A DNA stretch of 64,000 nt from Macrostomum lignano (lineage: Eukaryota), in contig NIVC01001797.1 of NCBI GenBank assembly GCA_002269645.1, positions 124,001-188,000 on the forward strand. Direction: 5' to 3'. Below are positions 1-64,000 of this stretch, in pieces. The stretch's first letter is position 1, and every line of letters starts with the position of its first letter. Position numbers and translations under genes: made by a program. Under the pieces are notes generated by a model. It saw only the letters and a program-made list of their open reading frames with translations. It was not told the origin of the DNA and made no database searches.

Positions 1-95
1 TCTTTTATCGTAGAAACAGTTCGACGGGAAGCTGGCAGCTTTGGGGGACTGCCGGGTCTGTCTGCGGTTTCTATGCATCTTTTTACTGTTGCATG

Positions 96-838
96 CCCCA
101 CACTGCTGGCCTGTCCCATCTGTCCCACACTGCTGGCCTGTCCCATCTGTCCCACACTGCTGGCCTGTCCCACACTGCTGGCCTGTCCCACACTGCTGGC
201 CTGTCCCATCTGCCCCACACTGCTGGCCTGTCCCACACTGCTGGCCTGTCCCACACTGCTGGCCTGTCCCACACTGCTGGCCTGTCCCACACTGCTGGCC
301 TGTCCCACACTGCTGGCCTGTCCCATCTGCTCCACACTGCTGGCCTGTCCCACACTGCTGGCCTGTCCCATCTGTCCCACACTGCTGGCCTGTCCCACAC
401 TGCTGGCCTGTCCCACACTGCTGGCCTGTCCCATCTGCCCCACACTGCTGGCCTGTCCCACACTGCTGGCCTGTCCCATCTGTCCCACACTGCTGGCCTG
501 TCCCATCTGCCCCACACTGCTGGCCTGTCCACACTGCTGGCCTGTCCCATCTGTCCCACACTGCTGGCCTGTCCCACACTGCTGGCCTGTCCCACACTGC
601 TGGCCTGTCCCACACTGCTGGCCTGTCCCACACTGCTGGCCTGTCCCATCTGCCCCACACTGCTGGCCTGTCCCATCTGCTCCACACTGCTGGCCTGTCC
701 CACACTGCTGGCCTGTCCCATCTGCCCCACACTGCTGGCCTGTCCCACACTGCTGGCCTGTCCCATCTGCCCCACACTGCTGGCCTGTCCCACACTGCTG
801 GCCTGTCTCATCTGTCCCACACTGCTGGCCTGTCCCAT
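96..838. repeat. Minisatellite, 18-bp unit CCCACACTGCTGGCCTGT with optional 9-bp CCCATCTG(T/C) insert
   Basis: Direct tandem periodicity; explains ORFs 41..904, 73..840, 83..838, 93..881. Confidence 0.95.
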
Positions 839-1320
839 AAAATCCCCAATCCCCTCTGGAATACGAGAGAATTATTGTTAAAAATGCTTGGAAATAAAAA
901 ATAATGCATGGAGAAAATATTGGAGGATAAAAGGGAGAATGCGAGTGGGGATACTCGTGCAGTTATGCTCAGCTGGTGCTCAGCGCAGTGAAACAGGCGG
1001 CTGCAGCAGAGGGGATGGGGGCGGCCCAGCATTATACGGGCACCAGCTAAATCCCGCAGCCAGCCGTATCCGCCACTCAAATCCCTTCAGTTTTCTCCTC
1101 AGCTGGAGTCGATAAGGGCCAGGCCGCGGAGGAGATGGAGACGCCATGCTGGGGGGGGGGGTACAGAGTTGCTATGCGGGCTTTGGGAGGCGAATATTAC
1201 GGCTAGAATTTGCTTCCAAGACTCGCCCATAATCTCGCCACAGGATTGGCGGTCTGACAGGGCGGTGAGGGCTGCTCCCGGTGCCCTGGGCCTGAGATCT
1301 GGTCTCAAGGCTATCTCTGA

Positions 1321-1893
1321 GGTGGCTAAGGATCCCTCAGTAGCTCTGTGGGGTGGCTAAGGATCTGTCTGTAGCTCTGTGGGGTGGCTAAGGATCTGTC
1401 TGTAGCTCTGTGAGGGGGCTAAGGATCTGTCTGTAGCTCTGTGGGGTGGCTAAGGATCTGTCTGTAGCTCTGTGGAGTGGGCTAAGGATCTGTCTGTAGC
1501 TCTGTGAGGGGGCTAAGGATCTGTCTGTAGCTCTGTGGGGTGGCTAAGGATCTGTCTGTAGCTCTGTGAGGGGGCTAAGGATCTGTCTGTAGCTCTGTGG
1601 GGTGGCTAAGGATCTGTCTGTAGCTCTGTGGGGTGGCTAAGGATCTGTCTGTAGCTCTGTGGGGTGGCTAAGGATCTGTCTGTAGCTCTGTGGGGTGGCT
1701 AAGGATCTGTCTGTAGCTCTGTGGGGTGGCTAAGGATCTGTCTGTAGCTCTGTGGGGGGCTAAGGATCTGTCTGTAGCTCTGTGGGGGGGGGCTAAGGAT
1801 CTGTCTGTAGCTGTGTGGGGTGGCTAAGGGTCTGTCCGCAGCTCTGTGGGGTGGCTAAGGATCTGTCAACAGTTCTGTGGGGTGGCTAAGGAT
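1321..1893. repeat. Minisatellite, 31-bp unit GGTGGCTAAGGATCTGTCTGTAGCTCTGTGG
   Basis: Period 31 (e.g. 1621 vs 1652), about 18 copies. Confidence 0.95.
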
Positions 1894-2024
1894 CCAAAAC
1901 TCGAGATTCAAAACCCCCATAGCTACCATTGCGAATCCACAGAAAAGTGAGCCAAGAAACTCGGCTTCTCAGATCGCATTGGCGAGGCTGTCAGGCACCG
2001 GAATCAACTTTCGGACAGTCCCCG

Positions 2025-2412
2025 GAGTTCATGAGTGAGTTCATGAGTGAGTTCATGAGTGAGTTCATGAGCGAGTTCATGAGTGAGTTCATGAGTGAGT
2101 TCATGAGTGAGTTCATGAGTGAGTTCATGAGTGAGTTCATGAGCGAGTTCATGAGTGAGTTCGTGAGTGAGTTCATGAGCGAGTTCATGAGTGAGTTCAT
2201 GAGTGAGTTCATGAGTGAGTTCATGAGTGAGTTTCATTAGTCCATGCGTGATTTCATAAGTAAGTTCATGAGTGAGTTTATGAGTGAGTTCATGAGTGAG
2301 TTCATGGGTGAGTTCATGAGTGAGTTTATGAGTGAGTTCATGAGTGAGTTCATGAGTGAGTTCATGAGTGAGTTCATGAGTGAGTTGAATGAGTTCATTA
2401 GTGAGTTCATGA
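2025..2412. repeat. Minisatellite, 12-bp unit GAGTTCATGAGT
   Basis: Direct periodicity; gives (SEFM)n / (MNSL)n pseudo-ORFs. Confidence 0.95.
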
Positions 2413-3037
2413 CCTTGATTCCGTCCGAGAAGATAACAAGCCGTTGTTGCCATTCCGTAAGCAACTGTCTATTTTAAAAGCTTTCAACCGACCTTAAAAA
2501 AGCTTTTTTTGTCTGCCACTTGAAACAAATCGATTTTAACTGGCTCTGCTTGGAGCAAAGCGCAGGGCCTCTCAAGCCTGAGCCGGTCTGTTTGGTCCTG
2601 AACTGTGGCATTACAGCAGCCCTTCTCCTTATCGTATGCCGACAATATGCCAGACAGTATACTGGTAAATATTGATTGTTGTTGGTAAGCTGACTTGGTT
2701 ATAGATATCTATGCTCGTATATATTTGTGTGCATAAAGCAAGCCAAAAGCAAAGATTGATCCCTATGGGAAGAAAACTCCCCAAGACCTTAGTAGAGAGG
2801 CTGACTCTGACTCTGCCAGCCAATGGGGTCGCAGCTCGCATATGATTGGCTGGTCTGACCCAGCACAAAAATACCAAATCCTAAGCCCTTCGTGTCCGCT
2901 CCCAGGCTCTCTTTATCAGCGTTTAGACTCAGTCTACTTCTCTCTGTTATTTAGGCAATTTTATTTTATTATCGTGCAATTACGAATAATTTAAAGTCAC
3001 CCTACTCGGCTGGGATGCCCTCAAAGCTGTTAAAACT

Positions 3038-3218
3038 ATGCCACTGAAGCCGCTGCCGCCACTGCTGCTTCTTCTGGTTTCCTGTCTTCTGCTTTTGCTG
3101 CCTTCGTCAACGTCGCCTTTGTTGAGCCCGAAGCCACGGCTGCCGCCGGCCCCGCTGATTGGGTACGAGAGACCGACAAGGATTGACATCGATCCGGAGA
3201 GCTGGCAGTACTTCCAGG
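3038..3218 (+). CDS. EVA-1-like SUEL-lectin membrane protein, exon 1 (signal peptide)
   Basis: MPLKPLPPLLLLLVSCLLLLLPSSTS is a signal-peptide-like N-terminus; the exon ends at a GTGAGC donor (3219), phase 1, matching the phase-1 lectin exon at 19361. Linkage across 16 kb is inferred. Confidence 0.65.
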
Positions 3219-3235
3219 GTGAGCCTTGCGGTTGT

Positions 3236-4308
3236 GGCCATAGACTGTTGTACGTTTATATAGATAAATACGATACGATACGATTAGATAGATAGATACT
3301 TCGGGTGTTTATTGCCATAGACTGTTGTACATTCATATAGACAAATAAGGGGTGTTTATTGCCATAGACTGTTGTACATTCATATAGACAAATAAGGGGT
3401 GTTTATTGCCATAGACTGTTGTACATTCATATAGACAAAGAAGGAGTGTTTATTGCCATAGACTGTTGTACATTCATATAGACAAATAAGGGGTGCTTAT
3501 TGCCATAGACTTTTGTACATTCATATAGACAAATAAGGGGTGTTTATTGCCATAGACTGTTGTACATTCATATAGACAAAGAAGGGGTGTTTATTGCCAT
3601 GGACTGTTGTACATTCATATAGACAAATAAGGGGTGTTTATTGCCATAGACTGTTGTACATTCATATAGACAAATAAGGGGTGTTTATTGCCATAGACTG
3701 TTGTACATTCATATAGACAAATAAGGGGTGTTTATTGCCATAGACTGCTGTACATTCATATAGATAAATACGAGGTGTTTATTGCCATAGACTGTTGTAC
3801 ATTCATATAGACAAATAAGGGGTGTTTATTGCCATAGAATGCTGTACGTTCATATAGACAAATAAGGGGTGTTTATTGCCATAGACTGTTGTACATTCAT
3901 ATAGACAAATAAGGGGTGTTTATTGCCATAGACTGTTGTACATTCATATAGACAAATAAGGGGTGTTTATTGCCATAGACTTTTGTACATTCATATAGAC
4001 AAATAAGGGGTGTTTATTGCCATAGACTGTTGTACATTCATATAGATAAATTCGGGGTGTTTATTGCCATAGACTGTTGTACATTCATATAGACAAATAA
4101 GGAGTGTTTATTGCCATAGACTGTTGTACATTCATATAGACAAATAAGGAGTATTTATTGCCATAGACTGCTGTACATTCATATAGACAAAAGAGGGGTG
4201 TTTATTGCCATAGACTGCTGTACGTTCATATAGACAAATAAGGGGTGTTTATTGCCATAGACTGCTGTACATTCATATAGATAAATACGGGGCGTTTATT
4301 TCCCTAGA
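3236..4308. repeat. Minisatellite, 47-bp unit GGGGTGTTTATTGCCATAGACTGTTGTACATTCATATAGACAAATAA
   Basis: Period 47 (3361 vs 3408); starts about 17 nt after the exon-1 donor. Confidence 0.95.
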
Positions 4309-4994
4309 CTGGTTAACAATAGGTTGACAAGCAATTTCCCAGCTGGTTAATCTTTCTAATCGACTCGTTCAGCTACTCGGTAAAACTTCTCGTTAATTTT
4401 CTCAATTCGCTGTCACCCGATGAGTCATATGGGAGGTGTTATTAGAATTTTTCGCACATCCGGCCTCTGGGCTAAGAATTGAGCTCCTGGAAGGTGACAG
4501 AAGCTACAGAGGCTCTTAAGCAGCCTGTTTGATGCTAGGAGAAGAAGACATTCCTTGTCACGTTGCAAGTGAACAGCAAATCAGACTGTTTGTTCCTGTC
4601 GACTCCGGGCCCAGTGCTTGCCTCTGGGATGGACAGACAGGACAGGCACAAGCAGATTTAGGCTAACAAGATGGCACACAAGGGACCACAGAATTTTAGA
4701 ATCCGGATTGAACAACCAAATATTTGATAGTTTATTGGATAGAACATTGCTGTTGCGTAACTGGGCGTTGGACCAGCTCTGCTGTAGCTTCCCAGGCCCA
4801 GCGTTTGCCACTGCCAATCAGTTATGATTGGCTATTTAGAAATTGCTCAGGGATTGCGTCCCAGTGAGATTGCGTAGCTGCTAATGACTCGCATGTCAGG
4901 TTTGAAATAATTCACTGTGATGTGAATTGTGCAGTTTTTGAATAGCAGTAATTTGATTCTTTCTCTAGAAACTACTACATTCGTGAGCATTAAA

Positions 4995-5565
4995 TCTTGT
5001 GAATATTAGATCCTGTGAATGTTAGATCCCGTGAATGTTAGATCCCGTGAATGTTCGATCCCGTGAATTTTAGATCCCGTGAATAATAGATCCCGTGAAC
5101 ATTAGATCCCGTGAATATTAGATCCCGTGAATTTTAGATCCCGTGAATTTTAGATCCCGTGAATAATAGATCCCGTGAACATTAGATCCCGTGAATATTA
5201 AATCCCGTAAAACTTAGATCCCGTGAACATTAGATCCCGTGAATAATACATCCCGTGAACATTAGACCCCGTGAACATTAGATCCCGTGAATATTAAATC
5301 TCGTGAACATTAGATTCTAGGAACATTAGATCTCGTGAACATTAGACTCCGTGAACATTAGACCCCGTGAACATTAGATCCCGTGAACATTAGATCCCGT
5401 GAACATTAGATCCCGTGAACATTAGATCCCGTGAACATTAGATTCCGTGAATATTAGATCACGTGAGCATTAGATCCAATTTAATATTAAATCTAGCGAA
5501 TTTTAGATCCTATATAAACATTAGATTTTGTGAACATTCAATCCCATGAACCCTCGATCCTGTGA
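4995..5565. repeat. Minisatellite, 16-bp unit ATTAGATCCCGTGAAC
   Basis: Direct periodicity with decayed edges. Confidence 0.93.
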
Positions 5566-6584
5566 ACTCCAGATGCAGATGCAAAGGAAACAAAATGCAT
5601 CCCGTGAGCATCAAAGCCCATATGAAGCGATTTCACTGTAGACAAAGAATCGAAGCCAATAGCACTATTCATAGCTAAAAATATTGGAGGACAAAAGGGA
5701 GAAGTGAATTGAGGAGACCTGGGACAATAAATTTATATTGAAAGTCGCCAGTGCAGGCCAATAAATAAAAATTGCAGACCCGCCCACCCCACCCCTCCCC
5801 AGGCGCTGGCTGACTGCCTCGCATGCTTCATTCTATTATATTTGTCTGCTTTTTCACGACCCAAAGCAGCAAAGCAACTGCAGTGACCAGAGAGCGCATA
5901 GAAGAGAAATCAATAATTGTTCCACTCTTCTCTCTAGCGATCTTATCCTTACCTTGTTTCATTGCTGCTTTTTTGGCAACAAGTCTTCTGCTTCTGCGTA
6001 TTGTCTTCTAGTCTCGCCCAGCGCTGGCCAGAATTAGAGGAGACAGAAGGAGGAGGAGCAGAAAGCGAAAGAGAAAAATTATAATGAAAAACATGCATAC
6101 GAGCGTAGTACTAAAAGAAAGAAGCAAAAACAGCCGTCTTCTAGAAGAGAAAACCCAGGCAATAATTAAAGGGACCAGAGAGTAGTGAAATTCCGGCGTT
6201 GAATTTCGCACTGCCGCCTCATTCATTTCCCAGCCCGGTTAATAACATCTTTGAGCCGACTTGCTTATCAAGAAAACAAGGACATTGCAGGAGGGGACGG
6301 TTGCAAGAAGATTTCAACTGCAATTGAGAAAAGAGAAAAACAGGATGAGAAATTCTTTTAACTCTCTGAATCTGGCTGGCAAAGCCATCGAGTTGGTGAA
6401 TTTCCCGTTGTGATCCGCCAGATTTGGCTGGCACGTGGGTCAACATGAGAGTCCATATTGTAGGGGAAACCGGGGGGGGGGCGAAAAGAACCTCACAGAT
6501 GGCCTAAGCCTAATGGATTCACGATTCTATTAGTCCTTCACGTGTTTCCATTTCACGTGGGTGCAGTGCATCCTGTGTGAGCGT

Positions 6585-9500
6585 GTGAGAGAGACAGGGA
6601 GAGACAGGGAGAGACAGGGAGAGACCGGGAGAGAGACAGGGAGAGAGACAGGGAGAGACAGACAAGGAGAGACAGGGAGAGAGACAGGAGAGACAGGGAG
6701 AGACAGGGAGAGAGACAGGGAGAGAGACAGGGAGAGAGACAGGGAGAGAGACAGGGAGAGAGACAGGGAGAGAGACAGGGAGAGAGACAGGGGAGACAGG
6801 GAGAGAGACAGGGAGAGAGACAGGGAGAGAGACAGGGAGAGAGACAGGGAGAGAGACAGGGAGAGAGACAGGGAGAGAGACAGGGAGAGACAGACAAGGA
6901 GAGACAGGGAGAGAGACAGGGAGAGACAGACAAGGAGAGACAGGGAGAGAGACAGGGAGAGAGACAGGGAGAGAGACAGGAGAGACAGGGAGAGACAGGG
7001 AGAGAGACAGGGAGAGAGACAGGAGAGACAGGGAGAGACAGGGAGAGAGACAGGGAGAGACAGACAAGGAGAGACAGGGAGAGAGACAGGTAGAGACAGA
7101 CAAGGAGAGACAGGGAGAGAGACAGGGAGAGACAGACAAGGAGAGACAGGGAGAGAGACAGGGAGAGAGACAGGGAGAGAGACAGGGAGAGAGACAGGGA
7201 GAGAGACAGGGAGAGACAGACAAGGAGAGACAGGGAGAGAGACAGGGAGAGACAGACAAGGAGAGACAGGGAGAGAGACAGGGAGAGAGACAGGGAGAGA
7301 GACAGGGAGAGAGACAGGGGAGACAGGGGGAGAGACAGGGAGAGAGACAGGGAGAGAGACAGGGGAGACAGGGGGAGAGACAGGGAGAGAGACAGGGAGA
7401 GAGACAGGGAGAGAGACAGGGAGAGAGACAGGGAGAGAGACAGGGAGAGAGACAGGGAGAGACAGACAAGGAGAGACAGGGAGAGAGACAGGGAGAGACA
7501 GACAAGGAGAGACAGGGAGAGAGACAGGGAGAGAGACAGGGAGAGAGACAGGAGAGACAGGGAGAGACAGGGAGAGAGACAGGGAGAGAGACAGGAGAGA
7601 CAGGGAGAGACAGGGAGAGAGACAGGGAGAGACAGACAAGGAGAGACAGGGAGAGAGACAGGTAGAGACAGACAAGGAGAGACAGGGAGAGAGACAGGGA
7701 GAGACAGACAAGGAGAGACAGGGAGAGAGACAGGGAGAGAGACAGGGAGAGAGACAGGGAGAGAGACAGGGAGAGAGACAGGGAGAGAGACAGGGAGAGA
7801 GACAGGGGAGACAGGGAGAGAGACAGGGAGAGAGACAGGGAGAGAGACAGGGAGAGAGACAGGGAGAGAGACAGGAGAGACAGGAGAGACAGGGAGAGAG
7901 ACAGGGAGAGAGACAGGGAGAGAGACAGGGAGAGAGACAGGGAGAGAGACAGGGAGAGAGACAGGGAGAGAGACAGGGAGAGAGACAGGGAGAGAGACAG
8001 GGAGAGAGACAGGGAGAGAGACAGGGAGAGAGACAGGGAGAGAGACAGGAGAGACAGGAGAGACAGGGAGACACAGGGAGAGAGACAGGGAGAGAGACAG
8101 GGAGAGAGACAGGGAGAGAGACAGGGAGAGAGACAGGGAGAGACAGACAAAGAGAGACAGGGAGAGAGACAGGGAGAGACAGACAAGGAGAGACAGGGAG
8201 AGAGACAGGGAGAGACAGACAAGGAGAGAGACAGGAGAGACAGGAGAGACAGGGAGACACAGGGAGAGAGACAGGGAGAGAGACAGGGAGAGAGACAGGG
8301 AGAGAGACAGGGAGAGAGACAGGGAGAGACAGACAAAGAGAGACAGGGAGAGAGACAGGGAGAGACAGACAAGGAGAGACAGGGAGAGAGACAGGGAGAG
8401 ACAGACAAGGAGAGACAGGGAGAGAGACAGGGAGAGAGACAGGGAGAGACAGACAAGGAGAGACAGGGAGAGAGACAGGGAGAGACAGACAAGGAGAGAC
8501 AGGGAGAGAGACAGGGAGAGAGACAGGGAGAGAGACAGGAGAGACAGGGAGAGACAGGGAGAGAGACAGGGAGAGAGACAGGGAGAGAGACAGGGAGAGA
8601 GACAGGGAGAGAGACAGGGAGAGACAGACAAGGAGAGACAGGGAGAGAGACAGGGAGAGACAGACAAGGAGAAACAGGGAGAGAGACAGGGAGAGAGACA
8701 GGGAGAGAGACAGGGAGAGAGACAGGGAGAGAGACAGGGAGAGAGACAGGGAGAGAGACAGGGGAGACAGGGAGAGAGACAGGGAGAGAGACAGGGAGAG
8801 AGACAGGGAGAGAGACAGGGAGAGAGACAGGGAGAGAGACAGGGGAGACAGGGAGAGAGACAGGGAGAGACAGGGGAGACAGGGAGAGAGACAGGGAGAT
8901 AGACAGGGAGAGAGACAGGGAGAGAGACAGGGAGAGAGACAGGGAGAGAGACAGGGAGAGAGACAGGGAGAGAGACAGGAGAGACAGACAAGGAGAGACA
9001 GGGAGAGAGACAGGGAGAGACAGACAAGGAGAGACAGGGAGAGAGACAGGGAGAGAGACAGGGAGAGAGACAGGGAGAGAGACAGGGAGAGAGACAGGGA
9101 GAGAGACAGGGAGAGAGACAGGGAGAGAGACAGGGAGAGAGACAGGGAGAGAGACAGGGAGAGAGACACGAGAGACAGGGAGAGACAGGGAGAGACAGGG
9201 AGAGAGACAGGGAGAGAGACAGGGAGAGAGACAGGGAGAGAGACAGGGAGAGACAGACAAGGAGAGACAGGGAGAGAGACAGGGAGAGACAGACAAGGAG
9301 AGACAGGGAGAGAGACAGGGAGAGACAGACAAGGAGAGACAGGGAGAGAGACAGGGAGAGAGACAGGGAGAGAGACAGGGAGAGAGACAGGGAGAGAGAC
9401 AGGGAGAGAGACAGGGAGAGAGACAGGGAGAGACAGGGAGAGAGACAGGGAGAGACAGGGGAGACAGGGAGAGAGACAGGGAGAGAGACAGGGAGAGAGC

Positions 9501-9912
9501 AGTGAGAGAGACAGGGAGAGAGACAGGGGGAGAGACAGGGGAGACATGGGAGAGACAGGGGAAACAGGGAAGAGACAGGGAGAGACAGGAGAGACAGACA
9601 GGGGAGACAGACAGGGAGAGACAGACAGGAGAGACAGACAGGGGAGACAGGAGAGACAGACAGGGAGAGACAGGGAGAGACAGACAGGGAGAGACAGGAG
9701 AGACAGACAGGGGAGACAGGAGAGACAGACAGGGAGAGACAGGGAGAGACAGACAGGGAGAGACAGGAGAGACAGACAGGGAGAGACAGGAGAGACAGAC
9801 AGGGAGAGACAGGAGAGACAAACAGGGAGAGACAGGAGAGACAGACAGGGAGAGACAGGAGAGACAGACAGGGGAGACAGGGAGAGAGACAGGGAGAGAC
9901 AGGGAGGACAGG
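6585..9912. repeat. 3.3-kb purine-rich compound satellite (CAGGGAGAGAGA / CAGGGAGAGA / CAGACAAGGAGAGA units)
   Basis: Plus strand almost entirely G/A with a C every few bases; source of the 1150-1230 aa low-complexity ORFs. Confidence 0.97.
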
Positions 9913-10603
9913 AGGGCGATACAGGATCCGGGCGACAAAGCCAGAACGAGCTGAGATCCGGGTCTCTCTCCCCGAGTTCGCAGCCAGCTGTGATGGATGA
10001 GGAGCAGTGGAGGAGGGGGTGAATCGGCACCAGCAGCCGCAGCCGGTACAGCGGGCCACTGCTGCGGAAGAGTTCTGGCACGGTGCACGGCAAAGGCCAA
10101 TTAGAACTTACTCGAGCTTCTGGCCTCCATCCTCTCTCTCCCTCCAGTATCTCCCAGCCGTATTGAGAAGCAAGGATCGGGCAGAGAAGCAGAGCAGATG
10201 AGAGTCTGGAGCAGTGGAACACGGAGCAGTTGCTCCCAAGTCGGTGATTGATTTTTGCTTCGCTAAGGCAATTATAAGATTTGTTTGAGGGGTGCTTCTG
10301 GGCTCCGCCTCTCTCCTCCTCTCGGAACTGCCCAACTAATTAGTTATGATAATGACTGCACTGTTGAGCAGCTGCTGCCTGGCTGGTGCATCATTGTTTT
10401 TGTTGCTGCTCAAGTCCGGCTGCCCGAATCCTCATCTTGCACTCTGCTGAAGAGGCTCTCTGCAGAGAAGCTGCTCCCATGCAGTGTTTTCCTATGGTCG
10501 GGAACGAGTGAACTACCCAAATATCTGCACTGCCTGTGTGGCTTGTGAATTTCTGAGTCCATTCGCATTTGGGAAAATCCGGCCGATTTGTGTTCAGCTC
10601 CAC

Positions 10604-12512
<1,909 letters not shown>

Positions 12513-12569
12513 ACATCTCTATCTCAACCTTCTGTACTCTCTCGCATCTACCCCACCCCTTCTCTATAG

Positions 12570-12596
12570 CGGCAGCAGAATTATTAGTTAAACCGA
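12570..12596 (+). CDS. Candidate 27-nt micro-exon of the EVA-1-like gene (AAAELLVKP)
   Basis: Strong pyrimidine tract and TATAG acceptor (12568-69), GTAATT donor at 12597; phase 1-1 and stop-free, so frame-preserving between 3218 and 19361. Confidence 0.45.
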
Positions 12597-13058
12597 GTAA
12601 TTTCTTTTTGAAAAACTGAGGACAAGTGAAAAAATGCAATTAGCCGCTCAAAAAACTGACGAATGAATTATTAAAGGGCCGCTTAGCACGCAAAAGTTCA
12701 GACGTGGCCTCTTAGAATTTTCCGAGTCCATGTCAAACACGCGGCCTTGAATTAAGCAAAAAAAACCGAGCAGGCTGCAACAGAAAATGCATACTCGCTT
12801 AGCAGACAGCCTTGCCCGGCTAAATTGAAGGATCTGGGGGGGGGGGGACCGGGCTGCGCCGATGAGAGAATTTACATAGCTAGGGGGGGGGGGGTCTCGG
12901 ACCCGTTGGGATGCGAATCCCAATCAGCAGCACAGTTGAGTTGGTTTAAAGAATTTTGGCGTCCCTGGTAAAAAAACAGACTGGTATTAAATTTGACTTG
13001 TTGAAACGACAGGGATGAATATGAACAGGAGATTTGACACTGGGGTATTCAAAATGAG

Positions 13059-13762
13059 GAATATGAACAGGGAAATGGGAACAGGGGAATATGAACAGGA
13101 GAATATGAACAGGAGAATATGAACAGGGAATATGAACAGGGGAATATGAACAGGGGAATATGAACAGGGGAATATGAAAAGGGGTAATATGAACAGGGGT
13201 AATATGAACAGGGGAATATGAACAGGAGAATATGAACAGGAGAATATGAACAGGAGAATATGAACAGGAGAATATGAACAGGAGAATATGAACAGGAGAA
13301 TATGAACAGGGGAATATGAACAGGGGAATTTGAACAGGAGAATATGAACAGGAGAATATGAACAGGGGAATATGAACAGGAGAATATGAACAGGGGAATA
13401 TGAACAGGAGAATATGAACAGGAGAATATGAACAGGGGAATATGAACAGGGGAATATGAACAGGAGAATATGAACAGGAGAATATGAACAGGAGAATATG
13501 AACAGGGGAATATGAACAGGGGAATATGAACAGGAGAATATGAACAGGAGAATATGAACAGGGGTAATATGAACAGGGGAATATGAACAGGGGAATATGA
13601 ACAGGGGAATATGAACAGGGGAATATGAACAGGGGAATATGAACAGGGGAATATGAACAGGGGAATATGAACAGGGGAATATGAACAGGGGAATATGAAC
13701 AGGGGAATATGAACAGGGGAATATGAACAGGGGAATATGAACAGGGGAATATGAACAGGGGT
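13059..13762. repeat. Minisatellite, 14-bp unit GAATATGAACAGG(G/A)
   Basis: Direct periodicity. Confidence 0.95.
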
Positions 13763-14481
13763 GAATGAGCTGCCAAGATTTGGATTCCAGACAAAGTCGG
13801 ATTCCAACGCAATCACTTGAGCAGTTGATTTACAAAGGCCGGCTCAATCTAATTAGCGCATTGGCGAGTCGATGGCTGTCTACTGCTTATAAATGATGCC
13901 TGCCAACGATGGCAGGCTTGTAAATCAGGGCACTTCACCGCCAGCGTGCGTCTGAATCACACGAGAGGCAAAGTATTCTTGGATAAACAGACTGGCTTTT
14001 CAGAGCCCCACACACATCCCAGGAGAGAGCTGCCGGCTCCTTCCCAGCTGCTTGGGGAAGTGAGCGACCAGTCATCAGTTAGGGGCTAACCCTCCGCCTA
14101 GAGTCTCCCATGAGACCCCTGGCGACTAGAAGTGCAAAAAAAGCGAAACCAAACGACCAGTCATAGTTTTTTTTAAGTTTCAAAATGCACGATTTCTCGT
14201 TTCTTTCTCTAATTTCTCTCTCCAACCATGCAGACCAAGTTTCCAGCAGCTGTCCCGTTCGCGAATATTGGCTAAGCTAAGCGTGCATTGAGCTATAGGG
14301 GGATTAACAGCTCCAGGACTCGGCAGCATTATTCCCATCTGGTTTGAGTCCCCTGAAAGCTCGAAAGTTCTCGGCTGCTCCTGCTGCTCGTTCTGGTGGA
14401 CTTTTATGCGAGCAGAATTTGGCATTGAGCTGCTTTGCTGGCTGCGTCCCGTGACTCCTGTTGGCTCAACTGTGTCTCCGC

Positions 14482-16045
14482 GCCTGCCTGTTCCTGTCTG
14501 TGTCTCCGTGTCCGTCTGTGTCTGTGTCTCTGTGTCCGTCTGTGTCTGTGTGTCCATCTGTGCCTGTGTCTCTGTGTCTCTGTGTCTGTGTCTCTGTGTC
14601 TCTGTGTCTGTGTCTCCGTGTCCGTCTGTGTCTCTGTGTCCGTCTGTTCCTGTGGCTTTGTATCCATCTGTGTCTGTGTCTCTGTGTCTCTGTGTCTGTG
14701 TCTGTGTCCGTCTGTGTCTGTGGCTTTGTATCCATCTGTGTCTGTGTCTCTGTGTCTCTGTGTCTGTGTCTGTGTCCGTCTGTGTCTGTGGCTTTGTATC
14801 CATCTGTGTCTGTGTCTCTGTGTCTCTGTGTCTGTGTCCGTCTGTGTCTGTGTGTCCATCTGTGCCTGTGTCTCTGTGTCTCTGTGTCTGTGTCTCTGTG
14901 TCTCTGTGTCTGTGTCTCTGTGTCTCTGTGCCTGTGTCTCCGTGTCCATCTGTGCCTGTGTCTCTGTGTCCGTCTGTGTCTGTGGCTTTGTATCCATCTG
15001 TGTCTGTCTCTCTGTGTCCGTCTGTGTCTGTGTCTCTGTGCCTGTGTCTCCGTGTCCATCTGTGCCTGTGTCTCTGTGTCCGTCTGTGTCTCTGTGTCCG
15101 TCTGTGTCTGTGGCTTTGTATCCATCTGTGTCTGTCTCTCTGTGTCCGTCTGTGTCTGTGTCTCTGTGTCCATCTGTGCCTGTGTCTTTGTGTCCGTCTG
15201 TGTCTGTCTCTGTGTCCATCTGTGCCTGTGTCTCTGTGTCCGTCTGTGTCTGTCTCTGTGTCCATCTGTGCCTGTGTCTCTGTGTCCGTCTGTGCCTATG
15301 TCTCTGTGTTCATCTGTGTCCGTGTCTCTGTGTCCGTCTGTGTCCGTGTCTCTGTGTCCGTCTGTGCCTGTGTCTCTGTGTCCATCTGTGCCTGTGTCAC
15401 TGTGTCCGTCTGTGTCTGTCTCTGTGTCCATCTGCGCCTGTGTCTCCGTGTCCATCTGTGCCTGTGTCTCTGTGTCCGTCTGTGTCTGTGTCTCTGTGTT
15501 CATCTGTGCCTGTGTCTCTGTGTCCGTCTGTGTCTCTGTGTCCGTCTGTGTCTGTGTCTGTGTCTCTGTGTCCATCTGTGCCTGTGTCTTTGTGTCCGTC
15601 TGTGTCTGTCTCTGTGTCCATCTGTGCCTGTGTCTCTGTGTCCGTCTGTGTCTGTCTCTGTGTCCATCTGTGCCTGTGTCTCTGTGTCCGTCTGTGCCTA
15701 TGTCTCTGTGTTCATCTGTGTCCGTGTCTCTGTGTCCGTCTGTGTCCGTGTCTCTGTGTCCGTCTGTGCCTGTGTCTCTGTGTCCATCTGTGCCTGTGTC
15801 ACTGTGTCCGTCTGTGTCTGTCTCTGTGTCCATCTGCGCCTGTGTCTCCGTGTCCATCTGTGCCTGTGTCTCTGTGTCCGTCTGTGTCTGTGTCTCTGTG
15901 TTCATCTGTGCCTGTGTCTCTGTGTCCGTCTGTGTCTCTGTGTCCGTCTGTGTCTGTGTCTGTGTCTCTGTGTTCATCTGTGCCTGTGTCTCTGTGTCCG
16001 TCTGTGTCTGTGTCTCTGTGTCCGTCTGTGTCTTTATCTATCTAT
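14482..16045. repeat. Compound TG/TC-rich satellite (TGTGTC-based) with an internal 402-bp duplication
   Basis: 6-bp-based variants; rare marker GCCTATG at 15294 and 15696 gives offset 402. Confidence 0.93.
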
Positions 16046-16099
16046 GTCTCTTTCTCTGTGTCGGTTTATGCCTTCGTATTTGCTTGTGTCTCTAAAGGC

Positions 16100-16334
<235 letters not shown>

Positions 16335-17223
16335 TCGCCACATCTTCACCCTCCCTGCCTCTTCCCATCATTATATTTGTCAATGAGTGCCCATCCTCAT
16401 CATACTCTTTCTCGAAGCCGCGCCCCGGATCAGGAATTGTTTCGCCTCGGCAAACTGGCGGCTCAACCGAAGCAGTTGTGTCCTGTAATTCTTTTCATTC
16501 CCCGGTTTGTTTCTCACCCCCCTCCAGAGCCGGGCCTGTTGATCCGCGCGCCCGAGCGGCGGCAATCGATGAGGCAGGGGAGTTTGGGGGATAATTCTCC
16601 CACAGCCGCGTCTGTTGGGCGCTTCTGATTGCCGGGTTGGGGGGGGAGGACTAGAAAGAATAACAGCGTGAGGATCTTCTAGGAGCCTGTTTGGCAATTT
16701 CGAGCGCAGCAAGCAGACTGGCAGTCGGCGAAGAGAGCGACAGGAATGGCTAGAAGAGAGAAATCCTCGCAGACTCAATTGCCAATCACCCGGACAGCAG
16801 GCCAATGAGGATGTAAGCACGCTTCCCCACCAGGAGGGAAGTTTCTGGATCAAGTTTAATCACAGCCCGCCCGCCTCCAGTAAAAAGGCATCTCAGCCGC
16901 AGAATGCTGAGACAGGCCGAGACAAAACACTAGCGAGTGATTTACTGGAATCTCTCAGGCGTGCGAAACGAGTTCGTCATTTTTGTTATAATTCCGTCCG
17001 TCGGAGCACTTTCCCTGGTTTGGACTGACACGGTTTGATCAGCTTAGCGTGTCGCGATATTGATGCATGCAACAAGTCAGTTCTGAGACAGTCCAGTGAA
17101 CTTTTCCATCGGGGTTTTGTTGCTAGAATGCCAGGAGGAAAATAAATGCTATTAACTGATTGCATTGAGTGTGCACTTTTATTATTGTCTCTTACCAAAA
17201 AGCTTCTAATCACCCCACTTCTT

Positions 17224-17961
17224 ATCAGTGTACGCGCAAGGTCTGTACTCTGTGATCCCCGATCCTTCACCCACCTCACTTCTTGCGCTTATCAGTGCGG
17301 GTGCAAGGTCTGTACTCTGTGATCCCCGATCCTTCACCCACCTCACTCCTTGCGCTTATCAGTGCGGGTGCAAGGTCTGTACTCTGTGACCCCCGATCCT
17401 TTACCCACCTCACTCCTTGCGCTGTCAGTGCGGGTGCAAGGTCTGTACTCTGTGATCCCCGATCCTTCACCCACCTCACTCCTTGCGCTGTCAGTGCGGG
17501 TGCAAGGTCTGTACTCTGTGACCCCCGATCCTTTACCCACCTCACTCCTTGCGCTGTCAGTGCGGGTGCAAGGTCTGTACTCTGTGATCCCCGATCCTTC
17601 ACCCACCTCACTTCTTGCGCTTATCAGTGCGGGTGCAAGGTCTGTACTCTGTGATCCCCGATCCTTCACCCACCTCACTCCTTGCGCTTATCAGTGCGGG
17701 TGCAAGGTCTGTACTCTGTGACCCCCGATCCTTTACCCACCTCACTCCTTGCGCTGTCAGTGCGGGTGCAAGGTCTGTACTCTGTGATCCCCGATCCTTC
17801 ACCCACCTCACTCCTTGCGCTGTCAGTGCGGGTGCAAGGTCTGTACTCTGTGACCCCCGATCCTTCACCCACCCCACTCCTTGCGCTATCAGTGCGGATG
17901 CAAGGTCTGTACTCTGTGACATCCCGATCCTTCACCCACCTCACTCCATGCGCTATCAGCA
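17224..17961. repeat. Minisatellite, 66/67-bp unit TCAGTGCGGGTGCAAGGTCTGTACTCTGTGA...CCTTGCGCTG
   Basis: About 11 copies; appears as a 22-aa repeat in the ORF track. Confidence 0.95.
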
Positions 17962-18499
17962 TGCGCGCAGATGCTTTTTAGTTTACAAATTCAACTTCAC
18001 TCGCTTCATAGTTAGTCTTAGTCGGTGCATTCTGTCCGCCACTGAAAAGTATTAAGTCGCTGAAGCAGAGCAGATGGATGTATTGAAAGGCAGAAAATTG
18101 CGCGAGGCCCACTGAGCAAACAGGCCTGGTTGCTGAAGTGCCAATCCATTCCGGTTCGTCAAAAGCAATTCCTTAATTATGCCACGGATGCAGTTCCACT
18201 TTTTTCATGGGTATATGGGAAACCGTTTCTCTAGCAGAGAAGGATCAAGTGCTTTTTTCTGGGAAATTTTCTGCTTGGGAAAATAGAATTCCTTCACGAA
18301 TGATAAGCAAACCTACCTATTTGCACAGATATTAGCAATGTTGTTCATCATTAAGCATCGATATTTTTATGGGACTTTTGCACCGACAATTTAGCTCGTA
18401 CCCGTATAATCAAGATCTGGGCAGACTTGCAAACATTGGTCCCGAAAATTTCTAACAAAATCGTATCTTTCTGACCAACCATCCCTATCTTGCTCCCTC

Positions 18500-19300
18500 T
18501 GCACACCCTACCTATCCTCCCTGCTCACCCTACCTATCCTCCCTGATCACCCTACCTTCCTCCCTGATCACCCTACCTTCCTCCCTGATCACCCTACCTT
18601 CCTCCCTGATCACTCTACCTTCCTCCCTGCTCACCCTACCTATCCTCCCTGATCACCCTACCTTCCTCCCTGATCACCCTACCTTCCTCCCTGATCACCC
18701 TACCTTCCTCCCTGATCACTCTACCTTCCTCCCTACCCACCCTACTTTCCTCATTACTCACCCTACCTTCCTCCCTACTCACCCTACCTATCCTCTCTGC
18801 TCACCCTACCTATCCTCCCTGCTCACTCTACCTATCCACCCTGCTCACCCTACCTATCCTCCCTGCTCACCCTACCTTCCTCCCTACTCACCCTACCTTC
18901 CTCCCTGGTCACCCTACTTTCCTCATTACTCACCCTACCTTCCTCCCTACTCACCCTACCTATCCTCTCTGCTCACCCTACCTATCCTCCCTGCTCACTC
19001 TACCTATCCTCCCTGCTCACCCTACGTATCCTCCCTGCTCACCCTACCTTCCTCCCTGGTCACCCTACCTTCCTCCCTACTCACCCTACCTATCCTCTCT
19101 GCTCACCCTACCTATCCTCCCTGCTCACTCTACCTATCCTCCCTGCTCACCCTACGTATCCTCCCTGCTCACCCTACCTTCCTCCCTGGTCACCCTACCT
19201 TCCTCCCTACTCACCCTACCTTCCTCCCTACTCACCTTACCTATCCTCCCTACTCACCATGTACCCTACCTTCCTTCATACTCCCCTATCTTCCTTCCTC
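18500..19300. repeat. Pyrimidine-rich minisatellite, 21/22-bp unit CTCACCCTACCT(A)TCCTCCCTG
   Basis: Period 21 (18541 vs 18562); ends about 60 nt before the acceptor at 19360. Confidence 0.92.
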
Positions 19301-19360
19301 TACCCATCCCACCACCCAGATCCGCTCTCAACCCACTCGCCCCACCTACCGCTCGGACAG

Positions 19361-19578
19361 GCCTGGTGTCAGCCGACCTGCCCAACAGGAAGCTGCTACT
19401 CTGCTCAGGCGCTGGTCACAGCGTGAGCTGCCCGGCCAGCACCAGCATCGCCGTCTCCTCTGCGCATTTCGGACGGCGCGGCGAAACCAACGCCTGCTAT
19501 CAGGCACAGACTGGCGAGCTGGAAGGCAGCGGCTGGTCGCCAGTGAACAAAACCTGCGAAGTCTCTGATCTAGCCAAG
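19361..19578 (+). CDS. EVA-1-like protein, SUEL lectin domain 1 (N-half)
   Basis: CAG acceptor at 19360, AAG|GTAAAT donor; LLLCSGAGHSVSCPASTSIAVSSAHFGRRGETNAC...C matches the SUEL/Gal_Lectin C-x-C-x-I-x-V-x2-A-x-FGR-x-C pattern. Confidence 0.88.
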
Positions 19579-19631
19579 GTAAATTAATTAGGGAGTCAGA
19601 ATTATCATTTGCACCTTATGTACAGCCCCAT

Positions 19632-20020
19632 ATCTCTTACCCTCAATGTACATTCGTGAATCTCTCTCCCCTCAATCTACTGCCTCAAACCCCTTGCCCT
19701 CAATGTAAATTCGCGAATCTCTCTCCCCTCAATCTACTGCCTAAAACCCCTTGTCCTCAATGTACATTCGCGAATCTCTCTCCCCTCAATCTACTGCCTC
19801 AAACCCCTTGTCCTCAATGTACATTCGCGAATCTCTCTCCCCTCAATCTACTGCCTAAAACCCCTTGCCCTCAATGTAAATTCGCGAATCTCTCTCCCCT
19901 CAATCTACTGCCTCAAACCCCTTGTCCTCAATGTACATTCGCGAATCTCTCTCCCCTCAATCTACTGCCTCAAACCCCTTGTCCTCAATGTACATTCGCG
20001 AATCTCTTGCCCTCAATGTA
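19632..20020. repeat. Minisatellite, 57-bp unit
   Basis: Period 57 (19713 vs 19770), 6-7 copies. Confidence 0.93.
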
Positions 20021-20286
20021 CAGTATCAAACCTTTCTATCCCAAATCTACAACCTCAAGCCCCTTACATCATCTGCAGCCCCCTAACCCGAAGTATTTCT
20101 ACACTATTTACCCCACTATTTCCATCCAAATTCACCCCAGCACACAGGAGAGACAGCAAACCTTCCTCCCTGCGCCCCAAATTACCGCAAACAAAAATCG
20201 CACTTTTCCCGCCAACCTTAACAATCGGCATTCGCAAATCCTTATTTAGTTTCTCCCCCAACCCCGCCTCCGCATTCGCCGCCCAG

Positions 20287-20401
20287 ATACTGTCAGGCAG
20301 GTGCGCGGGCCGCTCCGAATGCCGGCTGTCCTCAGACCCTCAGGGCCTCCCCTGCCACGGCCTGCAGCCCTTCCTGTCACTCACGTACGTCTGTCAACCT
20401 G
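20287..20401 (+). CDS. EVA-1-like protein, SUEL lectin domain 1 (C-half)
   Basis: CCCAG acceptor, GTAAGT donor; ILSGRCAGRSECRLSSDPQGLPCHGLQPFLSLTYVC completes the C-x-G-x3-C...PC...L-x2-Y-x-C motif; phases 0/1 fit neighbours. Confidence 0.88.
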
Positions 20402-21107
20402 GTAAGTCCGGGAGAGCTGCACAAGCCAGGCGGATACGAGGGGAAGAGAATAAGGGAATTGTTTGTTTTTTATCGCGTCCGAGAAGAATTACTTCCCCAG
20501 CCTCCCCATCTTCGTCATCATCTTATAGTTTTTCCCCTCTTCAGCGAACCCTTCGAAGAGCAAAAATGAGGGGAGTGAAAAAATATTGACGCCGCATTTC
20601 TCTACTCCCACTGAAGTTGGCTGCCGCGCTGGCTTCTGAGACGCAGGAAGACTAACCCGTCAACCCCTCCATTCTCTCGATTCCTCCCCTTAGCCTTGAA
20701 CTGCTTCTTTGGCCCTCCATCTAGAAGGCGTGTGCTATTCAGAGAATTGCAGGCTCTCCCAGTCACAGTAGCCAACTCAAACCACAATGCAGACCCTCCA
20801 GCGCATGATTCTCTTGAGCAGACAATTCCAGGCAAGAAGATCTCAGACGATGAGAGAAAGAGAGAGAAATGTGTCGCGTGAATTCAATTGGCGCCTACTC
20901 TGGGTTGCGCCCCGCCCCATTTGGAGTTTCTGCTTTCAGCGAGCGAAACGCGCGCGTGTCTGTCTGTCTGTAAAAAAGCGCAGAGTTTGCTAGGCTGGGC
21001 GCATTTCCAACCCACCCAGCCTCCTTATTCACCATACGACGTAGAGCCGCTTAAGGGAGGGATTGTCGGAGCTTTGAAAGATTAAATGCACCCAGCCTGA
21101 ATAGTCT

Positions 21108-21785
21108 GTGGGTGTCAGGGTGTCAGGAATTCAGCGTGTCAGAGTGTCTGGTTGTCAGGGTGTCAGGTTGTCAGGGTGTCAGGGTGTCAGGGTGTCTAGG
21201 TATCTGGGTGTCAGTGTGTCAGGGTGTCAGGGTGTCAGAGTGTCTGGTTGTCAGGGTGTCTGTTTGTCAGGGTGTCTGGTTTTCAGGGTGTCAGGGTGTC
21301 AGTGTGTCAGGGTGTCAGGGTGTCAGTGTGTCAGGGTGTCAGGGTGTCAGGGTGTCAGGGTGTCAGGGTGTCAGTGTGTCAGGGTGTCAGGGTGTCAGTG
21401 TGTCAGTGTGTCAGGGTGTCAGGGTGTCAGGGTGTCAGGGTGTCAGGGTGTCAGGGTGTCAGGGTGTCAGGGTGTCAATTTTTCAGGGTGTTTGGTTGTC
21501 AATTTGTCAATTTGTCAGGGTGTCTGGTTGTCAGGGTGTCTGGTTGTCAGGGTGTCTGGTTGTCAGGGTGTCTGGTTGTCAGGGTGTCAGGGTATCAGGG
21601 TGTCAGGGTGTCAGGGTGTCAATTTTTCAGGGTGTTTGGTTGTCAATTTGTCAATTTGTCAGGGTGTCTGGTTGTCAGGGTGTCTGGTTGTCAGGGTGTC
21701 TGGTTGTCAGGGTGTCTGGTTGTCAGGGTGTCTGGTTGTCAGGGTGTCAGGGTATCAGGGTGTCAGGGTGTCAGGGTGTCAGGGT
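21108..21785. repeat. 8-bp repeat (GGGTGTCA)n with variants
   Basis: Direct periodicity. Confidence 0.93.
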
Positions 21786-22366
21786 GGCACAGCACTGAAT
21801 TCTGAGGAGGGGGCGCTCCGTGGGGTCAGGAAGGAGCATTCAGCGCCTCATCGCCAGCAACCTTGCTGCAAAAGACAGGATTAGAGCTGCACAGCAGAGC
21901 TGACACAAAGAAGCAGAGCCGGGTAAATACTTCACTGTAGCAAAAGACTGAAAGAAAGAAATCAGGAAATTGTTATCGTTAAAAGAGACGACCGGAAGTG
22001 GAGACGGAACGCTAGCAAAAGAGGGAGATTTCGGGGAGCAGTCAGATTCGCTACAGTAATTGAAAGAGGCGATCCGCCCGAGGGCTCTGACGAAGAAGTG
22101 CAGGCGTAAACGCGGCTTGTTTCCCCACTCTCAAGGTAAATAGACTCGGATGTCTGCTTTAAGCATCTTTTTTCAGATACGAACTTTTAAAATCGCATAA
22201 ATAACAAATTTTCCTAATTGGAATTTCTAAGTGCCTCGTATGGTTAATTAAATTGTGTGAATTCAATCTTGTCATCCATCTGTTGAGCTCTGTTCTAACT
22301 TACTGTCTGGCTGTCGGGCCTTAATGCACATTCTATCTCATGGGAGCTCATATTGAGATAGAATGG

Positions 22367-22756
22367 CTCAATAGCTACTCAATAGCTACTCAATAGCTAC
22401 TCAATAGCTACTCAATAGCTACTCAATAGCTACTCAATGGCTACTCAATAGCTACTCAATGGCTACTCAATGGCTACTCAATAGCTACTCAATGGCTACT
22501 CAATAGCTACTCAATAGCTACTCAATAGCTACTCAATGGCTACTCAATAGCTACTCAATAGCTACTCAATAGCTACTCAATAGCTACTCAATAGCTACTC
22601 AATAGCTACTCAATAGCTACTCAATAGCTACTCAATAGCTACTCAATAGCTACTCAATAGCTACTCAATAGCTACTCAATAGCTACTCAATAGCTACTCA
22701 ATAGCTACTCAATAGCTACTCAATAGCTACTCAATGGATACTCAATAGCTACCCAA
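22367..22756. repeat. 11-bp repeat (CTCAATAGCTA)n
   Basis: Direct periodicity; ends about 35 nt before the acceptor at 22792. Confidence 0.96.
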
Positions 22757-22792
22757 TGGCCATTGCTCAGACTCAATCCCCACCGACTCCAG

Positions 22793-23086
22793 CTCTGCAG
22801 TCTCTGCTGCTGTGCTCAGGCAACCAGCGCACCATCCGGTGCCCGGCAGGCCACAGAGTCGTCGTAGCGCACGCCAGACTCACTCGGAAATATCAGCTGA
22901 ACGGCGGCGAGGCGACCTGCCCGGACCTGGTGAGCAGCACTCAGCTCACTAACTGCCGAGACGAAGAGTTCACCAACCCGATGCGGGCGATCTGCGCCAA
23001 GGAGGAGGACAGATGCGGCCTCAGCGCCACCTTCCCGGCTAAGCCCGGCTGCGCCCCCGGTCACATGTTCCTTGTGTACGCCTGCG
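22793..23086 (+). CDS. EVA-1-like protein, SUEL lectin domain 2
   Basis: CCAG acceptor (phase 1), GTGAGT donor; LLLCSGNQRTIRCPAGHRVVVAHARL...C...C...C...C...PGC...FLVYAC is a second, divergent SUEL domain. Confidence 0.85.
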
Positions 23087-23087
23087 G

Positions 23088-23372
23088 TGAGTACAGTATG
23101 AGTACAGTATGAGTACAGTATAAGTACAGTATGAGTACAGTATGAGTACAGTATGATTACAGTATGAGTACAGTATGAGTATAGTATGAGTACAGTATGA
23201 GTACAGTATGAGTACAGTATGAGTACAGTATAAGTACAGTATGAGTACAGTATGAGTACAGTATGAGTATAGTATGAGTACAGTATGAGTACAGTATGAG
23301 TACAGTATGAGTATAGTATGAGTACAGTATGAGTATAGTATGAGTACAGTATGAGTACAGTATGAGTACAGT
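23088..23372. repeat. 11-bp repeat (GAGTACAGTAT)n starting inside the splice donor
   Basis: The intron begins GTGAGTACAGTATGAGTACAGTAT... Confidence 0.96.
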
Positions 23373-23381
23373 CAAACTTTA

Positions 23382-26300
23382 CACATGTCCTGAAGCCTTC
23401 TCAAGGTGAAAATAAAGTCAGGCTCAAATGACAGTGATTTATGCATTCATCTGAACCTTAGCAAGGTATACGTGCAATTTTAAAAAAATCTACCGAGCTA
23501 TCTCCATTCTACAAGTACTTCATTCCATAGCTTGTGATAATGCATAATTTGCATTGATTGTACATATGGGTAGAACCGTAGATCAAGGTACATGTAAGTT
23601 AAACCAGTGATAGCCGATTTCAATTATAGTAAACCAACTTAGATGATGCAACACATAAATATAAAGTTTCATGTAGCTCAGCGGGGGTTTGGGTTGTGTG
23701 GCTTGCCAATGTACTCAAATTTGGTCCCTCTGACCCATGAGCTTGAGTATGCTCTGTCCAGTGTACTTGACTCTAGACTGTTATAGGCATGTTGGTTGTA
23801 TGCTTCATACTTGTATAATAAAATCAATTGATGATAAATTCTGCAAGGCACGATTTCTTTTCACAAACCAAGCTCAACCTGTATTTGTTAGTGACTTGAC
23901 TTGCAGTCCATAGTGAGCTTCAAGCCTACTTTCAATATTTCTACTCACCTTGCCATACATGTATAAAGAAATGAGCCATGCAACGCATGCACTATCACAT
24001 GAAGAAAATCGCCTCAAGATCTGCTTGTTGTGCTACAAAAAGGGCTCATCAATGCAACGAATAGGTAATGCCTCGCTGAAACGCATTCAGGCACACTTTT
24101 TGCCCAACTACAATGCGAATGATGAGCAGCTACCTGCAGCACTCTGTGCCCGATGCAACAAGCTTCTGGCTGACGTCGACAAGGGCATAAAAGCGCCGAA
24201 TGTTTTGCCGAACTCCTCTGAGGTCGTAAAGGTGAGCCCAACAAAGATTACGCGACAGTCCAGCAGTTGTGCTTGCAAAATATGTGAGACTGCCCGGTTC
24301 AACCCGATTGGGAAAGGACTGGGAACATGGAAACCAGAGCCACATTCGCTTGGACGACCCGCGTGTTCGGATCCAGATCATGGTCTGCCACCGGCACAAC
24401 CTGTTGTCATCTGCCAGCGCTGCCACTCAATGGTTGGCAGAGGTTTGCCTCACTACTGCACGCAAACACAGCGACGAGAAAATCTATTCAGTAAGTTGTC
24501 GCTAGACCGTCGAGGTGCCGAAATCCACGCAAGTGACGTGATTAAAGCTAAGGCTGCTTCCACCGGCTCAAACTCTAGATTTCAATTGGCAACTAGAGGT
24601 CGTGATCTTACAGTGTGTGTTGGGCAACGGGCTGGTAGTTCTACATCAATGAGAGGTGGCTGCGCCGTACCAGCAGAGGAATTCAGCCGATTCCAGCAGA
24701 CGCTGTGTTTGAGCGGTCGGCAAACTAAGTTGGCCGCTCAATTTTTTCGAGCATGGAAAGGACGCAAAAGCATTGAGCCAAATTTGCGCAGCAAACTGAG
24801 CGCCATCGACTCTGCTCTAGATGATTTGTTTGAGTTGACTAACCTAGAGATGGACTGTGCCAAAGGAAAAAGGGAAATGCGCAGCATTGTATTCTGCACT
24901 GATCCTCTGGCTCTGATTGACAGAGTGATGGCACGTCGTCAGGTCAGTGCAGATGACGGCGCATTGATTAAAGTTGGCATCGACAGCGGAGGCGGCTTCT
25001 TAAAGTTTTGTATTAGCATTGTGCCTGCTCAAGGTTTAAAAGATCAACCTACCGGAAGTCGCAGCACGTACTCAGAAGGCGCATGCCGTTTCCATTTTGA
25101 GGATGGAGGAGTCCGTAAACTGCTCCTGCTTGCCATTGCCGAATCTGTTTCCGAGTCCTACGATAATCTGCAGCAGATCCTGAATCTTCTTAATTTGCAA
25201 GGATTTTCATTCTGTGCAGCAGTTGATATGAAAATTTCGAATGCGATTCTGGGACTTCAGTGTGTGTGTGTGGAGACTTTGAGAATCGAGTCCGGGCATT
25301 CGAACAAGCCTATATCGATCTTGGAATCCGCGTCACCCCGAAAGTCCACGCTGTTATTGACCACGTTGTCCAGTTTTTGAACATGTCCAATCTAGCTGGA
25401 GAACCCAAGAAGGGACTTGGCTTCTGGTCTGAGCAGGTGGTTGAGACTGCACACCACGATTTCAGCAGCATGTGGCAAGACTTTCGGATCGATTTTCATC
25501 ATCCATCGTATCCAGATCGACTGCGCAAGTGTGTTGTTGCATACTGCTCTCGTCATGCCTAAACAAAATGTGAACTAGCTAAATCAATCAAGACTGCGAA
25601 TTAGGATTATACATTTTTCTTTATTGGGATGAACAAATAGTTCTTAGTCAGACCCTGTAGAGTGGAAAGCGAAATTAAACATAACATAAACAGGAAGTAA
25701 ATAATTGGAATCTTTCAAAAAGCGTGTTATCTTACCCATTCAACCCACCGAAATACAATGTCCGCATTTCAAAATTCCATTCCAGCTTTGCAATGCATGC
25801 ATAGAGATTGTTAGTTCACTAGAAAATTAAATCTAAAAAAGACTAGATGATCGCTAGCCATTGTCTTATCCCGATAGGACCCTAAAGTTATTTTTTCTTT
25901 TATTTATTATTGAATTAATGATAGGAATACATTAGGTAGCTGGTGGAAACCTTAATTTAATTCTTTCTATGGTAAACTTATATCGCAGAAGTCCTTGTTC
26001 TTACCCATCATCATGGAAAGGGAATAGCTTCCTTTGAAAACTCAGCAGAATTTAATAGAAGGATATGCTAAGGGCCAAAATGGCATGAATACGAGAGCTG
26101 TGCAGCAAATTTACAGGCTCACAGCCAATGAGATGGTAGCTACGTATGAGGAGGGAATAATAGCTACAACTCAAAAGCAAGCGATAGAAAAATATCTAGG
26201 ATAATATGCCCTCCATGCCTTGCATCACTCACGCACAATTTTGCGCATTGCTTCTTTGTCCACTTTTATGTAGCATTCTCTGTACTGTACTGTACGAGTG

Positions 26301-26660
26301 TTTATGCTGTTTTTTGTTACATTTAGTCACAATTATTCATTGATGTTTCAATTTATACTTTATACTTTGGACTTTGTAAGGTGATGGCATACCTATGAAT
26401 TATAATGAAAAGTTTCTGACTTGTTTTAAGATCATATTTTTCAAATTTCACAAACTCATGTAGACACTCATTTTTGCATCACGCATATTGAAAACTAATA
26501 GTAATTAGGTCATATGGTAATAAAGTGCTGTAAATCAGAGATAGCTCGGGAGATTTTTTTGAAATTGCACATATGCTGTGCTAAGGTCCAGATGAGAGTG
26601 TAAATTATTGTCATTTCAGGCTGACTTTATTTTCCCCTTTAAAGGGCTTCAAGACATGTG
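23382..26660 (+). mobile_element. 3279-bp DNA transposon of the Chapaev(CMC)/Transib group, defective copy
   Basis: Termini CACATGT...ACATGTG; imperfect TIRs of about 140 bp (66 of the first 80 bases identical by manual alignment); flanks CTTTA / CTATA; internal transposase ORFs. Confidence 0.88.
23959..25562 (+). pseudogene. DDE transposase with N-terminal Zn-binding clusters; internal deletion and frameshift near 25261-25272
   Basis: HEENRLKICLLC...LPAALCARC, CACKIC, CQRC...HYC; KVGIDSGGGFLK (D at 24982); AVDMKISNAILGLQ (D at 25225); then in another frame TPKVHAVIDH and GLGFWSEQVVETAHHDF. The CxxC motif and most of the insertion domain expected after the second D are absent. Confidence 0.85.
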
Positions 26661-26918
26661 CTATAGCAGAAGTGACTGTCAAGACTTTCGACAATGTGAA
26701 GTTTCAAGCTTGTAAATGCCCCCAACTGATCGCCTATTCGATGGCTCAATGCTCCATCCGTGAGAAATAGCTCAGAACAAGATATGCATGTGCAGACAAT
26801 AATCGATAGATGCAAAAAAGTCAGGAATTACGGTTGTGACTAAGCAAAAAAATTATTGAACCTTTGACTGAGGCCCGTCAAGCGCCACTGCAAAACTGAT
26901 TTTCACCCTCAACTCCAG

Positions 26919-27083
26919 TTTCCAAATCCCTGTACGAGCCCCGGCCGGCCAGAATAGTGCGCCCGGACGACTCGAACCGGCCGGACCGGGGCGGCCCGGC
27001 TCGACCCTGGCAGGACTCGACTGGGGGCAACAGGGACTTGCAGATCGTCAACGACCAGTGGCGACCGGCCAAGCAGTCCAACG
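26919..27083 (+). CDS. EVA-1-like protein, low-complexity stalk exon
   Basis: CTCCAG acceptor, GTAACG donor, 165 nt, phase 1-1, GC-rich open frame VSKSLYEPRPARIVRPDDSNRP... Confidence 0.65.
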
Positions 27084-27260
27084 GTAACGGCCTGGCTGGT
27101 CTCAATTTTCTACTTGTAAAATTAACACCTGAAAATCAAGGAGAATCCACGAAACAAATCAGTTTCGAGGGAACTAATTGATATTCTAAGAAATCATGAA
27201 GATTCTACGCCAGTGAAAGTTTGCAGGAAATCGAAAAAATTTAAAGCAAATCATAGATTC

Positions 27261-27573
27261 AAAAAAATATAATAACAATAATTGATTACACCTGCCCTAT
27301 TGGGCAGATGTGCAACCGACAGCTCAGCCGCAGCTATTGCGCGGCGCATCTGAAGGCTGCGTGCGGCTGTTCAGTCCAAGGACTGGGGGGTCGCCACACA
27401 CAGCCTCAATTACCCCAGCTAATGCTGACACCCATTTTACAGCTGGGTGAACTGAAGCAATGCAGAGTTAAGTGTCTTCTCAAGGACAAAAATTGTTCTG
27501 GTGGGATCGGGAATCGAACCCCCGACCTTCAAGTCGTGAGTGCGACGCTCTGACCACATTCTACAACCCCTCC
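27261..27573 (-). mobile_element. Full-length tRNA-derived SINE with CORE-like domain and T-rich tail
   Basis: Minus strand: A-box-like TGTGGTCAGAGCG, B-box GGTTCGATTCC, then CCTTGAGAAGACACTTAACTCT...CAGTT...CTGTAAAATGGG resembling the MIR/CORE consensus; (TTA)-like tail; flanking duplication of about 26 bp (27235-27260 and 27574-27600). Confidence 0.8.
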
Positions 27574-27639
27574 AAAAATATTTTAAGCAAATCATAGATC
27601 AGGACTAGTAGTATTTATTAGTAGTCCCTGTCATAGATT

Positions 27640-27995
27640 CCAGGAAATCTCTGTGATCCAAATAAATTAGAAAGTTTTTTTATAGAAAATCGAGGATATT
27701 CCAGGAAAGTCGATGAAGTTCTAGGAAATCAAGTGAATTCCAGGAAAGCCGACGAGATTCCAGGAAATCAGTGCGATTAATTAAATGCCCTATAGATTCT
27801 GGAAAAATTTGAAAAAATCTAAGAAATCCAGAAGGACTTCAATAGTTTTAATACGATTCCAACAAAAATGAAGAATATTACGAGCGTATTTTCGAAATCG
27901 TCAAATAAGACGCCCGTAAAAACGTGTAAAATTCCAGGAAATCGATTATGATCCAGTGAAATTCCAGGAAAAATCAATGAGACAGCAAAAATTGC
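27640..27995. repeat. Decayed repeat of ATTCCAGGAAATC-like units
   Basis: About ten degenerate copies leading up to the exon at 27998. Confidence 0.6.
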
Positions 27996-27997
27996 AG

Positions 27998-28102
27998 GAC
28001 AATCGGAAGCGGACGGGTCCCATGGCAACCAAGCGGAGAGCAGCGGCAGCGGCGGCACGAGAAGTCGGGGCCGAGCTAACTCAGACCAGGAAGCTGATGA
28101 GA
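27998..28102 (+). CDS. EVA-1-like protein, second stalk exon (Gly/Ser-rich)
   Basis: TTGCAG acceptor (weak pyrimidine tract), GTGAGT donor, 105 nt, phase 1-1, open frame QSEADGSHGNQAESSGSGGTRSRGRANSDQEADE. Confidence 0.55.
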
Positions 28103-29404
28103 GTGAGTCCAGCAGTTGTTATTAAACTTCTAATCCTCGACATCGACACACAGCATAAGAAACAATTTAGCTTTTATTTCTCAGGTATTAGACGGAATTC
28201 TCGTGCGAAAATATTGGTACGGGGTAATCGTTTGTAAGAATCAAAAACAATTAATTTTTATTGTCGACTGGATCTTTAATTGGTGGTTTCGCTGATAAAC
28301 AATTAATTGGATAATTGAATAATTGGATAGACAGCTGGTTCAAGCGGCTAAAATACGAGTACTTCGTTAAATAATAATAATATTAAAATCAGCAGGTCCC
28401 CTAAATATTTTTCGAGCGTAAGATAGAGAACAAAGATAAAAAATCAGTATTGCGAGTCATTGCATTAGATAATTTCACCCCGAAGCACAATGGCAATTAG
28501 TTTTGGCCATGATTCTCTCCCGCGTTTATTACCTATCTAACAACAATGGCCACAAGCGTGGAATAATGAATAGGATTGATAAGTTTGCTGACCAATTCTC
28601 ACCTTGCTGGTGATAAATAATCTCGCGGCAGAGGTGCCAGAAGAGGTTAAGGGAATGGGTCCTCCTACTTTTGCGTATATACAACGTTCAAACAGTTTTC
28701 TTTATATTCCTAGAAACCGTTCCGGCACCTTTCTCTCTCTGAAAGTCTATTTAAGCCTAATTTTTTGCACTTGTTATGTTCAGAACTATTAGCATACACA
28801 AATGAGGCTGATTTTACTGTAGACCGCGAATGTCTGGGTGTTTGTGTGTGGCATTTAAGGCGGTCAGGAGGAGGGGCAGCGGAGCCGCAGCTTCCAATTC
28901 AAAACAGGTGCACCTTGGCAGATTGGGGGCGGCAAACTGCCGCGGTTGTGTTTGGACCTTTCGGCTCTCGACCCCTCCCGGCCAGACTGACAAGGCGGTT
29001 TTTTATATAACTGGCCTGCTGTTGAACTGGCGAGAGGCTGCGGGTTGGGAGAGGCAGGGGGGAAATGCAAAGCAAATGAATGGCTGACTGACGGGCTGCG
29101 CGGCCATCCATCGGGCGAAGCACTTCGCTAGTAGCGGGGGGGGAGGCTCCATGCACTTTGTCGGATAGACGCGCGAACAGACGTGTTATAGATTCATTCT
29201 CGCTTCATTAATCTTGGTCACATCTGCAACTGGGACCGGGATTGTCCTTCGACTATGGGATTGGGAGTGTAGTACGTGCTACTAAGGCGAGGAATTCGGA
29301 TTTATTCCTTGGTTCGAATCTGTAACTGGAACTGGCACCGGGAGTCCTGGGACTAGATTTAGAGCTGCGACCGGGACTTGGAATGGGACTTGGCTGTTAC
29401 CGAA

Positions 29405-30592
29405 ACTTGTCCTGGGACGTGAGACTATGACCGGGACTTGGACTTGGACTGGAGCTTGGGCTGTTACCAGGACTTGGACTGAGACTATGACCGGAACTTG
29501 GACTGAGACTAGGACTATGACCGGGACTTGGACCGAGACGATGACTGGGACTTGGACTGAGACTATGACCGGGACTTGGACCGAGACGATGACTGGGACT
29601 TGGACTGAGACTATGACCGGGACTTGGACTGAGACTATGACCGGGGACTTAAACTTGGACTATGACCGGGACTTGGACTGAGACTATAACCGGGACTTGG
29701 ACTGAGACTATGACCGGGACTTGGACTGAGACTATGACCGGGACTTGGACCGAGACGATGACTGGGACTTGGACTGGGACTATGACCGGGACTTGGACTG
29801 GGACTATGACCGGGACTTGGACTGGGACTGGGACTATGACCGGGACTTGGACTGGGACTATGACCGGGACTTGGACCGAGACGATGACCAGGACTTGGAC
29901 TGGGACTATGACCGGGACTTGGACTGAGACAATGACCAGGACTTGGACTGGGACTATGACCGGGACTTGGACTGAGACTACGACCGGGACTTGGACCGAG
30001 ACGATGACTGGGACTTAGACTGGGACTATAACCGGGACTTGGACTGAGACTATGACCGGGACTTGGACTGGGACTATGACCGGGACTTGGACTGGGACTA
30101 TGACCGGGGACTTAAACTTGGACTATGACCGGGGACTTAAACTTGGACTATGACCGGGACTTGGACTGAGACTATGACCGGGACTTGGACCGAGACGATG
30201 ACTGGGACTTGGACTGGGACTATGACCGGGACTTGGACTGGGACTATGACCGGGACTTGGACCGAGACGATGACCAGGACTTGGACTGAGACTATAACTG
30301 GGACTTGGACTGAGACTATGACCGGGACTTGGACTGAGACTATGACCGGGACTTAGACTGAGACTATAACTGGGACTTGGACTGAGACTATGACCGGGAC
30401 TTGGACCGAGACGATGACTGGGACTTGGACTGAGACTATGACCGGGACTTGGACTGGGACTATGACCGGGACTTGGACTGGGACTATGACCGGGGACTTA
30501 AACTTGGACTATGACCGGGACTTGGACTGAGACAATGACCGGGACTTGGACTGAGACCGAAGCTTGGGCTGTTACCGGGACTTGGACTTGGA
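29405..30592. repeat. Minisatellite, 24-bp unit GGGACTTGGACTGAGACTATGACC built from 6-mers
   Basis: Direct periodicity; (MTGTWTET)n pseudo-ORFs. Confidence 0.95.
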
Positions 30593-32771
30593 CTAAAAAC
30601 TTTAGCTTTAAAAACGGATTGGACAGGGACCTCTTCAGTTTCTCTCTCTCACTTTTACCTAAAATTGCGGGCGGACACGCGGAAACGTGGCATTTTCATT
30701 AGGACATTCCGCACCCCCAGATCTATCAATAATAGCAATAGCTGAGTCTGTGCGCACCGCTGGAATGCGAACGGCGTGGCGTGGCTGGCCAGTCGGAGGG
30801 CTGGGGGACCAATAAATAAATTTGGGGAGGAAAATTTGGGATGCCGTGTTGTTTTGACTGGGGGAGGGGGGTAATTTTTAGCAAGGACAACAGGAAGCCA
30901 GTCAGTCATTATATGCACAGTTCCAGTCGGATTGAATCAAACGAACCGGCGAAGACCTAAAGATGCACTCTTAACTTCGCTGTTGATAGCTAGATAGACA
31001 GATTTTCAAATCTGCCTTTGTTCTACTTTTGCAGCCAGTCATTCTTATTTACGTACATGTATTTGCAGAATTGTTTAGCTGGATATTTTCTGCACGATAA
31101 TTCCCGGATCATTTTGTGCTTGCCTTCTTAGGGCTCTGGTTTCTCTGGTAATCAGTGGTGAATTTCAGTGCATTGTGTCGAAACAACTCTCATTTCAAGG
31201 GTCTTTCTAATCCAGATCTCCCAAAAATGTAAATGTCCAGTCGTAGTTGTCCTTGGCTTCCTTCCTTTTGCCTTCAAGATGATCTTTCGCAGGCTTAAGA
31301 TACAGTCAAACTGTACGAATCTTGCAGTAAAGAGCTGGGAGAGTGAGCCAGGAAAGTGGGGCGAGTTGGTGCGCGGGGCCTGGCCGGACTCATTAGTGAC
31401 AATTTAGAGTCAGTTTAGACCGCGCCAAACTCTCAGGACTTCTTGCCGTCGCCCAACTCGTAGCTTCTCTGCTCTGCTCTCTAATTCTAGCCTCTAGTCT
31501 CTATCCAGCTTCAGACAGACCACTATGGGAGAAGGCTGAAAGGCGTTTGATCCGATTCGGCAGCGCGTCGAAATTCATTGGCGGCCTAATTTGCTGATGA
31601 GGCGGCTTGAAGAGGCTTGGCTAAGCTCAATTTCTTTCTACTTTCTGCTTTCTAAGGTGGCTGCAGGTTTTGTTTTCAAGATCTTGTGAATTGTACAAAC
31701 TTCGTTGGATCCCATGCACTTTCTGGACTTCTGAATTGAAAATGAAGCGCGTATGCGTTTTGTCCGATGAGCGCTCGGTCACAATCTTATCAAGATACTC
31801 GTACGAGCGTATTTCCATGAAATGCAAGTAATTAAAGCTTTAGCCAAGTTTCAGTTGCTCCTGTCTCCTCAATGTAGTGCATTTTTCTATAAGTGCAGAG
31901 TACTCTCGAATGAATTCGTCTATGGCCAAAAGCCATGGAGCAAACAATTCAGCCAAAAAACGAGGTCATTCTATAGTCTATGGCCAAAGCACCTCAGGGC
32001 CAAAGATTGCCAGTCACTGCTACTTTTCTATGGCGTATCCTTAAAACAATATAATTCTTAGCGATTAGTACTTTTATTATCCATGTCCCTGACTTCGCTT
32101 GCTCTGCATCGCACAATAAACAATTGGAGTCACAGTGATTGACTTGTACCGCAACTGGACTACTCGTATAATTTATTGGGTTCTTTTTTAGAAACATCAT
32201 ATGCATCTTTTATGCGTGAATAGAAAATTACGAATACCAACATACAGTACCAACTCGATCCCCTCCTTGTCTCCCTCTCTCTCTATCTGTCTTATTCCAT
32301 CAACTTAATACCCCTGGATATTGTGCAATCCATCCAGCCAGCTCCCCCGGCAACGGGAGCCAGATAGCCACCTGGCAGCCAGGAGTCTGACAGAAGATCT
32401 GGGGAGCGAGCCGGGTATTGGGAACTGGCCAGACTGACTTTTGCCTCGGCTCTTTTCCTGCGCACCTGGGAAATCTGAGGGAATACAAATTACTGCATTG
32501 AGGATTCTTAATTCTAGAAGAAAAAACAGAGGGATAAATTGGATCCTTAAGCCAACAGCTCGGGGGATGGAGCAGCAGTTGGGAGCAATTAATAACCAAG
32601 CTGGCGGTGCAATAAATCCTGGGATATACTGCGGACATCTTGAAGAACGTTGTTTTTTCAAACTTCTGAAACCTTCCTGACAGATTAGATAGCGAGCTGC
32701 TGCTGGTATGACTAAACCGGGAACTTCATTGCGTATCGGTACTGATAAATCAGAAAGCAGTAGCCTCACCA

Positions 32772-33750
32772 TGCCGACCAATCAGAATCAGTAAGTAGCT
32801 TTAAGCATACCGACCAATCAGAGATCAGTAAGTAGCCTTACCCTACCGACCAATCAGAGATCAGTAAGTAGCCTTATCCTACCGACCAATCAGAAGATCA
32901 GTAAGTAGCCTTACCCTACCGACCAATCAGAAGATCTGTAAGTAGCCTTATCCTACCGACCAATCAGAAGATCTGTAAGTAGCCTTATCCTACCGACCAA
33001 TCAGAGATCAGTAAGTAGCCTTATCCTACCGACCGATCAGAGATCAGTAAGTAGCTTTAAGCATACCGACCAATCAGAGATCAGTAAGTAGCCTTAAGCA
33101 TACCGACCAATCAGAGATCAGTAAGTAGCCTTAAGCATACCGACCAATCAGAGATCAGTAAGTAGCTTTAAGCATACCGACCGATCAGAGATCAGTAAGT
33201 AGCCTTAAGCATACCGACCAATCAGAGATCAGTAAGTAGCCTTAAGCATACCGACCAATCAGAGATCAGTAAGTAGCCTTAAGCATACCGACCGATCAGA
33301 GATCAGTAAGTAGCTTTAAGCATACCGACCGATCAGAGATCAGTAAGTAGCTTTAAGCATACCGACCGATCAGAGATCAGTAAGTAGCCTTAAGCATACC
33401 GACCGATCAGAGATCCGTAAGTAGCTTTAAGCATACCGACCAATCAGAGATCAGTAAGTAGCCTTAAGCATAGCGAACAATCAGAGATCAGTAAGTAGCC
33501 TTAAGCATACCGACCAATCAGAGATCAGTAAGTAGCTTTAAGCATACCGACCAATCAGAGATCAGTAAGTAGCCTTAAGCATACCGACCAATCAGAGATA
33601 AGTAAGTAGCCTTAAGCATACCGACCAATCAGAGATCAGTAAGTAGCCTTAAGCATACCGACCAATCAGAGATCAGTAAGTAGCCTTAAGCATACCGACC
33701 AATCAGAGATCAGTAAGTAGCCTTAAGCATACCGTTCAATCAGAGATCAA
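32772..33750. repeat. Minisatellite, 35-37-bp unit CCGACCAATCAGAGATCAGTAAGTAGCCTTAAGCATA
   Basis: Period 37 (33061 vs 33098), about 26 copies. Confidence 0.95.
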
Positions 33751-34469
33751 ACAGCCAAATCCTACCAGATACACTACTTAATCTTATCTTCCTGACCGAT
33801 CAGAGGTCCGAAGACCTGTCGCCCTGATTATCGAAACAAAGTAAGTTAAAATTTAGGAATTGTGCTAATAAGTGCATTTGTAGACTGACTGTCAGCTAAA
33901 GAATCCTGTAATAATTTCTCCAAGTTAAGGATAAAAAACAAGAGACAGCAGATCCAACTAGAATAATTTCAAAATGCTTCAATAACCATTGATTTTAGAT
34001 TTTATAAAGTTATAAAGCATACTAAATTGAAGTCGACGACCCCCCATCCGTATATATTGAAGACACCGGGACGGGTTTATGACCAGCAGCAGGTAGAATT
34101 GATTCCATCTTTACTGTGTCTCTGCTACACTGAGAAATTTAAATTTAAAGGCGACACGTGTGTTTTTATAATCCGAGAGTTCAATCGCTTGGCAGCTCAG
34201 TCAGGGATGGGGCGCTTGGGATTTTTCTGCCTAACACCGGGGCGCCAGTGAGGCGCCTGCTAAGCAGTACCCAGAGCAAGGCTCCGCACGCGGCCTCTGC
34301 ATCAATAATGCAGCTTCAGCCAGTGGCTGTTCCCATAATCTTACAATGCTGAGATATTGCGATTCCACTGAGGGGGTCCTTTGTAGGTAGGTTAGTTTAA
34401 GGATGCCAGGCTTGATTGGCAAGCAGTCTTCGGCCTCCATAAACCATTGCTTCAATCATTTAGGGTATA

Positions 34470-34716
34470 TTAGCAATCTATTCTATTGTAAACCATGCAC
34501 GGTAGATTAGCAATCCATTCTATTCTATTAACCATGCAGGGTAGATTAGCAATCCATTCTATTCTATTAACCATGCAGAGTAGATTAGCAATCCATTCTA
34601 TTCTGTCAACCATGCAGGGTAGATTAGCAATCCATTCTATTCTGTCAACCATGCAGGGTAGATTAGCAATCCATTCTATTCTGTCAACCATGCAGGGTAG
34701 ATTAGCAATCCATTCC
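34470..34716. repeat. Minisatellite, 39-bp unit ACCATGCAGGGTAGATTAGCAATCCATTCTATTCTGTCA
   Basis: Period 39; ends about 30 nt before the acceptor at 34745. Confidence 0.93.
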
Positions 34717-34745
34717 AACGACAATCCCACTGGTCACCATTGCAG

Positions 34746-35356
34746 AGGATGACATCATCGTCATAGCAGTGTCAGCAGGTGTGGTCTCCCTGCTAATCGT
34801 ATCCACCTGTGTCATGTTCGCCGCCGTGGTGCGGGTCCGCCGTCGTCGCAGCCGCCGCCGTCGGGAGGAACGGCGCGGCGGTCAGCAACAAGTTGACAAG
34901 CTGCAGAATTTTATAGCAGTCGATGAGCCGTCAGCTCTGACAGCGGAAGAGCTGGCCAGTCTGCAGCAGCAGCAGCAGCAGCAGCAGCAACCAGGGATCT
35001 GCTTTTTGAGTCCAGCGGTTTCGCTTGTTGCGCATCACCGCCAGCAGCAGCCGTCGCCTCAGTCGCCTCTGCCTCAGCAGCAGCAGCAGCAGCAGATTCT
35101 TCTCCGTCCAATCCTGGCTCGTTCGGCCTCGACCACCCTTGGCGCAGTATCGCCGCAGGGTTCGCTGCAGTCGTCCTCGGACGCGCCGAGCGGCTACGCC
35201 ACTGTCAGCAACAGCAGCGGCGGCACAGTTCGGTTCAGCCAGTTCAGCGATTTGTACTTTTATTCGCCAAACTCCTGCCCAATCAGAGCCAGCGGAGGGC
35301 TGGAGGGAGTCAGCGAAGAGGCCGGATATCCGCCCAGGGGAGTGTCGTATGTGTGA
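34746..35356 (+). CDS. EVA-1-like protein, last exon: transmembrane helix, polybasic stop-transfer, polyQ tail
   Basis: TGCAG acceptor phase 1; IIVIAVSAGVVSLLIVSTCVMFAAVV then RVRRRRSRRRR; ends GVSYV-stop. The joined 8-exon CDS is 1716 nt (571 aa). Confidence 0.82.
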
Positions 35357-35419
35357 CCCTCATCAGTGTTAGCTCCGCTGTGTGTTAAAATAAGAAGTTA
35401 TTCGATTAACGCTTTCTAA

Positions 35420-35810
35420 TGAGGGATTCCCCCATCAGTTGTAGCTCTGATGTTTCTAAAAATAGAAACTGGCAGCAAATCAATACAGGATTCCCCCATC
35501 TTGTGTATCTAAAAATAGAAACTGGCAGCAATCCAATGTAGGATTCACAGCGTTGTAGCTCTGCTGTGTCTACATTGGAACTGGCAGTTTACATTCGATG
35601 AGGGATTCCCCCTATCGGTGTAGCTGCGGCTGTGTTTAAAAGTAGGAGCAACTATTATATGAGGAAGGGATTTCCCCCATTGAAGAAAGGTTTGCTGTTC
35701 TAAAAATAGAAACCATCAAATGGCAGCTATGTACATGCAATATGGGATTCCCCATTGGTGCAGCTTTTGTTCTAAAAATAGAAGCTAGTAGGTATGGAAC
35801 TCCCGCTGAG
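35420..35810. repeat. Old decayed repeat of about 60-65 bp (GGGATTCCCCCAT...CTAAAAATAGAAACTGGCAG) in the presumed 3' UTR
   Basis: About six degenerate copies. Confidence 0.55.
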
Positions 35811-36339
35811 ATACTGCATAGCCATTGTAGGCCATTGTACATGCGACTGGATTATTGAATTCAGCGTTTATTACCTCAACGTACCACCACAAAGGAACTC
35901 GTTTTTAACTTTAGTGTGTTTTACTAAATTCCCAACAGCAAAAACACTTTCTTACGCGATTGAATGCTACTTCAATGTAACGCCATTGTGTACACAACGC
36001 AGTTAAGCAGTTAAATTGTTACCGTTTTGATTTATTTTGATACTCGTTAATTCTGTCAGTTGTCAAATGCGATATTCCATATCAACCTCTGTTGGCCGGT
36101 TCGCAACCCGTTGACCGGCTCACTGATTTTGTAGTATAATATCATTACATGTAATTTAATAACAATAATGCAGTTTTTAAATGAAATTGTGTTAATCTTG
36201 GAAATTGGCTTATCGAGTTGAATTGTTTAGTTTAATTAAATTATTAACTAATGCAATCTAGCATCTGACGGTTCTGGGCTTGAGCGACAAATTAAATTGT
36301 CCAAACGATACCAAACATTGCAACTGGCACCGAAATAAC

Positions 36340-36650
36340 ACCAAAACCGCACAAATGGCGCCAATATCGCACAAATGGCACCAATAGTCCACAAATGGCG
36401 TCAATATCACACAAATGGCGCCAAAATCGTATAAATGGCGCCAATGTCGCACAAATGGCGCCAATATTGCACAATTAGCGCAAAAATCACAAAAATGGCG
36501 CCAAAATCGCACGAAAGGCGCCGAAATCACACTAATGGCGCCAAAATAGAACAAAGGCACAAAATCAAACACAGTGGCAAAATCAAGCAATTGACATAAA
36601 AAATCAGACAAAATGACGCCAAAACCAAGCATAAATGGCGCCAAATATAG
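36340..36650. repeat. Degenerate repeat of about 21 bp, AAATGGCGCCAATATCGCAC, cluster 1
   Basis: Repeated TGGCGCCA palindrome; the same unit recurs at 37320-37437. Confidence 0.8.
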
Positions 36651-37319
36651 ACCTTGATGATAAATTCGGGCAGAATCCAACGACCCAGCTCGCAAATCAA
36701 AGCACGCAAAGTTGCCAGACCAGAAGACCATCGGTCTGGTCTATACGAGAAAGCGGAATTCCCCCCTCAGCAATCCGAGTGCGGCCACCGAGAAATCAAG
36801 GAGTGCGAGTGAGATAGGGGGAGTAGATTAGGAAAATCTTTTCCCCAGCCTCCCGATCAGACAGAATCAATAAGTAGGTCGGTCGCTCTGCTGCACTTGA
36901 GAGAGCGAGGCAGATAGGGAAAGTTTGAGAACTGAAAACTCCGCACGCTGTAAAAGTTCCAATGGCGGCTGAGAAGGCTGCGTGTGTGAAACACGAGCCA
37001 AAGTTTAATTAATTGGCCAGCGGCCCTGGACTTTCATGTCGTCCTGAGGCTGACTTTTGGACACAATTTCACTCGGCCAGCCCTGTCTACTGGTCTCTGT
37101 GATTGATCGACAAAGCTGGGAATTGGGTGAGAAAGCAGTGCACCGAGCTCTCTGTCTCGAGTTATTCAAAAAACCACTTCGCACTTCAAACATACGAGCA
37201 AAGATCGAATAGAACCACAGATACCAGAATAGCTAGATATGTCATTTTCAAAAATGTGCTTATCTACTCTTTAATTCAGTAGCAAATTGGCGTTTTTTTG
37301 CCCTCAGAATAGTATAATA

Positions 37320-37437
37320 AAAATGGCGCCAATACCGCACAAATGGCGCCTATATCACATAAATGGCACCAATATCACACAAATGGCGCCAAAATCGTAT
37401 AAATGGCGCCAATATCGCACAAATGGCGCCAAAATTT
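37320..37437. repeat. AAATGGCGCCAATATCGCAC repeat, cluster 2
   Basis: Same unit and orientation as 36340-36650. Confidence 0.8.
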
Positions 37438-37596
37438 TTTGAATTTTAGTCTGAAGATTGCAGTAGAAAAAAAACGATTCCAAGTGCGTCTGCATAGCGA
37501 GCAACAAAAGTGGTAATGTCAGCCCAACCAGGCAGATTAACAGTTAAGCTGTCTTCCTCTTGTCCACTCTATGACCGTTTTCCTTACTACTTAATC

Positions 37597-38220
37597 TTCT
37601 CTCATTGGCTGAGCTAGCTTGGGCCTGCCCCTAGGCTGAGATTCGCCCGTCTAGCTTCGACCTCTCTCCTTACTGCTCTCTCATTGGCTGAGCTAGCTTT
37701 GGGCCTGCCCTCTAGGCTGAGTTTCATCCGTCTAGCTTCGACCTCTCTCCTTACTGCTCTCTCATTGGCTGAGCTAGCTTTGGGCCTGCCCTCTAGGCTG
37801 AGTTTCATCCGTCTAGCTTTGACCTCTCTCCTTACTGCTCTCTCATTGGCTGAGCTAGCTTTGGGCCTGCCCTCTAGGCTGAGTTTCATCCGTCTAGCTT
37901 TGACCTCTCCTTACTGCTCTCTCATTGGCTGAGCTAGCTTTGGGCCGGCCCTCTAGGCTGAGATTCGCCCGTCTAGCTTCGACCTCTCTCCTTACTGCTC
38001 TCTCATTGGCTGAGCTAGCTTTGGGCCGGCCCCCTAGGCTGAGTTTCGTCCGTCTAGCTTTGACCTCTCTCCTTACTGCTCTCTCATTGGCTGAGCTAGC
38101 TTTGGGCCTGCCCTCTAGGCTGAGTTTCATCCGTCTAGCTTTGACCTCTCTCCTTACTGCTCTCTCATTGGCTGAGCTAGCTTTGGGCCGGCCCCCTAGG
38201 CTGAGTTTCGTCCGTCTTGC
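37597..38220. repeat. Minisatellite, 81-bp unit (CTCTCATTGGCTGAGCTAGCTTTGGG...)
   Basis: 27-aa periodicity in the ORF track, 7-8 copies. Confidence 0.95.
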
Positions 38221-39131
38221 GTTCAGTTGTGCACATAGAGTTAAACGCTTGTTGTTCATTCTTAACGCCAGAAAGAAGCGTAAACTTCTTTCTGGGGTAA
38301 ACTTGGGGTTAAAACTTCTTAACCCTATGCTCCTGAGGCTAGAAACCCCGAAGGAAAAGTTATTTTGGCTGCCAGATTAAATTTAAGTGACATGGCGCAG
38401 ATAAACTACTGAAAAACAGACGCCCTACTGTTTAATATAATTCCAAGTGGCACAGCAAGTTAATCTATTTCCTGTGGATAAAACTATAAAAGTAAGTAAA
38501 AGCATATACAGTAGCATATACAGTAGCAGAATTAGTTTTTCGTCTACATTTTAATTTCTTTATGAAATTATTTTGGACACAGAACTTGATTTCCACGCGG
38601 AAATGCCCGCTACAACCTCTGATGCAGTCAGAATCAATGAGTTGTAGCTCTATGAATCCAAATATATAGTCTTTGGCTGGCCTGAAACCTGACCATTCTA
38701 GAAATAAAACACAAACCATTAAAACACTGTCAAATTTCAAGTTCTCAATAAAACTGCAGAATTAAATCAGTGTGTATATTTTATAGTTCGGCACATTTAG
38801 GCTACTAACAAGTAGCAAAATATGCTTTTTAAGTTAGAATCCGGAGAACAGCCATAGATAAAACCGAACAACACGAACACGCAGACACAAGACAGACAAC
38901 AATTCCCAATGAACACCGCAGAAGTAGCATCCACGTCTTTCTCCATGCTTGTCCCAGTTCCTTAACAAAATCATAACAGATAAAGACTATATAAAAAAAT
39001 CTAGCCTATCAAGAAGTCTACGCTCTACTTTAAAAAAAGTTCATCATACAGTTGGATAAATCTTACACAGTTTTGAAAAGCTCGGTAAGGTAAAAAACAA
39101 AATAAAATAAAAACTAATACGTGCATTGCTA

Positions 39132-39210
39132 GAGGGGATCGGTAGCCCTGTGGTCTAGTTCGGCACTCTGATGTGCCTGAGCGGCCCAGGCTCGATTCCA
39201 AGTGCAGTCA
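39132..39210 (+). mobile_element. Possible tRNA-derived SINE head fragment
   Basis: GAGGGGATCGGTAGCCCTGTGGTCTAG...CCCAGGCTCGATTCC has A-box/B-box-like spacing; no body or TSD recognised. Confidence 0.3.
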
Positions 39211-39782
39211 ACATTAATTTGGAGCTAAATTGGAGCTTAATGGAGGGCCAACCACTAAGTCACAGTGAAGTGTACATGCCTAACAATCAATAAAGCTAGG
39301 ACCGCTGTACATTCCTGTCCTGCTCATATTTCTACAACATGATAAACTACTCGTACAACTAAGATCGTGCAGCCAGCTACTCTGTGAATTCGGTGATAAA
39401 AAACTATGGAAAATATCTGCAAAAAATTTAATAAGGATACACGATACTGAAAAACACACCGACTACTTATTCAGTAGACAGTTCAGCGTACTGATAGAAT
39501 AAAAAACATTCTATATACTACTGCACAGTGCTACAAAGTCAAAATTAGAGAAACTGTAAAAAACACAAATTGCACAGAAAGCTCTCTGCTTGTACACTGA
39601 GCAATTGGAACAATTTAGAACAAAGCAGGCTATTTCTAAACAAAATAACTGGAACCAGTAATAGTCGAAACGGTAAAATATGAGAATTACAAATAAGTTA
39701 CAATCGAAACTAAGATTTAGGAGTGAGCACACAACCAGTGCACCCAAATGCAAATAGGAAAAGCTATAAAATGTGCCCTAAT

Positions 39783-40981
39783 CCATATTACACAGAGGAT
39801 GCCCATATTACACAGAAATATACGCATATTACACAGAAATATACCCATATTACACACAGAGGATACCCATATTACACACAGAGGATACCCCTATTACACA
39901 CAGGGGATACCTCTATTACACACAGAGGATACCTCTATTACACACAGAGGATACCCATATTACACACAGAGGATACCCCTATTACACACAGGGGATACCT
40001 CTATTACACACAGAGGATACCTCTATTACACACAGAGGATACCCCTATTACACACAGAGGATACCCCTATTACACACAGAGGATACCCCTATTACACACA
40101 GAGGATACCCCTATTACACACAGAGGATACCCCTATTACACACAGAGGATACCCCTATTACACACAGAGGATGCCCCTATTACACACAGAGGATACCCCT
40201 ATTACACACAGAGGATACCCCTATTACACACAGAGGATACCCCTATTACACACAGAGGATACCCCTATTACACACAGAGGATGCCCCTATTACACACAGA
40301 GGATGCCCCTATTACACACAGAGGATGCCCCTATTACACACAGAGGATGCCCCTATTACACACAGAGGATACCCCTATTACACACAGAGGATACCCCTAT
40401 TACACACAGAGGATACCCCTATTACACACAGGGGATACCTCTATTACACACAGAGGATACCCCTATTACACACAGAGGATGCCCCTATTACACACAGAGG
40501 ATGCCCCTATTACACACAGAGGATGCCCCTATTACACACAGAGGATACCCCTATTACACACAGAGGATACCCATATTACACACAGAGGATACCCCTATTA
40601 CACACAGAGGATATCCCTATTACTCACAGAGGATACCCATATTACACACAGAGGATACCCCTATTACACACAGAGGATACCCATATTACACACAGAGGAT
40701 ACCCATATCACACACAGAGGATACCCATATTACACACAGAGGATACCCATATTACACACAGAGGATATCCCTATTACACACAGAGGATACCCCTATTACA
40801 CACAGAGGATACCCCTATTACACACAGAGGATATCCCTATTACTCACAGAGGATACCCATATTACACACAGAGGATACCCCTATTACACACAGAGGATAC
40901 CCATATTACACACAGAGGATACCCATATCACACACAGAGGATACCCATATCACACACAGAGGATACCCATATCACACACAG
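39783..40981. repeat. Minisatellite, 22-bp unit ACACACAGAGGATACCC(C/A)TATT
   Basis: About 54 copies; begins about 6 nt downstream of the SKP1 stop codon on the minus strand. Confidence 0.96.
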
Positions 40982-40986
40982 TGGTG

Positions 40987-41245
40987 TTATTTCTCTTCGC
41001 ACCACTCGGTCTCCCGGCGCACCTGCTCTTCCTCCTGCGGCGTGAAGTCGCATCGAATGTTGAACGCCTTACGGATTTCTTCCGGACTCCGCCCTCTAAT
41101 AGCGTCAGCAACTGCTTTGCACGCCGTGTCGAGCAGGCCTCGAATATCCAGATAGTTGGCAGCTTGGATCAACTCGAACAGGGCCGATTGATCCATGCGA
41201 AGGAATTCGGCGTCCCAGCTGGATAGCTGCTGCGGCTGCAGGTCT
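40987..41245 (-). CDS. SKP1: SKP1-like protein, exon 2
   Basis: CGCAG acceptor phase 2; [55 protein letters not shown]...EWCEEK-stop is the Skp1 dimerisation domain. Confidence 0.95.
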
Positions 41246-41289
41246 CTGCGTGGTGGATTACAGGCTTCCTAGATACAGGTAAGCAGAGA

Positions 41290-41670
41290 CTCCTAGGTCT
41301 TCTCGCAGACACCCAAGTCCTCCCATAAAGACACCCAAGCCCTCCCATCGACACCCAAGTCCTCCCATAGACACCCACATCCTCGCAGACACCCAAGTCC
41401 ATTCAGAGACACCCAAGTCCTCCCAGAGACAAACAAGTCCTCCCATAGACACCTAAATCCTCCCATAGACACCCAAGTCCATTCAGAGACACCCAAGTCC
41501 ATTCAGAGACACCCAAGTCCTCCCAGAGACACCCCAAGTCTACCCAGAGACACCCAAGTCCTCCCATAGACACCCAAGTCCTCCCATAGACACCTAAATC
41601 CTCCCATAGACACCCAAGTTCTCCCATAGACACCCAAGTCCTCCCATAGACACCCAAGTTCTCCCATAGT
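41290..41670. repeat. Minisatellite of about 20 bp, GACACCCAAGTCCTCCCATA, filling the SKP1 intron
   Basis: Direct periodicity. Confidence 0.92.
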
Positions 41671-41691
41671 CTTCCCTGCAAGTCAGCTCAC

Positions 41692-41930
41692 CTGGCATTT
41701 TCATCGTCCTCAGGTGGTGGCGGGTCGTCTTTGTGATGCGCGCACCAGGCCATGGCTTTCCGAAGCGCGGCAGCGGTCACGTGAGGCAGGGATATGGCCT
41801 CTTCGTCGTCGTCAATCTCCGTTACGCCGAGATCGTGCAGCATCGACCGCAGCAGCAGAGACTGCTTGGCGGTGTCGGCGTCAACTTCGACTATTTCGTT
41901 ATCGACTGTTAGAAGCTTGATGCCGGGCAT
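41692..41930 (-). CDS. SKP1: SKP1-like protein, exon 1
   Basis: MPGIKLLTVDNEIVEVD...AWCAHHKDDPPPPEDDEN (Skp1 POZ domain); GTGAGC donor; the two exons total 498 nt (165 aa). Confidence 0.95.
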
Positions 41931-42049
41931 GGCCGTTTAAATAGCTGGAATCCAGTTTTAACATTTCGCTACTCATAGTAGAGCACGCATAGATACCCAC
42001 AAAACAGCGGACACAGAAGTACTCCCTCCTCCCCTGACAGAAGCCACTA

Positions 42050-42382
42050 ACACACTCTTACAGACACTAATGACCCTCCTACAGACACTAATGACCCTCC
42101 TACAGACACTAATGACCCTCCTACAGACACTAATGAGCCTCCTACAGACACTAATGACCCTCCTACAGACACTAAAGACCCTCCTACAGACACTAACGAC
42201 CCTCCTACAGACACTAACGACCCTCCTACAGACACTAATGACCCTCCTACAGACACTAATGACCCTCCTACAGACATCAATGACCCTCCTACAGACACTA
42301 ATGACCCTCCTACAGACACTAATGACCCTCCTACAGACATCAATGACCCTCCTACAGACACTAATGACCCTCCTACAGACCC
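42050..42382. repeat. Minisatellite, 21-bp unit ACAGACACTAATGACCCTCCT
   Basis: Period 21. Confidence 0.95.
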
Positions 42383-42902
42383 TACTCAAAAGCGAAATAA
42401 AATAACGCAAGCAATCAACCATGGCATGGGATTAAAACAGACGAACAAATTTAAAAACAAATTGCTGAACAAACGGGCAACAACAATAAATGAATTAGTT
42501 TTACAATAGTAATTATTTTGTATTTAATATTACACTTATAATTAGCAGCGATGAAGAACAAAGTCGAATTTGACTATGGCGAATTAGCGAAGCAATAAAA
42601 ATAGCCTTTTTTCACAGGAAGGTCTGATGCTGACGGTTGCAGAACGGGGAGTCTAACAATTAAACACATTATTAATGGACAATCAAAGCATACAATCATA
42701 GAATTTTTAATTTACACCAATAAATCAATCCATTAGTTGTAGACTGTCAATTAACGCGAACAAGTTTGTAGGTTAAGAATACATTTAAGCACAAAATTCA
42801 AATATATACTGGATTATGGGTATGGGTGCGACAACTGCTCTGATTGTAACTGGCATGTGACAGTTTGTTGAAAGGGAGAAGATAAGAAGGGCAGGCTTGG
42901 CT

Positions 42903-43628
42903 CCCGCAAAATCTCATAGCTAAGCTGGCTGATAACCGCAAAATCTCATAGCTAAGCTGGCTGAAAACCGCAAAATCTCATAGTTAAGCTGGCTGAAAAC
43001 CGCAAAATCTCATAGTTAAGCTGGCTGATAACCGCAAAATCTCATAGCTAAGCTGGCTGAAAACCGCAAAATCTCATAGCTAAGCTGGCTGAAAACCGCA
43101 AAATCTCATAGTTAAGCTGGCTGAAAACCGCAAAATCTCATAGTTAAGCTGGCTGATAACCGCAAAATCTCATAGCTAAGCTGGCTGAAAACCGCAAAAT
43201 CTCATAGCTAAGCTGGCTGAAAACCGCAAAATCTCATAGTTAAGCTGGCTGATAACCGCAAAATCTCATAGCTAAGCTGGCTGATAACCGTAAAATCTCA
43301 TAGCTAAGCTGACTGATAACCGCAAAATCTCATAGCTAAGCTGGCTGATAACTGCAAAATCTCATAGCTAAGCTGGCTGAAAACCGCAAAATCTCATAGT
43401 TAAGCTGGCTGATAACCGCAAAATCTCATAGCTAAGCTGGCTGAAAACCGCAAAATCTCATAGTTAAGCTGGCTGATAACCGCAAAATCTCATAGCTAAG
43501 CTGACTGATAACCGCAAAATCTCATAGCTAAGCTGGCTGATAACCGCAAAATCTCATAGCTAAGCTGGCTGATAACCGCAAAATCTCATAGCTAAGCTGG
43601 CTGATAACCGCAAAATCTCATAGCTAAA
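42903..43628. repeat. Minisatellite, 32/33-bp unit ACCGCAAAATCTCATAGCTAAGCTGGCTGATA
   Basis: About 22 copies. Confidence 0.95.
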
Positions 43629-44132
43629 GTAGCTAATGACTAAAAACTCCCACAGACTGTGGGCAAATTCCAAAATAGTTACATTTATTGTATAATTACA
43701 GATCAGAGAATGCAGGAAAGAGTTTCAAACTCACTATCTAAATAATGTAATAAACTTAATTTAAACAAATATAAACGCACACAGGAACCGAATTCAATGT
43801 TGCAATCGGTCAATTGTACACGCCGCTAATAACCACTTTTGTACAATTCTTCAACAAAAAACCAATATTAGAAAAAGCACAATATTTGATTAATTGATTT
43901 ATTTGTACACTAAATAAGAATAAAGTTATAGCTTGCCATTGATAATATAATAATTTACACATATTAATTATATTAATTATATAGTAAGGGAAATGCAGGC
44001 TGCTATCATTCACCGCATTATTATATTTTATTAATATAATAGTCAACTGGGAGTGCTGAATTCTGCCTACGGATCAAATACAGATGGTAACTGAATATCT
44101 AAATAATGTGTTCATTTACAGTCTACTTATGC

Positions 44133-44202
44133 GCTGTCTGTCTGTCTGTCTGTGTGTGTGTCTGACCGTCTGTCTGTCTGTGTGTCTGTCTGTCTGTCTG
44201 TG

Positions 44203-44233
<31 letters not shown>

Positions 44234-44525
44234 CTGTCTGTCCGTCTGTCTGTGTGTGTCTGTCCGTCTGTCTGTGTGTCTGTCCGTCTGTCTGTCTGTC
44301 TGTCTGTGTGTCTGTCCGTCTGTCTGTCTAACTATCTATCTTCTAGCTTATCTATCTATCTATCTATCTAACCAACTATCTATCTGTCTACCTTTTTATC
44401 TATCTATCTATCTATCTATCTGTCTATCTATCTATCTATCTATCTATCTATTTACCTATCTATCTATCTGCCTATCTATCTGCCTGTCTATCTATCTATC
44501 TTTCTATCTATCTATTTATCGATCC

Positions 44526-44574
<49 letters not shown>

Positions 44575-44607
44575 CCTATCTATCTATCTATCTATCTATC
44601 TACCTAC

Positions 44608-44655
<48 letters not shown>
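44133..44655. repeat. Compound microsatellite (TCTG/TCCG)n grading into (TCTA)n
   Basis: Direct periodicity. Confidence 0.95.
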
Positions 44656-44924
44656 TGGTATGTGGCTGCTAAAGCCATTTTCAGGATCTCCGCATGAATC
44701 TCCTCAACTCGACAGACGCACAATGGTATCGTTTATGGATTTTAAGAGCGCGGGAGCGAATTCCAAGGAGTCACGGAGTTTTGGTCATACATATTTAATA
44801 CCTGGCATCCACGTGTTCTTTATCAATAATTTCAATTACAAATTTGACTACTTAATAATGATGAACTGTTCGTATCAACGGAGGAAACCAAGCCAGTTTC
44901 CTAAGCCACTGAAATCGCAGGCGC

Positions 44925-45392
44925 TCAGTTATCAGCAGCGATTGATGTGGCGACAGGCTCGGGTGCGTCGCTGACTGGCGGTGCGACGGTTTCGGCAGCG
45001 GCTGATGACCGAGCCCGCTTCCGCTCGCCGCCGCCTTCGCTCTCCTTGCTGCTGCTGCTGTCTCGGCTGCCGTCGTTTTTATCGTCGCTACTGTCGTCGC
45101 CAGGCGCCGTCAGCGGCTCATTGGCGCGACGCTTCACGCCGGCGCCGGAGGAGGAGGCGGCTGCAAAACTGCGCATATGTTGCAGACGAGACTGCAGTGC
45201 TGAATTCAATAACTGGGCATCGCCGACAGAATTGAGAACTAGAAGGCAGACCCGCAGGCCGGCACCGACGCTGACACCGGCGGATTCGCCTTCTTCGATT
45301 GATTGCACACTGATGCGAAGGCGCTTAGAGCTGCCAGGCTCGCCAACTAGTTCAACGCTCATCTCTGGCCACAGCATTGTGTTTATAATTAC
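44925..45392 (-). CDS. RANBP3: RANBP3-like protein, last exon (C-half of Ran-binding domain)
   Basis: CTCAG acceptor, phase 0; GGLK|VIINTMLWPEMSV parallels RANBP3 RLILNTKLW; TGA at 44925. Confidence 0.88.
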   Translation of the reverse strand, partial: VIINTMLWPEMSVELVGEPGSSKRLRISVQSIEEGESAGVSVGAGLRVCLLVLNSVGDAQLLNSALQSRLQHMRSFAAASSSGAGVKRRANEPLTAPGDDSSDDKNDGSRDSSSSKESEGGGERKRARSSAAAETVAPPVSDAPEPVATSIAADN

Positions 45393-45461
45393 CTGAGCAA
45401 TGTAATATTTTATTAGTTTTATTAGTTACTCAGCGTTTTTGGCTTCAATCTTTTATCCTTC

Positions 45462-46890
45462 AGGTCTCTGCTACCCTCCCACTGATCTTTCAGGAGTCTC
45501 TGCTACCCTCCCACTGATCTTTCAGGAGTCTCTGCTACCCTCCCACTGATCTTTCAGGAGTCTCTGCTACCCTCCCACTGATCTTTCAGGAGTCTCTGCT
45601 ACCCTCCCACTGATCTTTCAGGAGTCTCTGCTACCCTCCCACTGATCTTTCAGGAGTCTCTGCTACCCTCCCACTGATCTTTCAGGAGTCTCTGCTACCC
45701 TCCCACTGATCTTTCAGGAGTCTCTGCTACCCTCCCACTGATCTTTCAGGAGTATTTGCTCTGCACAGAGTCCACACACTGATCCTTCAGGAGTCTCTGC
45801 TCTCCGCACACTGATCCTTCACGAGTCTCTGCTCTCCGCACACTGATCCTTCACGAGTCTCTGGCTCTCCGCACACTGATCCTTCAGGAGTCTCTGGCTC
45901 TCCGCACACTGATCCTTCAGGAGTCTCTGCTCTCCGCACACTGATCCTTCACGAGTCTCTGCTACCCTCCCACTAATACTTCACGAGTCTCTGCTCTCCG
46001 CACACTGATCCTTCACGAGTCTCTGCTCTCCGCACACTGATCCTTCACGAGTCTCTGCTCTCCGCACACTGATCCTTCACGAGTCTCTGCTCTCCGCACA
46101 CTGATCCTTCAGGAGTCTCTGCTCTCCGCACACTGATCCTTCACGAGTCTCTGCTCTCCGCACACTGATCCTTCACGAGTCTCTGGCTCTCCGCACACTG
46201 ATCCTTCAGGAGTCTCTGCTCTCCGCACACTGATCCTTCACGAGTCTCTGGCTCTCCGCACACTGATCCTTCACGAGTCTCTGGCTCTCCGCACACTGAT
46301 CCTTTAGGAGTCTCTGCTCTGCACAGAGTCCGCACACTGATCCTTCAGGAGTCTCTGCTCTCCGCACACTGATCCTTCACGAGTCTCTGGCTCTCCGCAC
46401 ACTGATCCTTCACGAGTCTCTGGCTCTCCGCACACTGATCCTTCAGGAGTCTCTGCTCTCCGCACACTGATCCTTCACGAGTCTCTGGCTCTCCGCACAC
46501 TGATCCTTCACGAGTCTCTGGCTCTCCGCACACTGATCCTTTAGGAGTCTCTGCTCTGCACAGAGTCCGCACACTGATCCTTCAGGAGTCTCTGCTCTCC
46601 GCACACTGATCCTTCACGAGTCTCTGGCTCTCCGCACACCACTGATTCTTCAGGAGTCTCTGCTCTCCGCACACTGATCCTTCAGGAGTCTCTGCTCTCC
46701 GCACACTGATCCTTCACGAGTCTCTGGCTCTCCGCACACTGATCCTTTAGGAGTCTCTGCTCTGCACAGAGTCCGCACACTGATCCTTCAGGAGTCTCTG
46801 CTCTGCACAGAGTCTGCACACTGATCTTTCAGGAGCCTCTGTTCTCCGCACACTGATCCTTCACGAGTCTCTGCTACCCTCCCACTGATC
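45462..46890. repeat. Minisatellite, 32/33-bp, two subtypes (AGTCTCTGCTACCCTCCCACTGATCTTTCAGG and AGTCTCTGCTCTCCGCACACTGATCCTTCACG)
   Basis: Fills about 90% of the RANBP3 intron. Confidence 0.95.
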
Positions 46891-46992
46891 CTTTCATCAC
46901 ATAGATAGATCACACCGTCTTTTAGCGACCACCATTCAGCACAACAACCCTTCAAATCATTAAAAGAGGGGTCAAAAGCACGCGATACTGAC

Positions 46993-47961
46993 CTTCAGAC
47001 CGCCTTGGCTGCGGCAAATCAGTCTCGATTTAAGCGGCTGCCGGCCACGTTCGCCAGGCGTTGTTTGCCGATCGTTCAATCGCAAGAAGGCGCGGCCCCG
47101 TTCGACCCAAGATTTGCTAGCGGCATCGAATACGAATACTCGGCACGGTATGCGGAGCACATTCTCTTCGCCTTCTTCGCCCGTTACCACGGCAACCTGG
47201 CTGAACTCGCCAACCGCCGATTCCTGCTGCTGCCGACGCTCTAATTCGTACTTCTCTGCGGACGCTTTCAATGCCGACGCGGATTTTTCCTCTTTGGCAG
47301 CGGCTGGGACCGGCTCCGACTTGCCATCAGCCTGGCTGCTGTCGACGGTCTCTTTTGCGTCGCTGTCAATGTCGCTCCTCTGGGCGCCAATTGACAAGTC
47401 GGCGGCAGCGGCCGCGCCGCTAGCGTCGATTCCAGAGTCGGACGTTTTTGACGAACAGGCGGCATCGGCAAAGGTGGCCAGCGGCGAAGCGGACGCGCCA
47501 AACTGTACCACGCGGCTGGAGAGGTTCTCGCCGAATACGTAGCCGGATCCGCTGCCGCTGCTGGCGCCGCCGCTCTCTAGCGGGCGAACAAATCGGCTAA
47601 AATAGTTGCCACCCTCGCTGCTGCCCCCGGCAGCCTCGCCAGAGTTGGTCCCCGCTGTTGATTTGTCATTATCATTAGTAGCGCTGCTACTACTGCTAGA
47701 ATTGGCGCCCCCGCCGCCGTTGCAATTCTTGGCGCTAGTGGCGCCTATACTGGCGCCAATTGTTGCGCCACCAGACGAAGAAACGGGTAGTCGGGGCGGA
47801 CCAAGGCGAAATGGCGACGCTGTTGACGCCGATAGAGACGATGGAGCAACGAAAACTTTATCGGCAGTTGCAGCCAGGCTTGATGGACGGAAGAAGCTGT
47901 CCGTAGTGGGCTGGCTGCCACCGCTGCCTGCACTGTTGCTACTATTGCGCGAGTCTGTCAT
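46993..47961 (-). CDS. RANBP3: RANBP3-like protein, first coding exon
   Basis: GYVFGENLSSRV motif; VTGEEGEENVLRIPCRVFVFDAASKSWVERGRAFLRLND is the RanBD N-half; GTCAGT donor; 969 nt. Confidence 0.9.
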
Positions 47962-50649
47962 GTGAGCCTGCAGTCAAATTTTCTATGGCATGAACATATT
48001 TGCTACTTGTTGAATCTGTGATAGTATACAGTTATCACTACAGCAAAAATATAGTTGGCAACTATATTAATTTGAACTTGAATATAAAATCGACATTATT
48101 GTAAAGTTAGTTCATAAGCCTAAAGATTAGAATAATAGAACATTGTTACCTATCTACCTACACAAGAAATATATACTAGCCTAGCTCTACAGCACATGGC
48201 GCAAGCTATGTCACTCAAAAGTCAAAAATAAGCTAAAATATAAAATACTAAGCATATTCTCAAAGATGGTAACCTAATATTGTCAAATATACTATATATA
48301 CTATAGAGTATACAAGGAGCATGCCCCATTTTTTGGTATGATTCATTGTTTGCTATATATATATCATTATTAGCTATATATACCATTATTTGCCACATGT
48401 AATCTTATCTTTTAGCTAACCTATTCACTAGACCTACTCTCTAGCTTATCTATATATATAGTGTACATGATCTAACTTCCTAGGACCTAGGACATATAAT
48501 TGCAAAGCAAAGAAAATTTTATATATATAATATACTTATAACTAAGACTAAGCAAGTACAATATATTTATGGAATTTTATGATTATAATTTAAGAGTATA
48601 TTATAAAATTTCTTTATATCTACTATAGTTGAGAAGCGACATGTATACCAGGATTTCCTGGCATACAACAAGGGTCTTACCATTCTTTAGTATACACCAG
48701 GATATATCCCAGTATACATGACACAGTAGATACATTGTGTCAAATGACAATTTTTTGTATTGGCACACAAACCCAGTATACAAATGAGGTTTTGTCATTT
48801 TTTCTGGCATTAAAATTGGCATACACTAATGCATGATCCAAACTATGGTATATCTATTTATAGCTATATGTTAAATATTTTCTTATAGCCTATCTATATC
48901 TTTATTTATAGCTAATATTTTTTCTTTTCTTTTTGCCTTTTCCTCTCTTTTCTCCCTTTGCTTTTATTAGTTGGTTCTAGAAGAAAGCCTCAATAAATTA
49001 TTAACTTATTAAGTCTTGCTTTATTTAGGGCCTAATAATGGCAAACACTGGATAGTTTTCTTATTAGCTTTATTATCTTAACTTTAGCCTTTTATTACAA
49101 ACCATAATATACATATAGACTTAGAATTAAGTCAAGAGCTCTTTTTATAAAAGTTTTGAAACTAGCAACATTTATCCATTTTAAATAATTTTATATTACT
49201 TTTTTATCAAATAAATGGCTTCAATCTTTAAATTTCAAGTACCTAGGTCTAATAATAGATTTAGGGGAGGTACACAAGGTAGGCCTATATATCTTCCATT
49301 GAGTTTGTTTTTAATTTTTTTCTATTTGGCCCTTAAAATGTAACTTAGTAATCTATTTACAACCTATATCCTCTATTCAAAATTTTCTAGATCCACTCCT
49401 GATTCAAAGTTTAACTTTAAGCCATTTAAGAATTATTTTATCATTATTATTACATTTTAAATTTTGAATTGTGCAAGTTTTATTTGCCTTGATCTTAGAG
49501 TCATTTGGTTGTTCTAAGCAAAGCTGGCCCCTGGCAGCTAAATGAATATTTAAAATTGACCCTTTTAATGACAAAAAAGTTTTAAGACAATACTCATATT
49601 CAATTCCCTCAATACTATTTAGTATTCAGTAGTTTATTTGAAGATTTATAAAACAATAAAAACAAAAAGATGGTTTTTAAACAAATTCATTTTAAGGTAA
49701 ATTCCAGGCATTTTGGTGACAGTTAATTTTGGCAAAAAGTTTCTCTTTTACTTTTACAAATCATTTTCTATGGCTATTTATTTAGTCTTTTTATTATATT
49801 CTTACTAACATAACCAATGTGTCTATATCGTACTGTAACCACCTACAGCCTACAAAATACTTTCCCTTTTTGTTAAATGTAATGAACACTTGTGCTCTGA
49901 CAAACAATCCTGTGATGTGCTGATTGTTTGTCGGGATAAGAAGCTTTGATAAATATCCGCACTCTGACTTTGTACCCACCAACCTGAAGAGACCGACCAA
50001 GTATATGAGTGAACCCCATCACCAAAGCGGCTTTGTCACAGTACGATCTACAACTCTGATCTTATGAGAACATTTACATGTACTATGGTTTCCACATTTA
50101 TTGAATCAAAATTTCAATTTTATTGTATAGCCACATCTTAAGTACCATGCATGAAAATACAAATGTTTTATATAATTTGTTGTAAAATGTAGTATGTGGC
50201 TGTACCACAAAGCTAAAATTTACAAAGTTAAAATACTCGACATTAAGACATGACTGTGTGGACTGTGGAGATAGACACACATCTAAAGAGTGCAGTCTTA
50301 GTTTTGAAAGGAAAAGTTAGCATAAGATTCACACTAAAAAGAATGAACAGCATTGCATTATGTTAAAGCATTAAAGGGCATTTCGCGGTTGGGGTGGGTG
50401 AGGGCATTGCGTCATTCGCGTGGCTTTTGTTTTGGGTCTACAGTTTGGTTTTCAATGACAACTGCATTGACTTTGACTTGGATTGAGTTAGAACACTCTT
50501 GGAAACACACATTTGTACTCAGACAATAAGCATTGTTGACAAAACGTACTTGTTGCCAAATTTAACATTGCTTGTTGCCGAAGTCACAATTTTTCATGTC
50601 ACCGAAATCAACTATCACCGAAAAGCCTGGCACCCTTTTAAGGTTCTCT

Positions 50650-50980
50650 ATTCCAATAAGCTGCCATGGGGATAAGCTGAAAATTATCAACATGGATCTG
50701 TGTGCATAGGCCTAAAATTGGAATTAGGCCTATTGACACAGCCCATAGACTTGAATAGTGGCAGGCAGCAGCTATTTCAATAAGTTGCTATGGGGATAAG
50801 CTAGAAATTATTATCACAGATCCATGTGAAAAAATTGGAATTATTGACACAGCCTATAGGGCCTAGACTTGAATGGTGGCAGCTATTTTAAAAAGCTGTT
50901 GTGGGATAAGCTGGAAATTATTGACATAGATCCATGTAGATAAAATTGGAATTATTGGCACAAGACCATGGGGATAAGCA
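50650..50980. repeat. Decayed three-copy repeat of about 115 bp (GGGATAAGCT...AAATTGGAATTATTG.CACA)
   Basis: Three alignable copies starting near 50647, 50772 and 50883; they differ by GG(G)CCTA insertions. Confidence 0.8.
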
Positions 50981-51957
50981 CTTCTTAACTTTAATTAATT
51001 AAATGACACATTTCACACTAGGCCTAACACTACAAGTAGTCCTAGCCTACAATAGGCCTATGCATCTTTAGGTTTATTTGAACTTACAAATAAAAGAAGT
51101 AGCCATCTAGAATAGGACACATTTCTTTCTTGACATACATAGCCATGGACATGGTATGGGTTTGCTGACTTTAAGAAGATCCTAGGCCTAGGAATTGTAG
51201 AATTAGGTCCAGCCATGCAGCTTAGGTCCAGTCGGCTACCTAGGCCTAGCATTAAGGGCTATAGGCCTAGGCCGTACCTACCTAAGGACCTAGGCCCACT
51301 TCTTTAAATAAACTAACAAGCAAGTATTGATAGTAGGTCAAACTTGGACATAGTCATAGGCCTAGATTATGTTCCCACCAATCCGACGCATGCAACTGCG
51401 AGCAATAATCTGCCGCCTGCATCTGTTAGGGCTAGCAATGGACTAAGTAATTTAGACAGTTGAAACCTAGGGTAGGCCTAGGGAAGGGAGCTTCGCGCGT
51501 ACGCGCTTCGGACTGCACTGTGCCCTTCTATCTACAGAGTGCTCAATGAAAGTGTTCAGGAAAAAAATGCATGCATTTGATGTTTTTTTACCTTATCTGT
51601 GTGATACATGTCTTGCTATCTCACTCAGCTTCCTCTGTGGTACTTGTTTTAACCAGAAGTTCATGAAACATTTGGCGCGAATTTGGGTTTCTTTGGTCCA
51701 GAATTTTGGTTAGGCGAGCTCGCTGCTCGCGCCATGTTTAAACTTTAAAGTATATCAACATTCAACAAATGTTTATTTTTTGGTATCAACAACTCTGGGT
51801 TTTTTAAAGTTGGAAATCTAGTTGCCAATGGCTAGGCCTAGTTTTCGTTGCCCATTGGAAACTAGCCAAATTCTCAAGGATGGATATTTCCAAGAATCCA
51901 AGGCTATGTTTGATTTTAAAAAGCAGAAATTTGTTCTCTTAACTCTAAGTCTAAGAT

Positions 51958-52012
51958 CAGGGGCGTAGCCAAGGGGGGGGGGGTTATGGAGGTCATGACC
52001 CCCCCCCCCAAC
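51958..52012. mobile_element. Solo end of a CAGGGGCGTAGCC-type non-autonomous DNA element
   Basis: CAGGGGCGTAGCCAAG-G11-TTATG...CATGA-C11 hairpin typical of such MITE ends; no partner end found. Confidence 0.35.
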
Positions 52013-53830
52013 TGGCTGATCCAGGCCACATTTTTAGCATCCCCCCTCCCCCATTGCAAAGGCCTAGCACCCTCTGCCTGGCTGCCCCCCAGTTGAAGCT
52101 GTGAGCCTGTGACCATGTGACCCCCCCACAGATCACAGATTGCGTGTCTGGATCGCATAGGTCAGTCGTTGGCCTGACCTCAGCTGGTGGGACAATTGTC
52201 GTCGGAGCAGATGGGCGACCTGCGATGCTGAAAAGGGGTAAAAAATAATATGACTCTGAAAATAATTAACCAAATGAAACTGAAGGATAGCCCTTTTATT
52301 ATATTTACAAAATCATTTTTTGAAATTGGCAACTTGCACAGGGAAAATAAGTTGCCAGATTGGCCTCTGATGGCAAAAATCCAGTTGCCAATAAGATTTT
52401 CAAGGGGCCAAAAATGCCATATAGCCAAAAAACTAGACAACAATAATGTTATATTAGGGCCTAGCTAGCCCTAGACCTATTCTTGTTTAGAATATTTCAT
52501 AGGCCTAGTCTTATCCTAGGCCTTGCATAGGCCAAAGCATAGATTTTTTTGAGCTGAGCTCAACTCAAGTATTTTGTATTCTAGGACCATTATTCATTAG
52601 ACTGTTTTACGTAACATAATTATAGTCTATCACATATAATTATTATCATAATAGTTATAAACAATAAATGACTATAATTAGGAAGGTAATATAGATTATA
52701 GCCATTAGACATAGGTTGCACCATAGATAGGGCCTACTATATTTTGTATATATAGCATGCACCAAAATATTTTTAGAGAACAATCTAGACCTAGTGCTAG
52801 GCCTACCTAAATACCAATTATGGACTTTTTCTATGCCTTAGTTCATAGTAAGTAAAGGCAAAGCTATAAAAATATAAAGCATATATTAATATATATAAAT
52901 AAGACATTTATATTTATACAATACTGTTGAATAAAGTACTTTGCATTTTGAATATTCACTTAAGTACTTATATCTATTTTATAACATAGCTACATTCTAG
53001 ATTATGTTAGATGCATCCCATATACTAAAACTAAATGCTTATAAAATATATGCACCAAACTAAATATATGTCAAAAATGCTATTATGAACATGAAGGATA
53101 TCTTTTGGAATATGATTAGACTATATAAACAAATATAGCTATAGAGTAGACTATAGTTTCCTATTTAACCTATTAATAATATCACAATAAATTTTGGTCC
53201 TATGGGCCTAGGCTCTCTAATTAGACCTAGGCCTATATAGTGACTTAACAATTTTGTTTTAATAGGGGGCCTAGTCTTTGTAGGCCTAAAGCTTTGCATA
53301 AAAATATATTTTAGGTTTTATTATATTTTATAATTAATTTTGAGCTAGAAATTGCTATATCATTGAATTTGTTAACTAATAATATCTAATATATGAGCAT
53401 ATATAAAGATTATAAATGATTAATTAATATTTTTGAGATTAGATGGGATTGCAATCCTATTCTAGATATTATCAACTTTTCTAACTTGAATAAATCAGAG
53501 GCTTAATAGTATTAAGGGTAGAGTTAAAATGTTTTATTGATACTAGCTAGCATCCTAGTTTTCAATTTTGCATCTTGAATTTGGACCTAGGAAGTCAATG
53601 ACTATGATTCTAGCACTTAGAACCACATATTAATGCTGATATGTTAAGGCTTACAGTGGAATTAATGGCATGTCAAGGCTGAGAGGTCAAGCAATGCAAT
53701 GTGTAGTTTATTCAAACAAGAATTATTCTATTCTATTTGTTGCCTCCCTAACTGGGGGCGCTGATTGCTAGTATATTACTAACAGTAGCTGATAAAAACT
53801 TGATGATCTTCTGTGCAGAGGCAGCTCGAG

Positions 53831-54678
53831 ATGTCTAAGTGGTTCACAGGACTAGCTGGCAAAGCTGAGGACTTTCTCAACACTCTGGACACCTCCGCTG
53901 CCAGCGCTCTCAACAAATCTGGCCATGCTGACCCCGAATCGGCCGCTAGCAGCTCCTCCCCCGCCGCCGGCCTCCCACCTCCGCCGCTGCCGCCACCTCC
54001 GCTGGTGGTGGATCCGCCCAGCCGGCACAGTCCGCTTGGCCGGAGCCCCAGCCAGGCCTCTCTTGGCTCCGCAGCCGCCCGGCCTGCCCCGCCATCTGCC
54101 AGCGGCTCAAATAAGCGAGTTGATAAAGATGCGGAACTAATGGATCTGTTGAATTCTGAAGCGCCATTGGACTCTCTGGTTAGCAGCAGGCAGTCAGCTG
54201 GTTCGATGCTATCGTCTACCCCAACTCCGACTGGCGCAGAATCAGCGCCGCCGCAGCCACCGCCGCCAAAGGTGTCAGCTCAGCACAGCCGGCAGTCTAG
54301 CGTGGCTTCCAGCTTCTCCAAATATTCGGCCTCCGAGATCAAAGCCGAAATGGCGGCGGCGGCGGCAGCGGCATCGTCGTCTGCTCACGTCTCGACGTCG
54401 GTCACTGGCGCAGTTTCGACATTCGTGTCTCAGTCGGCGCCGACGCCCGCTGCCTCCGCCTCGGCCGCCTCCGTAGTGATGACTGAGGACAATCCGCCAG
54501 CGGAGATCGAGAACAAACTGTTGCGCAGCGAGATCTCCTCGCTAAATCAAGAGTTATCTTCGTTGTTAAAGAGAAATCAATCTGCTCAGGATGCTTCACG
54601 GCGGCTCGAGGCTGATTTGACCAAATGTCGGCAACAGTTGAAACAGGCCGAGGAGGCTGTTGCAGCTGGTCAGGCAAG
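53831..54678 (+). CDS. GOLGA5: Golgin-84 (GOLGA5), coding exon 1
   Basis: MSKWFTGLAGKAEDFLNTLD matches the golgin-84 N-terminal MSWF-LAGKAE motif; GTGAAT donor, phase 2. Confidence 0.92.
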
Positions 54679-54879
54679 GTGAATTTCATTTGATTTTTTT
54701 ATTATACATTTGTTAACTGTTTCAGAAGACTATCTTCAATGCCGGTAGTGCGAATGTTCGTTTCTAGTTCTGACGCATCTTATTATCTTACTTCACAACT
54801 GTTGCATACAGTAGTCTCCTTAACTTCTTATTCACTTTTTTATATTTGCGTGCCATTGTCTAGCCTGCCTCTTCCTTAC

Positions 54880-55135
54880 CTACCCCTCCTCATCTACCCC
54901 TCTTCTCATCTACCCCTCCTCATCTACCCCTCCTCATCTACCCCTCTTCTCATCTACCCCTCCTCATCTACCCCTCCTCATCTACCCCTCCTCATCTACC
55001 ACTCATCTACCCCTCCTTATCTACCCCTCCTCATCTACCCCTCATCTACCCCTCCTCATCTACCCCTCCTCATCTACCCCTCCTCATCTTCCCCTCGTCA
55101 TCCACCCCTCCTTATCTACCCCTCATCTATCTCCT
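54880..55135. repeat. CT-rich repeat (CTCATCTACCCCT-type) in GOLGA5 intron 1
   Basis: Direct periodicity of 12-15 bp. Confidence 0.85.
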
Positions 55136-55232
55136 CCCCGCCACACCTATTCCTAATCCTGCAGCATCTATCCTGTCCTAAATTTTCGCTTCCTCACTCC
55201 CCTATCGCGCATTCTCAATTGTAACGCCGCAG

Positions 55233-55449
55233 GGAGCAGCAGCTGTCCGATCTGCTGCACAGCCGGGACGCTCAAATAGCCGAGATGTCCAGCGCTCACG
55301 AGGCTCTGCGCGATCAACTCGAATTGATGCGCGCCGACAGCACCCGGTCGGCCGGCTTTCAACAAGCCGCTTTCGACGAGCTTAACGAACGGCTGCGCCA
55401 GGCCGAGGCTCGACTAGAGCAGGAGCGAGCGGCTTCAGCCAGCCTGCAG
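55233..55449 (+). CDS. GOLGA5: Golgin-84, exon 2 (coiled coil)
   Basis: CGCAG acceptor phase 2; donor GTTCCA phase 0. Confidence 0.85.
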
Positions 55450-55497
55450 GTTCCAGTCCGCTGGGCTTGTCTTGTTGCCGAATGGAACTTATAAACG

Positions 55498-56455
55498 CCT
55501 GACTTAGTGTGTCTTAGTGTCTGACTTAATGTGTCTTAGTGTCTGACTTAATGTGTCTTAGTGTCTGACTTAGTGTGTCTTAGAGTCTGACTTAATGTGT
55601 CTTAGTGTCTGACTTAATGTGTCTTAGTGTCTGACTTAATGTGTCTTAGTGTCTGACTTAGTGTGTCTTAGAGTCTGACTTAATGTGTCTTAGTGTCTGA
55701 CTTAGTGTGTCTTAGAGTCTGACTTAGTGTGTCTTAGTGTCTGACTTAGTGTGTCTTAGAGTCTGACTTAATGTGTCTTAGTGTCTGACTTAGTGTGTCT
55801 TAGAGTCTGACTTAATGTGTCTTAGTGTCTGACTTAGTGTGTCTTAGAGTCTGACTTAATGTGTCTTAGTGTCTGACTTAATGTGTTTTAGTGTCTTACT
55901 TAATGTGTCTTAGTGTCTGACTTAGTGTGTCTTAGAGTCTGACTTAATGTGTCTTAGTGTCTGACTTAGTGTGTCTTAGAGTCTGACTTAGTGTGTCTTA
56001 GTGCCTGACTTAATGTGTCTTAGTGTCTGACTTAATGTGTCTTAGTGTCTGACTTAGTGTGTCTTAGTGTCTGACTTAATGTGTCTTAGAGTCTGACTTA
56101 GTGTGTCTTAGTGTCTGACTTAGTGTGTCTTAGAGTCTGACTTAATGTGTCTTAGAGTCTGACTTAGTGTGTCTTAGTGCCTGACTTAATGTGTCTTAGA
56201 GTCTGACTTAGTGTGTCTTAGTGTCTGACTTAATGTGTCTTGTCTTAGTGTCTTAATGTCTTAATGTGACTTAGTGTCTGACTTAATGTGTCTTAGTGTC
56301 TGACTTAATGTGTCTTAGTGTCTGACTTAATGTGTCTTAGTGTCTGACTTAGTGTGTCTTAGTGTCTGACTTAATGTGTCTTAGTGTCTGACTTAATGTG
56401 TCTTAGTGTCTGACTTAATGAGTGTCTTAGTGTCTGTCTCAGTGTGTCTTAGTTT
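55498..56455. repeat. Minisatellite, 22-bp unit GACTTA(G/A)TGTGTCTTAGTGTCT
   Basis: Period 22 (55501 vs 55523). Confidence 0.95.
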
Positions 56456-56577
56456 CTGACTCTGTGAGTCCAGAGTGAGTTTTTGACTAACTTTAATTGA
56501 CCTATGATCTATCTCAAGTTGTCATGCCAATCAATTAATTGGTCACCAACCCTCAACCCCCCCCCCCCTTCACATAG

Positions 56578-56769
56578 GCCGACCTTCGCCGACTCCGCCA
56601 GGACGCCGAGCAGCAGCAGGCGATGAGCGCGCAGGCTGGTCGCGCCCTGGCCGAAGAGCAGCGCCGACAGCGCGCACAGGCCCTGGAATTGGAGGCCGCT
56701 CAGCGCCGCTGCCAGCAGGCTCAGGCTGAGCTGCGCGACTATAAAGAGAAGGCTGGCAGGATTCTGCAG
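56578..56769 (+). CDS. GOLGA5: Golgin-84, exon 3
   Basis: ELRDYKEKAGRILQ parallels ELxDYKQKATRILQ; 192 nt, phase 0-0. Confidence 0.92.
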
Positions 56770-56817
56770 GTGAGACTTGTGGCCTAGTTTATTGAGCTGG
56801 GTTGACAGTGCCACCTT

Positions 56818-57245
56818 GGTGAATGTGACAGATTGGTGTTGAATGTGACAGATTGGTGTTGAATGTGACAGATTGGTATTGAATGTGACAGATTGGAATT
56901 GAATGTGACAGATTGGTATTGAATGTGACAGATTGGTATTGAATGTGACAGATTGGTATTGAATGTGACAGATTAGTGTTGAATGTGACAGATTAGTGTT
57001 GAATGTGACAGATTGGTGTTGAATGTGACAGATTGGTATTGAATGTGACAGATTAGTATTGAATGTGACAGATTGGTATTGAATGTGACAGATTGGTAGT
57101 ATTGAATGTGACAGATTGGTAGTATTGAATGTGACAGATTGGTAGTATTGAATGTGACAGATTGGTAGTATTGAATGTGACAGATTGGTAGTATTGAATG
57201 TGACAGATTGGTAGTATTGAATGTGACAGATTGGTAGTATTGAAT
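56818..57245. repeat. Minisatellite, 20/23-bp unit GAATGTGACAGATTGGT(AGT)ATT
   Basis: Direct periodicity. Confidence 0.95.
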
Positions 57246-57296
57246 CAGACAAAATGATATTTTAAATGCAAAACATCCAAACGCTCCCAACCGCAG

Positions 57297-57629
57297 GTGA
57301 AGGACAAAATGATCGCCACACTAAAGAAAGGCAACGGCAGCGAAGGTGGCAACGGTGGCGGCGGCCTCCCAGACGCTGCTGATGCCGCCGTAGGCAGTTC
57401 AGTAGCTGAACTGTCTGCCGAAGTTGACGCCCTTCGACAGGAGCGCGAACTGCTGCGCGAAGAGGCCCAGCGAGCTAAACTAGCCGCCGAAGGCCTTCGC
57501 TGCGATGTTGAAGATCTCGAAGCTCAGATGCAGTCGGAGAGCGAAACCTTTCGCAAGACAATGTCGGGATTGGAGGCTCAGCTGGAGTCTGAGAGGCTGG
57601 CCAGGCTGGCTGCGGAAGAGGAGGCCCAG
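57297..57629 (+). CDS. GOLGA5: Golgin-84, exon 4
   Basis: VKDKMIATLKKG continues RILQ-xKEKLIxSLKEG; 333 nt; donor GTTTGA. Confidence 0.9.
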
Positions 57630-57667
57630 GTTTGACTTGCTTTACTCTTGTGCTTGTGATTCACTCT

Positions 57668-58602
57668 GGCATGATTAGCTGTCATGTCACACTAACATGA
57701 TTAGCTGTCATGTCACACTAACATGATTAGCTGTCATGTCACACTAACATGATTAGCTGTCATGTCACACTAACATGATTAGCTGTCATGTCACACTAAC
57801 ATGATTAGCTGTCATGTCACACTAACATGATTAGCTGTCATGTCACACTAACATGATTAGCTGTCATGTCACACTAACATGATTAGCTGTCATGTCACAC
57901 TAACATGATAAGCTGTCATATTACTTGATTGATTATGATTGGCTGTCATGTCACACTAACATGATAAGCTGTCATATTACTTGATTGATTATGATTTGCT
58001 GTCATGTCACACTAACATGATAAGCTGTCATATTACTTGATTGATTATGATTTGCTGTCATGTCACACTAACATGATAAGCTGTCATATTACTTGATTGA
58101 TTATGATTTGCTGTCATGTCACACTAACATGATAAGCTGTCATATTACTTGATTGATTATGATTTGCTGTCATGTCACACTAACATGATAAGCTGTCATA
58201 TTACTTGATTGATTATGATTTGCTGTCATGTCACACTAACATGATAAGCTGTCATATTACTTGATTGATTATGATTTGCTGTCATGTCACACTAACATGA
58301 TAAGCTGTCATATTACTTGATTGATTATGATTTGCTGTCATGTCACACTAACATGATAAGCTGTCATATTACTTGATTGATTATGATTGGCTGTCATGTT
58401 GCCATGACATGATTGGCTGTCATGTTGCCATGACATGATTGGCTGTCATGTTGCCATGACATGATTGGCTGCCATGTTTGCCATGATATGATTGGCTGTC
58501 ATGTTGCCATGACATGATTGGCTGCCATGTTTGCCATGATATGATTGGCTGTGATGTCACCAACATGATTGGCTGCCACGTTGCCATGACATGATTGGCT
58601 AT
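57668..58602. repeat. Compound minisatellite: 26-bp unit, then 56-bp dimer, then a 26-bp variant
   Basis: Periods 26 (57671 vs 57697) and 56 (57901 vs 57957). Confidence 0.93.
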
Positions 58603-58619
58603 TCCCCTCCCCACTACAG

Positions 58620-58841
58620 GCGGCCAGACGCGAGGCCAGCCAGCAACGGGATCTGTGGCTTCGCGACAAATCCGAGCTCAGCCAACGCCTCGCCCAAGCC
58701 GAGGCCGAGCTTGACGCGCTAAGGCGCCAATCGGCGCCCCAGTTGCTCCGGTCTGGTGCTGGCACTTCTGTCGCATCTGGCGGTCAGGATGGCGGCGAAT
58801 TAGAAGCCAGAATTCGATCGCTAACGGAGAGTCTGATCCAG
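58620..58841 (+). CDS. GOLGA5: Golgin-84, exon 5
   Basis: ELEARIRSLTESLIQ parallels ELENRLHQLTETLIQ; 222 nt. Confidence 0.92.
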
Positions 58842-59007
58842 GTGAGCGGTTAGAACTGCAGTAAGGGCTATCTAGGCTCAAACTAGGGCCTGTGGGATGA
58901 TTTCGCCGACGACTACACTATATAATCTGTGACTTCCATTGGTTGGCCAATCGTAATTTAGACTCAAATTAAATACTTTTTTAACCCCGATACTCCAATC
59001 TGAGCAG

Positions 59008-59204
59008 AAGCAGACGGCTCTGGAGTCGAGCAACGCCGAGAAGGCCAGTCTCAGACTGATGGTGGAGCAGCTGGAGTCTCGCCTATCAGAACGGACCCAT
59101 CACGCCACGTCGCTTGCCCAGGAGTCGGGCCTGTCGTCCAGATCTTCGCAGGCGCCCCAGTCTGATTATATCCGCATTCACATGCAGGATCCGCCCTATG
59201 CAAG
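59008..59204 (+). CDS. GOLGA5: Golgin-84, exon 6
   Basis: KQTALESSNAEKASLRLMVEQLE; donor GTTTGT, phase 2. Confidence 0.9.
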
Positions 59205-59221
59205 GTTTGTTGGGTGATGCT

Positions 59222-60163
59222 GCGATCTAAGCAGTTGTCCATTGATCTAAGCAGCTGTCTATTATTGATCTAAACAGCAGTCTATTATTGATCTAAACAT
59301 CTGTCCATTGATCTAAACAGCTGTCCATTGATCTAAACAGCTGTCCATTGATCTAAGCAGTTGTCCATTGATCTAAACATCTGTCCATTGATCTAAGCAG
59401 TTGTCCATTGATCTAAACATCTGTCCATTGATCTAAGCAGTTGTCCATTGATCTAAACAGCTGTCCATTGATCTAAGCAGTTGTCCATTGATCTAAACAT
59501 CTGTCCATTGATCTAAGCAGTTGTCCATTGATCTAAACAGCTGTCCATTGATCTAAACAGCTGTCCATTGATCTAAACATCTGTCCATTGATCTAAACAT
59601 CTGTCCATTGATCTAAGCAGTTGTCCATTGATCTAAACAGTTGTCCATTGATCTAAGCAGTTGTCCATTGATCTAAACATCTGTCCATTGATCTAAACAT
59701 CTGTCCATTGATCTAAACATCTGTCCATTGATCTAAACAGCAGTCTATTATTGATCTAAACAGCAGTCTATTATTGATCTAAACATCTGTCCATTGATCT
59801 AAACAGCAGTCTATTATTGATCTAAACAGCAGTCTATTATTGATCTAAACATCTGTCCATTGATCTAAACAGCTGTCTATTATTGATCTAAACAGCAGTC
59901 TATTATTGATCTAAACATCTGTCCATTGATCTAAACAGCAGTCTATTATTGATCTAAACATCTGTCCATTGATCTAAACAGCTGTCTATTATTGATCTAA
60001 ACAGCAGTCTATTATTGATCTAAACATCTGTCCATTGATCTAAACAGCAGTCTATTATTGATCTAAACAGCTGTCTATTATTGATCTAAACGGCTGTCTA
60101 TTATTGATCTAAACAGCTGTCTATTATTGATCTAAACAGCAGTCTATTATTGATCTAAACAGC
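59222..60163. repeat. Minisatellite, 20/23-bp unit GATCTAAACAGCTGTC(C/TATT)ATT
   Basis: Direct periodicity; fills GOLGA5 intron 6. Confidence 0.95.
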
Positions 60164-60191
60164 ATTTTCAACACTCAAAAACATTTGCCAG

Positions 60192-60444
60192 ACACATGAA
60201 ACGGGCAGTGAACACGCTGGACAAGGCCGGAGTTAAACTAGGCGTATTCCTGCGCCGCTATCCAATGGCCCGGATGCTATTTTTAGCTTACATAGGCCTG
60301 CTTCACCTGTGGGTATTGCTGGTGCTGCTCACCTACCAGCCGGAGATGCACCAGCGCGGTTACAATGACGCTTTGCCTCAGCCGCCTGGCGCCCCGGCGC
60401 TCGCTTCCGCGGCTGGCAGCAGCTTGGCCTCAAACTCTAGCTGA
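60192..60444 (+). CDS. GOLGA5: Golgin-84, last exon with C-terminal transmembrane anchor
   Basis: LGVFLRRYPMARMLFLAYIGLLHLWVLLVLLTYQPEMH is the golgin-84 signature; the joined CDS is 2262 nt (753 aa). Confidence 0.96.
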
Positions 60445-60934
60445 TGTTTATATTGTTCTATATAGCCTACTTTCCTGTGGTTTGGTTCTGGCCAGTAGTA
60501 TAGTATGGATTTTAAAATATTAATTGACTTTTTCAACAATTGTCGCTTTCAGTTAAATTCATTTTTTATCTCTTCGTCGGTGACTGATGCATCTTGTACA
60601 TCTATAATATTATTGTAGAATCATATGTGAATTGTATTTTGCCTAAGATACTACTAACTATTCAGAATGCGCGCTGTCTATCCGGTCTGTAACTGGTCAC
60701 GGGGTGTAGAAATTCGCCTTACATACTTATTGATTAAATTGTTGACTAGTAAGCTAAGTGTATATAAACTGGCCCTCGAAATGCTAAACTGTTCCTTTTC
60801 TGTGATGCCTGCGGAGCACAAGTTTCAAGCCTTGATGTTAATAATCTGTTTATCTTTTCAAAACTGTCGGTTCCCTTGTAAAAAGCCTAGGTTGATAAGG
60901 ATATAATATTGAAGTGTTTAACTATTGTTAAAAT

Positions 60935-61805
60935 CCAGTCTGACACATTTCCCTACCTGAACCCAGTCTGACACAATGTCATGCCTGAACCCAGTCTGAT
61001 ACAATGTCATGCCTGAACCCAGTCTGATACAATGTCATGCCTGAACCCAGTCTGACACAATGTCATGCCTGAACCCAGTCTGACACAATGTCACGCCTGA
61101 ACCCAATCTGACACAATGTCACGCCTGAACCCAATCTGACACAATGTCATGCCTGAACCCAGTCTGATACAATGTCACGCCTGAACCCAATCTGACACAA
61201 TGTCATGCCTGAACCCAGTCTGACACAATGTCATGCCTGAACCCAGTCTGACACAATGTCATGCCTCAACCCAGTCTGACACAATGTCACGCCTGAACCC
61301 AATCTGACACAATGTCATGCCTGAACCCAGTCTGATACAATGTCACGCCTAAACCCAGTCTGACACAATGTCATGCCTGAACCCAGTCTGATACAATGTC
61401 ACGCCTAAACCCAGTCTGACACATTGTCACGCCTGAACCCAGTCTGACACAATATCACGCCTGAACCCAGTCTGACACAATGTCACGCCTGAACCCAGTC
61501 TGACACAATGTCACGCCTGAACCTAGTCTGACACAATGTCATGCCTGAACCCAGTCTGACACAATGTCATGTCTGAACCCAGTCTGACACAATGTCACGC
61601 CTGAACCCAGTCTGACACAATGTCACGCCTGAACCCAGTCTGACACAATGTCATGCCTGAACCCAGTCTGACACAATGTCACGCCTGAACCCAGTCTGAC
61701 ACAATGTCACGCCTGAACCCAGTCTGACACAATGTCATGCCTGAACCTAGTCTGACACAATGTCATGCCTGAACCCAGTCTGACATGTTTCCTTACCTGA
61801 ACCCT
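60935..61805. repeat. Minisatellite, 28-bp unit CCTGAACCCAGTCTGACACAATGTCA(T/C)G
   Basis: Period 28, about 30 copies. Confidence 0.95.
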
Positions 61806-61906
61806 GTCGGACACCTTTCTTGGTGGAACTTCAAATGCTATTTACTCTCCAGACCTGAAGGCTGTAATTACTATTTCATTTGATTACATTGTGTCCTTCA
61901 GTCGCC

Positions 61907-62415
61907 ATGGCAACGCCGGCCAAGCTTTTGATTGGCGAACGCTTCGACGGCAATGGCAATCTGCAAGCAGATCCCGTCTCCGCCGTGGCCGTTCCCAGCT
62001 TCTCTTTGATGACGGATTGTGCCGACAATTTAATTGACAGCTCGGCATCGTCGGCTTCGCATCAATTTCAGGAAATCTTTCCTCCCCTCGCCGACATCGA
62101 CATCGGCGCGTACGGAGACGACAGCGGCGGTGGCGGCGGAAGCGAGAGCTTCGACGCCGAGGACGCCGTGAACCGCCTGATTAGCTTGGCCAGTCCGTCG
62201 GCAGACTCGCCGGCGGTGCTGACTGCTGCACCAGCCGACTATGACAGCTCGGCGAACGGCGGCAATATCGGCGTCGAGCTGCTGCTCTCTGCCGGCTCCG
62301 AACTTGTGGCCGCCTCTGCCGAGTTCTGCCTGTGCGCCAACTGCGGCCTGTGCTGCCAAGGCGCTGACCGGATGCGGGCGCATAAAACCGCCAGCGGCCA
62401 TCTGGGCTTTCTCAG
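61907..62415 (+). CDS. C2H2-type zinc-finger protein, coding exon 1
   Basis: GCCATGG start; acidic N-terminus then CANC-x9-AHKTASGH; donor GTGTCA, phase 2. Confidence 0.78.
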
Positions 62416-62535
62416 GTGTCAGATGGTTGCTATGCTCATGTGTTTGCTGGGGGGGGTTGGGCTTCTGTAGCCGAGCAGTTCTTGAGCGAGGGTCGCTTCG
62501 CTAAGCAGTTTTACCTATCTATTATGTGTTTTTGT

Positions 62536-62566
62536 GTCTGTCTGTCTGTCTGTCTGTGTCTGTCTG

Positions 62567-62611
<45 letters not shown>

Positions 62612-62662
62612 TAGTGTCTGTCTGTCTGTCTGTCTTAGTGTCTGTCTGTCTGTCTGTCTTAG

Positions 62663-62703
<41 letters not shown>

Positions 62704-62750
62704 TAGTGTCTGTCTGTCTGTCTGTCTTAGTGTCTGTCTGTGTCTGTCTG

Positions 62751-62787
<37 letters not shown>

Positions 62788-62814
62788 TAGTGTCTGTCTG
62801 TCTGTCTGTCTTAG

Positions 62815-62875
<61 letters not shown>

Positions 62876-62878
62876 TAG

Positions 62879-62939
<61 letters not shown>

Positions 62940-62942
62940 TAG

Positions 62943-63003
<61 letters not shown>

Positions 63004-63073
63004 TAGTGTCTGTCTTAGTGTCTGTCTGTCTGTCTGTCTGTTTGTCTGCCTGTCTGTTTGTCTGTCTGTCTGC

Positions 63074-63104
<31 letters not shown>

Positions 63105-63117
63105 CCTGTCTGTCTGC

Positions 63118-63154
<37 letters not shown>

Positions 63155-63155
63155 C
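62536..63155. repeat. (TCTG)n microsatellite with many TAGT interruptions
   Basis: Runs up to the acceptor at 63169. Confidence 0.96.
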
Positions 63156-63169
63156 ATCTCCTCCCCCAG

Positions 63170-63737
63170 AGCCGACCCAGCCGACACATTCAAATGCGCC
63201 CAGTGCGCGGATCAGTTGGAATCCCGCCAGGCCGTGCTCCGCCACGTCGCTCTGCACGGTCATGAGCGCTACCAGAAGAAGCGCCCGAAGATGACGGCGC
63301 CGCCTGCGGGTGCGGCTGTGGCGGCAGCGCCGAGCGCGCCATCCGGGCCCTTTGACTGCGCCGTGTGCGGCCGCGGCCTCCCCGCGGTGTCGGACCTGAC
63401 AGCGCACGCCGCCCAGACCGGCCATTCGCAGTTCAAAGCCCAGCGCCGTCTCAGCCGAGGCCAGGAAGCTCTTCCAGCACAGTCGAAGCCGGCCGAGCCG
63501 CCGGCTGCAGTCGGAAGCTCGCGGCCTTCCCCAGTGGTGACTCTGGGCCCGTCCGAGCAGCTGTCCGTGTGCCTGCAGTGCACAGCCTGGACTGCCGGAG
63601 TTGTTGCTCAGAATGAGCACGGCAAACGGACTGGCCATTATTCGTTTCAGACTGTTCAGCACCGGAGCGGCGGCAGCGGCGGGCCGACCTCCTACAAGTG
63701 TCTGCTGTGCCACCAGCGGATGAGCACGCCTGGACAG
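63170..63737 (+). CDS. C2H2-type zinc-finger protein, exon 2 (gene continues beyond the window)
   Basis: CCCCCAG acceptor phase 2; FKCAQC...HVALHGH, FDCAVC...HAAQTGH, CLQC...HGKRTGH, start of YKCLLC; GTGAGC donor. Confidence 0.85.
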
Positions 63738-63753
63738 GTGAGCTTGTGGGCGC

Positions 63754-64000
63754 AATGATGCGGTCCAGTTTCTAAGAACTAGCTACAGACACAATGATGC
63801 GGTCTAGTCTCTATCTAGCTAGCTACAGATAGAATGATGTGGTCCAGTTTCTAAGAACTAGCTACAGACACAATGATGCGTCCAGTTTCTAAGAACTAGC
63901 TACAGACACAATGATGCGGTCTAGTCTCTATCTAGCTAGCTACAGATAGAATGATGTGGTCCAGTTTCTAAGAACTAGCTACAGACACAATGATGCGTCC
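63754..64000. repeat. Minisatellite of two alternating 39/40-bp subunits (AATGATG...CTAGCTACAGA)
   Basis: Starts about 16 nt after the donor; truncated by the window end. Confidence 0.88.

What the first reader, a model, noticed from the sequence alone, without database searches (positions are those of the whole stretch)
50647..50980. Direct evidence that TAGG(G)CCTA arises by micro-insertion at TA: footprints of an unidentified element or process
Aligning the three copies of the decayed 115-bp repeat shows three separate indels. A: GCA-TAGGCCTA-AAATTGG (50707) vs AGA-TA-AAATTGG in copy 3. B: GGAAT-TAGGCCTA-TTGACAC (50725) vs GGAAT-TA-TTGACAC in copy 2. C: CTA-TAGGGCCTA-GACTTG (50857) vs CCA-TA-GACTTG in copy 1. 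Each is TA becoming TA+GG(G)CC+TA, and at site B the GGCC has no local template. Established: Tc1/mariner excision leaves TA-(few terminal bases)-TA footprints (e.g. TACAGTA). Inference: a very active TA-targeting element with GG...CC ends has repeatedly inserted into and excised from this promoter-like region, or an unknown repair activity adds a fixed tag at TA. Either would be a distinctive source of regulatory-sequence change.
Basis: partly seen in the sequence, partly recalled or inferred. Interest (0 to 1): 0.85.

Follow-up and report, generated by a model that had tools for sequence, protein, structure and literature searches.

The report
Recurrent TA-to-TAGGCCTA micro-insertions in a flatworm
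In one gene-flanking region of the flatworm Macrostomum lignano, the same 6-7 bases (GG(G)CC plus a duplicated TA) were inserted at least four times at plain TA sites that remain empty in two sister copies of the locus, which looks like the scar of an unidentified cut-and-paste transposon, though local self-copying of the motif is not excluded.

Summary
The window is Macrostomum lignano contig NIVC01001797.1. Two paralogous copies of the locus (L004, L005; about 4-5% diverged) have plain TA at all three reported sites (50707, 50725, 50857) and at a fourth site I found (51019). The other repeat copies and sub-repeats are also empty, so these are insertions, not deletions. All four lie within 312 bp and only in the window's lineage.

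TAGGCCTA occurs 15 times in the window (0.84 expected). All copies, plus five G-rich variants, lie in the 5.9-kb RanBP3-like/golgin-84 intergenic region. Most are shared with the paralogs and drift at about the neutral rate, so nothing indicates they are selected binding sites. About 80 kb of unrelated M. lignano DNA holds one pair, 14 bp apart.

The mechanism is unresolved. TA duplication, a fixed self-complementary GGCC filler and no flank loss fit excision footprints of a TA-targeting element with GGCC ends and a Minos-like 4-nt stagger. No such element appears in about 180 kb of non-redundant sequence.

Sites A and B are mirror positions of an existing quasi-palindrome, so one may be a templated copy. 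Local self-templated spread is the main rival.

The parts
47962..53830 (.). AT-rich divergent intergenic region between a RanBP3-like gene (- strand, ATG at 47961) and golgin-84 (+ strand, ATG at 53831). It holds every TAGG(G)CCTA copy in the window.
50644..50985 (+). Decayed three-copy tandem repeat (~115-124 bp units, each with two ~34-bp sub-repeats). It provides internal empty-site controls.
50707..50714 (.). Site A: TAGGCCTA. It is plain TA in repeat copy 3 (AA in copy 2), in the sub-repeats, and in L004/L005.
50725..50732 (.). Site B: TAGGCCTA. It is plain TA in copies 2 and 3, in the sub-repeats, and in L004/L005.
50698..50741 (.). Quasi-palindrome with A and B at mirror positions. Predicted DNA hairpin is -4.7 kcal/mol when empty and -13.7 kcal/mol with both inserts.
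   Evidence: (I19)
50857..50865 (+). Site C: TAGGGCCTA (7-bp insertion). It is plain TA in copy 1 and in L004/L005.
51019..51026 (.). Site D (new): TAGGCCTA in the window, plain TA in L004 and L005.
51053..51480 (.). Older dense cluster: TAGGCCTA at 51053, 51183, 51241, 51262, 51357, 51473, with many CCTAGG/TAGG/CCTA fragments. It is shared with the paralogs and differs from them by point changes and 5-6-bp tandem duplications (GTAGGC, CTAGG, CCTAGC).
49026..49287 (.). Two old copies shared with the paralogs: TAGGGCCTA at 49026 and TAGGCCTA at 49280.
51833..53288 (.). Right-hand old copies: 51833, 52455 (GGG), 52500, 52728 (GGG), 52798, 53228, 53263 (GGGGG), 53281. All are present in L004, some with substitutions.
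49698..50635 (.). Window-specific 938-bp element with ~30-bp imperfect terminal inverted repeats and an 8-bp target duplication TTTTAAGG (49690-49697 and 50636-50643). It abuts the repeat array and is absent from L004/L005. It shows recent DNA-transposon activity here, but it is not the source of the TA footprints.

Best explanation
These are genuine, lineage-specific micro-insertions in which a TA becomes TA-GG(G)CC-TA. The most likely cause is repeated insertion and excision of a cut-and-paste DNA transposon that duplicates TA on entry and has self-complementary 5'-GGCC...GGCC-3' termini. If the transposase cuts the non-transferred strand 4 nt inside the ends, as Minos does, excision leaves two perfectly complementary GGCC 3' overhangs. 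These anneal and ligate into the uniform scar TAGGCCTA, with an occasional extra G from imprecise joining. The intergenic region is a landing pad for DNA elements, and scars accumulated before and after the loci duplicated. Scars then spread or change secondarily: site A or B was probably copied onto the other arm of a quasi-palindrome by template switching, and motif words in the dense cluster expand by tandem slippage. Shown here: insertion polarity, TA target, fixed filler, no flank loss, clustering, neutral decay. Inferred: the transposon, its termini and the 4-nt stagger.
For: Four filled/empty pairs have exact TA in two paralogs. The other repeat copies and sub-repeats are empty, which polarises A-C as insertions. 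No flanking base is lost in any of the four events. The filler is constant and dyad-symmetric, as expected from two identical inverted ends. Tc1/mariner footprints are the first or last 2-4 nt of the element between TAs (PMC6943129; PMC2874221). The 4-nt Minos case is from my own knowledge of Arca et al. 1997; I could not read the paper. Variants differ only in G-run length: 15 copies with GG, 4 with GGG, 1 with GGGGG. A-D are not tandem duplications of adjacent sequence (by inspection). Substitution divergence across the A-D tract (about 2.5%) equals that of its neighbours, so the inserts were not imported by conversion from a diverged donor. Other DNA elements are polymorphic between the paralogs at this locus: a 938-bp TIR element with an 8-bp TSD and a 558-bp insert with TSD TTTACAG. 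A second, unrelated locus has two copies 14 bp apart.
Against: No element with TA|GG...CC|TA ends was found in the 64-kb window, the paralogs or about 80 kb of other M. lignano DNA. The motif is essentially absent outside this locus, which is odd for an active family. Four events within 312 bp in one lineage and none in the other 5.5 kb or in the sister lineage require extreme local hopping or a hotspot. Tc1/mariner termini known to me do not begin with GG. GG-initial termini are typical of ISL2EU, whose TSD is AT rather than TA (PMC4482050). A and B can be explained without a second transposon visit. All five G-rich variants have the same orientation.
Confidence: 0.4

Rival explanations
1. 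Self-propagating local templated insertion with no transposon. During replication or break repair, a 3' end ending in TA mispairs with a nearby TAGGCCTA, copies GGCCTA and returns using the new TA. The palindrome works as a template in either orientation, so a cluster seeds further copies next to itself. Quasi-palindrome correction and hexamer slippage are other faces of the same instability.
For: New sites A-D lie at the edge of the older shared cluster in a stepping-stone pattern: 51053, then D at 34 bp, C at 162, B at 132, A at 18. A and B are exact mirror positions of an existing hairpin, and both inserts raise its stability from -4.7 to -13.7 kcal/mol. The sister lineage shows tandem duplications of motif words in the same cluster: GTAGGC, CTAGG, and CCTAGC in L004 only. 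The motif is rare genome-wide but occurs in tight clusters. No donor element was found.
Against: All four events are pure insertions with no flank loss, whereas polymerase-theta-type templated repair usually comes with deletions. Microhomology is only the 2-bp TA; flank matches to candidate donors are no longer than chance (my inspection of the flanks). The same 6 nt is copied every time and never a longer or shifted piece of donor. C is the GGG variant, and its nearest GGG donors are 1.6-1.8 kb away. The model does not explain the first copy in a new place, such as L009.
Confidence: 0.3
2. A dedicated but unknown enzymatic process, for example a domesticated transposase or nuclease that makes a staggered cut at TA, with a polymerase adding a fixed G/C filler before rejoining. 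This would act without a mobile element.
For: Strict TA target, fixed filler, variable G-run length of 2, 3 or 5, no element found.
Against: No precedent that I know of. Telomerase-type extension of a TA end on a TTAGGG template would add GGG to both sides and give TAGGGCCCTA, which is never seen. The strong restriction to one locus is unexplained.
Confidence: 0.08
3. TAGGCCTA is a palindromic transcription-factor or insulator site, and selection in this bidirectional promoter region drives gain and retention of copies.
For: Restriction to a divergent intergenic region. The motif is palindromic, as dimeric factor sites are.
Against: Shared copies diverge between paralogs at roughly 8 substitutions in 144 bp (5.5%), against about 4-5% in the flanks, so there is no purifying selection. 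Selection does not explain how an exact 6-bp insertion arises four times. Exact and one-mismatch copies (15 vs 14 in the region) fit neutral decay at about 10%.
Confidence: 0.05
4. The long form is ancestral, and TA alleles arose by precise deletion between the TA microhomologies.
For: With only the three repeat copies, three losses are as parsimonious as three gains.
Against: Sub-repeats, all three copies in both paralogs, and the other copies in the window are empty at each site. Deletion would need many independent, base-perfect losses.
Confidence: 0.02
5. Assembly or polishing artefact of the PacBio-based Mlig_3_7 assembly.
For: The window comes from a long-read assembly of a repeat-rich neopolyploid.
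Against: Twelve copies are reproduced identically in independently assembled paralogous contigs. Long-read errors are not sequence-specific 6-bp palindromes at TA.
Confidence: 0.02

Closest known systems
Tc1/mariner (ITm) excision footprints, especially the 4-nt Minos type
   Same: TA target duplicated. The scar is TA + terminal nucleotides + TA. It is a small, frame-like 5-7-bp insertion with no flank loss. Footprints equal the first or last 2-4 nt of the element (PMC6943129).
   Different: The implied termini (GGCC) are unlike any Tc1/mariner ends I know (CAG.../CGAG...). No element or transposase was seen. The density, 20 scars in 4.3 kb including 4 new ones in 312 bp, is far beyond reported natural footprints.
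PHIS superfamily (PIF/Harbinger, ISL2EU, Pangu, Nuwa)
   Same: TIRs commonly start with GG (ISL2EU: 'usually GG'). Targets are short and AT-rich, and TSD varies among groups (PMC4482050).
   Different: Known TSDs are TWA, AT, ANT, CWG and TNA, or none. A TA group is not described. From my own knowledge, PIF-type excision is mostly precise.
Quasi-palindrome template-switch mutagenesis (established in bacteria, yeast and human; my own knowledge)
   Same: A and B sit at mirror positions of an imperfect inverted repeat. The second insertion makes the arms perfectly complementary.
   Different: It explains at most one of A/B. It does not explain C, D or the first insertion.
Polymerase-theta templated insertions and short tandem-duplication slippage
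   Same: Donor copies lie within tens to hundreds of bp. The sister lineage shows 5-6-bp tandem duplications of motif words.
   Different: A-D are not copies of adjacent sequence. They carry no deletion and only 2 bp of microhomology.
Highly iterated palindrome HIP1 (GCGATCGC) of cyanobacteria (my own knowledge)
   Same: An 8-bp palindrome strongly over-represented by an unknown spreading mechanism.
   Different: HIP1 is genome-wide and bacterial. Here the motif is confined to rare local clusters in an animal genome, and insertion at TA is directly visible.

Membership tests
Tc1/mariner-type excision footprint | Target TA present once in the empty site and twice, flanking the filler, in the scar | tested here: met
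   A, B, C and D are TA in L004/L005 and TA-GG(G)CC-TA in the window.
Tc1/mariner-type excision footprint | Filler equals the terminal 2-4 nt of an identifiable element | tested here: inconclusive
   No element was available for comparison. The filler length (4) and dyad symmetry are compatible.
Tc1/mariner-type excision footprint | Copies of the element (TIRs flanked by TA, DDE transposase) exist in the same genome | tested here: inconclusive
   None was found by a TIR search of the window or by TAGGCC end counts in all held loci. Only about 180 kb of non-redundant sequence from a roughly 0.5-0.8-Gb genome was sampled.
Tc1/mariner-type excision footprint | A site with full element, footprint and empty alleles | not testable with these tools
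   Needs the whole genome, other strains or other species.
PHIS / ISL2EU | TSD of AT (target A|AT|T) or TWA | tested here: not met
   Empty sites CA-TA-AA, AT-TA-TT, TA-TA-GA and AC-TA-AC duplicate TA only (PMC4482050).
Quasi-palindrome template switch | A pre-existing imperfect inverted repeat, with the mutation increasing arm complementarity and the template present in the other arm | tested here: met
   Met for the A/B pair only: -4.7 to -13.7 kcal/mol, single-insert intermediates -3.4 and -4.8. Not met for C and D.
Tandem-duplication slippage | The inserted bases repeat the adjacent bases | tested here: not met
   Not met for A-D. Met for the L-lineage GTAGGC and CTAGG duplications and the L004-only CCTAGC.
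Polymerase-theta templated insertion | Nearby template, junction microhomology, usually an accompanying deletion | tested here: inconclusive
   Template nearby: yes. Microhomology: 2 bp. Deletion: none in 4 of 4 events.
Selected transcription-factor site | Motif positions evolve more slowly than flanks | tested here: not met
   About 8 substitutions in 144 motif bp (5.5%), against 4-5% in the flanks.

The most novel reading that the evidence does not exclude
Either a previously undescribed group of eukaryotic cut-and-paste transposons (TA duplication, GGCC termini, 4-nt stagger giving an invariant palindromic scar) with extreme short-range reinsertion, or a transposon-free, self-seeding process that writes the palindrome TAGGCCTA at TA sites next to existing copies. 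The second would be an animal counterpart of bacterial iterated palindromes, with its birth events directly visible.
Probability: 0.3. Interest if true: 0.85.

Novelty: new variant of a known kind. Interest (0 to 1): 0.6.

Why it matters
Here a sequence-specific insertion process can be caught in the act. Filled and empty sister copies show the same 6-7 bases entering plain TA sites four times in about 300 bp of gene-proximal DNA. One pair of these inserts builds a stable 10-bp hairpin stem. If a transposon is responsible, M. lignano, the one flatworm with routine transgenesis, may hold an endogenous TA-targeting element that was active in its recent evolutionary past. Such an element could be useful as a tool and relevant to genome instability after its recent genome duplication. 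If no transposon exists, this is a new local mutational mechanism that creates palindromes and potential regulatory sites. Either way, the homeologous copies of this neopolyploid genome provide thousands of built-in controls, so the question is directly testable.

Tried and rejected
**Look-ups that found nothing**
- Exact look-ups of window ORFs in public assemblies returned nothing: golgin exon 1, RanBP exon 1, SKP1 exon 1 and UniRef SKP1.
- A homology search with the low-complexity golgin exon returned only an unrelated 25% hit.
- Access to the paralogs came instead through cluster members of SKP1 and a hand-spliced RanBP protein.
- Rfam and tRNA scans of the window found nothing.
- The window has no other copy of the intergenic region apart from the tandem repeat itself.
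- Literature searches for the motif, for Macrostomum palindromes and for Macrostomum transposons found no prior description. Plasterk 1991 and Arca 1997 are not held.

**Tests with negative or non-significant results**
- The TIR search for TAGG...CCTA elements gave only chance-level pairs. These include 49244/53229 (12 of 14; I17, 18 nt at 89%), which is about one expected by chance.
- Spacing between copies is not significantly clustered beyond the regional restriction (my calculation from the positions).
- Flank microhomology of A-D to possible donors is no better than chance (by inspection).

**Mechanisms considered and rejected**
- hAT-type hairpin or P-nucleotide footprints: the filler would depend on the flanks.
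- Telomerase healing: it predicts GGG on both sides.
- TTAA and TWA targets.
- Fold-back synthesis at site C: the predicted filler is GCTG rather than GGCC.
- The adjacent 938-bp element as the source: its TSD is 8 bp.

**Practical issue**
- L003 and L005 were not mounted for scripts, so I used a pasted L003 sequence and the alignment tool instead.

Full report
**1. What is there**

A decayed tandem repeat runs 50644-50985 in three copies. Each copy contains two ~34-bp sub-repeats plus a tail.

Three indels separate the copies:
- Copy 1 has GCA-TAGGCCTA-AAATTGG (50707) and GGAAT-TAGGCCTA-TTGACAC (50725). The corresponding sites are plain TA in copy 3 at site A (AA in copy 2) and plain TA in copies 2 and 3 at site B.
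- Copy 2 has CCTA-TAGGGCCTA-GACTTG (50857), where copy 1 has CCCA-TA-GACTTG.

TAGGCCTA occurs 15 times in the 64-kb window against 0.84 expected, and TAGGGCCTA 4 times against 0.37. With one TAGGGGGCCTA, all 20 lie between 49026 and 53288. TAGGCCTA is the commonest 8-bp palindrome there. GGCCTA, AGGCCT and CCTAGG are among the most over-represented 6-mers. In the region, 15 of 17 AGGCCT are flanked by T...A, so the 8-mer is the unit.

**2. Context and organism**

The motif-bearing stretch is the 5.9-kb AT-rich divergent intergenic region between two genes. One is a RanBP3-like gene on the minus strand (ATG at 47961). The other is golgin-84 on the plus strand (ATG at 53831). The rest of the window is mostly exons and intronic minisatellite arrays.

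A SKP1 gene at 40990-41936 is 99% identical to Macrostomum lignano proteins. Locus L002 from assembly GCA_002269645.1 matches the window base for base. The window is therefore NIVC01001797.1:124001-188000.

All 20 copies fall in a region that holds 30% of the TA dinucleotides of non-array sequence, giving P of about 4e-11.

**3. Filled and empty sister loci**

Through cluster members of SKP1 and a hand-spliced RanBP protein, I fetched two paralogous copies of the whole locus:
- L003/L004 from NIVC01000628.1.
- L005 from NIVC01000767.1.

They are nearly identical to each other and about 4-5% diverged from the window. The three-way alignment shows plain TA at sites A, B and C in both paralogs. 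It also shows plain TA at a fourth site D: window 51019 reads CACAC-TAGGCCTA-ACAC, and the paralogs read CACAC-TA-ACAC.

Every other repeat copy and sub-repeat in all three loci is also empty at the homologous positions. A, B and C are therefore insertions in the window's lineage. The deletion alternative would need many independent, base-perfect losses.

None of the four events removed a flanking base. Substitution divergence in the A-D tract (about 2.5%) matches the neighbouring sequence, so the inserts were not imported by conversion from a diverged donor.

In about 10 kb of aligned non-array sequence there are 23 indels of at least 4 bp. Four are this type, all in the window and all within 312 bp.

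**4. Older copies**

- Twelve other copies are shared intact with the paralogs.
- Six are shared but altered by substitutions in one lineage, for example TAGACCTA, TATGCCTA and TAGGTTTA.
- This amounts to roughly 8 substitutions in 144 motif bp (5.5%), about the flank divergence. Nothing indicates that the motif is conserved as a binding site.
- The ratio of exact to one-mismatch copies in the region (15:14) fits neutral decay at about 10% divergence.

The process therefore acted before the loci duplicated and again afterwards, in one lineage only.

**5. Other dynamics at the locus**

In the dense cluster (51180-51480), the paralogs differ from the window by 5-6-bp tandem duplications of motif words: GTAGGC, CTAGG, and CCTAGC in L004 only. 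That is ordinary slippage. A-D are different, because the inserted bases do not repeat the adjacent bases.

Sites A and B lie at exact mirror positions of a pre-existing quasi-palindrome (I19). Predicted hairpin energies:

| State | Energy (kcal/mol) |
|---|---|
| Both sites empty | -4.7 |
| One insert only | -3.4 or -4.8 |
| Both inserts | -13.7 (z = -5.1) |

One of the two inserts may therefore be a template-switch copy of the other. C and D show no such relation.

DNA elements are polymorphic between the paralogs here:
- A window-specific 938-bp TIR element with an 8-bp duplication TTTTAAGG, abutting the repeat array.
- An L004-specific 558-bp insert with duplication TTTACAG.
- A tRNA-Val-headed SINE in L004/L005.

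**6. Genome sample**

Four further M. lignano loci (L006-L009, about 80 kb) contain only one pair of TAGGCCTA, 14 bp apart in AT-rich DNA (L009 6259 and 6273). L006-L008 contain no TAGGCC at all. The motif is not generally abundant. It occurs in rare, tight clusters.

**7. Mechanism**

*Transposon footprint (confidence 0.40).* The format is a TA duplicated around a constant, dyad-symmetric 4-nt filler, with no flank loss and occasional length variants. Cut-and-paste transposons of the Tc1/mariner type leave exactly this. Their footprints are the first or last 2-4 nt of the element between TAs (PMC6943129; PMC2874221).

A self-complementary terminal tetranucleotide GGCC combined with a 4-nt stagger would give perfectly pairing overhangs and so a uniform TAGGCCTA. 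The 4-nt stagger is as I recall for Minos, but that paper could not be read. This is the most concrete mechanism.

It rests on an element nobody has seen. None is present in any held sequence. GG-initial termini are known from ISL2EU, but with an AT target rather than TA (PMC4482050). The clustering also requires extreme local hopping or a hotspot.

*Local self-templated insertion (confidence 0.30).* This is the main rival. It fits four observations:
- the stepping-stone positions of A-D next to the old cluster;
- the A/B mirror pair;
- the slippage in the sister lineage;
- the rarity of the motif elsewhere.

It is weakened by three others:
- the absence of deletions;
- the 2-bp microhomology;
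- the invariant 6-nt unit.

*Other explanations.* Selection for a binding site, ancestral long form and artefact are each unlikely; the reasons are given under the rival explanations.

**8. Verdict**

The transposon-footprint interpretation is plausible but unproven. One supporting claim (no local template at B) is wrong.

I found no description of this motif or process in the literature searched. The conservative filing is a new variant of a known kind, excision footprints of an undescribed element. There is a substantial chance of something less conventional.

Noticed in passing
window 49698-50635 (TSD copies 49690-49697 and 50636-50643): A 938-bp non-coding element with ~30-bp imperfect terminal inverted repeats (CCAGGCATTTTGGTGACAG...) and an 8-bp target duplication TTTTAAGG. 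It is present in the window but absent from L004/L005, so it is a recent hAT-like MITE insertion directly abutting the repeat array.
   Followed up: partly
L004 ~9019-9334 (insertion point = window ~48638): A ~315-bp tRNA-Val-headed SINE with an (AAT)n tail and duplication GAGAAGC. It is present in L004/L005 and absent from the window.
   Followed up: partly
L004 reverse-complement coordinates 16352-16910 (insertion point = window ~51531): A 558-bp insert specific to L004, absent in L005 and the window, flanked by TTTACAG. It is partly a GC-rich minisatellite (GCGCCGAGCCATGC...).
   Followed up: no
L004/L005, between window 50970 and 50971: A 13-bp insertion GGGTCACCGGTCA at the end of the repeat array in the sister lineage. 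It is absent from all other repeat copies. The internal GGTCA-CC-GGTCA repeat may be a different kind of footprint.
   Followed up: no
L004/L005-specific ~330 bp, between window 49414 and 49426: The sister loci carry an extra segment with three TAGGCCTA copies and an inverted copy of the ~115-bp repeat unit, making an inverted-repeat pair with the array. Whether the window lost it (direct repeats AAGTTTAA flank part of it) or the paralogs gained it is unclear.
   Followed up: partly
L009 6259-6280: A second, unrelated M. lignano locus has two TAGGCCTA copies 14 bp apart in AT-rich DNA (tatcTAGGCCTAtcttatTAGGCCTAttc). It is the only occurrence in about 80 kb of other sequence.
   Followed up: partly
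window 1-64000: More than a third of the window (about 27.6 of 64 kb) is minisatellite arrays (units 4-84 bp, dozens of copies), mostly in introns. They are shared but length-variable between paralogs.
   Followed up: no
window 51960-52130: A G/C-homopolymer-rich segment (CAGGGGCGTAGCCAAGGGGGGGGGGG...CCCCCCCCCC...) conserved between paralogs. It resembles a dispersed-repeat fragment. The sequence to its right (52127-52299) is replaced by unrelated sequence in L004.
   Followed up: no
window 50549-50591, 51820-51830, 52329-52395: The short motif (A/C)GTTGCCA(A/G) recurs at least six times in both orientations in the intergenic region.
   Followed up: no
window 23950-25380: A 476-codon ORF with no Pfam match. 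It is 99% identical over 92% of its length to a 710-aa M. lignano protein family found on at least 3 other contigs (L006-L008), with a 48% identical relative (L009). It is probably a multi-copy or mobile gene of unknown function.
   Followed up: partly
window 52466, 51427; L004 at window-equivalent 51247 and 52515: The related words TAGCCCTA/TAGGGCTA (TA + GCCC + TA) also recur. One arose in L004 alone, through an exact tandem duplication of CCTAGC.
   Followed up: partly
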